Shown here one piece after another: positions 1-64,000 of a stretch of 64,000 bases of DNA. Both the position numbers and the translations under genes were made by a program. Every line of letters begins with the position of its first letter. Positions within the stretch are counted from its first letter, which is position 1. The stretch covers positions 35,774,001 to 35,838,000 of the forward strand of contig NC_135803.1 in the NCBI RefSeq assembly GCF_964213995.1. Direction: 5' to 3'. Below the pieces are notes generated by a model. The model worked only from the letters and a program-made list of their open reading frames with translations, had not been told where the DNA came from and made no database searches. Origin of the DNA: Mustelus asterias (lineage: Eukaryota).

Positions 1-60
1 GAGAGCAGCCATTAGTCAACATGTTTAAGTATTATCTATCTTCATAATGCTATCCACTGT

Positions 61-607
61 TGTGGTAAAAGACTGAAACCACTCAAGTCTGTAAGTTGCA
101 GTAATTGAGACTTTATTCACAGCTGTGCTTAGGAGATATAACCTGCTCCTACAGGGTGTCTGCCTGATGCAAAGGCTGCATAACTAATTTATATCTATTG
201 ATTATCATCCTTGTACTATAAAATCATAAACAGCATTATACAGGATGTTAGGTAGCAGTAATTTATCTAACTGAAGTCTCTGCTTCTTATCACACTTCAG
301 TTTACCCATCCTGTGAGAGTCGTTAATTGTATGATTGTTACTTTCCCACGCCGGCATACTGAATAAATTGTATTAAGTTGATCTTTCTCTGCAACCTAGC
401 TACGACTGCAACACTATATTCTGCCCCTCCCCGTTCCTTCTCCCCTCTGTATTCTATGAACGGAATGCTTTGTCTGTACAGCATGCAAGAAACAATACTT
501 TTCACTGTATACCAATACATGTGACAAATCAAATCAAAATAACTAAAGTTGTTGATGCTCATTACTACATTTACCTACTTCAAAGCTGTTAATGTCGAAT
601 TATTTCA
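61..607 (-). repeat. 3' LTR (interrupted by a Rex1 tail at about 357-540)
   Basis: TGTGGTAAAAGACTGAAACCACTCAAGTCTGTAAG... aligns with 9833 onward; minus-strand AATAAA at 111-116; PPT-like AAGTGGGGGTAAT on the minus strand at about 608-620. Confidence 0.8.
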
Positions 608-1402
608 ATTACCCCCACTTCAGTCCCTCCATTTGGACCCCGGTCAGGCACTACCTGGCCCATGTGGACCATTCCCAAGGTCCTCTGCTCACCAGGAGCA
701 CCAAGGATCCTACTAGAGACTAATGTGCTTTGAGTTGCTGCCCTACCATTCTCTTGCAGCTTTTCCCAAGTCCTGTTGACCGAAAATAGGCCCGGAACCA
801 TCACTTCATCAAATTGCAAAATCTTCATAAATGTTCCTAATTTTGTATTTCCTGGGAGGGAAGTGTCAGTAGCAATGAATATCAATATGTACCCTTCATT
901 GGCCAGCATTACCATCTGTACTGCTTGGGATACCATTAGTCTCTGATAACAATGAATACAGAGACCAACTATTAAGAGCGCAACAGGCATAACTGCTGCT
1001 GTTACTCTTCTTCCAACCAGTCGTACTGCATTCTTACTATCCTGGCCAGATTACTGGTTGAGACTGCCAATTTCCTAGCCTTTCCTGTGACCAGAGTCAC
1101 GTGCACCCGTCCCTTGGTGACTGATGATGGCTTTGTTCCAAAAAAATCACATGAGAAAAATCAGAGCCCTTTCCATTGCTACCCAAGCTGTTCAACCTGG
1201 GGTGTGGTCGATGTTTTATGTACTGTCCGACCATAAACTGAGGGCCATGTCTGCAAGATGAAAATCCTCTTCCATAAAGATGTCTGATCTGTAAGCAGAA
1301 GATGTGGTTATTATCAAACACCGATCTTCCATATTGGAATCTTATCCTGTCCATCAGAAGCGCGACTATGCAAGGGGAGGATTGGACTACCTTGAAGTTC
1401 CC

Positions 1403-1718
1403 TTTTTTTTTTGTTTCTATTCCAATTCAATCAAATCCAGTCCAATTCAGAGTCTCAACAAGTTGAGACATTCCCGATCCAACCTGACAAGACAGGGCTT
1501 TCACCTCCTGTCTTGGGCTTGATCTACATGATCCAAGCTGATTGGAGTAGGCATAGCTCCTCCTCCAAGGCTTGATCTAATTTGCATCTCAGCCAAAAGG
1601 CCGAGATGCCGCTTTTAAAAATTGCTTCAAATGAAGCTAAAATGTAACCTAATAACTTCAACCAAGCACAGCATGTCAATACTACACTTGATCTTAGCCA
1701 AAAGGCCGAGAAGCTGAT
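1403..1718 (-). mobile_element. U2 snRNA-headed structured retroposon (SINEU/Keno-like) with an A-rich tail
   Basis: 1679-1718 matches U2 nt 1-39 (ATC[A]GCTTCTCGGCCTTTTGGCTAAGATCAAGTGTAGTAT), followed by a non-U2 body with four hairpins and an A10 tail at 1403-1412. Confidence 0.8.
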
Positions 1719-2009
1719 GGGTTTCAGGATATTACAGGGGCAGATGCTGTAATGCTGTGATTCAATGTAACTGCCAGAATGGCGCACCTACCAATTTCCT
1801 TCCATCCCCAGGAATTTGAACATATATCCACCCTGGTATGTTCCGCTATTATGCTGTTGTGGTGTACTCACCAGAAATTTCATTGTGTCTCCCTTGCCTC
1901 CAGTACTTTGCAACTACTAACTAACTAATCCATATCATTCTTCTTGTAAGTTGAAACTTACAGGTCTAATTTCTCCACAGCCTGATATATTCATAGATTC
2001 CATGCTGTG

Positions 2010-2300
2010 CAGAAGGAGGCCATTCGGCCCATCAATTCTACACCGACTCTTCGACAGAGCATCCTACCCATGCCCTTTCCCCGTAACCTTATGTATTTAC
2101 CCTGCTAATCCCCCTAACCTATACATCCTAGGACACTAAGGGACAATTTAGCATGGCCAATCCACCTACCCTGCACACCTTTGGACTGAGAGGAAACTGG
2201 AGCACTTGGAAGAAACCCACGCACATTGAGAATGTGCAAACTCCGTACCAACAATCACCCTGTGAGGCAGCAGTGCTAACCACTGTGCCACCATGCTGCC
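2010..2300 (-). mobile_element. HE1-type SINE with CR1-derived tail
   Basis: Reverse complement of the tRNA head and V domain; tail GGGCCGAATGGCCTCCTTCTGCAC. Confidence 0.85.
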
Positions 2301-2798
2301 CAAATGTTGAGGTGCAGTACCAAATCTGGTTTAACATTATCTATCAACATGTCACATGCCATCCCCTTAGACTGTGAGTACTCATATTAATGATTTTTAA
2401 CCCTCCAGCAATACCTTCCCCTGATCTTGAGTAGCTGTGATTTTATTTGGTTCCATGCACTGCGAATTGCATGTTGGCGCTTTGTTACCTCGCAGGCATA
2501 AGCGCTGTGACTTACGTTTTGCCCAATCAACCGATAAGGTCAAGATGAGGTTGGTTAAAATGTAGGTCACCTCCAGCATAAACATTGTAACGTCATGTTA
2601 TATCACTTTGGGTTTCCTCTAATTATCCCATCTGGGGATGGTGACATGGTGGCTGGGAACTTAGTGGGTTTCTGATATCTGCACATTGATAAATTAAAAC
2701 ATCGTGTATTGCCACAAACAAATTGATTGCTAACATCTATACAACACTCTTGACAGTATTGCCCCTCCAATCCCGGTCCCCAGACAAATGGGGACACA

Positions 2799-3675
2799 TT
2801 AGTCCATCCAGCATGGATAGACGATTGGTTAACTAACAGAAAGCAAAGAGTGGGGGTAAATGGGTGTTTTTCTGGTTGGCGATCAGTGACTAGTGGTGTG
2901 CCTCAGGGATCAGTGTTGGGATCGCAATTGTTTACGATTTACATAGATGATTTGGAGTTGGGGACCAAGGGTAGTGTGTCAAAATTCGCAGATGACACTA
3001 AGATGAGTGGCAGAGCAAAGTGTGCAGAGGACGCTGAAATTCTGCAAAGGGATATATATATATATAGTCTAAGTGAGTGGGCAAGGGTCTGGCAGATGGA
3101 GTACAATGTTGGTAAATGTGAAACCATCCATTTTGGTAGGAATAACAGCAAAGTGGACTATTATTTAAATGGTAAAAAATTGCAGCATGCTGCTGTGCAG
3201 AGGGACCTAGGTGTCCCGAGTTGAGAGGGTTGGCTTATGAGGAGAGACTGAGTATTCTGGGGCTATATTCATTGGAATTCAGAAGAATGAGGGGAGATCT
3301 TATAGAAACATCAAAGATTATGAAGGGAACAGATAAGATAGAAGCAGGGAAGTTTTTTCCACTGGAGTGAAACTAGAACTCGGGAGCAAGGCCTCACAAT
3401 AAGGGGGAGCAGATTTAGGACTGAGTTGAGGAGGAACTTCTTCACACAAAGGGTTGTGAATCTGTGGAATTCCCTGCCAGCAAAGCAGTTGAGGCTACCT
3501 GATTGAATGTTTTTAAGGCAAGGATAGGTAAATCTTTGAACAGTAAAGGAATTAAGGGTTATGGTGAGCGGGCGGGTAAGTGGAGCTGAGTCCACGAAAA
3601 GATCAGCCATGATCTTATTGAATGGCTGAGCAGGCTCAAGGGGCCAGATGGCCTACTCCTGCTCCTAGTTCTTAT
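2799..3675 (+). mobile_element. CR1 LINE 3' fragment with internal deletions
   Basis: GVPQGSVLG and KFADDTK RT motifs; CR1 3' end GGCCTACTCCTGCTCCTAGTTCTTATG. Confidence 0.9.
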
Positions 3676-4119
3676 GCCGTAATGTTCATTCCTGTGTTGG
3701 AAACAGATAACAGCATTGTCCCCACACCCAAGCTGGTGTTGTCCACTCCTTTTATCTCCACTCTTCCAGCCGTGTCCTTAGTATAAAAGGTCGGGGCAAA
3801 GTTATTCGAGTCGGTCTGTCCCCTTTTTGATAATATAACCTGAATAACACGATGACTACTGGTATTGACTTCCATCAGAAATCCCAACACTTGATTTCCT
3901 TTTCCATTCTCCGCTCCCTCGAGATAGCTGCACATACTGTCCTGGATCCAGATAGGTTGCTTTATTGATTCTCACAGTTGCCACCTCCCATGCTGCTGCT
4001 GTTAAGATTACTATTGCTGCTGTTCTTCAGCAGATTGCCATTGCTCTGAGGATTTGTCTGAAACAAAATAGTTAAGCAAGCTGCTGGTTGCTTTCCTGCT
4101 GTCAGAAACAGACTGTGAG

Positions 4120-4560
4120 ATATAAGGTTTCACCTGTGACAAATAATCCCAAGCATACACACGTGTCTCTAGTCATCATCATCATCCAGTAAGGTCCTTG
4201 CTACCGTGGGGTAGATTCAGATCATTTTGGTGCCCCCTTAATCATAATTTTATCCTCTACATCTGGCATGTCCTGGGCAAAACTACTTCCCCTTACTTCT
4301 TCCCAGGTCCACTACCTCCTGCTGATGTATCACCCCGGATCTCAATTCCTTAAGCTGTCTACAGAACTCTACAATGCCCCTTCTTATCATATCTTTCAAT
4401 GGCCAGTATCTTCACTTCCGGGCAGTTCCCTCTGGGAGGCGCATAACTCTGCCTGTGGTCATGGTGCTACTCCTGTGTTCCTAATTGTTGTATCTTGTAA
4501 GTGTATTAATATGATCATGGATACATTCACCTATCCTTTCCTTATTCTCCATTTACCTGA
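4120..4560 (-). pseudogene. Integrase C-terminal remnant of the LTR element
   Basis: Manual translation gives IILIHLQDTTIRNTGVAP*..TGRVMRLPE, then VEDKIMIK...PR*QGPY...LSQVKPY (GPY/F module), with stops and frameshifts. Confidence 0.7.
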
Positions 4561-5699
4561 ATCCATCTTGTGGTAAATTATTAAGTATTATTTTGTTCTC
4601 CTTGACCTTCAAATTGTCTCAACCAAAAATTCATTTTATACTCTCTCGCCATGATCATCTTAAAATTCTCTTAAAGTTAGTTTCCCCATTGCCTTGATTT
4701 TTCTGGAAAAAAAATGTTTTCTTATTCCTCAGGCCATATTGACCATTTTATGTCAAAGGGTCTCTGACATGAGATTTTATCTTGTCTTCCCCCTGTACAG
4801 TTTCAATGTCTCTGCTGATGGCCAGATTATCAAATTCAATTCCCTTAAAGGTTTATGTGTTGTGTCCTTTTTCCCTAATTTTATTTTGTATTTCCTCGTA
4901 CCATTTTACATCTGCAATAGCAACTATCTTATCTTATCCAGTTTCTCTGGGAAGATTTTACAGTCCAATAAATTGATATATTTGAAACAGAAATCAAACA
5001 CTCCTATTTGATTCCAGATATTAGCATGTGTTGATTCTTTGCTTTCTTTTCCTTGAGCAATGTTTCATTTTCTCAAAGATAACCCACTAAATTATTGTAC
5101 CTGAATTTTTCAATTTTAAGATTATCTGAATAGTGTTGTTGAGCTGCCTTCTTTAACTCTGCCAAAAGTTTCGAAACAAAGCACAAGGGTCTATTGTGTT
5201 TTGGTGGAATGGATTACTTCATCAGCCTAACAATTCAAGCTGCTATCAGAAGGAGTTAAGTCACTGTTTTCAAAGACTGATTCTCTCTATTATACTTCTG
5301 TAGGCAAGACTGATTCAAACTGCCTCTTGTTCCTTTAATAATTGTCCCCTTTCCAGAGTCTGCTGCCCTACCTCTGATTTCCCTGACTGATGCATATCAA
5401 GGTAACATTTACACAGAATCACTATTCCTTTCTCCTTTTTTCCCTTTTGTCTGTCTCTCTTACACTTGTCTGGGGTCCATGCTGGATTCCAGCCTCCCTT
5501 AGTCATTTTACTTTCGATTTTTTTGGTCAAATAACCAGTGAGTGACCCAAGTCCACAATCTAAATTTCTGTCATGGCTAATGTGCTGTTGATGGTTTGAC
5601 TACTATTATTGCCTTACTAGGAAATGGGCCACTCCCCACCCCATGGTTTTTTTTTCCCCCTCCACTGAAAACTAGGAAACAGGATACTGTTTTACCACT

Positions 5700-7267
5700 T
5701 TTTCTCACTGCACTGGACACTCATTTTCTCATTACACCAGACGCACCAGTTTTCCCACTACACCAGACGCACTGGTTGTCTGACTACATCGGACGCACTG
5801 GTTTTCCCGTTACATCGGACATACTTGTTTCTCACTACATCCGACGCGCGGTTGTCTCACTACACCAGACGCACTGGTTTTCCCATTACACCAAACGCAC
5901 TGGTTTTCCCACTACAGCAAACGCACTGGTTTTCCCACTACACCAGACGCACTGGTTTTCCCACTTCACCAGTCGCACTGGTTTTCTCACTACACCAGAC
6001 GCACCGGTTTTCCCACTACACCAGACGCACCGGTTTTCCTACTCCACCAGACGCACCGGTTTTCCTACTCCACCAGACGCACCGGTTTTCCCACTACACC
6101 AGTCGCACTGGTTTTCCCACTACACCAGTCGCACTGGTTTTCCCACTACACCAGACGCACCGGTTTTCCCACTACACCAGTCGCACTGGTTTTCCCACTA
6201 CACCAGACGCACCGGTTTTCCCACTACACCAGACGCACCGGTTTTCCCACTACACCAGACGCACCGGTTTTCCCACTACACCAGACGCACCAGTTTTCCC
6301 ACTACACCAGACGCACCGGTTTTCCCACTACACCAGACGCACCGGTTTTCCCACTATACCGACGCACCGGTTTTCCCACTGCACCAGACGCACCAGTTTT
6401 ACCACTGCACCAGACGCACTGGTTTTCCCACTACACCAGATGCACCGGTTTTCCCACTACACCAGACGCACCGGTTTTCCCACTACACCAGACGCACCGG
6501 TTTCCCCGCTACACCAGACGCACCGGTTTCCCCGCTGCACCAGACGCACCGGTTTCCCCGCTGCACCAGACGCACCGGTTTCCCCGCTACACCAGACGCA
6601 CCGGTTTCCCCGCTACACCAGACGCACCGGTTTCCCCGCTACACCAGACGCACCGGTTTCCCCGCTACACCAGACGCACCGGTTTCCCCGCTACACCAGA
6701 CGCACCGGTTTCCCCGCTACACCAGACGCACCGGTTTCCCCGCTACACCAGACGCACCGGTTTCCCCGCTACACCAGACGCACCGGTTTCCCCGCTACAC
6801 CAGACGCACCGGTTTCCCCGCTACACCAGACGCACCGGTTTCCCCGCTACACCAGACGCACCGGTTTCCCCGCTACACCAGACGCACCGGTTTCCCCGCT
6901 ACACCAGACGCACCGGTTTCCCCGCTACACCAGACGCACCGGTTTCCCCGCTACACCAGACGCACCGGTTTCCCCGCTACACCAGACGCACCGGTTTCCC
7001 CGCTACACCAGACGCACCGGTTTCCCCGCTACACCAGACGCACCGGTTTCCCCGCTACACCAGACGCACCGGTTTCCCCGCTACACCAGACGCACCGGTT
7101 TCCCCGCTACACCAGACGCACCGGTTTCCCCGCTACACCAGACGCACCGGTTTCCCCGCTACACCAGACGCACCGGTTTCCCCGCTACACCAGACGCACC
7201 GGTTTCCCCGCTACACCAGACGCACCGGTTTCCCCGCTACACCAGACGCACCGGTTTCCCCGCTACT
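5700..7267. repeat. 26-bp minisatellite (ACACCAGACGCACCGGTTTCCCCGCT), about 60 units, inside the LTR element
   Basis: Period 26, consistent with the 26-aa translated repeat (3 units). Degenerate on the left, homogeneous on the right. Confidence 0.95.
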
Positions 7268-7546
7268 TCAGTTTACCCTGGAAACAATTTCGATATTTCC
7301 TTCCTTTTAAACTTGTGTTATTTTTCAGTATCCAATCTCAAAATTGTCCTTTTTTATTGTGTCAGAAACAACTCTTTAAACTATACATGAAGTTTTTAAC
7401 CCAAGATCAATCCAATACAGGATTGGTCATAATTATATCAAATATCACAAATTCCACTCAACCCTATTGAATTAAAACAATCTAATTCTCACAAGATTAA
7501 AATCCCACATATTTATCAGAAATAGCCTGGAATTATAATTCTGGCC

Positions 7547-7850
7547 AGCAGCACAATGGCACAGCGGTTAGCACTGCTGCCTCACAGCGCCAGGGACCCG
7601 GGTTCGATTCCCGGCTTGAGTCACTGTCTGTGCGGAGTCTGCACATTCTCCCCGTGTCTGCGCGGGTTTCCTCCGTGTGCTCCGGTTTCCTCCCACAGTC
7701 TGAAAGTCATGCTGGTTAGGTGCATTGGCCATGATGAATTTTCTCCCTCAGTGTACCTGAACAGGCGCTGGAGTTTGGCGAATTTTCACAGTAACTTCAT
7801 TGCTGTGTTAATGTAAGCTTACTTGTGACACTAATAAATAAATAATAAAC
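7547..7850 (+). mobile_element. HE1-type tRNA-derived V-SINE (tail type CAGTAACTTCATTG...AATAAA)
   Basis: A box TGGCACAGCGG, B box GGTTCGATTCC, V-domain CCGGTTTCCTCCCACAGTC. Confidence 0.9.
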
Positions 7851-9395
7851 ATGATTGCAGGTTCATGACATGGAAAAAACTTTAATAATTACACTTCCTT
7901 TTTGTTAGCTTTTTGACTTAAATGACTGAAACTACTATCACATAATCACAATGTCAGACAGAAAAATATTAACGCTTGAAGCGCACAAACATTCACACAC
8001 AAATAAAGTGCTTTAAAACAACGCTAACCAAAATAAATTATGTCCGCGCTGTGGTGATGCTTGCTTTAAACTTCTGAAATGCCTGTAATTAAAACTCAAG
8101 ACAAGGTTAACTTAAAAAGAACTTAACATATTTGCCCAATACAATAATAAAACAAACCTATGAACATCCACATAAAACAAAAGCAACTCACAGGTTCTCA
8201 CAGCTCTTAAATTTCAGCAGTTAATTCTCAGCATTCTCTTGCAGCTGCAGGTTCTTAAAGAGAAGGAACATTACAAACTCAAATACCTCACTAAAACTTT
8301 CACTGCAGTCCCACAAATCCGCAATTAAACCTTATTTTAAATTAACATAGACACACACAGTAATCGCATTTACACTTTCATAATTCCATACAACCCTAGA
8401 AATATGAACTCCTACAATGAGATAAACCCAAAGTGTGAAAAGCATCCATAGATCCTGAGATCCAGAGAAGAGAAGAAAAATCAAATGAAAGTTTTAACTG
8501 ATTTAAAATTTCAATCACACTACAAATGTATACAAACACTAAACAAGCAAGAAAAACAACATATAAGACAGAACTACAGGGCTTAACAAGTTAGATGACA
8601 CAAGAACAGTATCTAAAGACATACAAAGAATCACATTTAGACAGGAAAAGGATTTATATCTCAACAAAATACACCAATATTTGTGCACAAGTTATTTATT
8701 TCATTTTGTTGCTTTTTCACACAGTGAGCTATGAACTTAATTTCTTTCTTTCTCCTGCCTTTCTTGACCTTGTGGCTGGAAGGGATTTAGAGAGACGGAT
8801 TGTTTCATGGTTCATTCAGGCACACAAGCAGCAGGTGTGCCATCTTGCTGAAAAGGGAGCTCACCTCCTGTAACTACTGGGACTAATGCCTGTTGTTTTC
8901 CCAATTCTCCTTTTAACACCAATATCTAAAACTTTACAAGCTTCTCTGTGAGGCTGCTTAACTGCTTCCCTTAAAGCTCTTCTGGCATCACACAAATCAG
9001 AGGCATGAGCCACTCATTTATCATGTTACTTTCTGTGAGCTCCTGCCTGAGTAGTTGTACCTCAACCAAGACAGCTCCTGCAAGCAAACTGGACATACTC
9101 TGCTGTTGTAATGTTGTAGCTGACTGCTCAGCTCCTAACCCTAAAATATGAACCTGCCTCTCTAAACCATCTACCTCCGGATCTTTCTGCTGAATTGCTT
9201 TCTCAAATTCTCCATTTCCTCCTCATTCTTTTTCAAAACCTCATCAATTTTCTAAGCATGGTAATATTTCTCCAAAAGCCAAAACACCCATTGCCTTTTC
9301 AGATCAACTTCTTCGCTCCAACTGTCTTATTGCTGCACTCTCAGATTTGTATACTGGTTGAGTTCCTTAAACTGACCCACCGGCTTCCTGTTTCA

Positions 9396-9716
9396 CATAG
9401 AATCATATAATCCCTACAGTGCAGAAGGAGGTCATTCGGCCCACCGAGTCAGCACTGACCACAATCCCATCCAGGTCCTCGACCCCATAACCCCATGCAT
9501 TTACCCGAGCTAGTCCCCACGACACTAAGTGACAATTTAGCATAGCCGATCCACCTAACCCGCACATCTTTGGACTGTGGGAGGAAACTGGAGCACCCGG
9601 AAGAAACCCACATAGACATGGGGAGAACGTGCAGACTCCGCACAGACAATGATCCGAGGCCGGAATTGAACCTGGCGCTGTGAGGCAGCAGTGCTAACCA
9701 CTGTGCCAACATGTCG
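9396..9716 (-). mobile_element. HE1-type SINE with CR1-derived tail
   Basis: Reverse-complement tRNA head, V domain and CR1-like tail; inserted in the ERV leader. Confidence 0.88.
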
Positions 9717-9808
9717 CTGACTGCCCTATCTAATGGTTGGTAAATGAACATATTCCCCGTGTTCTGCTGTCAGCAGTTGATCCAGTACCAATGTCTGATA
9801 TTAAGATG

Positions 9809-9826
9809 ATCCTGTCAACTACATCA
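9809..9826 (-). promoter_or_regulatory. Primer-binding site complementary to the tRNA-Ser 3' end
   Basis: Plus strand ATCCTGTCAACTACATCA versus recalled tRNA-Ser(AGA) 3' end ATCCTGCCGACTACGCCA: 14/18 identical, all four differences transitions. Lies 6 nt from the LTR edge. Confidence 0.75.
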
Positions 9827-9832
9827 AAAAAA

Positions 9833-10185
9833 TGTGGTAAAAGATTGAAACCACTCAAGTCTGTAAGCTGCAGTAGCTGAAACTTTATTCAGAAACATGC
9901 TTGGGTACATTATTTGTTCCAACAGGGTGCCTGCCTGATACAAAGGCTGCATAACATGTTTATATCTTTTGGTTATCACCCTTACACTATAAGATCCTAA
10001 TAAACAGCATGATACAGACTGCAGCTGTAATATAACTAACTGAAAGCCCAAGTCTGTGCTTCATGTCATACTTTTGTTACTCATCCTGTGAAGGTCATTA
10101 AGTTTGTGATTGTTACTTTCCCACACTACCATGCTGAGAAAAGCTCTAGTAACTCATTTCAAAGCTGTTAATGCTCAGAACTACA
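9833..10185 (-). repeat. 5' LTR
   Basis: Homologous to 61-607 through TTCAAAGCTGTTAATG. The right boundary is approximate. Confidence 0.8.
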
Positions 10186-10529
10186 GCTCGTGTCTCCCAA
10201 GCAGGAGACTTCTTGGAGGTCCCCAGGAGCAGGGAATTGCTCTTCAGATGCTCAGACTTCCCAGACAACTCTCCTGGAGTTAATCTGTCAGAACTTCAAA
10301 GGAGTCTGAACGCATAATTTAGGGGCTACGTCCAGTCTCTGATGAGCTGGAGACCAGAAGATCTGGGCCAGTGTTTCAGGCTGATGACCTTTTGTCAGAA
10401 TGAAAGTTCATCAGCTGGAAATGTAAACTCTCTCTCTCTCTCTCTATTTGTTCGAGCGATATTTATTTTTAGTAAAAAAGCAAGTAACAAACTCTACAGA
10501 GAGAAAGGGATTTTTTAGGAAAATGCTGA

Positions 10530-12528
10530 GACTAGTTGTCTTCAATTCCTGTGCCATATGGGAACTCCAGGAGTTCGCGTGTTCTGGATGACCATATGTG
10601 CAGAAAATGTCTTCAGTTACTCAAATTTGAGTTCAGGAGTTTCTGAGCTTGAAGAGTGGCTGAGGTCATGCAGAGCTGACGGGAAGCTGAGAGATTCCTG
10701 GAGCGCATGTTCCAAGAGGTGGTCACCCTGCAACTACAGAGAGTTCAGGGTAGCCACCCAGTAAGACAAAGAAGTAGGCAGTGTAGAAATACTCCCTGAA
10801 CATGGCATGTTCAAACTGGTTTTTAGTGCTGAATACCAGTGAGGGTGACAAGACCTTGTTGAGAAGTGCAGTCCACTTCAAAGCCTACTGCAAAATTATA
10901 GACATTCAATAGTCACAGGGGATAGAGAGGCATCATTGTAACCACTGACTTGAGTCCCACATGGTATGTTGCTTCCTGGTGCCTGGGTAAAGAATGTTAC
11001 TCGGAGGCTGCAGGACATTTTGTGGGTGAAAAGGGGAACAGCCAGAAGTCATGACCCATGTGGAAAAACCAATGACACTGGAAGAAAAGCATCGGGATCC
11101 TGCAGTCAGAGTTTCAGGAGCTATGGGAAAAATTAAAAGCAGAACTCAAATGTGGTAATTTCTGAATTATATTGGGGGTGAGTAGAGAAATAGGATCACA
11201 TAGAATAATGTGTGGCTGGCAAGATAGTGCAAAAATGAAAGCCTTCAGATTCCTAGGGCGGAATGGACCTGTTCAAGGTGGGCAAGTTGCACCTCAATAC
11301 TGCTGAGACCAATGTCCTTGCAGAACCATAGAATCTACGCCACAGAGACAGGAACTTCGGCCCAAACTGGTCCATGCTGACCAAAATGCCCATCTAAGAT
11401 TAAGAAGTGCTGCGGAGCAGGATTAAAACTCATTTAGCAGAAGGACAACCATTAGGATGGAACATTAGAGAGGAGAAATAAGTCCTCTGCACTGGGAAAG
11501 GAAACTATTACCAGATTAAAGAATAGTTCAGAAATAGAAAATAATTTGGGGTTTGGAATGCACATTGTGTGATAGTTTAGTGAGCTGCTAAGTTGCTACA
11601 TGGGACGATGATAATGGCAATAACCGAGGCCTTCCTCAAAGAACAGGGACTGTGAACATGATATTTTTGGCTATGTGTTATTCAAGGAAGATAGGGACAA
11701 AAAGTAGTGCGAGTGGTGGCAGTATTTATCAAAGAATGATGTAGTTGAGGGATTGAAGAAAAAGTCTATTTGATTAGAATTAAGGAATCAGATAGATGGA
11801 TTCCTGATCGGTAAGGGAATTAGGGGTTATAGGAATCAGGCGGGTAAGTGGAACTGATCCACTTCAGATCAGCCATGATCTTATTGAATGGTGGGGCAGG
11901 CTCGAGGGGCTAGATGGCCTACTCCTGCTCCTATTTCTTATGTTCTTATAATGGAGCTGTTGTGAGACTTGGTGATTACTACAACTCACCTGAAAATGGG
12001 GAAGAGGATAGAGAAGCAAATTTGCTGGCATATTGCGGAAAGTTCTAAGAACTACAACGTAGGGATAATGTGAAACTTTAAAATAGACTGCGATAATAAC
12101 AGTGTAAAAGTCAAAGATAGGGAGGAGTTCGTGAAAAGTGTACGAATGAGATTTCTTGATCAGTGTATTTCCAACCTGATGAAGAAGGAAGCAGTTCTCG
12201 TTCTGATGAGTGAAGTAGGCCAAATGGAGAATTTGGGGAACAGTAATCATATCATCAGATTCTGAACAGTTATGGGCTAGGACAAAGTACAATCAAGCTG
12301 AAAAGTACTTAACAAAAGGACGGCTAAAGTACTGAAGGGATATTAAAAAAGAGAATAAGAGGAGCAAAGAGAGAGTATGAGTGTAGATTAGCAACCTACA
12401 TAAAAGGGAACCCTAAAGTTTTTTATATAAATACATGGGAAAAGGAAGGGTGAGGCTGATTGGGGATCATGAAGCTAGGGTGAATGGCTGAGGTACTAAA
12501 TGAATACTTTGTATCTGTCTTCACTAGA
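10530..12528 (+). mobile_element. Old CR1 remnant (ORF1 esterase region and start of ORF2), with a younger CR1 3' end at 11791-11948
   Basis: Degenerate VCCxPGA..V..HV..ND (SGNH-like) region around 10960-11080 and MAEVLNEYFVSVFT at 12484-12525. Confidence 0.7.
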
Positions 12529-13010
12529 AACTGGTCACGGGCATTCAGCCTCTGATCTTCGGGTAAGCGTTCTCCAAAGCGGCCTTCACGACACACGACA
12601 GCGCAGAGTCGCTGAGCAGAAACTGATAGCCAAGTTCCGCACATATGAGGACGGCCTAAACCGGGATCTTGGGTTTATGTCACACTATCAGTAACCCCCA
12701 GCTTGCCTCCTGGACTTGCAGAATCTCACTGGCTGTCCTGTCTGGAGACAATACACATTTCTTTAACCTATGCTTAATGCTCCCTCCACTTACATTGTCT
12801 GTATCTTTAAGACCTGGTTGGCTGTAGAGATTCGCATTCTAATCAGTATTGTATGCCCTGTCTGAGAGCAGATATCCACTCCATCTGACGAAGGAGCAGC
12901 GCTCTGAAAGCTAATGGCATTTGCTACCAAATAAATCTGTTGGACTTTAACCTGGTGTTGTTAAAACTCTTACTGTGTTTACCCTAGTCCAACGCCGGCA
13001 TCTCCACATC
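12529..13010 (+). mobile_element. 5'-truncated Penelope-like 3' fragment (related subfamily) inserted into a CR1 remnant
   Basis: Encodes GHGHSASDLRVSVLQSGL...GLNRDLGFMSHY; ends CCAACGCCGGCATCTCCACATC like the long element; TSD TTCACTAGA at 12520-12528 and 13011-13019. Confidence 0.92.
12881..12917 (+). ncRNA. Minimal hammerhead ribozyme in the Penelope fragment
   Basis: CCAU-CUGACGA-A-GGAGCAGCGCUCU-GAAA-GC-UA-AUGG. Stem I CCAU/AUGG, stem II GGAGC/GCUCU. Confidence 0.8.
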
Positions 13011-13144
13011 TTCACTAGAGACTGCCATTGCAGCAGTAAATGAGGGGCAGTATTTGTATGAAGTCTTTCACTTATTATCAATGACAATGTGAGATCAGTT
13101 ACATGTTGCATTTTTATTACCTAAAAATGTTTTGATCTTTCTAG

Positions 13145-13328
13145 ATTAATAGAAGAGTTCATGTTACTGGCAAACATGGCAGTAGCCCACAGAATCTACA
13201 GATCATTCCCTGAACAAGCTTTACTGCGTCGACATCCACCACCACAAACAAATATGCTCGATGACCTGACTACACTCTTTGAACAATTGGGAATTGAGCT
13301 TGACTTCAGTACTGCAGGCACATTGCAC
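13145..13328 (+). CDS. DIS3L2: DIS3L2 internal coding exon (RNB domain: [34 protein letters not shown]...FSTAGTLH)
   Basis: Acceptor tttctag|A and donor CAC|gtaagt. EEFMLLAN and LLRRHPPP are RNase II/RNB motifs matching the recalled DIS3L2 sequence. Ends in phase 0. Confidence 0.95.
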
Positions 13329-15228
13329 GTAAGTTTACAGAAAAAAACTGTCACAAAACTAGATGATGGTTGAATGATGGGCTTCTGCCTATAATTAAAA
13401 AGAGTTGTAAAGTGGTAATTAAAAAATTGCCATGAATGATGTTTCATTTGTATTTCTAATTGGTTAAATATAATTGTAAATGTAAAGTTTTGCCTGTATA
13501 CTTTTAAGTGACCTTCCATAGGATTGTCAACTCTTGACTGACAAATTCCTGGAGGTCTAAGCATGTGATATCTAGTCATGTGACATCCAATCACATAACA
13601 TTTGAACATTGTTTGCAAATATTATTGTTATTGTCCCACAATTTTTACCACAACCTACTGTTACAATCACAGCTGATAATACTGAGCAAGTCAGATCCCA
13701 GGGTGAAACCGAGCTTAATAGTTCCTAACTTTGTCTTTTTTAGAAACCATGGAGGAAAGTTATTGAACAACTTCACAGGAGTTTACTGATGAATTTTTAA
13801 CATAAAGAATAAACATTTATTAAACAAGGAAAAATTACCTATATTACACCAGACAAATAGGTTGGAAATATTATGGAACAAAAAAAAATCCAAACCTCAC
13901 ACTATTTCTTTAGTTCCAGCAATACTATTATAACCACAATAACCCAGTGAAGATTTACCCCTATCTTCATGCCAAGGAATCTTGCTTAGCCTGGCTCAGT
14001 CGTAAATGGTTTTCTTTTGGCAGATTTCTGAACATTGACTGGATACTTTTTCCCCAACTGGTATCTCTCCCTGACACGCCTAAAAGTTGCACTCTAAGCT
14101 CATTATTACTTCAGCTTTAAAGCAAACATGAGTTCCCTAAACTCAATTCCCCAGCAACCTGCAGTATACCTTATCAGAGAGCTAACAACTTATGTTTTCA
14201 CTCTCTGACATACACATGCTGAACTTCTTTTCAACCTTTCCCCTCTGTTTCTGTGTATCACTAGGCAACAGCACAGTTTTGTTTACTTTGGTTTGTTCCC
14301 CAAATCATTAAATTACTCACCCTGTTGTAACCCATCACTTCACGGGTTGTAAAACCTCATTAAAAATGCATGTGTACAAACAAATCCAGAAAACCTGACC
14401 GAGTTTGGTAGGAGTCCGTCAAACTTCCAGGTACCATTCTTACTAAAAAAACTAAATGAATTGGAAACCATGTTCCACCTTTCTTAACACACAAGTGTCA
14501 ATATAAATTAAACTTAAAGTTTGTTTAATATTGTTTCTAGCACTATCCTTGGTCATGCATACAATTTGTGAAACTTGGATTGCAGTTTAATCCTCATAAT
14601 TAATTACACATGATAGTAGATGTTGGCACTTGAGATAGTAAGTTCTTTCAAAATCAGACAATCAGTTTCTCTGTTAATCGAGAACAGAATCAATGCTCCA
14701 TTATTTCAATAGCTAACTGGAAGTGAAACTTGAGAATTAGTGCAGGTGAATCCAGATTTCCAAATTTCTGCCAGTAAGGCTGCTGCATATTTTCTGAAAT
14801 TGTCAGTATAGTCGATACTAAAGGCTCCTTATGTGCTTGTGTAACTGTTTTCACTAAAGTTGCTAGGGCATGTTTTAGTACCCAGTTCATTCTAAATAGT
14901 GACATCTGCCATTAGGGCCCTGAAAAACAAATTCCATTAAGATCAGGAAAGTGAAAATCCCATTTGGGGCAGGGAATTAATATATCATTGGGCATTCCAT
15001 AGCTGCAATTTGGATTCATCTCTGACCCACAAAAAGTGAAAGTACATAGCCGCAAACCTCAAATACGAAGTACTTTTTTCCTAGGGTCTACAATCTGGGA
15101 GGATTGACAACCTATTAGGTGGTCAACATGCAGGGATTTGTTTTATGACTGTCTAAATTTTTGTCAAATATTTAGAACTGTTTCTTGCAAACAATAATGA
15201 ATATCTCAGCCAAAAGTGGAAGAAACAG

Positions 15229-15527
15229 CATAGAATCAAAAAATCATACAGCACAGAAGGAGGCCATTCAGACCATCGAGTCTGCACCGACCCTATATCC
15301 ATAATCCCATGCATTTACCCTAGCGAGACCCCTGACACTAAGGGGAATTTAGCATGGCCAATCCACCTAATCCTCACACCTTTGGACTGTGGGAAGAAAC
15401 TGGAGCACCAAGAGGAAACCCACGCAGACATGGGGAGAATGTGCAAACTCCACACAGACAGTGAATCGAACCCATGTCCCTAGTGCTGTGAGGCAGCAGT
15501 GCTAACCACTGTGCCACCGTACTGCCC
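15229..15527 (-). mobile_element. HE1-type SINE
   Basis: tRNA head, V domain and CR1-like tail. Confidence 0.88.
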
Positions 15528-15629
15528 TTCCTTTTATTTGATTAGAATTTGAATATATATTTGAAACATCCCTGATCAGGTTGCATGAGATTTCCTTTGG
15601 TGACTCGAAGTTTTAAGCACTAATCTTTT

Positions 15630-16392
15630 TGATTTTATTTGTTTATTGTTGTCAGATGTATTAGTATACAGTGAAAAGTATTGTTTCTTGCATGCTATAC
15701 AGACAGCATATCGTTCAAAGAGAAGGAAATGAGAGAGCGCAGAATGTAGTGTTACAGCCACAGCTAGGGTGTAGAGCAGTGGTTCCCAAAGGGTGCGGCG
15801 CGCCTCACAGGTGTGGCGAGAGAGGATGGCAAGTGTGGCGGGAAGATTCAAGGACAATCAAAGAAACATTTAAACATGGTTTAAACAAGCATTGTTTTAT
15901 ACTTTCTGGATGTCCCATGATATTATAAAGTAGTTGTCTTCTATGTTATGAATCAAGCATTGCTAGGAGTTGTTTCTTTTTGTTTTTGAATATATTTCTT
16001 ATCAATAAAAAATTCAGTGTGGCGTGAGCAAATTTTTATTCCGAAAGTGCGGCCCAGTCAAAAAAGTTTGGGAACCACTGGTGTAGAGAAAGATTAACTT
16101 AATGCAAGGTAGCGCCCATTCAAAAGTCTGACGACAGCAGGGAAGAAGCTGTTCTTGAGTCGGTTGGTACATGACCTCAGATTTATCTTTTTCCCAACGG
16201 AAGAAGGTGGAAGAGAGAATGTCCAGGGTGTGTGGGGTCCTTAATTATGCTGGCTGCTTTGCCGAGGCAGCTGGAAGTGTTGACAATCAATGGATGGGAG
16301 GCTGGTTTGTGTGATGGATTGGGCTACATTCACATTTGTAGTTTCTTGTGGTCTTGGGTAGAGCAGGAGCCATACCAAGCTGTGATACAACC
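15630..16392 (-). mobile_element. Rex1/Babar-type LINE 3' fragment, split by a hAT MITE
   Basis: Reverse complement of the 3' region seen at 34090-34545 (RLKNSFFP; tail AATACATGTGACAATAATAAATCAAA). Confidence 0.8.
15777..16080. mobile_element. hAT (Charlie-like) non-autonomous MITE, 304 bp
   Basis: 14-bp TIR CAGTGGTTCCCAAA / TTTGGGAACCACTG; 8-bp TSD GTGTAGAG at 15769-15776 and 16081-16088. Confidence 0.93.
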
Positions 16393-17367
16393 AAATCTGC
16401 TCTTTAAGGACATGTTCTATTTGGCTGGTGATGGTTGTTTTTCATCTTGAGTTGTCATGTGAAGGGTTGATTTTGACTGCACGTGCAGAAGTGAGTCAAA
16501 ACAATGAACATAGTCAAATAAATTTCATATTTGTTCAGAAAATCCAAAATTTGGATATATTTAACATAAACAATGATGCTTCTTATGTTGTTAAAAATAT
16601 GGTGTTTGTACTATTTGGCTGTTTCCTTTTAAGTCACAGTGACGAAGGAGCAAATCATTCCTGAAAGTACTTTGACAATGTATGCCCCATTCAAGCTGGC
16701 ATCTCTGAAATTAAACATAAAAGTATCGGATTTGAAATGAATTCAAACTTAATGTTAAGGAAAAAGGAAAACAACCAAAAGGGGGAATGTTATTTTAAAA
16801 TAGCATTCCCCATCCATCCCCTAAACGTTTCTCTTTGAAACCAGAGCTACTGAAGACCGCATTTGTGGTCTGCAATTCAGACATGAAACTGTCAGTTGTT
16901 CAAGCTGGATAATGGAGATCAATCAATCTGTCAATAAAGCTATTAATGCATTATCTTTAGCAACTTCAGAGAGATTACAGATGCCAAACTAAATAATAAA
17001 CTGGATGCGAGAAACAGAAATTGCAGAGAAAGATAAAAACATCTCATTACATTTAAAGATATAAACTGAAAATTATCCTCTGACCGGAGGACCGGATATA
17101 ATTTCTTCCTCTTACTGAAACTATAATAACTAGCTTAAACCACTAGGATTGTGGCATCCTAATGTTGAATACAGTTATAACTTATTCCCCAGATAATGCT
17201 GATTTTTAAAAATCTGTTCATGGAATGTGGGCATTACTGACTAGGCCAGCATTTATTGCGTATTACTAATTGCCCTTGTGAAGGTGGTGGTGAGCTGCCT
17301 TCCTGAACTGCGTAAGAAGTTTAACAACACCAGGTTAAAGTCCAACAGGTTTATTTGGTAGCAAAAG

Positions 17368-17412
17368 CCACACAAGCTTTCGAGGCTCTGAGCCCCTTCT
17401 TCAGGTGAGTGG
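17368..17412 (-). ncRNA. Minimal hammerhead ribozyme (inverted-arm copy)
   Basis: Reverse complement of 21583-21627. Confidence 0.8.
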
Positions 17413-17689
17413 GAATTCTGTTCACAAACAGAACTTATAAGACACAGACTCAATTTACATGAATAATGGTTGGAATGCGAATACTTACAACTAATCCAGT
17501 CTTTAAGAAACAAAACAATGGGAGTGGAGAGAGCATCAAGACAGGCTAAAAAGATGTGTATTGTCTCCAGACAAGACAGCCAGTGAAACTCTGCAGGTCC
17601 ACGCAACTGTGGGAGTTACAAATAGTGTGACATAAATTCTGATTCTAGGATCGCATGATAAAGACTCAGGAGGAAAAAAGCAGAAATAT

Positions 17690-20020
17690 TTATGTGAAAT
17701 AGTGTGACATAAACCCAATATCCCGGTTGAGGCCGTCCTTGTGTGTGCGGAACCTGGCTATCAGTTTCTGCTCCGCGACTCTGCGCTGTCGTGTGTCGCG
17801 AAGGCCGCCTTGGAGAACGCTTACCCGAATATCAGAGGCCGAATGCCCGTGACCGCTGAAGTGCTCCCCAACAGGAAGAGAACAGTCTTGCCTGGTGATT
17901 GTCGAGCGGTGTTCATTCATCCGTTGTCGCAGCGTCTGCATAGTTTCCCCAATGTACCATGCCTCGGGACATCCTTTCTTGCAGCGTATCAGGTAGACAA
18001 CGTTGGCCGAGTTGCAAGAGTATGTACCGTGTACCTGGTGGATGGTGTTCTCACGTGAGATGATGGCATCTGTGTCGATGATCCGGCACGTCTTGCAGAG
18101 GTTGCTGTGGCAGGGTTGTGTGGTGTCTTGGTCACTGTTCTCCTGAAGGCTGGGTAGTTTGCTGCGGACAATGGTCTGTTTGAGGTTGTGCGGTTGTTTG
18201 AAGGCAAGAAGTGGGGGTGTGGGGATGGCCTTGGCGAGATGTTCGTCTTCATCAATGACATGTTGAAGGCTCCGGAGGAGATGCCGTAGCTTCTCCGCTC
18301 CGGGGAAGTACTGGACAACGAAGGGTACTCTGTCCACTGTGTCCCGTGTTTGTCTTCTGAGGAGGTCGGTGCGGTTTTTCGCTGTGGCGCGTTGGAACTG
18401 TTGATCAATGAGTCTAGCGCCATATCCTGTTCTTATGAGGGCATCTTTCAGCGTCTGGAGGTGTCTGTTGCGATCCTCCTCATCCGAGCAGATCCTGTGT
18501 ATACGGAGGGCTTGTCCGTAGGGGATGGCTTCTTTAACGTGTTTAGGGTGGAAGCTGGAGAAGTGGAGCATCGTGAGGTTATCCGTGGGCTTGCGGTACA
18601 GTGAGGTGCTGAGGTGACCGTCCTTAATGGAGATGCGCGTGTCCAAGAATGCAACCGATTCCGGAGAGTAGTCTATGGTGAGCCTGATGGTGGGATGGAA
18701 CTTGTTGATGTCATCATAGAGTTGTTTCAGTGATTGTTCACCATGAGTCCAAAGGAAGAAAATGTCATCGATGTATCTAGTGTATAGCACCGGTTGAAGG
18801 TCCCGTGCGGTGAAGAAGTCTTGTTCGAACCTGTGCATGAAGATGTTGGCATATTGAGGTGCAAATTTGGTCCCCATGGCTGTTCCGTGTGTCTGGATGA
18901 AGAACTGGTTGTTGAAGGTGAAGATATTGTGGTCCAGGATGAAGCGGATGAGATGTAAAATTGCATCTGGAAACTGGCAGTTGTTGGCGCTGAGCACTGA
19001 GGCCGTTGCAGCAATGCCATCGTCATGGGGGATGCTGGTGTAGAGTGCTGAGACATCCATTGTGACGAGGAGCGCTCCTGGTTCAACTGCTCCATGTGTG
19101 CCGAGTTTCTGTAGGAAGTCCGTCGTGTCGCGACAAAAGCTGGGGGTTCTTTGTACAATGGGTTTCAGGATGCCCTCGACATAGCCGGAGAGGTTCTCGC
19201 ACAGGGTCCCATTGCCCGATACGATGGGACGGCCGGGTGTGTTTGCCTTGTGTATCTTCGGGAGGCAGTAGAGATCTCCAACGCGGGGAGTACGTGGGAT
19301 GAGAGCACGGAGGGTGTTCTGAAGGTCCGGATCAAAGGTCTTGATCAGAGTGTTGAGTTGACGGGTGTGTTCTTTGGTCGGATCTGCAGGTAACTGTCTG
19401 TAGTGTTCCTCGTTGTTGAGTTGTCGGTACACTTCTTTGCAGTAATCCGTTCTGTTCAGTATGACGATGGCCCCTCCTTTGTCTGCTGGTTTGATGACAA
19501 TGTTGCGGTTGGTCTTGAGAGCGTGGATGGCGTTACGTTGTGCTTGGGTGATGTTCGGGGCTGTCTTGTGAGTGCGGCTGATGAATTTGGTGTTGACGCA
19601 CCTCCTGACGGCTTGGGCATACATGTCAAGTCGAGGGCAGCGGCCTTCCGGAGGAGTCCAATTCGACTCTTTCCTCTTCGGATGCACTGCGGATCTCTCT
19701 GTCGGCTGTTCCAGTTCATTGGCTGTCTCATTGTGTTCGTTGTTGGCCTCTTGGGGTTTGTGGAAGAACTCCCTCAGCCTCATTCGCCTGATGAATTCCT
19801 CTGTGTCTGCTGCGAGACTGATGGGGTCTATTTTGGTGGTGGGGCAAAAATTAAGCCCTCGGCTGAGAACTTCGATTTCATCTGGTTGAAGTGTGTAGTC
19901 GGACAAGTTGACAATGGACTTCCCTGCAGTGGGACTGTTTCCTACTGTGGTACCGGGGGAGGCTTGGTTGCTGCTGGTGGTGATGCCGAGTTTCTCAAGT
20001 TTCCTGTTCTTGGTGTGCAT
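17690..20020 (-). CDS. Penelope-like polyprotein: reverse transcriptase + Cys-rich linker + GIY-YIG endonuclease (5'-truncated; in-frame ATG at 20020)
   Basis: Uninterrupted ORF with IKPADKG, YCLPKIHK, GRPIVS, TMDVSALYTSI, GTAMG, RYIDD and AFLD; linker PCHSNLCKTC; endonuclease VVYLIRC...YIGET...RMNEH. Confidence 0.95.
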   Translation of the reverse strand: MHTKNRKLEKLGITTSSNQASPGTTVGNSPTAGKSIVNLSDYTLQPDEIEVLSRGLNFCPTTKIDPISLAADTEEFIRRMRLREFFHKPQEANNEHNETANELEQPTERSAVHPKRKESNWTPPEGRCPRLDMYAQAVRRCVNTKFISRTHKTAPNITQAQRNAIHALKTNRNIVIKPADKGGAIVILNRTDYCKEVYRQLNNEEHYRQLPADPTKEHTRQLNTLIKTFDPDLQNTLRALIPRTPRVGDLYCLPKIHKANTPGRPIVSGNGTLCENLSGYVEGILKPIVQRTPSFCRDTTDFLQKLGTHGAVEPGALLVTMDVSALYTSIPHDDGIAATASVLSANNCQFPDAILHLIRFILDHNIFTFNNQFFIQTHGTAMGTKFAPQYANIFMHRFEQDFFTARDLQPVLYTRYIDDIFFLWTHGEQSLKQLYDDINKFHPTIRLTIDYSPESVAFLDTRISIKDGHLSTSLYRKPTDNLTMLHFSSFHPKHVKEAIPYGQALRIHRICSDEEDRNRHLQTLKDALIRTGYGARLIDQQFQRATAKNRTDLLRRQTRDTVDRVPFVVQYFPGAEKLRHLLRSLQHVIDEDEHLAKAIPTPPLLAFKQPHNLKQTIVRSKLPSLQENSDQDTTQPCHSNLCKTCRIIDTDAIISRENTIHQVHGTYSCNSANVVYLIRCKKGCPEAWYIGETMQTLRQRMNEHRSTITRQDCSLPVGEHFSGHGHSASDIRVSVLQGGLRDTRQRRVAEQKLIARFRTHKDGLNRDIGFMSHYFT

Positions 20021-21091
20021 GTAGATGGTGTAGTTCTTGGTTGCTGCTGGTGGTGATGCCGAGTTTCTCAAGTTTCCTGTTCTTGGTGTGCATGTAGATG
20101 GTGTAGTTCTTGGTTGCTGCTGGTGGTGATGCCGAGTTTCTCAAGTTTCCTGTTCTTGGTGTGCATGTAGATGGTGTAGTTCTTGGTTGCTGCTGGTGGT
20201 GATGCCGAGTTTCTCAAGTTTCCTGTTCTTGGTGTGCATGTAGATGGTGTAGTTCTTGGTTGCTGCTGGTGGTGATGCCGAGTTTCTCAAGTTTCCTGTT
20301 CTTGGTGTGCATGTAGATGGTGTAGTTCTTGGTTGCTGCTGGTGGTGATGCCGAGTTTCTCAAGTTTCCTGTTCTTGGTGTGCATGTAGATGGTGTAGTT
20401 CTTGGTTGCTGCTGGTGGTGATGCCGAGTTTCTCAAGTTTCCTGTTCTTGGTGTGCATGTAGATGGTGTAGTTCTTGGTTGCTGCTGGTGGTGATGCCGA
20501 GTTTCTCAAGTTTCCTGTTCTTGGTGTGCATGTAGATGGTGTAGTTCTTGGTTGCTGCTGGTGGTGATGCCGAGTTTCTCAAGTTTCCTGTTCTTGGTGT
20601 GCATGTAGATGGTGTAGTTCTTGGTTGCTGCTGGTGGTGATGCCGAGTTTCTCAAGTTTCCTGTTCTTGGTGTGCATGTAGATGGTGTAGTTCTTGGTTG
20701 CTGCTGGTGGTGATGCCGAGTTTCTCAAGTTTCCTGTTCTTGGTGTGCATGTAGATGGTGTAGTTCTTGGTTGCTGCTGGTGGTGATGCCGAGTTTCTCA
20801 AGTTTCCTGTTCTTGGTGTGCATGTAGATGGTGTAGTTCTTGGTTGCTGCTGGTGGTGATGCCGAGTTTCTCAAGTTTCCTGTTCTTGGTGTGCATGTAG
20901 ATGGTGTAGTTCTTGGTTGCTGCTGGTGGTGATGCCGAGTTTCTCAAGTTTCCTGTTCTTGGTGTGCATGTAGATGGTGTAGTTCTTGGTTGCTGCTGGT
21001 GGTGATGCCGAGTTTCTCAAGTTTCCTGTTCTTGGTGTGCATGTAGATGGTGTAGTTCTTGGTTGCTGCTGGTGGTGATGCCGAGTTTCTC
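19963..21091. repeat. Tandem array of about 15.5 x 73-bp units derived from the Penelope ORF N-terminal coding segment
   Basis: TGATGCC recurs at 19981, 20054, 20127 and onward (period 73). The minus-strand unit encodes NYTIYMHTKNRKLEKLGITTSSNQ. No unit variants were seen by eye. Confidence 0.95.
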
Positions 21092-21582
21092 TCAAATCAC
21101 CAGGCAAGACTGTTCTCTTCCTGTTGGGGAGCACTTCAGCGGTCACGGGCATTCGGCCTCTGATATTCGGGTAAGCGTTCTCCAAGGCGGCCTTCGCGAC
21201 ACACGACAGCGCAGAGTCGCGGAGCAGAAACTGATAGCCAGGTTCCGCACACACAAGGACGGCCTCAACCGGGATATTGGGTTTATGTCACACTATTTCA
21301 CATAAATATTTCTGCTTTTTTCCTCCTGAGTCTTTATCATGCGATCCTAGAATCAGAATTTATGTCACACTATTTGTAACTCCCACAGTTGCGTGGACCT
21401 GCAGAGTTTCACTGGCTGTCTTGTCTGGAGACAATACACATCTTTTTAGCCTGTCTTGATGCTCTCTCCACTCCCATTGTTTTGTTTCTTAAAGACTGGA
21501 TTAGTTGTAAGTATTCGCATTCCAACCATTATTCATGTAAATTGAGTCTGTGTCTTATAAGTTCTGTTTGTGAACAGAATTC

Positions 21583-21627
21583 CCACTCACCTGAAGAAGG
21601 GGCTCAGAGCCTCGAAAGCTTGTGTGG
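21583..21627 (+). ncRNA. Minimal hammerhead ribozyme in the Penelope 3' region
   Basis: CAC-CUGAAGA-A-GGGGCUCAGAGCCUC-GAAA-GC-UU-GUG. Core CUGANGA/GAAA, stem I CAC/GUG, stem II GGGGC/GCCUC, palindromic AAGCUU in place of a full stem III. Confidence 0.8.
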
Positions 21628-22310
21628 CTTTTGCTACCAAATAAACCTGTTGGACTTTAACCTGGTGTTGTTAAACTTCTTACTGTGTTTACCCCAGTCC
21701 AACGCCGGCATCTCCACATCATTCCTGAACTGCTACAGCCCATATGGTGTTGTAGGTACACCCACAGTATTGTTAGGAAGGGAGTTCCAAGATGTTGACC
21801 CAGAGACGGTGAAAGAATGGCGATACAGTTCTAAAAACTAGTATTGTGCTCTTGGTGATCATTAGTAGATGGATTCTGCACTTCCTTATTGGTGGCTTTG
21901 GAGATAGTTGGGGGCTTGTAAAATGCAGCAGCTAGCTTTCCCACCACATTCCTGTAAACCCCTGACTGGTATAAGATTTTATAAGGGGCAGTGAAGATAT
22001 TAGCTGCCCACACACTCTTGAGACTATTGAAGCCCATAATGGCCTTGCTGCTGTTTTGCCCATGGCAGAAGGAGGTTCATGCCAAGTGGGTAGCATGGCA
22101 GCTTTAGCTGGTGTCAAGCAAATTGGGGGGACATTCTTTGCAGGCTCCTTGTACTTAGCAGAGGCAGCACTTAATTTGCCTGAGGGTGACTGCAAGGCGG
22201 CCATTCTTTCCCTGGGTGGGATTCACCAACTTTGTAGCTCCTCCTAACATCCAGCCTGATATTAATTATATTTTATCTGGATAGAAAGTAACTCAGTATA
22301 TGTGAGTAAT

Positions 22311-22567
22311 ATCATAGAATCCCTCCTGTGCAGAAGGAGGCCATTCAGCCTATCGAGTCTGCACAGGCCACAACCCGGGCCCTATACCCATAATCCCGCA
22401 CATCTTTGGACTGTGGGAGAAAACTGGAGCACCCGGAGGAAACCCATGCAGACACGGGGGGGAGAATGTGCAAACTCCACACAGACAGTGACCCCCAGGC
22501 CGGAATTGAACCCGGGTCCCTGGCGCTATGAGGCAGCAGTGCTAATCACTGTGCCACCGTGCCGCCC
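22311..22567 (-). mobile_element. HE1-type SINE
   Basis: tRNA head, V domain and CR1-like tail. Confidence 0.88.
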
Positions 22568-23493
22568 GTATCCCTATGCCTTGTTACTTGGCTTTTGGTT
22601 AGCCAAGTTGAACAACACTTCACCCAATATTGTGCTACAGTCCTGGTGGTAAAATGTTAATTCACTTAGTTTATTTAAGAAGATTCAAAGCAAACTAAAT
22701 GAGGGAAATAGGCCTGGATCATTTGTGGATTGGTGATCATCGTCAGATTGCAACTGTGTTTGAGCTCAACACTGCTATGCATCTCTTGCTAGGTCAGCCA
22801 AACCCAGCTTTTCCAGAAAGGCAGAGCGCGGCATCCCTTGAAGGACACCATCACAGTGCTGTAGAGTCCAGCGGGTAGACAGGACATGCCCTCTTTCATG
22901 GCACTGTTTTAACGGTCCAGTGTGAATGTTAGTAAATAGGTAATGGACAAATGTAGTAGGATGTGTAGGGTTGCAGGGGGTCAGTGGCAGGTGGGTCGAC
23001 GGGTAACTGGGTCAGGTCGGGTTGGGTGAAATAGCTGGCAGGAGGAGTAGTTGGATTGGGGGTGAGGGGGTGGATTGTCTGACTGCCGTTAGTTAGCCAG
23101 GAGTTACAAGCTAACATTTCCTGGGTAAGTCTTCAGGTACCACAGATCTGTCCAAAGTGTCCGATTCTGACAGAAGTCGCCAACTTTAGTTCAGAGTCAG
23201 AAACTTTCACAGAGAGTGTGTCATAAGTGCCTGGGAATTGCCCATTACAAGTTCAAACTTCTCAGGCAATTTCTACTGTGGTCAGCATGTCAGGACTTCC
23301 ACACGGTGCTGATACTCATCTTGGGCTGTATGTCTGGCCTCTTATGGAGACCAGAAGATCTGTGCCTACATATTGAATCATTGACACAAGTGCAGACCCA
23401 ATTCAATTTTTCCTTCATTTTGATCATAGGATCAGATGAAACTTCCAGTTATTACACAATGAAATTCTAATATCCACCTTTCATACAGCAAAG

Positions 23494-23757
23494 AACATAA
23501 GAACGAGGAGCAGGAGTAGGCCATCTGCCCCTCGAGCCTGCTCCGCCCATTCAAAAAGATCATGGCTGATCTTTTCGTGGACTCAGCCCCACTTACCCGC
23601 CCGCTCACCATAACCCTTAATTCCTTTACTGTTCAAAAATGTATCTATCCTTGCCTTAAAAACATTCAATGAGGTAGCCTCAACTGCTTCACTGAGCAGG
23701 GAATTCCACAGATTCACAACCCTTTGTGTGAAGAAGTTCCTCCTCAACTCAGTCCTA
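23494..23757 (-). mobile_element. CR1 3' fragment
   Basis: RTELRRNFFTQRVVNLWNSL and the CR1 3' tail; closely similar to the reverse complement of 3418-3675. Confidence 0.9.
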
Positions 23758-23998
23758 ACATGACAGATCAAAGAAAATGATCCTAATCCTGTTTTGTGTA
23801 TATATTTTCATTTTCTCACAAAAGCTCACTTTAAAATATCTGTACCTAATGTTTACTAATCATAAGAATATGTGAAATTGAACTTTAGATTAATTTTCAC
23901 ATGAAATTAAATGTTTTTCTGATTAGGTATATAGCTTACAGTTTGAGATGTCAATAATGGTCCAAAAGTAACTTTTTTCTTGCTGTTTTGTTAAACAG

Positions 23999-24085
23999 AA
24001 GAGCCTAAATAAAACTGCAGGGGAAGACCAATATTCTGACGCCAGGAAGGAAGTACTGACCCACATGTGCTCTCGACCAATGCAA
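23999..24085 (+). CDS. DIS3L2: DIS3L2 exon ([29 protein letters not shown])
   Basis: ttaaacag|AAG ... CAA|gtaag; 87 bp, phase 0-0. Matches recalled human [29 protein letters not shown]. Not in the ORF track. Confidence 0.95.
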
Positions 24086-25564
24086 GTAAGAGAGATTTAA
24101 ATTTTATAAAGATTTCTTGTTTAGGCAAGAATAGCATATTAGTCTGCTAACAAAAACATAGATGATTCTCGACTTCAAGAAACATATGTGAACTCTGTTG
24201 CAACTGTAAATGCATGTAATGATAAGTACATTGTTACTTGGGGTTGAACTTTGTATTCTTAACTTTACCCATATTTTCATATGCCCATCCAACTTGAGAA
24301 ATAACGTACTTTGTTCAAATGTAAGTTGATTGTATGAACAGAATGTTTGGTGAAAATTCTTTGTGTTGTACTGTGAAGCCTTGATCACAAAGGGTTGGGG
24401 TTTCACTTGGTCTTCTGAACCATTGTTAAGTTCTGTACAAGGTATTGCATTCCTAATTCTGATTGGAAGGGTTCACAAGAAAGGAATTTGCCCCAAAATG
24501 TACATAAATGTTTACTTCACTGCAGTTCACAATTAAATACTTATGCACTTATGACACATTGTAACACAGATGTAGAAAATGTGTTTGTAGCAAGGCTACA
24601 ACCCGGGCCCTATTGCCATAATCATACTCGGTTTACTACTGAAAGATGCTAATGCTTATCCACAGAACATATTAGTTTGCCAAAAAGATGCTGTCGTTCA
24701 TGGTTTGATGTCAAAATAACAGAGCATAAGAAGATGTCAGCTCGTTACCTTTCAGACTTAAATTTGATTGTCACAATTTAAATTGTCTCATTTAGTTGTG
24801 GAACTGTCAATATATCAGTGGCTATCTGCAGCCATGCTGGCAAGTTTGAAAAACTGATGAAATTGGACAAAAGCCAGACCCAAATTCTTGTTTCCCAATT
24901 TTGTAAATTCATCTGTTAGATCTATTTTTTTCAGTCTGTATCAATCATCTAGTAAGAAAGTAAAATCAAAATAAAATATATTTTTCAGAGCACAGAGGTT
25001 TTTCATGAACATTTTGATGTTCACATATTCTCCATTAAATGTTGCAGAAGCCATGGGACACAATTATATAATGTGGATATTCAGTCAGATCTATGATAGA
25101 GAACCATGGTGAAGCCAGCAGGACATTGTTCATTACAAACAACATTTTCAAAAATATATGACAGCTCATTTTTCATAAAACCATTCATTCAGCTTTTAGG
25201 CTGTTGTCTCACATTTGGCACTTGACTATAATTTTTCAGTGGTGCTGCTTCCATTGTTTTAATTAAGTGAAACATCCCTAGTGCTTTAAAAGTATTAAAA
25301 AATAATTTAAGATGGGGCTTATATGATATGATTTTTTAAGATAAGGATATTTTGAATCATGAAATTATGTGCCAGAACATTGTTGGGGTGTAAACTCCCT
25401 AGATATTTATTTCCTCTATATCTCTAGTGCTAACTGAATGGTTTTTAATGTTAAGTTAGTTTCTTTTCTTGCTTGATTTTATAAATGTATTAGTTCTATA
25501 TGCTTACTTGAGACCTATTTATTGATTAGGTTTATTTATTTATACACAGTTGGCAGTTCTTTTT

Positions 25565-25765
25565 TAAGAACATAAGAAATAGGAGCAGGAGTAGGCCATC
25601 TAGCCCCTCGAGCCTGCCCCGCCATTCAATAAGATCATGGCTGATCTGAAGTGGATCAGTTCCACTTACCCACCTGATCCCTATAACCCCTAATTCCCTT
25701 ACCGATCAGGAATCCATCTATCCGTGATTTAAACATATTCAACGAGGTAGCCTCCATCACTTCAG
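25565..25765 (-). mobile_element. CR1 3' fragment
   Basis: Near-identical reverse complement of 11791-11948. Confidence 0.9.
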
Positions 25766-25871
25766 TTTACCCTTGTTTCTTATGTATTATCAAGTTAATT
25801 AGCTTCATAATCAAGTTTTTATTAAAATTAGAGTGCAGATAACACACTGAACACATACGTGTCACAAGTAC

Positions 25872-27308
25872 AACATAGAACAGTACAGCACAGAACAGGC
25901 CCTTCGGCCCACAATGTTGTGCCGAGCTTTGTCTGAAACCCAGATCAAGCTATTTCCTCCCTATCATCCCGAAGTACTCCATGTGCCTATCCAATAGCTT
26001 CTTAAATGTTCCTAAAGTTTCTGACTCCACTATCCCTGCAGGCAGTCCATTCCACACCCCAACCACTCTCTGCGTAAAGAACCTACCTCGGACATCCTTC
26101 CTATATCTCCCACGATGAACCCTATAGTTATGCCCCCTAGTTACCGCTCCATTCACCCGAGGAAATAGTCTTTGAACGTTCACTCTATCTATCCCCCTCA
26201 TCATCTTATAAACCTCTATCAAGTCTCCTCTCAACCTCCTCCGCTCCAAAGAGAAAAGCCCAAGTTCCCTCAACCTTTCCTCATAAGACCTACCCTCCAA
26301 ACCAGGCAGCATCCTGGTAAATCTCCTTTGCACTCTTTCCAGTGTCTCCACATCTTGTAGTGAGGTGACCAGAACTGCACACAATATTCCAAATGTGGTC
26401 TCACCAAGGTCCTGTACTGTTGCAGCATAACCCCACGGCTCTTAAACTCAAACCCCCTGTTAATGAACGCCAACACACTATAGGCCTTCTTCACGGCTCT
26501 ATCCACTTGAGTGGCAACCTTCAGAGATCTATGGATATGAACCCCAAGATCTCTCTGTTCCTCCACATTCTTCAGAACCCTACCTTTGACCCTGTAATCC
26601 ACATTTAAATTTGTCCTACCAAAATGAATCACCTCGCATTTGTCAGGGTTAAACTCCATTTGCCATTTTTCAGCCCAGCTCTGCATCCTATCTATATCTC
26701 TTTGCAGCCTACAACAGCCCTCCACCTCATCCACTACTCCACCAATCTTGGTGTCATCAGCAAAGTTACTGATCCACCCTTCAGCCCCCTCCTCCAAGTC
26801 ATTTATAAAAATTACAAATAGCCGAGGACCAAGCACTGATCCCTGTGGCACTCCGCTGGTAACCAGTTTCCAGTCCGAAAATTTTCCATCCACCACCACC
26901 CTCTGTCTTCTGTTAGATAGCCAGTTACCTATCCAATCAGCCAAACTTCCCTCTATCCCACACATCCTTACTTTCTTCATAAGCCGACCGTGGGGGACTT
27001 TATCAAACGCCTTACTAAAATCCATGTATATGACATCAACTGCACTACCTTCATCTACACACTTAGTTATCTCCTCAAAAAATTCTATCAAATTTGTGAG
27101 GCAAGACTTGCCCTTCACAAATCCGTGCTGACCATCCCGGATTAAGCTGCATCTTTCTAAATGGTCGTAAATCCTATCCCTAAGGACCTTTTCCATCAAC
27201 TTACCGACCACCGAAGTAAGACTAACCGACCTATAATTACCAGGGTCATTTCTATTCCCTTTCTTAAACAGAGGAACCACATTCGCCACTCTCCAGTCCT
27301 CTGGCACC
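25872..27308 (-). mobile_element. CR1 LINE (RT domain to 3' end), inserted into a SINE tail
   Basis: ORF 26270-27307 has [35 protein letters not shown] and FADDTK; frameshifted continuation at 25950-26384. Confidence 0.93.
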
Positions 27309-27609
27309 AGTAGGCTTACATTAGGCTAATGTAAGTAGGCTTACATTAACCCTGCAATGGCATTACTGTGAAAATCCCCTAGTCGCTGCACTTGGGCGCC
27401 TCTCCAGGTATACTGAGGGAGAATTTAACATGGCCAATGCACCTAACCAGCACATCTTTTGGACTGTGGGACAAAGCCAGAGCACCCAGAGGAAACCCAC
27501 GCAGACACAGGGAGAATGTGCAGACTCCATACAGACAGTGACCCAAGCTGGGAATCGAATCCGGGTCATTGGCGCTGTGAGGCAGCAGTGCTAACCTCTG
27601 TGTTGCCCT
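27309..27609 (-). mobile_element. HE1-type SINE (second tail type)
   Basis: tRNA head and V domain; tail interrupted by the CR1 at 25872-27308. Confidence 0.88.
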
Positions 27610-30600
27610 AAATTCCTCTGGCTGCACTTCTCATTCTCTCCTTTGATTATTATGTATTTTTTAGATGTAAAGTACTTTGGATGATTTTGCCTTTCATTTA
27701 TTTGACTTCTCCGTGCCTCTCTTTTATAACAGTTTCTCCCACTGTTTGTACTGACTTGTTCAGAGATGCTGTTTTAGATGAGGGTCAAAACACATGGCCA
27801 TAGCCAAAAGTATAAAGGCTTTGTTTTCTTGAACTTCCTAGACTATTGATCAGATCTCAGCCTTCCTTTTCTTGTGTTATTGCATACATGCATTTCCCTC
27901 TGTCAGGATGACTTGAAGTATCTCAACAGAGACATTTTAACTGAATGTTGTTGGAATTTCAAAAGGTAGGAAAAGTTTTAACCTTCCTCCAAAATCCAGA
28001 AAGTGGTAAGATTGCAGAACTTGCAAGCACAGTGGTTGGGTGAGTTGAATAGTAAAGATGCATTTGAGCAGAACCTAAAGAAAATGAGGGAGAAGTACAT
28101 AGAAGGTTACAATGGTAGACTTAGATGAAAAAGGATTGGAGGAGACTCAAGTGGAGCATAAACACGAACATTGGGCCAAATGACCTGTTTCTGTGCTGTA
28201 TATCCTATGTAATACTTCAGCATTTTCTATCACGAGTGTAATGAATATAATGATTTACACATTCACTGTGCTTTTTGAAAGTAATTGTATCAACCTATAT
28301 TTATTGTTTTAAAATGCAGTAGTAATTCCAATTGTCATATTCCCTGCAACTGGCAATTGCAGGACGATGTGCTACCGACATTATGGATACCTTGTTTTGT
28401 TCTTCCAGAAGTTCCCAGATTGGAATATGTTCCATTGTTTGACTTGTCTGTACAGATACAAACTAGTGTAGCGTGTAATGATTCAGGTACCCTAAGGGCT
28501 CCAGGTCCATTGTTGTAAAGTTAGATAGGCTTTTCCCAGGTAGAGAAAGAAAACATTTTTACATTTGTGTTTGGACAAGTAGAGCAATTGGATTGTTGTC
28601 ACCCTCAGAGCTGAAGAGGTGAATCATGATGAGCAGATATTATGGAAATATTTTGAGGGTATCTGTGAGAGGCGAATGTAAATTTAAATCATTTCAGTCA
28701 TCGATGCGAGAAACTCAAAGCTAAATTAAAATCAAAAGAGAAAATGCTGGAAATTCCAGCACCTTCTCTTTGGGTTTCAGATTCCAGCATCTGCAGTAAT
28801 TTGTTTTTATCAAAGCTAAATTATTTGATTTAATTCTGAAACACGCCATTCTTGGTCTTCCCTGCATCTCAATTTTTCCTCATTCTTTGAGTACAATTTC
28901 ACTAGTGTGATGTCATGGAAATACTTTCCATGTCAAATAGTTATCATTTCAAGTACATCTTTTTTTTCTAATGAATCAGTGGTCTATTTGAAAAAGTTTA
29001 AGCATTCTAAATTTTATTTCTCTACTTAAACCTTTTAATTACTGCAACAGCACAAAAGGAAAATATTGCAGATGATGGAAAGCTGTTTTTCCTATTGGAA
29101 AAACTAAGCAGATCAGGCAACATCTGTGGAGAGAGAAACCTTCTGATGAAAATTATTGAGCTGAAATATAAACTCTGTTTCACCCTTTAATGACTATCAT
29201 ATTTATTATCAATAAGTGGAGTCAAAAACACATTCCCTCATTATATGATAGCATGTTAAAAATAGTAACAGGCTTGTTCTTGCATGTTATATAAATTTTA
29301 GCAAATTTGTCATCGGGACATCAGGACCTTCCTGATGAATCCCCTGGCAGACCCCTGAAATGCACACACCCCCTGCGACCCCGTGACCCACCCCTGCACA
29401 ACGCCCCCCCGCACCCTTGCAGAGCTCCCCCCTTGTGTAGTCCCCTCCCCGCATATACCCCCATCATTGTGCATAGCCCCACCCCCTTGGCACTGTCCCT
29501 GGCACCTAACTGGGCACTGCCAAGGTGCCAAGTGGACACTGCCATGCTGGCACTGCCCAATGCTGTGACCATGGGGCCTGGTCCCCACTACTGCTGAGCA
29601 GTAGTGAATCTTACTGGTGTGACGGTGAGGGGGGAAGCATCCAGGCGGGCGGAGGAAACTGCCGAATCCGATATGTAGATGTTGATGTCGTCAATTCTGT
29701 GTTAATAGGCTTGGCACCCTTTCTCACACTGATTGACCAGTATGGTGAGCCGTTAAGATTGCGCCCACTGTCTCTCCTCTCTTTCTCACACACACATGCA
29801 CTCACTAGCAGCTGTTCACTCTACGACCCAACCCCCCTGGCCCTACAGGATCTCTCTCCCACTGAGCCATGCTGTCTCTTCTCCCTCAACCCCAGACCTC
29901 TTCCCCCATGAATACCCGGCCACCACATCAAAATCCTCTCTTTTTCCTATGTACACTTAGCGGTGTTGATGTTCATTCTTTCTCCAATCACACTCGGGAG
30001 AGGCTTGGCCTGTGATTTAAGGAGCAATTCCTTTCAGAATTGTCCATTCCACTTACCAGCATTTTGAAAACTGGCTCTGGCCAGTTCATGGGTTAGGTAA
30101 GCCTGATCAAGTGCTTCAAATTTATATTACACATCTAATAATGTGTCTAGTAATGTAAAACATATTTATTAAAAATGTGGGGTTTATAATTTTGCTATGT
30201 TCTGGAAATAGGTCTTTAATATAGGATAAAATATAGGGTGGGGGAGTCATGTGACCTGCTCTGAAGTCTGTCTAACAACTTGCCTGGTTGACTAGGCTGT
30301 GGGGCCTATGAGGGAAGAGGGGGAGATTAAATGTAGCCCCAGATTGTTTTGCTGGATAAAAGGTTCAAGCTGTTCATGCTTACTTCTAGTCTAAGTCCCA
30401 GAGAAGTAGTGAGAATATCAGGTTGTAAACAGTTATGGTTTAAACTTTCCATTTTCTTCCAAGATGAAACAAAGCTGGGATCTAAAGAATAGCAAATTAT
30501 CATTTAACCTGGATACCAGGCCCATGTGATTCTTGTTAGCATGGAGAAGGTCTTGGGAGAGGAGAAGGGTTTTGAATATATCCCTGAAAACCCGTAGACA

Positions 30601-32945
30601 AGGCAGTCTGTCAGGAACTGGGTGGGAGCAGCTAGTGGCCAAAGGTCTGCAAGGTTCACCATGCATGAATAAGAGTGGGAGCTCACTCTCAGAGTGAAAA
30701 AAACAAATTAGTGAGGGTTTCAAACGGAGTGGGAAGATTCACCTAGCTTCTGTCAGAGGCAGAATTGCTAGTGTAGGGAGTCGTGAGAGTCCCTTTCAGA
30801 CTTTCACGCAGGTTCAAAGCTGTACTCTGGAAGTAACAGGAATGAATGACTATGACAAGTATCGTGTTGAAACAACAATTTTATTGAATAATGATTTTAA
30901 CAATATGACTATTATACTTGATAATATATGTGTGAAAATAATATATAATAAAGATAATTAATATAAAAAGGAAGATAACTTTATTGAAAGGAGAAAGCAC
31001 TTGTATATATCTGAAGAAAAGGTAACCGATGTTTGCTTAAACACAAAGGGAGTGGGATACTGAGAGTGCATGATCAGCCATGATCATAGTGAATGGTGGT
31101 ATGGGCTCGAAAGGCCAAACGGCCTATTCCTGCACCTATTTTCTATGTTTCAAACAGTGACCTTTAATTTGGTCTGTTCCACGACAGCTCCTCAAAATTG
31201 GCACACGTATGTACTTCAATGTACATACATTGAAGTTGCTGAGTAACTTCAATGTGTGGGTACTCTGGTCAGTCACTCCCTTTCTGGCCCTTCGTCCCAT
31301 CATCCATGGTTGACTATTCCACCCAGCTGCAGCCCCGTGTTTCCAAAGCAACGTCCCTTTAAACTGATTTTTTGGCTTCATTCCAGTAGCTGAAAGCCTG
31401 CTACACAGTCTTTCCAAACCAAATCTCAGCTTTTATCAGTGCTTCTCACAGGGACCACAAGGTTAAGCAGATGTTGTATTATTCAGGTTGTTTATATAGC
31501 TCTTGATGGTGTCTTCTCATCAGCTATCAATCAGGTGTTAGGTCCATCATCTCATGATGCTCCAGATAAGATAAGACCACACCAGATAAGATTACTTAGC
31601 ACCTTGGTCTCTAATCCAAGGGTCACTGAATGCTGTTGAACAGCACTTCTGAATGTATATAAAAAACCTATTTTTGTATTCTAACTCGAGAAAGTGAAAA
31701 ACATAATCTTAGCCTAAACAACAACTGTGCTGGTCAGTACAGAGAGGAAACAAGATCTAGAAAAACAGATCGCTACTGATTATTATTGATTAATTAATCA
31801 AAACACAATCATAGCTGGATTAAGATCAGTGTCTATGAAGTGAGAAAATACAAAATGACTTTAAGTATTAAGAAATCAAGGCAGAGCAGAAATAAAATAC
31901 AAAATTGCAAAATTTATTGGCTGCAGATCTCAATTAGAAAAACCTTCACTGTGAAAGTTGGTTCTTGAGTGAAATGTTACAGACTGGGAAAGTAAAGGAA
32001 TGGAACTAAACCCTTGAGAGCTAAGAATCATTTGGCTTGGGTCTGGGAAAATCAAATGACTACTTAAGAGACGGTGTAATGTACACTTGTGAAGTGGGTT
32101 TTTCAGCTGTGTCAAAAGTAGAGAGAAATGTTCTGTTCTGCAAATTGCCTACAATAATAGTGTGTCAGTCAATAGTGCTTTTAGTCTGTTAGTTTGTAAA
32201 AGTTTTATAAAGTAAAAACTTGCCCTGCCATTCTTTTGGCTATTAATTGGAATTCACAATTCTCTTTGTAAAGTTATTGGTCTTTACAGTGTTTGTAACA
32301 TACTTCAAAACATTGAGTCTTTTCATATTATTAGTCCTTTTAAATGCCTAACCTTTCATATATTAAGTTTAAAAATTTGTCCTGAATATAATTGAATGCA
32401 ATGCACATTAATAGATGCATTTTGACTGATTTATGCTGACTGGCAGGAAATGGATTGATGTTTGGAGATTTACATTCCCAAAGTACGCTGTGAATTTGAA
32501 GTTCCAACACTATGCAAAATCAATCCATTGGACTATTAATAAAATATAGAACTTGGCAAATCATTCATTACTAATTGTTTGTAGATTCTAAATCCACTGA
32601 CAACAAAAGACTAAAAATTGTTTTCAAAATGGTATGGCATATTCTATTTTTTTTCTTGACAGTTCTTTCTGCCCCTACCAAAACACCTCTAATCAAAGTC
32701 ACAAGTAACAAGTGATTGTGACAAGGTAACCTGTTTTGGTTTATTATCAGACTATTTATCCAACATCCAGTGCTAGTTGTGCAGACAGTTCATTGAATGA
32801 AACCTTGGAAAGACCAAATTGTCTTCAGTGCGTGCTACAAAATCTATTCCCCAGTTACCAACTCCATCCCTCTCCCTAGCAACTGATGCAGTCTAGATAG
32901 TTAGTAACCTTGGTGTCATATTTGCCCCGAGAAGTGAACTTCCAA

Positions 32946-33257
32946 TCATAGGATCATAGATTCCCGACAGTGCAGAAGGAGGCCATTTGGCCCATCGGGT
33001 CTGCACCGACCACAATCCCATCCAGGCCCTATTCCTGTAACCCCACGTATTTACCTTGACATTAGGGTCAATTTAGCATGGCCAATCAACCTAACCCGCA
33101 CATCTTTGGACTGTGGGAGGAAACCGGAGCACCCAGAGGAAACCCTCGCAGATACGGGGAGAATGTGCAATCTCCACACAGACAGTGACCTGAGGCCAGA
33201 ATTGAACCCGAGTCCCTGGCACTGTGGGGCAGCAGTGCTAACCACTGTGCCACCCCA
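32946..33257 (-). mobile_element. HE1-type SINE
   Basis: tRNA head, V domain and CR1-like tail. Confidence 0.88.
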
Positions 33258-33462
33258 TGTATTTGCACAATCCCCAAAACAACCTATTTCTACCTACGTG
33301 CCATCACCAGCACAATTCATCAGCTGCTGAGACATTCATCCATTGCCCAAGATACCATAAATCAGGAATTGGAAAGAAGGAAGGAACTCAGAAAAATTAC
33401 CGTTGCCTGCGAAGTGGTGCTTAACAAATTGTTGGAGCTGCGGGTTGACAAATCCCCAGGTC

Positions 33463-35055
33463 AACACCATTATTCCCACGAAACTCATCTCCAAACTCCA
33501 TGGCCTGGGCCTCGGCACCTCCCTCTGCGACTGGATCCTGAACTTCCTAACTCACAGACCACAATCAGTAAGGATAGGCAACAACACCTCCTCCATTATC
33601 ATCCTCAACACCAGTGCCCCACAAGGCTGTGTTTTCAGCCCCCTTCTATACTCCTTATACACCTATGACTGTGGCCAAATTCCCCTCCAATTCGATTTTC
33701 AAGTTTGCTGACGACACCACCGAGGTGGGTCGGATCTCAAACCATAATGAGAGAGTACAGGAATGAGGTAGAGAATTTGGTGAACTGGTGCAGCAACAAT
33801 AATCTCTCCCTCAATGTCCACAAAACGAAGGAGATTGTCATTGACTTCAGGAAACGTAAAGGAAAACATGCCCCTGTCTACATCAACGGGGACGAAGTAG
33901 AAAGGGGTTGAGAGCTTCAAGTTTTTAGGTGTCCAGATCACCAACAAACAACCTGTCCTGGTCCCCCCATGCCGACACTATGTTAAGAAAGCCCACCAAC
34001 GCCTCTACTTTCTCAGAAGACTAAGGAAATTTGGCATGTCAGCTACGACTCTCTTTTACAGATGCACCATAGAAAGTATTCTTTCTGATTGTATCACAGC
34101 TTGGTATGGTTTCTGCTCTGCCGAAGACCGCAAGGAACTACAAAAGGTCGTGAATGTAGCCCATCCATCACACAAATGAGCCTCCCATCCATTGATTCTA
34201 TCTACACTTCCCGCTGCCTTGGCAAAGCAGCCAGCATAATTAAGGACCCCTCGCACCCCGGACATTCTCTCTTCCACCTTCTTCTGTCGGGAAAAAGATA
34301 CAAAAGTCTGAGGTCACATACCAACCGACTCAAGAACAGCTTTTTCCCTGCTGTTGTCAGACTTTTGAATGGACTTACCTTGCATTAAGTTGAGCTTTCT
34401 CTACACCCTAGTTATGACTGTAACACTACATTCTGCACTCTCTCATTTCCTTCTCTATGAATGGTATGCTATGTCTGTATAGCGTACAAGAAACAATACT
34501 TTTCACTGTATGTTAATACATGTGACAATAATAAATCAAATCAAAATCTGCTGCCAGCATCAGGGGAATGGAATTTGGGGGTGTGGCGGGAGGGTTACAG
34601 GTGGAAAGAGTTGCACAAAAGCCCAAGCAGAGAGGATCAAATTCTTTGATGGATGCGAGATAATGCACGACAAATTGATGGGCATAGATTGGGGGTAAGG
34701 ACATGTAGATTATAAAGAAGCAGAGGTTTTTAAATTTAGAGTTCTTAAATTTAAGTGACTTTGGAACGGTTTGCCAATATAAGTCAGTTAAGACAATTTG
34801 TGGGGTGGTGGGGTAGTTTGGGTCACATACCAACCGACTCAAGAACAGCTGCTTCCCTGCTGCTGCTCAGACTTTTGAATGGACTTACCTTGCATTAAGT
34901 TGATCTTTCCCTACACCCTAGTTATGATTGTAACACTACATTCTGCACTCTCTCGTTTCCTTCTCTATAAACGGTATGCTTTGTATAGCGCGCAAGAAAC
35001 AATACTTTTCACTGTATGTTAATACATGTGACAATAATAATAAATCAAATCAAAT
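33463..35055 (+). mobile_element. Rex1/Babar-type LINE composite (RT fragment + tail + 275-bp foreign segment + second tail) inserted into CR1
   Basis: [12 protein letters not shown]...[20 protein letters not shown]; (TCAAA)n tails near 34545 and 35055; CAGGTC duplicated at 33457-33462 and 35056-35061, which restores the CR1 DKSPGPDG sequence. Confidence 0.85.
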
Positions 35056-35328
35056 CAGGTCCTGATGGACTTCATCCTAGGGTCTTAAAAGAAATGGCTA
35101 GTGAGATAGTTGATGTTGGCTTTAATTTTCCAATATTTCCTAGATTTGGGGAAGGTTCCATTTGATTGGAAAATATCAGCGTAATTCCTCTATTCAAAAA
35201 GGGAGGGAGACAGAGAGCAGGAAACTATAGGCCAGTTAGCTTAACATCTGTCACAGGAAAAATGTTAGAAACTATTATGGTAGGAAACATTAAAAAAATT
35301 TGAGGCACACAGAGTCAATGTGGTTTTG

Positions 35329-35561
35329 TGTAATGACCTCAACGAGACCCATGAGGTTAGCTTCTTGAGTATGAGATCCCTGATTGAGTTAATGATTGCC
35401 TGTCCAATCAGGGAGTCTCACCTGGATATATATTGAGGAATGTCAGGGCTACTGACACTCTGAATTCTGACTTCGTACCTGAAGCACTCTTTGGAGTGGA
35501 ATTGAGTTTGTAAATAAAGGGAATCTGGTGAAGGGACACCGGCTTCTGAGGAGTTATTTCA
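35329..35561 (+). mobile_element. Short solo LTR in a CR1 remnant
   Basis: TGTAAT...ATTTCA ends, CCAAT, TATA-like and AATAAA motifs; 5-bp TSD TTTTG/TTTCG; splits the CR1 GFVKGKS sequence. Confidence 0.75.
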
Positions 35562-37855
35562 TTTCGTGAAAGGGAAATCATGTTTAACCAATGTATTGGA
35601 GTTCTTTGAAGGAGTCGCCTGCTGTGGAGAAAGGGAAACCGCAGAATGTTCTGTTTAAAAATAAAGTGTCGCCCATTTAACAAAGAGAGTAGGAGATTTT
35701 TTTTTCTCGGAGGATTGAGTCTTTGGAATTCTCTTTTTCAAAGACAGCGCCTTTGAATATTTATTAGGCACAGAGATAGGTGGATCCTTGATTTTAAAAA
35801 AGGTGAAAGATTATCGATGTAAGCAGGTGGTTGCAGTCAGATCAGTCATGATCTTATTAAATGGCGGAGCACGCTCAAGGGGCTGAATGGCCTACTCCTG
35901 CTCCTAATTTTTATGTGTATATAAGTTTACTACACAATATAAAAGCTCATGGTGTTGGGGATAATATATGAGAATGGATAGAAGATTGACTAACTTACAG
36001 GAACCAAAGTCCGAAGAAGTATGTAGTCATGAGGTTGGCAGACTAACTAGTGGATGAGTGATGGGGCCTCAGCTATTTTTCATTTATATTAATAACTTTG
36101 AAGGGACAGACTGTGTTGTAATCAAATTTGCTAATGATACAAAAATAGATGTGAATGTAGTTGTGAGGACACAAATAACCCACAGGGGAATATAAATAGG
36201 TTAATTGAATGGACTTCCTTACTGAGTTTTTGGAATTCTCTATCCCAGAGGTCTCAGAAGCTTAATCATTGAACGTGTTCAAAACAGAAGTACATAGATT
36301 TCTGGAGACTAATGACATCAAGGACATGGCGATAACACTAGAAAGTGGCATTGACATAGATGATCAGTCGTGGACTAACTGAATGGCTCAATGGGCTAAA
36401 TGGCCTATTCCTATTTCCATTAATCATCTATTCCTGATCCCATTTCTTATGTTCTGTGCTTGCTGATCTACATTGTCTCCTGGTCAAGCAACCTTTAATT
36501 TTAAAAAAATTCTCAACCTTGTTTTCAAATCCGTTAATGGTTTTGCTCTTCTCTATCTCAGTAATCTCCTCCTGCCCCACAAACTTCTGGGATATCTGCA
36601 CCCCCTCTAATTCCAGCGTCTTGAACTGGCCTGATTTTAATTGGTCCACCATTGGTGGCTATGCCTTCAGCTGCCGAGATCCTAAGCCCTGGAATTTCCT
36701 CCCTAATCCTCTCCATCTCACTGCCTCTCTTTCATCCTTTAAGATGCTTTGTAAAGCTTAACCGCATTTGGGCTGCCTTATGTTATATCAGCATATATAG
36801 CTCAGTGTCAGATTTTGCTTGGGATATTTTGTGTTGAGGTGCTACATAAATATAAGGTGTCATTTAAAAAATAAATCTATTTATTTGAGTAACTGTTGGT
36901 TCGATACTTGGTACAATATTACTAATATTCACCTCCATTATATATTCTGTTTTTGAGTACTTTCCGTGATACCGAGTAATGCTGCACCTTCATTTCATGG
37001 CTGGTTTTTTTTTACAACATTTGTGATCAAATATTGAGTCCATTTACAAATATCCTATACTGAACATTACAGTCAAGTTAAGCAATTGTGCAGAACACAA
37101 ATGTTGGAACATGTGCTTTGACTTATGAGGCTTTTTGCCCAGAAGACTGCCTCCACCTCCAGTGTCATTAATCAGTCAGTGTATATCTGTGTCAAGATGA
37201 TAGGAATGAAAAAACAAAAAAAGTACCCAGCAGTGTCATCTTCTTTCATTGAAGGGAAGGATACTTCTCCACACTTTTCTGCTTGTCCATCCCACAAGAG
37301 TCGCTTTGTTGAACGGAGTTATGGCTTATGTTTTCATAATGACTACCTATCTTTGAAATGCTACCAGGGCTTTCCAAACTGTGGTTCACAACACACAGTC
37401 AGGTCACAAGATGGAACTTTGGAGTTGAGAGCTCTGAGGTAGCAGTGGCTGCTGTGGAGCACTGACCGAGTGTCAACAGCTGCAACACTCCTTTAAATTC
37501 ACGTGTTTTTTAATGGTGAGCATAGCCGAACTGACCAATTCTTAAAGCCCGATTCCTGCTTCAAAAAAGCCGTTGAAAAAGGTAGGTGCTTTTTATTTTA
37601 AAACCCTGCAGGTTAATCTTGCTGCTCTCCATGCTATCCCGCTCTTACTGTGCTCCGCCCCACCCTGGTCTCACAGCTGTCAACCCCATCCCGCTCTTGC
37701 AGCACTCCACCCCACTCTCAGCTCTCCCTCCCCGGTCTCTCAGTTCTTTCCCAACCCGCTGTGCTTTAGATTCTGAGGTACAATAACAAGTTCTGTTGTT
37801 TGTTTTACATGTAGTGAAGACAACCTCAGTATAAGTGTATTTAATCTCTTTCCAG

Positions 37856-38003
37856 ATGGCGCAGTACTTCTGTACTGGAACCCATAATGATGAAGCATTA
37901 TTCCACCATTATGCACTCAATGTGCCTCTCTACACTCACTTCACTTCACCCATTCGCCGTTATGCTGATATCATTGTGCATCGACTTCTTGCTGCAACAC
38001 TGG
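37856..38003 (+). CDS. DIS3L2: DIS3L2 exon (MAQYFCTG...[32 protein letters not shown])
   Basis: ttccag|ATG ... G|gtaggt; contains the RNB motif [11 protein letters not shown]; 148 bp, ends in phase 1. Confidence 0.97.
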
Positions 38004-38826
38004 GTAGGTTACACAATCTTTGTTACAGGTGTGTGTGTGTGTATACAGTGAAACAAGATGAACCATTAAAATATATTGTATTATGTAATGTTTTAAATAG
38101 AGTTGTGGTGCAGATTAATGTCATGTTTAGATGTGGTTCTCACAAAGATTGATCTTGGTCTTTTAAATTTAGGCTTCCATTGGCTGGCACATAAGCCTTT
38201 GGAGTTTTTTTCAGCCAATGAAAGCCCCTTTTGAGCCAGACAGATCTGGAAGTTTTCAGAATAAGAAAAAAATAAGTGACCTTCTATCAGATGACCAATG
38301 TCTCTCTACAACTATTGGGGTAATTTAAATTATTTTCAACTTCCAGTGTGAAATGCTGATTAAGAAAAGTTGTGTTCCTGTTTGTTGCTGATCTTGCAAA
38401 TAGACTGCTCCTGCTTTCACGCCAAGATATTTGCGGAATTTTATTTGAACCAGTCTCTTAACATAGCAGATATCAAATCTCAAGATGCGTTGACACACTC
38501 AGACAGCCTATTTTAAGTGAATATCTCCAAACCATTTAAGTAATTTGCTTGTCTTTTGTCCTTATTGAAGAAGGGGATTAGGTATCTGTTGCAAATTAAG
38601 ATTTCTATGTGGATTACCAAATGTGTGCTCAGTTTTAAGCAACACTGTGTATGCTTTTTAAATTGAATTCTCTTTCACCTAGAGATGATGTACTAGGTAA
38701 CTGCTATCCAACTGAAGGTCAATATTACATTCATAAAATTTCATCATGCAATTGCCCTTGGGGAGTACAGATAAAAGAGTACATTAGCAAAAAAGGTTTT
38801 TAATGTGTCAACATTGTTTAAATTTT

Positions 38827-39107
38827 AAAGTTTATTTATTAGTATCAGAAGTAGGCTCACATTAATGAAGTTACTGTGAAAATCCCCTAGTCACCACATT
38901 CCAGCGCCTGTTTGGGTACACTAAGGAGAATTTAGCATGGCCAATGCACCTAACCAGCATAACTTTCAGACCGTGGGAGGAAACTGGAGCACCCGGAGGA
39001 AACCCACACAGACACGGGGAGAATGTGCAGACTCCGCACAGACAGTGACCCAAGCTGGGAATCGAACCCGGGTCCCTGGCGCTGTGATGCAGCAGCGCTA
39101 ACCACTA
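38827..39107 (-). mobile_element. HE1-type SINE (second tail type)
   Basis: Reverse-complement homologue of 7547-7850. Confidence 0.88.
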
Positions 39108-39477
39108 TTAGTGTTCCTTTGTTTTAATTCTTCTTTCGTGTAATTGCTGATGTAATAACATCCCCAACATCTAGTATGGATCAATTAGGCTAAATTGAAA
39201 TAAATACGACAGAAAATTACAACTTGTGACTTTTTGACTGGTAAACCCATTACTGGCATTTGTTCATGTGGAGGCCAGTTGTTCCTTGAATAAATTAATC
39301 ATATTGTATGAACTTGCACTTTACTGCTGTGAACGGACTTAAATGATGTCCTGTTCAATTTAAATAAGATTAGTTTTTTTTGTTAACTGCAACTATGTAT
39401 GCATTAAATTATTCCAAAAGCTAAAAAATAAATTAAAACATTGCACCAACCAAACTGTTACATTTTTTTAAGCAGTA

Positions 39478-39655
39478 TATTAGACAGAAAATGCTGGAAA
39501 TAGTCAGCAAGTAAGATGATGTTTTGATGAAAGTCATTGACTTGAAATGTTAATTTGTTTTTCTATCCACAGTTGCTGCCTGACTTGCTGAGTACTTCCA
39601 GCACTTTCTGATTTTATTTAAGTTATTCAGCACCTGCAGTATTTTGCTTTTATTT
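39478..39655. mobile_element. Short palindromic non-autonomous element with a decayed hammerhead core (probably Penelope-derived)
   Basis: CAGAAAATGCTGGAAATAGTCAGCAAGT is inverted against ACTTGCTGAGTACTTCCAGCACTTTCTG; the centre reads TGATGAAAGTCATTGACTTGAAATGTTA. Relatives at about 28729-28809, 29045-29185 and 10365-10470. Confidence 0.55.
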
Positions 39656-39823
39656 TAGAATAACTAGCTGGTTTCATAAACTGCAGCCTAACCAAACATG
39701 AAGCTTCAAATATAATTAAAACATTCTGAGTCATTTTACTAAATAAATTTGCTGGTTAATGGACATTTTTATTTTTAAAAAGTTGATTTTTCCAGTAGTA
39801 AGTACTCTCAATTATGTTTTTAG

Positions 39824-39954
39824 ATTCTGCTCAACAGATTGGTCTAGCTAAAAGTGGCATTCAAAAACAAGCAGACCTTTGCAATGCGAAAAAGAGTGCT
39901 TCAAAAAAAGTGCAAGAACTTAGCGCCGACCTTTTCTTCTCTGTTTTTGTGAAG
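39824..39954 (+). CDS. DIS3L2: DIS3L2 exon (DSAQQIGLAKSGIQKQADLCNAKKSASKKVQELSADLFFSVFVK)
   Basis: tttttag|AT ... AAG|gtaagg; 131 bp, completes the phase-1 codon from the previous exon. Matches the QKQADHCN...SKRVQELS motif. Confidence 0.95.
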
Positions 39955-40058
39955 GTAAGGAACCTTACAATTATTTTGTTGATAGCTTGCAATTGTTTTG
40001 CTGATGAGGTGTACATTAGTGCAGCAGGAACGAAGCATCAAATCAATTAGGAGACCTT

Positions 40059-41106
40059 GGGGCCCGATTCTCCCATCGCGACGCGCTAATTTTTTGGTGC
40101 ATCAGGTTGGGAGATGAGCGTGTCGGCCATTTCGCGGGATTTGCACATGCGTTCCCGATGCATGTGTGCCTCCCACCGCTGGAGAGACCACACTGCAAAC
40201 CGGCGGGAAGACCAGGTAAGTAATTTTAATCTATTTGTAATGTAATTTAAATGTCATTATTGGGCCCGATAGCATCTCCCACCCTGCCAGGAGTGTTTCA
40301 CTCCGGGGTTTAGATTGGCTCCCCATGTTCGGGGAACTAGAGGGAGACACCGCTGGAGTCAAGGGCAATCGGGGCCCTCCAGAAGGTCAGATGGTGGAGG
40401 GTTGGTGCCCCTTGGGCATGGGCACCCTGGCAGCACCAGTGCCAATCTGTGACCCCTTTCACTGCCCAAAGGGCAAAGTGCCCGTGCCCAGGGGGCACCT
40501 GGCACTACCCACCAGGCATCGGACAGTGTCAAGGGGCCTATTATGGGCAGGGCTTAGGGGTGACCGGTGGGGGTGAGGGGTCCCACTGTCACTCTGCATG
40601 GGGATCGGTCGGGACTGGAGAGAGACTAGAGATGGGATGGAGTGGGGGGTAGTCTGCCTCCCGGGGGGTGGGGGCGGGGGTGTCTGCCGAAGTGTAGGGG
40701 TTGCGGGGGGGGGGGGGGGATCAACACTGCTGGGGAGGGGGGGGGGGTTGCTGCTGATCGGGGCTCTCTGGGATGCGGGGATGTTGGGGCTGACCTGGGA
40801 ATGGTCATGGAGGCCATGATCGGGCCATGGGGGGGGGGGCTGGAGGGGCAGCACTGAGGGGGTCCCGGCTGGCCAGCGATTGAGCTGGCCAGCAAACTCG
40901 TGGCTAACAGATCGAGACCATTGTGCGTGCGCAGAGATCTGGGACTATCAGACTCTGGGCTTTTAATGATATTCATGATTGTGACCTCTGCAATGCAGAG
41001 TGTAGGAGATTCGAGTCTGAACTCCCATTGAAAAAACCATCGGGAATTACACCAGTTTTCCCGTGAATTTTCAGCACTTCGAATTTTTTGGGGAGAATCG
41101 GGCCCC
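40059..41106. mobile_element. GC-rich non-autonomous DNA transposon (PIF/Harbinger-like MITE)
   Basis: TIR GGGGCCCGATTCTCCC / GGGAGAATCGGGCCCC; 3-bp TSD (CTT or TTG, offset ambiguous). Related GC-rich pieces at about 29310-29766 and 53208-54330. Confidence 0.75.
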
Positions 41107-42659
41107 TTGTTTCAGCAGACTAGCAGCAATTGAATACATGCCAACTATCAGTATTCTTTGGGGCAGCTCCATGTTAGTATTTGTTGACAAAAATTAGTGC
41201 TGACCAGTCTTGTTGCTACATCGTATCACCCCTGCTCAAATCCTGCTGCTTATCAAAGTGATTTCACCCACTGCATATTACATATGGGAATCAGTTGTGA
41301 GTGCAGCAGCCAGAATCAATACTATTTGCCGCAGTTTTCTGGAAGGAGTGGCATGAAGGAAAACAGAAGAGGAGAAATTAATGGCAATGAAAAGTAGGGA
41401 GGTAGAGGGAGAGAAAATGTAGCAGAAGTTACAAACAGTTCCATGGGAAGGGAAAGAGGAGAAGATCAAAACAGCAATGTGAGTGGGGAACAAAACACAA
41501 TGCCAGTAATAACAGGGAAGAAGTGGTGCCAATAGTAACAGATGAATAGCAGGAGGGAGAAGAGTATCAGCTTGGAGTAAAATGCTAAAGGTGGAGAAGT
41601 GTTCAGAGAGGGGTTTAGGCCTCTATTGGAGAAAGGGGTTTAGTCGGCATACAGTGGTAAGATACATTTATAAGAACTATGTAATTTTAGGTGTAATTAA
41701 AGTGGCATAAATTTAATTGCTTGGCGTATTTGCACCAAGTGCCATATACTCATCACCCCTGTGATTGCTGACTTCGATCAACTCCCAGTCCAATAATGCC
41801 TCGATTTTTAAAATTCTCATTTTCATGTTTAAATCCATTGCCCCTATCTCTGTAACGTCCTACTGCCTTCCAAGATCTCTGTGATCATCCAGTCCTGGTT
41901 TCCTATGCATCCCAGATTTCCTTCATTCCACCATTGGTGGCAATGCCATCAACCGCCTAGGTCCCAAGATTTGTTACTCTAAACATTTTCATCTCTCTAC
42001 CTTTCTCGCCTCAATTAAGCTTTTCCTAAATCTTATTTTTTCGACCAAATGTTTGGTCACCTGCTCGACGATCTCTTTATGTGGCTTGGTGTCAAATTTT
42101 GTATGAAATACACTGTGAAGTGCCTTGGGATGATTTTATTCTGATCACTACCTTGTATCACTCTCCCCTCTTCAAAACACTGCATCCTTCTGGAAAAAGC
42201 TGTCCTAATGCTCGCACACTGAACTGTAGTGCGACTTTGAACCAAGTGTGGAAGTTGGGTGAGAAGAAGGGAATTTTAAATATCTTTCCAAAAATCTAAT
42301 ATTGTTTGTATTTTGGGTTTAACATGTAACTGCATGTACTGTTTAACTTCTAAGTCTCATCCAAGGATCTAAGTACAGGAATAGGAGCTATCCACAGGCA
42401 ACAGCTAACAGAGTTAATTAAAGAAATTAGCTTGATCTAGTCTTGCTATACCTGGACTCAGCTGCTCCCTTTATTCAGAACATATAAATTCAGACACTCT
42501 CTGTATCACCAGCATTGAGTGATGCTTCACTCACAGTGTGGGAGTTTGGTGAGGAGGGGTGGGAAAGTATTCCTTTGCTTTTTCTAACATTTTCACCCGG
42601 TAGAAATTGGTTCTGTTCTACTACAGGGCAGGTGAGCTATTGGTAAATATCTGGTAAGT

Positions 42660-45600
42660 ATTCAAGGTCTATTTTCCTTGAGTTTCAAATAGTACTGGAG
42701 TTTGTATAAGATTGATAAATATCTAAAAAAATAAATAATTGAGTTAATTAAAGCTCATAAGTATGGCAGGACTGGTGATGTGTCAAGGCATGTGGAAATG
42801 CTTGGATACTGATGTTATCCAGAGCAAGCACATTTTCTGTAAGTGTCTGGGGCTTTAGGAGCTTTGACTCAGTCATTGAGCTAAAGGCTGAATTGCAGGC
42901 ACAGTGACACATCAAGGAGGGTGAGAGTTACCTGGATGCTTTGTTTCAGGAGGTGGTCACACCTGCTGGGATAGGATCTTCTGGTTTGGAATGTGGTCAG
43001 GGACAGGAGTGTGTGACTGCAGCTGAGGCAGTTAAGAGAACCCAGAGGGCAGGAGTGTCAGCCACTGCAATTGTCCAACAGGTTTGAAGTTATTTCAGCA
43101 TGTTTGGAGGGGCTGCAGGGTGGATGAGCTGACTGACCATGACACTGTGGTGCAGGAAGCCATTCAAGTGGGGAGAGCACATAAGAATGTAGTGGTAGTA
43201 GATTAGAGAAATGAATGCATGGCTCAAAGACTGGTGTAGAAGAAATGGGTTCTGGTTCATGGCACACTAGTACACATACTGGGGAAAGTGGGATCTGAAC
43301 AATTGAGACAGTTTACACCTGAACTGTGCTGGAGCTGATATTCTAACAAGTTGCATAACTAGGGAAGTAGAGAAAGTTTTAAACTAAATAGTGGGGATAA
43401 AGAATCAACTTTGGGAAGATATGGTAAACTAAAGAGACAAGGCAAGAGATGTAGGTACTTGATATGGAAATGATAGATTGTGACAGAAAGAAAGAGAGAG
43501 TAGAAATTTAAGAGTAAATCAGTAGATAAGGCTGGATGTGACAAAAATAAAAAAAGGCCAAAGCTTAAGCTCTGTGTCCAAGTACACACAGCATTTGAAA
43601 CAAAACATACTGATAGTGCAAATAGAAATTAATAAATACAATCTGATAGCCATTACAGAGACATGGCAACAGATGACATAGATTGGGACCTGAATATTGA
43701 AGGGTCTGTGACATTTAGGAAGGACTTGAAGTTAAGAAAGGGTGGAGAGGTAGCTCTGTTAATTAATGATGGTATTAGCTCATCAGAAAGAGAGGACCTA
43801 AATTCAGGAAACCAGGATGTTGAAGTTTTTGTTGATGTGATGACTTCAGCCGGGCAAATGAGGTTGGCCTGCTGGAGTATGAACTCGCTCCCAATCAGGG
43901 AGCCACGTATTCCCTATTTAAAGCAGGTGTGTCAGTCTCTCTCTCTAGCAGGAAGCTTAACTGAGTGCACTGGGTTGTATAGTATGTTGTGTAAATAAAG
44001 GAACTGCTGGTGACGGGACCATTTTCCCCGTGGATTTATTACATTTGAGATGAGAAGTGATAAAGGCAATAAGTCACTTGTGGGAATGGTGTACCACTCC
44101 CCTAATTATAACCATGTAATAGGGCAGAGTATAAAAGAAGAGATATTAGAAACGTACTGCAATAATCATGAGGGATTTTAATCTACATGCAGATTGGAAA
44201 AATCAGGTGGACAAAGGTAGCATAGATGAGGAGTTCATAGAATGTTTACAGGATAGATTCTTAGAATATTTAACACGTTCTGGAGCCAACTAGAGGGCAC
44301 TCGACTGTAACGAGATAGGATTAATTGATAACCTCTTAGTAGCACCAATCATAATATGATTGAATTTTACATTCAATTTGAGGGAGAGAAGAATATGTCC
44401 AAGCCTAGTATTCTAAACTTAAATAAGGGTCACTATGAGGGCAAAAAAGTGGTTCTAGCTAAAATGAACTGGCAAATATGAAAGTGATAGATCAACAGAG
44501 GCTCAGTGGCAGACATTTAAAGGGACATTTCAGGAAAATACAGAATCGACACATTCCAATGAGAAAGAAAAAATCCAAGGGAAGGACCCACCATCATCTG
44601 TAGTTAACTAAAAAGGTTAAAGGCAGTGGCTGGAATTCTTTGGTCTCACATGCCCCGCTCCAGCTGCCAATGAGAATGCCAAATCTCTGTTCACAGCAGT
44701 GGGACCAGAGAATCCCAGCCACTGATGAGGTCAGAGATTCTGCCCAGTATTAAACTTGAAGAAAAAGCATATATTTGCTCAAAGACAAGTGACAGGTCAG
44801 AAGATTGGAAAGGATATTAAGAACATCAAAGGATGACAAGAAGATTTGATAAGGAAGGAAAAACTAGAGTATGCGAGAAAGTTGGCCAATGATGCAAAAA
44901 CAGATTGTAAGAGTTTCTATAGATATTTAAATAAGAAAATAGTTAACTAAGTGAGCACTAGTCCTATAGAAAATGCATCTGGGGAATTGCTAATGGAAAG
45001 TAGGGCTATGGCAGATGAATTAAACAGGTATTTTGCATCTGTCTTCACAATAGAGGACACAAGTAACATCCCAGAAATAGCTGTGAATCAGGAAATGGAA
45101 GGGAGGGAGGAAATTTACACCCACCAAGGAAGTGGTATTGAGCAAATTGGCTGACAAATCCTCTGGTCTGATGGACTTTATCCTAAGTCTTGAAAGTAGT
45201 GGCTAATGAGATAGTTGATGCATTGGTTTTAATTTTCCAAAATTCCCTAGATTTGGGGAAGGTTCCATGAGATTGGAAGATAACAAATGTAACTCCTTTA
45301 TTCAATAAGGGAGGGAGACAGAAAGCAGGAAACTATAGGCCAGTTAGCCTAACATCTGTCACAGGGAATTAGAAACCATCATTAAAGATATTTTAGCTGG
45401 GCATTTGGAAAATTTCAAGACAATCTCACCGAGTCAACATGGTTTTGTGAAAGGGAAATTATGTTTAACCAAGTCATTGGTGTTCTTTGAGGGAGTCATA
45501 TGCGCTGTGGATAAAGGGGAACTGGTGGATGTACTGTACTTAGATTTCCAGAAGGCATTTGATTTCCAGAAGGCATTTGATAAGGTGCCACATCAAAGGT

Positions 45601-46720
45601 TATTGCATAAAATAAAAGTTCATGATGCAGACAGTAACATATTGGCACGGATTGGAGATTGGCTAGCTAACAGGAAACAGAGTTGGCATAAATGAGTCTT
45701 TCTCCAGTTGGCAGCTTGTGACGAGTGGTGTGCCACGTGAATCAGTGCTGGGACCTGAAGTTTTTACAATTGATATAAATGACTTGGGTGAAGAGACTGA
45801 AAATATGGTTGCTAAATTTGCTGAGGACACAAAAATAGGTAGGATAGTAAACTGTGAAGAGAACACAAGGAGGCTACAAAGGACATAGGTAGGTTAAGGG
45901 AGTGAGTAAAAATCTGGCAAATGTAAAATTGTTCATTTTGGCAGGAAGAATAAAAAAGAAGCTTATCTAAATGGTGAGAGATTGCAGAGCTCTGAAGTGC
46001 AGAAGGATCGAGGTGTTCTAGTACACGAATTGCAAAAAGCTGGTGTATATGTACAGCAAGTAATTAGGAGAGCTAATAGAATGTTATCATTTATTATGAA
46101 AGGAACTAATTAAAGGTGGGGAGGTTATCCCTCAGTTGTACAGGGCATTGGTAAAACTACATCTGGATTATTGCATACAATATTGGTCTCTTATTTCCAC
46201 AAGGATATTGCATTAGAAGCAGTTCAGAGAAAGTTTTCTTGACTAATACCAGGAATGGGTGGCTTGTCTTATGAGGAAAGGTTGGAGAAGTTAGGTTTGT
46301 ATCCACTTGCGTTTAGAAGAGTAAGAAGCAACTTGATTGAAACCTTTCTAACCCTGAGTGGTATTGACAGCATGAATGTGCAGTGAATGTTTCCTCTTGT
46401 CAGAGAACCTAGAACTAGGGGTCATTGTTTAATAATAAGGGGTTGTTCACTTAAGCTAGAGATGGGGAGAATTTTTTTTTCTCTCAAGAGGGTTGAGAAT
46501 CTCTGGAACTCTCTTCCTCAAAAGGCAGTGGAAGCAGAGTTTTTGGATAATTTTAATACAGAGCCAGATAGATTATTGATTAACAAGGGGGTGAAAGGTT
46601 ATCGTGGGTAGGAAGGAATGTGGGTTTGAAGTTATAAGCAGATCAGCCATGATCTTATTGAATGACGGCACAGGCTTAAGGGGCCGAGTGGCCTACTATT
46701 GCTCCTAATTTGTATCTACT
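42660..46720 (+). mobile_element. Near full-length but decayed CR1 LINE (ORF1, APE and RT remnants), carrying a solo LTR and a short MITE (about 44628-44744)
   Basis: Degenerate ORF1 C..C..L region, IAITETW, MADELNRYFASVFT, QHGFVKGK, YLDFQKAFDKV and a CR1 3' tail. Confidence 0.85.
43836..44043 (+). mobile_element. Short solo LTR, related to 35329-35561
   Basis: TGTGAT...ATTACA ends; shares CCAATCAGGGAG and GTAAATAAAGG; TSD GTTGA/TTTGA. Confidence 0.75.
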
Positions 46721-49700
46721 TCAGAATCTCAACTGCCTAGCTTTTGGCCCTTCATTCACTACAGCATTTCTTAAACTACTCACTTCTACCTTTGGTTTCC
46801 TAGTCCCTCTTAAAACTATTACTCTCTCCCTCAGCTTAGCCATTTCTCTGGTAGGCCCTCATCCCCACTCTCTTCAGTCAGTGGACGAGAACATATATAA
46901 TGGACAGCTAGTTTAGCCATTCACCACCAGATCTGGCTCAAACACATGAAGCGCTATCAGGTCCAACTGTCTTCTTCTTAAACTGCTCACTATCCAGGAT
47001 CATTCTGGTTTGCTGAGAGTTTCTTTACTCTACTGCAAACTGTCTTGATAAAACCCATTCGCCTGTCTCAACACCCCCATCTTGAACAATATATACAAGG
47101 AGCTCATGAGCTTCTTTGTCACTAAGATTGAGAATATTCAGTCAGCTGCCTCTGTAGGCCACTGTGCTAAACATCCCCTAAAGTTCTGTAAAGAGTTCTT
47201 CTAAAGGGAGGGGAGTTTTAGCAGACAAGAATTGCCAGAATGAGAGCGAGTAATGGTTTTAATGGGAACTGGAGCATCAAAGGTAGATGTGAGGATGTGG
47301 TTGAACAGCGCATTAGTTACAGAAATGTAATGACAGCAGGCCAGAAGCTAGACAATTGAGGAGTTTGAAATGCAGTTCTAAGTGAATTGGAGGAGAGTTC
47401 TTTCCGGGCAGGACACTGAAGGAAGTTGAGTTTAGAGGAGGTGGCGGCGGGCGGGCGGGGGGGGGGGGGTGAGCAATCAGAGGTAGCATTATGTATGATT
47501 GATACTGTGGGGTAAAGCGACCATGTGATATGACACGGTCAGGTGGGTGGCTGTGAATATAGGTTGGGGAGTTCACAGAGTGTGAAATTAAGGGAGGACG
47601 GAAGGGCATTGAACTCAGAACAGAGAGAAAACATGATGAATAAAAATGTTGGCACTATTTAGGTGAATTCCAGGAGAGCAGGGTTTATGAGCCAGCTCAC
47701 ATGGGTTGCACTAATAAATCCAGCTCAATTGCCCCAAATTTTGAACTGTACATAATTGTGTGTCTACAATTCTGCCAGTGAGATAAAGGAGCCAGATTTA
47801 ATAATGCATCCCCCATAAATTTGCTATGCCAGAATCTGGTTTATGAAAGTGACTTGAGAGAGATTATTATAAAAGAGACTAGGATTGACAGATGGATATT
47901 AATATGCCACTTATTTGCAGGATGTGGACAATGCATTTATGCTGCATTACCTGAGAGTGGTAATCATTTTACTGTAAATTAAATCGATTAAGTTTTTTGT
48001 AACAGCTTTTCACATTCAACTCTTTACTGTGTCAGGCCACAAATTACCATGTTTCTCATTTCAGTTACACAATTTACCATTGTTTAATTTGAACTCGACC
48101 TCAAGGTTACTGCTTCAACACAACAGTCACCACACCTTCATACCCTGGATATGTATGGTTATATGCACTGAAATTAATATAAAAGATATATACTGGATAG
48201 AGGATTTATTATTAGCAAATCCTTCTTTCAGATGAGTTATTAAACCGAAGCCTAATCTGCCTGCTCATGTGGATCAAGAACATGGGTGGACTAAGATTTG
48301 GCTCTTTTCCAACCTGTGCTTTTCCTGACCCTGCAATTCTCTCTTCCAAAATAATTTTATTTCATTGAAGTGCAGTGCTATCCCTTCTGTTAATGCTTAA
48401 CAAAATAACAGCCTGTGAAGATCTAAAACAAGAAGAATAGAAAACAAATTGAACTGTATCGAAGATTAATTCTACAGTAAGTGCTAAATAATTTCAGGTT
48501 AAATATGAAAGGCTCAATACTCGTGATTGGCAGTAAAACTTGCTCTGAAATTATCAATTACATGTAGATTCGTGAAAGGTAGAGAAAGACTCTGGTCTTC
48601 ATCTGGAGAAAGAGGAACATATTTGAGGATACATAGGCTACCACTGATTTCCTCCTTGTTCACCTGTTACTGCTTTTTCCTGGCCAGCTTGGGAAAGGTG
48701 GCAATAGGTTCTGGGAAACAGCAGTAACCACCAAAGAGAGAGGCCTTTAAAGCTGCCTGCTCTCCCTCCAGTTAGGCCCAAAGCACTGATCTGCTAGACT
48801 CCTATGTTGGTTACGGCCTTCAATGAGAGATATATTCTGATATTTGGGGTGTTTTTGTCCCTTTTAGGTTCCTTGCAGTCTTCTGCAGAATTGTCACAGT
48901 TCTGCTCTTCACAATAGCAGGCTCCCTTTTGAATAGAATATTCCCACTGGGAGTCCACTATGCATGGGTTCGGGTTCAGGATGACTTCAAAGGAATGAAT
49001 GTACTACACATGCTGAACTTTGCTGCAAAGTAGAGAATTCTAGTCACTGAGTCCAATCCTCTAAGGATCACTGTGCTTTTAACAGCATTGGTATTTAGAC
49101 GGACTGATATAGCGAATCAGTCACTACAATTTTAATTCAGCATTTAGAATTTTAAAAATCAGTTGGAATTTGTTAGGGGCAACATTTTGAATCTGAATAG
49201 CCTTAAAGCACAATGAAGTGCCAAAATCTACCTTGTCAACTGAGAGCTTTATGATGATTCCAGTGGTAAGCCTGACAGCTTTGATATATTCTATAGGATG
49301 CCTGCAGGCCGGATCTTTGGTTGGGTGTGGGTTGAAATAGGAGTCGGGCAGATGACCCCAGAATGAGTGCAGCAGCTGCGGGTTGGGTTAGGCACAAGGG
49401 CTGTCTCTGTGCTCTGGCACTGTGTCTAAATTTTTTTTTAAATCTCTCACCCCTCAACCCCCACACACTCCTTATGCTACATCCATGCCAACCTATGGCA
49501 CCCGTAATTCCAACACATCTTCAGTGGTTCTCCATGCTCCCTGTGCCAAACGATAATCCCACCCACCTCCCATGTCTCAATATTCCCCATTGCAACTTAG
49601 TGTCAACCAATAGCACCGACCCTTAACCCCTCCATGCCAACTAGTCTCCTTGGATACTTCCAACTCATGTTTTATTAGAATTTAATTCTAACAAACCAAA

Positions 49701-50311
49701 GTGTGCCTAACCTCTCAAAAAGGTGTCCCAGGACTGTATCAAAAGATGTAGCTTACCTCTTCAAAGAAATACCCTGGGTATCCAACAATTCTACCAGACC
49801 TCTTCATACCTGGTCTACTCTGCACACTTGAAGATTCATGCAAATGGGGTGCAAAAATCAGAAGGCAGTGGAGAGAAATGATAATTTAAATGGGCAGCTG
49901 ACTCTGCAAATCACACTGCACAAACCTCAGCCAGACTCCACAAAGATGAGAAAGGCTGGCTTCGGGTCTGAGACTTAAGTTTGACTATTTCCAGGACTTT
50001 TGCCACAACTGAGAAATCCAGGCCTTTTTTTTCTTGTATTGTGACTTATGTTTCTCATGACTCGTGTCAACACAATATAGAGCTGGAAGGGGGTAATTAA
50101 ATACATTACATCTCCGATCCATAAGCAGCAACATGCTAAAGCAGTTCTGGCGAAAATTGTAATTATTTTCAAATTAACTTAAAATTGCTTCAATTTTAAA
50201 TCACCTGACTATAGTATATGCCATGGATGTCTTGTGGGAAATAGTATGATTCATGATGAAAAATTTGCAGTTTATTCAATAGTTTTGACATTTAATAATG
50301 TATTTTGTTAG

Positions 50312-50416
50312 GAATGTGGCCCTCTGGAATCTGAAGCCATGGTGATGGGGGTTTTAGACCAATCCTTTGATGTATTGGTTGTACGATATGGTATCCAGAA
50401 GCGAATCTACTGTAAT
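50312..50416 (+). CDS. DIS3L2: DIS3L2 exon ([35 protein letters not shown]), S1 domain
   Basis: ttgttag|GAA ... AAT|gtaagt; 105 bp, phase 0-0. Not in the ORF track. Confidence 0.96.
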
Positions 50417-52997
50417 GTAAGTATTACTTATTAAAGATATTGAAAAGGTTACACATTTTCCAAATTAATCATTCAGTCAGATTAGATTCTGGTGTTTGTT
50501 TTATAGCAGTTTCCAGGTATAAAGCTGTTAAGTACATTATTTTTAAAATCAGTTTTGTCAGTGTAGACGATTCTTAGAGACCAACAGAATTTTCCAACTG
50601 AACAAAAAAATAAACTTTGTTTAACTGCAATTGTCAGGATGTCACCTTCCCATTATAACTGATTCATTCCAAAGCTGGTAAGTAGGAGGCAGATTGCTCT
50701 CAAATGGAGTCATGTGTATACACAGCATAGTGCTTTAGTGAAACCCCAATCAAATATTTCATATCTAACAGCTCATTAGAAAAATTCAAAGCAACAATCT
50801 GTTGCTGAAATAAAATGCCAAGCACAGCTTCTTTGTTATGAATAGTCTGTTCTGTCATATGATTATGATTCATTGATGACTGTTTAATGGTCCTGAGGGA
50901 TCACCTTAGATCACTGGGATGTGCTAAAGTGAACAATTAGTGTGGTAAACAGCCTGTATTTAATAAAATTTTACAGTAGAAACCACTCAGGAAATTTATT
51001 CATCGGTGGATTTTTTTTCACCCTACCCTCGTCTTAAACTTGCAAAATTGGTTGTTTAAAGCAGTGGTGACCCTGGGAGGAAAAAAAACAATTTTGATCC
51101 ATTAAAGTTTAATGAGCTAAGATTTCACTATTTACAAATTAAAGCTTCAGTTATATTGACATTGTGGTAGGAGACCCAATTCTATAAGGAGTACAGTGTT
51201 TGGATCCATCTCATTTGTGGCATTCATGTGCAGAAAGTAACAATGTCAAGCATTAGGTATGTTGGTGCTTGTTATCTACGGCAAATTTTGGAAACGTTTC
51301 TGAAGTTGGTATAATTTCACAAATTAAAGCATCCTACTGGTGCAACATCTGCCAACTCAACCAGTTGGCGCTGTACTAGCAGGTGGGAGCGATGTACTTT
51401 TTGATGCATATTAAGTTCTGAAGCTTACTGCTGGTTCCAGCTGTTCTCCAAGAAAGGCACTTTCATTTTATCATGAAACTGTCAACAGCATCCATTGTAG
51501 ATTGCCTGAACTATCACGGTAGCAAAGACTAATTTTTCATAGATTTTCAAATCTGTCATCACAGCACCCTACTACGAAGGTCCAAAGTGCCAACCAAAGA
51601 TGTTTGGGTGGATCTGCTATCACAAGTTATTTATTAACTTATGCATCATTTAATGAAAGAAGGTTTGTTTTTCTCAGAATTGAAGATGAAGGCAATTGGT
51701 GAGGACATTGTTGGAAAGTTAATACTGCAGCTGTACATGTAATGTCTGGGTTGCATTTCATGATTTTCAAGCAATTGTGAATTTAGTTCCAAAATCTGCT
51801 TTGATTTTTTAGGTGCTGCTAAGAATTTTAAGAAACTTAAATAATTATTGCATTAAATGCCACATAGTTGCAAAATCAAAATATTGTAGCACAAACCCAA
51901 ATACCAGTTCAAATATGACTATTTTTGACTTATTGATCCCTTTTACTGTTTTACTTTTGTTAAAGTCAGCAACAGGATAGATAGCATGTTGAATAAATGT
52001 GACCATAATAGTCTTTCATCCATCAATATACTCTTCTAGATTATCTTAAGCATCCTTCATAGAACACTGCATAAAATGAGAATGTCTATGCTATCTGTAG
52101 ATGTGTTACCAGTGGTTTAGCATCAGGTAGCTTTAGCCTCAAATACAGGGTGGGATTCTCCAGCCACGCTCGCCCAAAAGCTGGAGAATCCTGCCCAAGG
52201 TCAATGGACCTTTGCGTGATTCACATCCCCCCACACCACCTGCTACAATTCCCATGGCGGGTGAGACGAGAGAATTCCCCCCATGATCTGGTTAATGCTT
52301 TTTGAAGTGCCAACTGAGGGGGAATTACGTGATTTTTTTTTTTAAACAATATTAAAAACCTTTGTGAGGCTGATTCGCATTGATGAAAATGAGTACTTCA
52401 TGTTCTGGCATATATTGGCAACTTTAATTGCAGTTATATTAATATATTTTAGGTTTCAATTCATGTCGATATCTGGAAGATTAGGTGTGTGCCCTAATCT
52501 GGAAGTGCAATGGTTTCACTCTGCAAACCAACTACTAATATTTTGTGTAAATGTTTGTATTTCTCTGAATTTTTTATGTAATTTTTTGCTTGGAGAATAA
52601 AATTATTATTTTAACTCTATCACTCTGCTCAGTCAGCATTGCAGATTTAAATCGACTACTGTTGGTTGAATGCTGGATGCACATTGCTATGGTAATTTAA
52701 GAGCATTATGAATAACATTTTCCACTTTGGAACCTCACAAGGCCGTTGTCCATCCAAAAGATCTTGCAAGTGATTTAAGCAACTTAAGTCCAACCTGTGG
52801 AAAGGTTAAATGTGCATGGGAAATATTTTTCTCCGTATGAAGTTGCAAGTCTGACTTTCAACTCTGAAAAGTGTGGAAACATTTTGCATAAACATTAATC
52901 ACTTCATTGTGTACACTTCTCTTTATTCAAGCTGCCAAAATTTTTCTTCCATTCAGTTAATGTGAAATATCCACCCCCTCCTTTGTCTTTGCTGTAG

Positions 52998-53099
52998 GGC
53001 CTTCCTCTCCAAGGATTTACTTTTCACAAAGTAGGAAAGAACCCTGAACTAAGATTGATGTGGGAACCAGAGACATTGGACCAAAAACCAATTTGTCAG
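52998..53099 (+). CDS. DIS3L2: DIS3L2 exon (GLPLQGFTFHKVGKNPELRLMWEPETLDQKPICQ)
   Basis: gctgtag|GGC ... CAG|gtattt; 102 bp. Matches recalled human [25 protein letters not shown]. Confidence 0.95.
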
Positions 53100-54330
53100 G
53101 TATTTGTTTATGGCTGTGTGACTGGGCAGTAAATATTGAAATTATTTTTTGCCATTAAGTCTGCAAATTTCTTTTCCATTTTATTACTTTTTAAAATAGT
53201 AAGACATGAGGCGGAATTCTCCCAAACTGCCTGCGGAGGGTTTAGTGGCGGCAGGCGCGTTGAATTTGGCAGGAGCCAAAACATCAGAAACCTGCCCGCG
53301 TAAAATTACATTGCAATTCTCCCAATGGCAGGTCGGTCACCCCACGAGAAGGTGGCACCAACACAATTTGCATTTATTTGCATCTCATGAATGCTCATTA
53401 AAATAACTGCCTGCCGATTTCCTGTCAGGCCTTCCAATCTTGTGTGAGCAGGAAATCCTGTTGGCGTCAAACCCAATTGCTAATGAGTGGCATGCACAAG
53501 GCAGTCCTCAGTCCACCAGAGACTTCGAGGTGAATGCAACACTGCCATAGTGCTGCACTGCTCCTGATGCACTGTTCACCACTCTGCTGGGGTTTCTGCC
53601 TCCGTTTCCATGTTAAGCCGGTCTTTATGGACAGCACCATGCTGCTGGACCCAGGGACCCTTCTGTGTTAGGAGTTGGGGAGTACAAGGGTCTCCTTCCT
53701 CATTGGTGCCACGCAACAGTGTCTATCTAGACAGCACTATATTGTGGGACTCATGCAGCCACTGCAACAAAGGTCCAAAGTTTGACCTGGATCGAGTGCC
53801 GGGAGGGGAAGAGGTTCAGGTTGCCTGATAAAGACTAGGGGTGGGATGTGTGTGTGGAAAGAGGGCAGTGTAAGAAGAGAGTAAAGGCAAGGCCTCATAA
53901 TGGCAGAGGGGCCAGGAGATGGATGAAAAAAAAGAGCAATGGAAGACCGGGGGGGGAGGGAAGCTGGACTCCGACAAGTCTGTAAGAAAAGCTCACAGAC
54001 CAGGAGATCAAAGGGGGATACTACACTGTTTACTGTAAGGGGATGCCCAAAGACTCCAGCGATGGTGGCTCGTGGTCCACGTGGGGCATGGACGCATCAC
54101 AGCTCACTCAGGGGAAGGTGGTTTAATGGAGGAACAGACTTCTCACTTAGGCTTCGATGCTCTACCCTCTCGGTTGCTGACAACCTGCTCAGTCCTGAAT
54201 GGTCTGGTGAAGACAGGTGGGCTGGAGAGAGTGATATCTGTGTGCTGGACTGGTGTTTAAATACGGCGCTGGGACCTTTGAAACTATCAGCTGAGGGCGA
54301 GTGGACGAATCAGTTCTGGCCCGCTGGGAT

Positions 54331-56990
54331 CTATGCCCCTCATTATTTTATCGACCTCTATAAGATCACCCCTCAGCCTCTTACACTCCAGAAAAAAAAG
54401 TCCCAGTCTATCCAGCCTCTCCTTATAACTCAAACCATCATGTCCCGGTAGCATCCTAGTAAATCTTTTTTGCACTCTTTCTAGTTTAATAATATCCTTT
54501 CTGTAATAGGGTGACCAGTTTTCTGAAGGGGTAACCAAGAAGGTAGATGAGGGCAGTGCAGTTGATGTTGTCTACATGGACTTTAGCAAGGCCTTTGACA
54601 AGGTACTGCATGGTAGGTTGTTGCATAAAGTTAAATCTCACGGGATCCAGGGTGAGGTATCTAAATGGATACAAAATTGGCTTCTTGACAGAAGGCAGAG
54701 GGTGGTTGTAGAGAGTTGTTTTTCAAACTGGAGGCCTGTGACCAGCGGTGTGCCTCAGGGATCAGTGCTGGGCCCACTGTTATTTGTCATTTATATTAAT
54801 GATTTGGATGAGAATATAGGGGGCATGGTTAGTAAGTTTGCAGATGACACCAAGATTGGTGACATGGTGGACAGTGAGGAAGGTTATCTCCAATTGCAGC
54901 GGGATCTTGATCAATTGGGCCAGTGGGCTGACGAATGGCAGATAGAGTTTAATTTAGACAAAAGCGAGGTAATGCATTTTGGTAGATTGAACCAGGGCAG
55001 GACTTACTCAGTTAATGATAGGGCGTTGGGGAGAGTTATAGAACAAAGAGATCTAGGGGTACATGTTCAAAGCTTGAAAGTGGAGTCACAGGTGGACAGA
55101 GTGGTGAAGAAGGCATTCGGCATGCTTGGTTTCATCGGTCAGAACATTGAATACAGGAGTTGGGACGTCTTGTTGAAGTTGTACAAGACATTGGTAAGGC
55201 CACACTTGGAATAGTGTGTACAATTCTGGTCACCCTATTATAGAAAGGATATTATTAAACTAGAAAGAGTGCAGAAAAGATTTACTAGGACGCTACCGGG
55301 ACTTGATGGATTGAGTTATAAGGAGAGGCTGAATAGACTGGGACTTTTTTCTCTGGAGCGTAGGGGGCTGAGGGGTGACCTTATAGAGGTCTATAAAATA
55401 ATGAGGGGCACAGACAAGGTAGATAGTCAATATCTTTTCCCAAAGGTAGGGGAGTCTAAAACTAGAGGGCATAGGTTTAAGGTGAGAGGGGCGAGATACA
55501 AAAGTGTCCAGAGGGCAATCTTTTCACACAGAGTGTGGTGAGTGTCTGGAACAAGCTGCCAGAGGTAGTAGTAGAGGTGGGTACAATTTTATCTTTTTAA
55601 AAGCATTTCGATAGTTACATGGGTACGATAGGTATAGAGGGATATGGGCCAAATGTGGACAATTGGGATCAGTTTATGGGTTTTTAAAAAAAGGGCGGCA
55701 TAGACAAGTTGGGTCGAAGGGCCTGTTTCCATGCTGTAAACCTCTATGACTCTCTGACCAGAACTACGCACAGTATTCTAAGTGTGACCTTACCAATGTC
55801 TTTTACAACTTCAACAAGACGTCCCAACTCCTGTATTCAATGTTCTGACCGAAGAAACCAAGCATGCCGAATGCCTTCTTCATCACTCAGTCCACCTGTG
55901 ACTCCACTTTCAAGGAGCTATGAACGTGTACCCCTAGATCTCTTTGTTCTGTAACTCTGCCCAATGCCCTACCATTAACTGAGTAAGTCCTGCCCTAGTT
56001 CAATCTACCAAAATGCATCAGCTCGCATCTGTCTAAATTAAACTCCATCTGTCATTCGTCAGCGCACTGGCCCAATTGATCAAGAATCCGTTGCAGTTGG
56101 AGATAACTTTCTTCACTGTCCACTATGCCACAAATCTTGGTGTCATCTGCAAACTTACTAACCATGCCTCCTATATTCTCATCCAAATCATTGATATAAA
56201 TGACAAATAACAGTGGACCAAGCACTGATCCCTGAGGCACACCGCTGGTCACAGGCCTTCAGTTTGAAAAACAACTCTCTACAACCACCCTCTCGCTTCT
56301 GTCAAGAAGCCAATTTTGAATCCATTTCGATACCTCACCCTGGATCTTGTGAGATTTAACCTTATGCAACAACCTACCATGCGGTACCTTGTCAAAGGCC
56401 TGGCTAAAGTCCATTAGACAGCATCAACTGCACTGCCCTCAGCTACCTTCTTGGTTACCCCTTCAAAAAACTCAATCAAATTTGTGAGACATGATTTTCC
56501 ACTCACAAAGCCATGCTGACTGTCCCTAATCAGCCCTTGCGTCTCTAAATGCCTGTAGATCCTGTCTCTCAAAATACTTTCCAACAACTTACCCACCACA
56601 TATGTGAGGCTCACTGACCTGTAGTTCCCAAGCTTTTTCCTGCAGCCCTTTTTAAACAAAGGCGCAAGATTTGCCACTTTCCAATCTTCAGGCACCTCAC
56701 CTGTGACAATCGATGATTCAAATATCTCAGCCAGGGGACCTGCAATTTCCTCCCTAGCCTCCCACAATGTCTTGGGATGCACTTCATCAGATCCCGGGGA
56801 TTTATCTACCTTGATGTGCTTTAAGACTTCCAGCACCTCCTTCTCTGTAATCTGTACACTCCTCTGGGCATCACTATTTATTTGCCCAAGTTCCCTAGCA
56901 TCCATGCTTTTCTCAATGGTAAATACTGATGAGAAATATTCATTTAGGATCTCACCCATCTCTTGTGGATCCGCACATAGATAACCTTAG
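54331..56990 (-). mobile_element. CR1 LINE fragment interrupted by an opposite-strand CR1
   Basis: ORFs 56414-56959, 56052-56252 and 54287-54538 are colinear pieces of CR1 ORF2. Confidence 0.9.
54519..55754 (+). mobile_element. CR1 LINE (RT to 3' end) nested in a closely related CR1
   Basis: ORFs 54576-55214 and 55269-55541; tail CTCTATGACTCT; TSD TGACCAG at 54512-54518 and 55755-55761. Confidence 0.9.
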
Positions 56991-57144
56991 ATGACATAGA
57001 TGAATTTGTATAGATTGTCGCCAGTGACATGAGGAAAAGCGGTTCTACCTAACATGGAGTTAGGGTCTGGAATGCTGTCCCTTAGAATGTAGTGTAGGCA
57101 TTTTCAATTGAGGTCTTTAAAAGAGAGTTGGATAATTATCTGAA

Positions 57145-57815
57145 GTGCATGCATCACAAATGGCTCGTATACAGGTACAGCAAGTAATTAGGAAAGCTAA
57201 TAGAATGTTATCCTTTATTGTGAGGGGAATTGATTACAGAAGTAGGGGAGGTCATTCTTCAGTAGTAAAGGGCATTGGTGAGACCACATCTGGAGTATAT
57301 AGTTAATCTCCTTATTTAAGGAAAGCTGTAAATGCATTAGAAGCAATTCACAAAAGGTTTACTAGACTAATACCAAGTAAGGGCGGGCTGTCTTATGAGG
57401 AAAAGTTGGAAAGGTTAGGTGTGTATCCACTAGAGTTTAGAAGAGTAAGAGGTAACTTGATCAAAACCTTTAAGATACTGAGGGGTATTGACAGGGTGGA
57501 AATGGAGAGGATGATTCCTCTTGTCGGAGAATGTAGTCTAAGGGGTCATTGTTTAAAAATAACAGATCACTCATTTAAGACAGAGATGAGGATAATTTTT
57601 TTTCTCTGAGGGTCATGAGTCTCTGGAACTCGTCCTCAAAAGGCAGTGGAAGCAGAATCTTTGCATACTTTCAAGGCAGAAGGAGATAGATTCTTGATTA
57701 ACTAGGGGATAAAAGGTTATTGCCGCAGACTAGAATGTGGGGTTGAGATTATAATCAGATCAGCCATGATTTTATTAAATGGCAGAGCAGGCTCAAATAG
57801 CCAAGTGGCCTATTA
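57145..57815 (+). mobile_element. CR1 3' fragment
   Basis: RLGVYPLEFRRVRGNLIKTFKILRGID and a CR1 3' UTR. Confidence 0.85.
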
Positions 57816-58429
57816 ATATACAAATGGAAACATTTGTAGGATTATGGTGAGGAAGTAACATCTTATGTGCTTTTGAGCTTTTTGTGTGGCGCCTTATCAA
57901 ATGTCTTTAGGAAATCCAATTTTATTATATCTAGTAGTTTCCCTTTATCCTACGAGTTACATCCTTAAAAAAACTAATACATTTGTCAAGCACAATTTCC
58001 CTTTCATAAAACCATTTTGACTTCATACTAGTGCATTTTAAGACTTCCTTACTAATCGATTCCAGCATTACCCAACAACACATGTCAGGCTAACTGGTCT
58101 ATAGTTCCCTCTTTCTCTCTCCCTCCTTTCCAGAACAATGGTGTTACTTTAACTTATCAGTGTTGGATGAAACATGCTAATCTCTTTGGTTAATTAATTT
58201 AATACTCTGAATTACATTGAGTTCACAAAGTAAGAATCTGAATGCACTTAATGAACTTTTGCAAGTCTTGTTCAAGGTTCACACATTTACGTTTATTGCA
58301 TAAGGTAATTATCACTTGTGAAAGAGTATAGAAGTGTACTCCAATTCAAAAGAAATGTATTTGTGATGGAATCTGTGCTTTATTTATTTAGCAAACCTTA
58401 TTGACTTGGCAATGAACTTTGTTATTTAG

Positions 58430-58531
58430 GTAATAACCATTTTTGCACTGGTGGAGATTGTTTTAAAGTCAGACCACGCAGCCCTCAAGTACAGTGCCAT
58501 TCTCAAGAAACCTACCGGAACCCCTGAATAA
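58430..58531 (+). CDS. DIS3L2: DIS3L2 terminal coding exon (VITIFALVEIVLKSDHAALKYSAILKKPTGTPE*)
   Basis: gttatttag|GTA; TAA at 58529-58531. Matches recalled human VITIFSLVEVVL...ALKYSAILKRP. Confidence 0.95.
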   Translation, partial: VITIFALVEIVLKSDHAALKYSAILKKPTGTPE

Positions 58532-58936
58532 AGATATACCGGAACTCTGAAAAATGCTGCTGAAACCAAATCGTTTCTGTAACTGAAAAGTTTTTTTAAT
58601 GCACAAAAAATATTTGAAAATTAAATAACATTTTAATGGTAATTTTAAGTTTTGATTTACTGCACAGAACAGTTGTAGCAAGTTTTATTTGAATTGGAAT
58701 TGTGTCATGTGTGGTAGGGAACTTGCATAAGTTTTTACAGTTATATTTGTTTCATTGTGCATCACAATATTGTTAGAAACTGAGGTTAGAAAAGAGCAAT
58801 AATATTTGAAACTAGAAGAGTGGTAAACATGAAGTGATATTGAAATCACGTATTGTTTGACATTGGATACATATCTAGACCAGCACTATGCCCAGAGTAA
58901 TGAGAGCTATCTGTTGTAATGTATTCTGGAGCAAAC

Positions 58937-58942
58937 AATAAA
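58937..58942 (+). promoter_or_regulatory. Candidate DIS3L2 polyadenylation signal
   Basis: AATAAA about 405 nt after the stop, at the end of an AT-rich unique 3' UTR-like segment and just before repeats resume. Confidence 0.55.
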
Positions 58943-59059
58943 ATGAAGCCTGCTTCCAAATATTCGTTACTTACAACTTTCTGATTGATAACAGATTATG
59001 TTCTCAATATATTTTGAAACAGCCAGAGAAAAACATTTTAATAATCACATGATTTGGTA

Positions 59060-60430
59060 TTAGTGTCAGCTTTGTCTCAGATGTGAACGTACTACCATTG
59101 AGTTGGAAGCTTGTGGATTCAAGTCCTAATGCAAAGACTTGAACTCAGAATCTAGGTTGACACTTCCATATGGTGTTGAGCAAATGTAGCTCTTTTAAGT
59201 GCTGCTCACTTTCAGATGAGACATTACACTAAGACCCCAGGTAAGAATTTTTGTGTGTACTTATCATTCGCAACTGTCATGGCTGATCTTTGGCTCCAAA
59301 TCCATCTTCTTGCACCATCCCCGTATCTCTTCCTACCCTTAGTACTCAAATGTCTGCCTTGAATTTACTCAATTACTGGATGTCCACAGCTCTGTTTTCC
59401 AAAGATTCACAATCCCTGGAGTGAATTTCAGTCCTAAGTGAATGAAACAATATCCCTTATTTTGAAACTCTGCCCTCTAGTTCCAGACTACCCAACCACC
59501 CAAATGCTTGAAATATCCTCCAAGCATTTACTCTGTTAAGTCTCTTAAGAATTTTATGTTCAAGAGATCACCTCTCATTCTTCTAAATTCTGGGGAACAT
59601 AGACTAGTCTCCAAAATCTCTCCTCAAAAGACAATCCAATCATACCAAGAATTGGTCCAATGAACCTTGGTTGCACTCTGAAAGCAACTTATTCTTCCTT
59701 AGTTAAGGAGACCAGGACTCTCTCCAATGTCTGATACAACTGCTGTAAGATTTCTTTATTCTTTATATTATTAAATATAAATAGTATGTATTTTGCTAAT
59801 TATTTGCTGTAGCTGATGTTAATTCTGTGATTCATGTGCAAAGAAACCCAGTTCTCTAGAATATCAACATTTCCCAGTCTGACACCAGTTTAAAAATGTT
59901 CTGCTCTTATATTTTTCCCTCCAAAGTGGATAATTTCATACTTTACTACATTAACTTCTATTTGCCATGTTCCTGCCCATTCACTCAACCTGTCTATACT
60001 CTTCTGCTTCCTTATGTCCTCCTCATACTTTAGCACATAGCTTTGTATTATCAGTAAATTTGGAAATATTGCACTTGGTCTCCACATCTAAGTCATTGAT
60101 ATAGATTGCAAACAGCTGAAGCCCAAGTACTGCCAACCCAGCAATTACCCTTTTATTCCTACTATTTTCTGCCCATTAATCAATCTTCATGCATGCTTAT
60201 TATCACATAATCCTGTCTGTCTTTAGCTGATAGGGGAAAGAAATCCCATGGTGATAGTTGAATAAGAGTTGCAGGTTTCTTGGCTAATGGTCATCCCTCG
60301 AGCAAACATGACTAAAACTGATTATCTGCTTTTGGGTCTTGTATGCAAATATGTTGTCAGATTTCTTTACGTTACAATAGTAACTACACTACAAAAGAAC
60401 AAAATTGGTCATGAAATGCTGAGGTACATG
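59060..60430 (+). mobile_element. Old Deu-domain SINE (SacSINE1-like) split by a decayed minus-strand CR1 (about 59270-60200)
   Basis: tRNA-like head (GGATTCAAGTCC) and Deu-like CTTTCAGATGAGACATTACACTAAGACCCC, resuming near 60210. A similar Deu motif occurs at about 48225-48275. Family identity is from recall only. Confidence 0.5.
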
Positions 60431-61114
60431 GTGCAGGTTTGAAATTGTGAGAATGGGTGTTTTTTTTAAAATGTTTTGGGGGAATCTAATGTTATTCTAT
60501 GAAGAAAGGTGTGTGTGTGTGTATTTAATTTAATGGGGGAAAGGTTGCTGGAGATAGGTTGTCTGGGAGAAAGGAGACAGGAATAAGTGATAAATTTATG
60601 CATTTGCAATAAAACTACAGTCAAGTGGTGTTAGAAGTAAATAGGCTAGGTTTAGAAAATTCCTGATTAGAATATGTAATCGGGAATTATATAGGGAGCT
60701 GTTGTTTCAACTGTTAAATTTAAAAGGGAATAAGAAACTTTTACAACTTGCTATTTGCCCCGAAAGTGGGGCCATAGGAAAACATGAAAGATTTTTATAT
60801 TTTGGAAAAGTTGATCTCAAAGAAATGCTGAGGGAAATGGAATTGTAGATGAAAGCGAAAAAGGATATTTAAGTAGAGATGTTGAGTTGATTTTGGGTTG
60901 GCTGTATGGGGACAGCCCCCTGGAAACAGTTGTAAGCTGGGGGAAGGTGCAGTTTGAATTAGCCATCCAATCAAATCAGAAAAACTTTGGGCAGTAAAAA
61001 GCAGTGTTGTTTCTGAAGTTCTTGGATTTATACAGTAAAGTGGAGAGAGTTTGAGAGGCACACTTTATTAAAGCCTTGGGGAATATTAGTGGATGTTTAT
61101 AATTAAACATCTAT

Positions 61115-61324
61115 CTCCGGTTTCCTCCCACAGTCCAAAGATGTGCGGGTTAGGTTGATTGGCCATGCTAAAATTGTCCCTTAGTGTCCTGAGATGCGTA
61201 GGTTAGAGGGATTAGCGGATAAATATGTAGGGATAAGAGGGTAGGGCCTGGGTGGGATTGTGGTCGGTGCAGACTCGATGGGCCAAATGGCCTCTTTCTG
61301 CACTGTAGGGTTTCTATGATTCTA
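61115..61324 (+). mobile_element. 5'-truncated HE1-type SINE
   Basis: Starts within the V domain; CR1-like tail TTCTATGATTCTA. Confidence 0.85.
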
Positions 61325-63175
61325 CCTATGAGGGTATGTTGCCTGGAAGCTGTTTACTTGCAAGTTTGACCAAGTAGAAAGTATTTTGGGGGGAATGATT
61401 TGTAAAACTAATTTTAACTGTGTAACTGTAGTCTTGTGTGCTTAAGTTTTCTTTTCCTATTAATAAACCTTTTTCTTTTTTTTAAAATCCCAAAAGCATT
61501 ATTGGACTCTTTCTGCTGAGATTAGTACTATTCTTCTTGTTTTTAGAATACAAAAAGAAGTTATGGCCCATAAGCCACATTTTCCTCATAATAAATATGT
61601 GGCCATAATTAATTCAATTATGTAAATACAAGTTTGTTTTTGAAATATTTTTCTTCTTTGTTTGGACATCAAATGTATTCAATGAAAAGAAAATTGAAAC
61701 CCATTAGGGAAAATGGGATTTTGTGCAAAGCATTTCCCATCTTGCTTTTTTAAAATAAGTATGAGAAACCAAACATATTTGTAGGTGGTGATCAGTGTTC
61801 CGTCTCTCAGTCAAAGCTGCACATGTGCTGGGCCACACAGTTATCTTGAATATACCATGCGGTGTAATAAACAGCCTGCGCACAACAAAGAAATATTAGA
61901 AGGAATATTGGTGGTGTTGTGACCTTTTTCATTTCGGCCCTCAGCTTCCCACCAAAGCTTCTCTGGTGAGATAGGTTAAATGTGCATCTTATAATAGCTT
62001 CATGCATTAAGTGGGTACTGTGAAGTGGCTTAGAGCCATAAAAAGCCTCCCAACAGCTGAGAATACAAAGGGGCCCAAGAAAGTCCAATTCACAGTACTC
62101 TCACTGAAGTCAGTAGAACTTATTGGAGTGATGTCAGAAAAATAGCACTGGAAGGGAGCTTAAAATCATTAATAAAAGTCAATTATATCTTCCAACTGCT
62201 CTTTGTAGTTTGATTTATTTTAGAGAAATCCCTACTGCTAGGTCTTCTCTCTTAACATGACAGGATTGCGATTTTGCTGAGTTAACTTAAAATAATGTCC
62301 TCTAGTGAGTAAAGTCACAATGTGATGCAGGACTAAGCCATATTGTAAAGTTTGGGGTCAGTTCTGATCTGTGCTGAGTTAATTTATCTGATGCCATTAA
62401 TTAACCTCATTGGTCCTGTGATAGGGAGAAGAGAAAAAGAAGTCAGGATTGCCTTTTCTTTTGCCATCTTGCAATTTCTAGCATGTGCAATGCTTTTCTA
62501 ATGCAACAAGGATAAAAGAGAACAGGCCAGCGGTGACATGGTATATTTTTATTTTGCTTATTTACATAATATAACAGGCCGAGGTGAATTGAAAAAATGC
62601 ATGCAGCCATAATTGCACATAAATATCTGCAATTCGTCCCTGAACACATTATTTTGTCCTTCCCTTCCTTCCCACCACTTTCTTTAGAAAGTGGAAATTA
62701 TTCCTGGTGAAGGTAAGCTGGCACTGACGCAGGTAACATAAACTAAGGAGTAAGCAAACATTACATTGAACAACACAACTAATATTTGACATCTAAATGA
62801 TGCAGGTAATATATTTCTTCAGAAAATGTAGTATGATTACTTTAAATTGACTAATCTAGTTTGTACAAGGTATCTTCATTATCACAATTTTTGTTTTTCT
62901 ACTGCAGCAAGGATATTCAGAGACAGTTAGCAGGGCAGTAAGAGCAACCAGACTAGCTAAGGTAACTGAGCTACAAGGAGAGATTGAAGAACCCAGGATT
63001 GTTCACTCAGAAGAAGAGAGATAATGAATTCAAAGGGGATAATGAATTATTTGATTTTTTTTTAAAGGTAAATAACTATTGGGGGACACAATTGCAACAT
63101 TATAATAAGGCAGTTAAGCAGAAAGTTTAGGTGTATAATTAATTGGGGAGTGGTGAAGCTGGACTGGCTTGCTCA

Positions 63176-63218
63176 TGATGTGAGATGCCGGCGTTGGACT
63201 AACGCTGCCAGTCCAGCG
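63176..63218 (-). mobile_element. 43-bp Penelope 3'-tip micro-insertion
   Basis: TGATGTGAGATGCCGGCGTTGGACT is the reverse complement of the element 3' end (with a 1-nt deletion). Flanked by the direct repeat CTGGCTTGCTCA at 63164-63175 and 63219-63230. Confidence 0.8.
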
Positions 63219-63502
63219 CTGGCTTGCTCAGACATTGGAGACAAATGTAATACAGTCATGGTGTATAGAATTAAAGGATAATTATGTAGATCTTTAAGGA
63301 AGTGTGTGATTGAGAGGTATTAAATTTGGGGATGGTTCAGTGGATGGCAGAGCCTTTTCCACTACTAGAATTTCCACTGTTTCTCCGAGCACTGGCGTTA
63401 TTGAGGATAATGACCAAACACTGGTAAGAGAATTGCTAATGAAGTATTCTTTCCCAGTTGTATAATTCAATGAGTTTGAGGTTTGAGATTTTTTTAAATA
63501 AT

Positions 63503-63783
63503 GGGTGGCATGGTGGCACAGTGGTTAGCACTGCTGCCTCACAGCACCAGGGACCCGGGTTCGATTCCCAGCTTGGGTCACTGTCTGTGTGGAGTTTGTA
63601 AGTTCTCCCCGTGCCTGCGTGTATTTCCTCCGGGTGCTCCGGTTTCCTCCCACAGTCCGAAAAACATGCTAGTTGGGTGCATTGACCCGAGCAGGTTCTG
63701 AAGTGTGGCGACTAGGGGAATTTCACAGTAACTTCATTACAATGTTAATGCAAGTCTTACTTGTGACTAATAATAAATAAACT
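63503..63783 (+). mobile_element. HE1-type SINE (second tail type)
   Basis: A and B boxes, V domain and an AATAAATAAA tail. Confidence 0.88.
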
Positions 63784-63922
63784 TAAAGTATGGACTGTAC
63801 AACCCAATTCAGGAATGATTAACAACTGATGAGAGGTTTTCTGTGTTCAGGCCCAAAACAGAATCAATGTAGCTAAAACCCAGAATGAGTATAACATCAA
63901 TGCACAATGTAATACTACATTC

Positions 63923-64000
63923 CGTAACACTACATTCTGCACTCTCTTGTTTCCTTCTCTATGAATGGTATGCTTTGTCTGTATAGCGCGCAAGAAACAA
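63923..64000 (+). mobile_element. Rex1-type 3' UTR fragment (runs off the window end)
   Basis: GTAACACTACATTCTGCACTCTC...CAAGAAACAA matches 34420-34497. Confidence 0.85.

Follow-up and report, generated by a model that had tools for sequence, protein, structure and literature searches.

What is a sequence that opens with the 5' end of U2 snRNA and then departs from it, and how does an element with such a borrowed head come to be transcribed and moved? The question is raised by positions 1403 to 1718 of a 64,000-nucleotide stretch of Mustelus asterias DNA (contig NC_135803.1, positions 35,774,001 to 35,838,000; hereafter the window). An earlier note, made from the letters alone, had proposed that this is a dispersed copy of a non-autonomous element resident in a U2 gene. 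In the excerpted text of Kojima (2015, PMC4494074), short elements of comparable make-up, termed SINEU, are confined to crocodilians and their mode of transcription is an open question, because snRNA promoters lie upstream of the transcript and are lost on retrotransposition; template switching of a LINE reverse transcriptase onto U2 snRNA is proposed there for the crocodilian families.

We report an analysis of the window copy, of its relatives throughout the genome and of the U2 gene arrays. The reading that we favour, and hold with good confidence, is that the window holds a dispersed copy of a U2-headed family which is likely to be transcribed from the promoter of U2 genes and to be moved by the enzymes of a Keno-like LINE.

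Anatomy of the window copy

The interval 1403..1718 (minus strand) is a whole copy, 316 bp in length, of a non-coding retroposon, and is identical to the majority sequence of its subfamily at 97.4% of positions (8 differences). The head, internal stem-loop, hairpins and A10 tail that had been described before are all present on the minus strand at the same positions, and the copy can be divided as follows.

1679..1718, minus strand: U2 head, corresponding by sequence comparison to U2 nt 1-39
1645..1674, minus strand: antisense arm, an imperfect reverse complement of U2 nt 11-39
1624..1637, minus strand: small hairpin, the length of which differs among subfamilies
1613..1623, minus strand: conserved single-stranded U-rich stretch, roughly where U2 has its Sm site
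1584..1609, minus strand: internal copy of U2 stem-loop I, closed by three extra pairs
1528..1581, minus strand: long hairpin module 1, with conserved stems and a hypervariable terminal loop
1476..1524, minus strand: long hairpin module 2, a duplicate of module 1
1452..1469, minus strand: short 3' hairpin
1413..1451, minus strand: 3' end built of short reiterated motifs
1403..1412, minus strand: A10 tail

Within the head, positions 1714-1679 are identical, over all 36 bases, to nt 4-39 of the U2 gene of this genome and include the branch-point recognition sequence (1685-1680). The region behind the head had been taken for an AT-rich spacer of about 70 nt; such a region is present, though it is not unstructured, as 1674-1645 form the arm, which with the head gives a predicted 25-bp hairpin interrupted by two 2x2 internal loops and containing many G-U pairs. 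The internal copy of U2 stem-loop I is likewise real, with 21 bases of the family majority identical to U2 nt 7-27 and the loop unchanged in 40 of 40 aligned copies, whereas its perfect 11-bp stem is not a trait of the family: it results from a private A-to-G change at 1590, and the subfamily majority keeps U2's own mismatch. Both of the hairpins that had been described as framed (1530-1577 and 1476-1524) are borne out, and their modules resemble one another more closely than do 500 of 500 shuffles. The predicted fold of the 316 nt has a z-score of -5.4 (equally stable shuffles, 0 of 100).

We considered and rejected the possibility that the copy is a divergent U2 gene. It scores 53 bits against the Rfam U2 model where real U2 genes score 176-190, similarity to U2 ends at nt 40, with no sign of stem-loops II-IV (beyond it, 63-290 of 500 shuffles reach an equal score) and the body has no Sm motif in any of 105 full-length copies. 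The canonical Sm motif contains a G, and the U-rich stretch at 1613..1623 lacks it. An Rfam search of the window, with scans of 12 loci, returned U2 only and no ribozyme.

No target-site duplication was detected at the window copy, the longest word common to its two flanks being 5 nt. The upstream flank of the main U2 array has no match anywhere in the window, and near -60 only 8-10 of 18 bases agree with either U2 flank or with U1 flanks. This single copy is probably inert. Some 270 bp upstream of it lies a common SINE-like repeat (window 1990-2300), and the window has 12 BLAST matches to a similar repeat, an insertion of about 350 bp, that interrupts ORF2 of a LINE in one U2 array unit (L051).

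A young family of several thousand copies

A genome-wide search (3.68 Gb) yielded 2,591 candidates; the 40 that were scored are all near full length, the 39 besides the window copy at 95-97% identity. The junction of head and body, for which sharing among copies had been proposed as a check, occurs exactly 684 times in the window subfamily (reversed control, 0), and an internal motif has 5,736 matches at no more than one mismatch (reversed control, 0). These counts rule out a single-copy, chance fusion of a U2 pseudogene. A sample of 40 loci, drawn along C1 and then C2 from the 100 junction places listed (of 684) with loci sampled earlier left out, has a mean identity of 95.3%; 32 of its copies begin within nt 1-10 and 20 have target duplications of at least 9 nt, compared with 13 of 1,560 mismatched pairs. 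Copies are about 315-345 bp long with an A-rich tail, and grouping of the 105 distinct full-length ones at 9% distance gives 18 clusters, the main difference between them lying in the hairpin loops. In the majority sequence of the window subfamily the head agrees with the genome's U2 gene at 40 of 40 bases.

This is a young, non-coding retroposon family of several thousand copies, and a true family with a shared structure as opposed to a sum of independent chimeric retrocopies. Public DNA or unclassed sequencing runs of five organisms, one of which may be the source of the assembly, contain 90-97% of the sampled words, which suggests that the family occurs in a wider range of organisms. None of the runs listed as containing the words is classed as RNA, and six presumed RNA runs, with 52-83% of the words, were left out of account. 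An inverted head or an inverted partial duplicate is found at L075 (1070-1689) and L087, and A-to-G changes make up 10 of the 15 changes in the inverted L075 copy.

The same copies bear on the possibility that this is an ordinary RNA polymerase III SINE, whose A and B boxes would derive from pieces of U2 and whose residence in U2 genes would be a by-product of LINE targeting. Judged by the consensus motifs that we take to define these boxes, an exact A box lies in the internal stem-loop of 101 of the 105 full-length copies and an exact B box somewhere in 90. Against this, U2 origin together with stem pairing also explains the box-like letters, and in 103 of 105 copies stretches of four T or longer occur three times or more, one such stretch standing directly before the A box. 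A start set by the A box would leave headless copies, contrary to what is seen: among 35 matches of an unselected sample none begins at nt 100-125 and 31 begin within nt 1-23. Nor does a polymerase III origin predict the array flank found at some 5' ends (below), and we regard it as improbable.

The U2 arrays and a Keno-like LINE

C24 carries arrays of intact U2 genes, in units of 1,833 bp and 8,035 bp, and a variant type (176 bits) forms a tandem array of 448-bp units on C21. The 8,035-bp unit harbours a LINE that encodes a zinc-knuckle ORF1, an APE endonuclease and a reverse transcriptase, begins with U2 nt 5-35 and ends in an A-tail; it has U2 nt 38-191 behind it and U2 sequence up to nt 58 in front, and so occupies a fixed U2 site. 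Keno was reportedly defined by Kojima and Fujiwara in 2004. By its anatomy, which is that described for Keno in the excerpted literature (PMC4494074; PMC4640811), we call the element Keno-like; a look-up in the Atlas gave it general endonuclease names only. Insertion of Keno and Utopia near this position of U2 had been stated in the earlier note, and in this genome the Keno-like LINE uses the same base as the short element; the base number given for the site is taken from the Mustelus asterias genome, not from the Keno and Utopia papers. The tail motif of the LINE has 602 exact matches in the genome, so its specificity is loose.

Several further features of these regions may be recorded. The segment C24:44.81-44.94 Mb (L038-L052) is a tandem amplification of the 8,035-bp unit, that is, of intact U2, LINE and U2 remainder. 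The variant U2 genes (L108-L113, L117 and L118; C21:28.05-28.08 Mb) share about 90% identity with the main type and have an intact Sm site, and their array is heavily invaded by the LINE and by the short element. Pieces of the variant array with its whole spacer occur on C1, C8, C14 and C7 (L102, L105, L107 and L115) joined to LINE ends, and these displaced pieces may be transduced promoters. A U1 5' fragment, matched by eye, lies immediately upstream of a U2-headed LINE remnant (L053, 3640-3720), and beside the end of the U2 array (L099, 5557-8907) are open reading frames that look, on inspection, like gag, RT and integrase and would belong to a Gypsy-like LTR element.

Family copies inside U2 genes

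At ten places the family tail stands directly before U2 nt 39-52, two of these (L064 and L067) retaining at most the last 40 bases of the element. Another of the ten, L066, is in the main array; it follows a LINE tail and shows a duplication of U2 nt 38-52. One copy stands behind a complete main-array flank (600 bp, 95% identical). The variant flank meets the start of U2 at 19 places, where it leads into the family body ten times, into intact U2 four times and into the LINE five times; among the ten family copies, the spacer, about 260 bp long, is complete in four (L102, L105, L107 and L109) and three have a long U2 remainder behind them (L105, L106 and L109). As these insertions lie before U2 nt 38 and directly behind a gene flank, the gene's own nt 1-39 serve as their head.

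The proposal of a dispersed copy of a non-autonomous, U2-resident element is upheld at the level of DNA, since the element is multi-copy and has relatives inside U2 genes. A search of the U2 flanks, as had been suggested, gave copies with the gene's upstream flank on one side and U2 from nt 38 on the other, but no promoter motif above chance: the two U2 flanks have 12 of 18 bases in common near -62, which does not exceed chance matches elsewhere, they contain no octamer, and no motif common to the U1 and U2 flanks rises above chance. Two candidate U2 insertions, L177 and L180, have only 7-8 U2-like bases after the tail and were excluded. Start sites should be measurable at C24:43060526, C21:28064521, C8:80287717, C14:62230133 and C1:80334604.

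Dispersed copies that carry array sequence

The variant-U2 flank is also found on dispersed copies, where it extends over about 85 bp (L103), 165 bp (L114), 35 bp (L116) and, in the twins L119 and L120, 13 bp, with nothing further of the array beyond it. In the window subfamily, three copies have U2 nt 40-49 upstream, and one of them, L176, has U2 up to nt 54 together with the last 7 bases of flank, twice, within its target duplication. Another copy, L060, has U2 nt 38-58 after its tail, within a 13-bp duplication. By way of L176, L057, L175 and L059 the window subfamily would be tied, indirectly, to the U2 arrays. Such array flank can be regarded as a 'receipt' of origin in a U2 array, and 5' extensions that begin before +1 imply, for some of the templates, an RNA read through from the array unit in front.

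It is here that a second alternative must be weighed, according to which copies are transcribed passively from unrelated upstream promoters (introns, other elements) and the LINE reverse transcriptase renews their heads when it switches template onto U2 snRNA. This would account for the pure U2 additions at 5' ends, which stop at varied positions between nt 43 and nt 54 (L057, L103, L116, L119 and L175), and some 5' additions could indeed be switches to U2 RNA instead of transductions. It would also sit well with the small number of copies that touch a U2 gene, only about 20 among thousands, and with the window subfamily, of which no promoter-bearing copy was found among the ten variant-flank copies and the one main-flank copy. 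The array flank, which makes up the 5' extensions recovered in targeted searches, is not explained by template switching. The junction is, moreover, fixed in 684 copies, starts cluster at U2 nt 1-10, and, LINE tails, common repeats and other family copies apart, 30 copies have no further 5' flank in common. We give this explanation a slim chance, scarcely better than that of polymerase III. Transcription from the U2 promoter, presumably by polymerase II, appears to us the probable course in view of the flank transductions and of residence in U2 genes; the promoter would be regained on return to such a gene.

A probable partnership with the LINE

One target duplication is common to three family copies and one LINE end at L055, and another to two family copies and one LINE end at L056. 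Of the 100 listed junction places, 3 (C1:70608453, C2:144515822 and C3:101473195) have an exact LINE tail in the same orientation no more than 100 bp upstream, against an expectation of 0.0008, and in a sample of 114 copies 5 stand behind a LINE tail and 13 behind a family tail. Behind the tails of these 114 dispersed copies we found no U2-like sequence (1.65 of 6 bases agree, as against 1.65 in the control). From the shared site and shared duplications we consider mobilisation by the Keno-like LINE highly probable.

The probable partnership is not reflected in sequence similarity. A match of the 3' end to a Tx1/Keno 3' UTR had been put forward as a check, and none is significant, 177 and 212 of 500 shuffles reaching equal scores. 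Nor does the LINE 5' UTR match the body significantly, the best match being 12 of 14 bases, which 53 of 1,000 shuffles equal.

RNA fold and predicted masking of the head

The fold was studied in an alignment of 40 copies that covers the clusters and includes four from the window subfamily. The consensus contains the head hairpin, the internal stem-loop I, the two long modules and the 3' hairpin, and over its 70 pairs 97.7% of cells pair, compared with 25-43% when the partners are slid. On covariation, which had been suggested as a check, nearly all stem changes are one-sided: both sides have changed in just one of the 70 pairs, in module 2 (A-U 11, G-U 9 and G-C 19 of 40). Shuffle controls on the fold gave modest results: for three measures 5-22 of 500, and for the two others 438-484 of 500. 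Pairing is kept by 19 of the 21 variant types common to at least three copies as against 24 of 73 private types (Fisher p = 2.5e-6; random expectation 30%), a comparison that is favoured by the structure having been drawn from the same sequences and in which shared types are not independent events. In the head hairpin alone 9 of 11 shared types keep pairing, and the loops of the three long hairpins are 4-9 times more variable than their stems. Variation among the copies shows selection on the stems.

In the subfamily majority five of the six branch-point bases have a predicted unpaired probability of 0-0.06, and four of six are predicted to be paired in a U2-resident chimera, whereas in real U2 they are open (0.89-1.0 for five of six, predicted). 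The LINE does something similar: its first 15 bases pair with U2 nt 14-29, leaving a 2x2 loop at nt 23-24, where the short element has one too. A U2 head with a short arm is present in the LINE at L051 (1975-2035), L052, L098 (8755-8815) and L104, and LINE copies on C21 lack 11 nt of the arm (L111, L113, L117 and L118). Masking of the head would keep the chimeric RNA from working as a faulty U2, and since the LINE 5' end forms a similar hairpin, the hairpin is perhaps a signal to the LINE protein; we see roughly an even chance that either of these, protection of splicing or a protein signal, is the purpose of the masking. The internal stem-loop I may be an older head, possibly retained because the new head is folded away; that it guides or decoys the LINE protein, as the earlier note had suggested, is conjecture. 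In L120, one of the copies with variant flank, 12 of 13 changes from its nearest relative are A-to-G (median excess among 106 copies, 0), a pattern typical of the editing of double-stranded RNA, which we read as probable A-to-I editing of the folded RNA prior to insertion.

Selection on stems could also mark a variant gene of snRNA-like type that has been domesticated for a cellular role, such as antisense regulation of U2, and of which the dispersed copies would be retropseudogenes. Such a gene might use the arm in trans, where the predicted duplex with U2 reaches -28.6 kcal/mol, and the conserved single-stranded U-rich stretch near the Sm position would suit it. The arm is, however, consumed in cis by the element's own head, the canonical Sm motif and U2 similarity beyond nt 40 are lacking, as set out above, and a selfish element would fit better with the many coexisting subfamilies, whose loops are swapped (18 clusters in the 105 copies), and with the A-tailed insertions found where the LINE inserts. 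We judge domestication very unlikely, the least favoured of the alternatives.

Proposed life cycle

The life cycle that we favour has four steps. The LINE and the short element insert before U2 nt 38, and a few copies, as the DNA attests, stand behind the flank of an intact gene. RNA polymerase II acting from the U2 promoter, or reading through from an upstream unit, would then produce an RNA of head, body and A-tail, sometimes with U2 sequence behind the tail. In this RNA the predicted pairing of arm and head would take the place of U2 stem-loop I and cover both the branch-point sequence and the sequence that pairs with U6. Finally, as the anatomy of the insertions suggests, the LINE protein would reverse-transcribe the RNA at loosely specific target sites, leaving thousands of promoter-less copies, that of the window included, while rare returns to U2 genes would found new subfamilies.

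A fuller version of this cycle, in which the invaded U2 genes are the sources of the SINE and the chimeric RNA is matured and re-imported in the manner of an snRNP, the promoter being regained at each return, is more speculative and to our mind doubtful. In this version the transcript would have the U2 5' end in front and the U2 Sm site and 3' half behind, it would be rendered harmless by the head-masking hairpin, evolved by LINE and SINE each for itself, and the promoter would be regained either by return to a U2 gene or by a carried array spacer. We give this version as a whole less than an even chance.

Comparison with known systems

In the open literature, judged mostly from listings, we found no U2-headed SINE outside crocodilians and no non-autonomous partner of Keno. 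The present family would extend SINEU-type elements past the crocodilians, would provide a non-autonomous partner for a LINE that targets U2 and would show an RNA fold selected to conceal a borrowed splicing signal. To the question of Kojima (2015) it offers an answer at the level of DNA, namely that re-insertion into a U2 gene at the LINE site restores the promoter.

The nearest known systems differ from it in separate ways. The Drosophila R2 and R2/R1 SIDEs are, in the excerpted account, short non-autonomous elements that reside in rDNA, are co-transcribed with it and depend on a site-specific LINE (Eickbush and Eickbush 2012, PMC3414825). Residence in a multicopy RNA gene is a likeness to the present family, and so, probably, are co-transcription and the use of a site-specific LINE. 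SIDEs are there described from rDNA as internal deletions of their LINE that are freed by a ribozyme (PMC3414825), whereas the present family has no detectable similarity to the UTRs of its partner, keeps the 5' end of the host RNA as a head, has no Rfam ribozyme and is spread genome-wide.

Keno and Utopia, as far as the excerpted texts describe them (PMC4640811; PMC4494074), resemble the LINE of this genome in the APE endonuclease, insertion in U2 and a fixed 3' junction. The many copies outside U2 (the 602 tail matches) recall the loose specificity of reptile Utopia, and the duplication of U2 nt 38-58 by the LINE is near the 20 bp reported for that element in the same texts (PMC4640811; PMC4494074). 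Keno and Utopia are LINEs, whereas the present family is non-coding and has no significant UTR sequence in common with its LINE.

SINEU comes closest. The excerpted text of PMC4494074 describes SINEU-1, -2 and -3, like the present family, as short and non-coding, with a U2-derived head, internal U2 pieces, an A-tail and oligo-T runs, and reports recurrent addition of snRNA fragments at the 5' end, tandem insertions with a common target duplication and a likely Tx1-clade partner with an snRNA head of its own. The present family has the features by which SINEU is recognised, namely a U1/U2-derived 5' head, a length below 500 bp, non-autonomy, poly-A and target duplications; the insertion site and duplications that it shares with the APE LINE bear on the identity of a putative Tx1-clade partner, for which this LINE is a candidate. 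SINEU is reported there to prefer a DNA transposon, Mariner-N4_AMi (PMC4494074), whereas the present family lies inside U2 genes behind their flank, has dispersed copies that carry array flank and hides its head with an antisense arm. By comparison with the published descriptions, it is a SINEU-like family with a proposed life cycle different from, and more informative than, that of the crocodilian families.

Follow-up and report, generated by a model that had tools for sequence, protein, structure and literature searches.

How does a retrotransposon insertion come to carry, at its truncated 5' end, about fifteen head-to-tail copies of the last 73 nt of its own sequence? We examined such a case in a window of 64,000 nt from Mustelus asterias (contig NC_135803.1, positions 35,774,001 to 35,838,000; coordinates below are those of the window). 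An earlier note on this DNA had proposed that the array records telomerase-like recopying of an RNA template by the reverse transcriptase (RT) of a Penelope-like element (PLE). Three matters bear on this proposal: whether the array belongs to this insertion alone, whether similar arrays occur elsewhere, and which template they were copied from.

The insertion and its array

The element was inserted as two inverted 5'-truncated arms within one target-site duplication (TSD). Element positions are numbered from the A of the ATG (1) to the end of the monomer (3060).

17300..17311, no strand: left TSD copy, TTCCTGAACTGC, 12 bp, within an old interspersed repeat
17312..20035, minus strand: long arm, a 5'-truncated Penelope-like element, element positions 337-3060
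17690..20035, minus strand: native part of the ORF (RT, CX4CxxC linker, GIY-YIG-type endonuclease), stop-free
19963..20035, minus strand: native 73-nt unit, NYTIYMHTKNRKLEKLGITTSSNQ, element positions 337-409
20036..21091, minus strand: added units, 14 whole and one 34-nt partial (positions 376-409), 1,056 nt, variant-free
21092..21094, plus strand: filler TCA, 3 nt, between array and short arm
21095..21683, plus strand: short inverted arm, element positions 2472-3060
21684..21721, plus strand: Penelope 'tail', 38 nt
21722..21733, no strand: right TSD copy, 12 bp

In the assembly, exactly 19963-21091 (15.47 units in 1,129 nt) matches itself at 100% with a period of 73, in agreement with the roughly 15.5 variant-free copies first described. 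All 15 array joints are identical and lack any added base, and every unit-unit joint has 1 nt of microhomology (G). The two arms (17312-17900 and 21095-21683) are 100% complementary over 589 nt. Compared with young copies, which cover every site at least 29-fold, the 2,724 nt of the long arm, lacking the first 112 codons of the element, carry zero private differences. The ORF is open, in line with the impression in the earlier note that the arms and ORF look unmutated. The 12-mer TTCCTGAACTGC occurs at 17300 and 21722 only and is single in eight of eight unoccupied homologues of the flanking repeat (seven distinct sites, among the loci fetched), which identifies it as a true TSD enclosing the whole structure. 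On the sense strand of the array one stop recurs in every three units, as anticipated from 73 not being a multiple of 3. The array structure is real and unusual, and it is the longest and purest junction insertion of a known kind that we found.

The reading frame is open from 17690 to 20140 (816 aa, stop to stop) and matches Pfam RVT_1 (E 3.9e-10). Its translation shows VVY...C...C...YIG...H...H, that is, a putative GIY-YIG endonuclease with CCHH, assigned by motif only, the Pfam search of the ORF having given no GIY-YIG match. The single ORF with RT and C-terminal GIY-YIG endonuclease (the latter by motif), the tandem or inverted pLTR arrangement, the 30-40-nt tail and the TSD are those of EN+ PLEs. 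The linker CHSNLCKTC, which precedes the endonuclease, fits the CX2-5CxxC motif that excerpts of PMC8557442 describe as present in Neptune, absent from Penelope/Poseidon, and common to Naiad ENs too; by this motif the element is probably Neptune-type. In tandem family copies the 38-nt tail lies directly 5' of the ATG; a Penelope tail is described in PMC11167929 and PMC8557442. The insertion thus resembles a canonical EN+ Neptune insertion in its RT and C-terminal GIY-YIG endonuclease with CX2-5CxxC linker (PMC11167929; excerpts of PMC8557442 and PMC3846280), and also, as far as these excerpts go, in its 5' truncation, inverted second arm, tail at one end and TSD. It differs in its array, since re-copy arrays at the junction are not described in PMC11167929 or in the excerpted text of PMC8557442 and PMC3846280. 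Our literature search turned up no account of PLE 5' junctions that carry multi-copy arrays, although supplementary junction tables might hold cases.

The PLE family is large and active in this 3.68-Gb genome: a 28-mer has 4,512 exact matches, and a 12-mer nearer the 3' end has 44,727. The native 73-nt unit is matched at 100% at no fewer than 41 places among the matches listed. Of 30 family loci, 29 carry one unit with ...GAGACAAAGG before it and the remaining one is the array locus, and the unit-unit junction 24-mer has 15 genome matches, all within the array. Consequently, the array is private to this locus, and its being part of the family consensus, which the earlier note had named as a possible objection, is ruled out. 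The same upstream sequence disposes of the proposed jump at a CAAG/AG microhomology: set against ...AACCAAG, native ...GAGACAAAGG leaves an exact match of one base (G).

Re-copying at PLE and LINE junctions

For 14 element positions we searched the genome for 12-13-mers that recur within 150-200 nt; these anchors sample only part of all family junctions. In one such search 50 loci were fetched from 123 matches, with many cross-matches between positions; in another, 33 loci of 72 matches were examined. The loci fetched held 207 duplication clusters, a few loci being counted twice; 22 clusters without an element 3' side were dropped. Among the 185 element-anchored clusters, 152 end within 60 nt of the arm 5' end and 24 continue for more than 150 nt. 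Re-copying at 5' junctions is family-wide. Unselected inverted junctions (n = 50) showed a re-copy of at least 10 nt in 6 cases, a 1-5-nt overlap in 17 and a blunt joint in 7.

The number of anchor copies is heavy-tailed. Clusters within 100 nt of the junction (n = 161) carry two copies in 144 cases, three in 10, four in 3 and five in 2, with one cluster of eight (L542, about 11 units of 16-17 nt) and one of sixteen, the 73-nt array, which was the starting point of the analysis and contributes no frequency. The distribution is therefore mostly 2, rarely 3-6, with one array of about 11 units and one of 16 anchor copies; the rarer class includes L533, with about six 15-nt units. Three or more copies are found in 17 of 161 clusters near junctions versus 2 of 24 internal ones, and arrays elsewhere among these clusters with units of 60 nt or more do not exceed three copies. 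The re-copy period has a length-biased median of 38 nt, units reach 70-150 nt, and unit boundaries vary from locus to locus. At clean joints (77 of 204 pairs) microhomology was 0 nt in 15, 1 nt in 15 and 2-4 nt in 31; joints with 0 nt thus make up 15 of 77, compared with 54% at random.

Genome searches for 11-mers in three copies were mostly swamped by unrelated minisatellites (in one, 100 of 1,473 matches were listed, reaching contig C13). One such search gave no PLE-linked array among 71 matches and another gave one (L443) among 33. Six long arrays (L396, L413, L551, L565, L154 and L546) contain an anchor word with no element arm nearby and were left uncounted.

Collecting family copies yielded what the earlier note had proposed to look for, namely tandem arrays with other unit boundaries at 5' junctions. 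The suggested route from PLE insertion to new satellites also stands, in that joints can seed minisatellites (L542). The claim that the array arose in a single integration event is supported for its beginning: arrays lie inside TSDs, which dates the seed duplication, if not more, to integration.

A non-Penelope LINE at 25860-27310 of the window, which matches RVT_1 and which we take to be CR1/L2-like, served as a control. With one LINE anchor, 8 LINE duplications occurred among the 100 matches listed, 4 of them at the 5' junction; with a second there were 12 clusters, 5 at the junction. Two LINE loci (L475 and L485) carry 3-4 units and close with a partial unit, as does the 73-nt array. Copies ending within 60 nt of the anchor numbered 5 of 29 for the PLE and 1 of 29 for the LINE, giving rough per-junction rates of 22/(44,727 x 5/29) = 0.29% and 4/(37,611 x 1/29) = 0.31%, respectively; since the LINE denominator depends on one locus in 29, their equality is good to an order of magnitude only. 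The presence of the same stutter in a non-Penelope LINE means that the trait is not tied to a telomerase-related RT.

Template and origin of the array

Several arrays reveal their template. At L541, a copy with zero mismatches, as young as the one with the 73-nt array, and with a 13-bp TSD, a 76-nt unit present three times spans both arm ends and the inversion centre. Repeat units include host flank at L188, L383 and L544, and the joint or its filler at L395, L530 and L179, and at L071 and L092 the fills are in sense orientation as viewed from either arm. These sequences could not be read from element RNA and so call for a DNA template. At least nine loci require DNA and none requires RNA, a need for which, by construction, could not show. 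Derived variants common to units in L542, L133 and L122 point to copying of a product. Wherever the template of multi-copy arrays can be told, it is DNA. The 73-nt unit is pure element sequence, however, and for such a unit a cDNA end re-copying RNA and a partner end copying cDNA fit equally, so that an RNA template is possible for this array.

We give a probability of about 0.5 to the reading that the array was written by repeated DNA-templated re-priming while the joint between the arms was sealed. Frangieh et al. (PMC11167929, where the steps after priming are unvalidated) show a PLE protein nicking both target strands and extending them, and two cDNA ends would consequently need joining. 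Each target strand would have primed one cDNA, and the 3' ends of this pair would have to be sealed to each other. The end of the short arm would prime on the exposed long-arm cDNA, at 376 to begin with and later at the tip, 337, through one G:C pair, and each round would copy to 409, release and re-prime. Once two whole units were present, realignment could use 73 nt of homology in place of one base and the cycle would run away. The polymerase would be either a host enzyme of end joining or repair, or the element's own RT with DNA as its template.

Under a memoryless copying model the probability of 16 copies is 8e-15; repetition must therefore become easier after the first cycle, which calls for a second regime, most simply realignment over a whole unit of homology as soon as two copies are present. 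Note that, with no other array of units of 60 nt or more exceeding three copies, the runaway step draws on few cases. Iterative templated insertions with minimal pairing are reported for microhomology-mediated end joining (MMEJ) in excerpts of PMC12426944, PMC2895639 and PMC4912351, and for R2 5' junctions PMC11371274 describes a snap-back in which cDNA serves as primer and DNA as template.

Some observations count against re-priming at the joint. Its DNA template is carried over to the 73-nt array from other loci, joint-spanning multi-copy units could have multiplied after insertion, and three-copy arrays also occur away from junctions (2 of 24 internal clusters). The error rate of Pol theta is a few per thousand. 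Pol theta alone fits poorly, its insertions being error-prone and generally shorter than 25 bp as against a median of 38 nt in the family and 1,056 error-free nt here. Length and accuracy may instead indicate the element RT working on DNA, or another repair polymerase.

Growth of the array after insertion is a tentative alternative that we consider somewhat unlikely. A seed duplication of 1.5 or 2 copies would have formed at integration, and slippage or unequal exchange would then have lengthened it as a VNTR. The genome is rich in young minisatellites unrelated to PLEs (for example 31 nt x15 at L551, 26 nt x40+ at L413 and 26 nt x59 at 5733-7266 of the window), variants are common to units among the roughly 11 of L542, the share of clusters with three or more copies is similar at junctions (17/161) and inside elements (2/24), and a heavy tail is expected if expansion accelerates with length. 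If growth were driven by time, however, long arrays should be the old ones, and the 73-nt array is young: its insertion is free of private mutations over the 2,724 nt of the long arm and of variants over the 1,129 nt of the array, whereas dozens of older junction duplications (2-4% diverged) of similar unit length remain at 2-3 copies. That the assembly has inflated the copy number of a joint with one or few extra units is very improbable. The unit-unit joint was not among the contig pieces listed, as such inflation would allow; against it are the chromosome-scale contigs of a 3.68-Gb assembly, in which the array takes up 1.1 kb, and the other loci with arrays of this geometry. A 100-nt Logan contig moreover spans the boundary of tail and flank (21703-21802) at a depth of about 21 (runs X15 and X16), near that of the flank; its 19 element letters are under the 31-letter bridging rule and give no copy number. 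Logan contigs of runs X17 and X18 have no cover beyond 21826, an observation that carries no weight.

A modified form of the original RNA-templated proposal is doubtful in our estimate. The RT would run off a broken RNA at 336/337 and, about 15 times, jump end to end through one base pair onto position 409 of the same 73-74-nt fragment, or else follow a ligated RNA circle. Fifteen identical joints without an added base are what a circle would give, and an error-free kilobase suits an RT. In excerpts of the literature, the R2 RT jumps best at a +1/+2 overhang complementary to the template end (PMC8857657), DRT2 makes concatemers from a 120-nt template (PMC12039810), and PLE-linked retrozymes are suggested to be mobilised through rolling circles (bioRxiv 10.64898/2026.07.22.740005). 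Fixed re-entry sites at L363 and L079 suit a fixed template end, and a DNA template fits them equally. On the other side, the locus has no alignment region, the unit folds weakly (-3.1 kcal/mol), and an Rfam search of 17200-21800 gave zero matches (minimal hammerheads can escape Rfam); the null search and weak folds speak against a ribozyme or structured RNA as the source of the unit boundary. Boundaries differ at every locus, that of the 73-nt unit being unique, zero loci require RNA against at least nine that require DNA, and the LINE control separates the trait from telomerase-related RTs. In its wider form, with a Neptune-type RT locking into processive repeat addition on 73 nt of template (either its own cDNA end or an RNA fragment, broken or circular), the idea is likewise unlikely. 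If true, it would mean a kilobase error-free minisatellite written in one integration event, and the genome would thereby record, for the sister group of telomerase, a processivity like that of telomerase itself. The earlier note was thus upheld on the privacy of the array and the recurrence of other arrays inside TSDs, and not on its telomerase-like, RNA-templated and Penelope-specific interpretation, which has against it the 1-nt alignment, the loci with a DNA template and the LINE with the same stutter. A telomerase-like reading is possible and is the minority view.

Known systems and significance

Re-priming at the joint has its closest counterparts in end joining and in the 5' junctions of non-LTR retrotransposons. 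Insertions made by Pol theta in MMEJ likewise re-copy pieces near the ends, with 0-4 nt of priming and repeated rounds (excerpts of PMC12426944, PMC2895639 and PMC4912351), and as far as these excerpts show share with junctions across the PLE family a patchwork of direct, snap-back and untemplated pieces. The 73-nt array too takes its sequence from beside the joined ends on minimal pairing; in MMEJ such copying is sometimes iterative. It departs in size and accuracy: Pol theta insertions are generally <25 bp (PMC12426944) and error-prone, whereas PLE units reach 70-150 nt and here a 73-nt unit accounts for 1,056 error-free nt added. At 5' junctions of non-LTR retrotransposons the cDNA serves, from its 3' end, as primer for more DNA-templated synthesis ahead of joining, with 1-2-nt jumps; in excerpt, PMC11371274 and PMC8857657 describe snap-back and template jumps for R2, and PMC2666801 extra nucleotides at ZfL2-2 junctions. 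As excerpted, these sources report single extra segments or whole-template tandems, as opposed to the 15-fold terminal 73-nt repeat seen here.

Telomerase and DRT2 also produce head-to-tail repeats of one template stretch, and according to PMC12039810 do so from a structured RNA dedicated to the task, which carries a defined template and a sequence for alignment or priming, and with a constant unit. Instead of an alignment sequence of about 5 nt repeated at both template ends, the 73-nt array has 1 nt of pairing, and in place of boundaries fixed by structure it has a weakly folding unit that is unique to it, within a family whose units differ at each locus. Non-LTR retrozymes resemble it as PLE-linked tandem arrays with a proposed rolling-circle origin (excerpts of bioRxiv 10.64898/2026.07.22.740005; see also PMC7229834). 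They are mobile families with a hammerhead in each unit, whereas the 73-nt unit is ORF sequence without an Rfam match and its array is found at one locus.

Since an ordinary LINE shows the same stutter, there is at present no evidence for telomerase-like RNA repeat addition. The genome holds thousands of junction footprints, with repeated DNA-templated re-priming at about 1 in 10 junctions and a heavy tail of re-copying that extends to a kilobase array. These footprints offer a direct test of what seals retrotransposon 5' ends, the element RT or a host repair polymerase, and bear on how Penelope elements join their two arms. Insertion joints are, in addition, a source of new minisatellites.

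Palindromic copies of the element

At many of the fetched loci that carry a re-copy (a duplicated piece at the 5' junction, where the two inverted arms join), the Neptune-type Penelope-like element (PLE) forms a near-perfect palindrome with both arms ending at the same element position (L079, L092, L121, L133, L158, L164, L181, L191 and L568), and in some of these the filler is mirrored as well. The shared end point and the sometimes mirrored filler suggest that the second arm of these copies was made by fold-back synthesis rather than by twin priming. L027/L028 (G000:C2:129.53 Mb), L070 and L342 are also large palindromes, and here both arms carry mirror-image internal deletions or nested inversions.

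Short repeats within the element

An identical 18-nt duplication between two GATGAT words (element 2290-2313, counted from the A of the ATG) was found at many loci (e.g., L353, L360, L365 and L377-L379); these are independent recurrences, located both at junctions and within elements. The ORF end is spanned by a 17-nt direct repeat with a spacing of 77 nt (window 17620-17713, and again 21282-21375). The stretch between these repeats (element about 2675-2739) is present in the youngest PLE subfamily and absent from older ones.

Surrounding sequence and minisatellites

Features of the window outside the insertion are as follows:

5733-7266, 26-nt minisatellite, 59 copies
16846-16992, + strand, exon-like open stretch on one side of the PLE insertion
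23999-24082, + strand, exon-like open stretch on the other side
25860-27310, minus strand, 5'-truncated LINE (RVT_1, E 1.8e-33)

The LINE, whose relatives are 98-99% identical, served as control for junction re-copies. The 26-nt minisatellite is homogeneous at its right end and degenerate at its left, and is crossed by three long stop-free frames. At L542 (1500-1700; G000:C22:66,194,000), about 11 degenerate units of 16-17 nt are flanked by the arms of an older PLE, and this array is a minisatellite with a junction origin.
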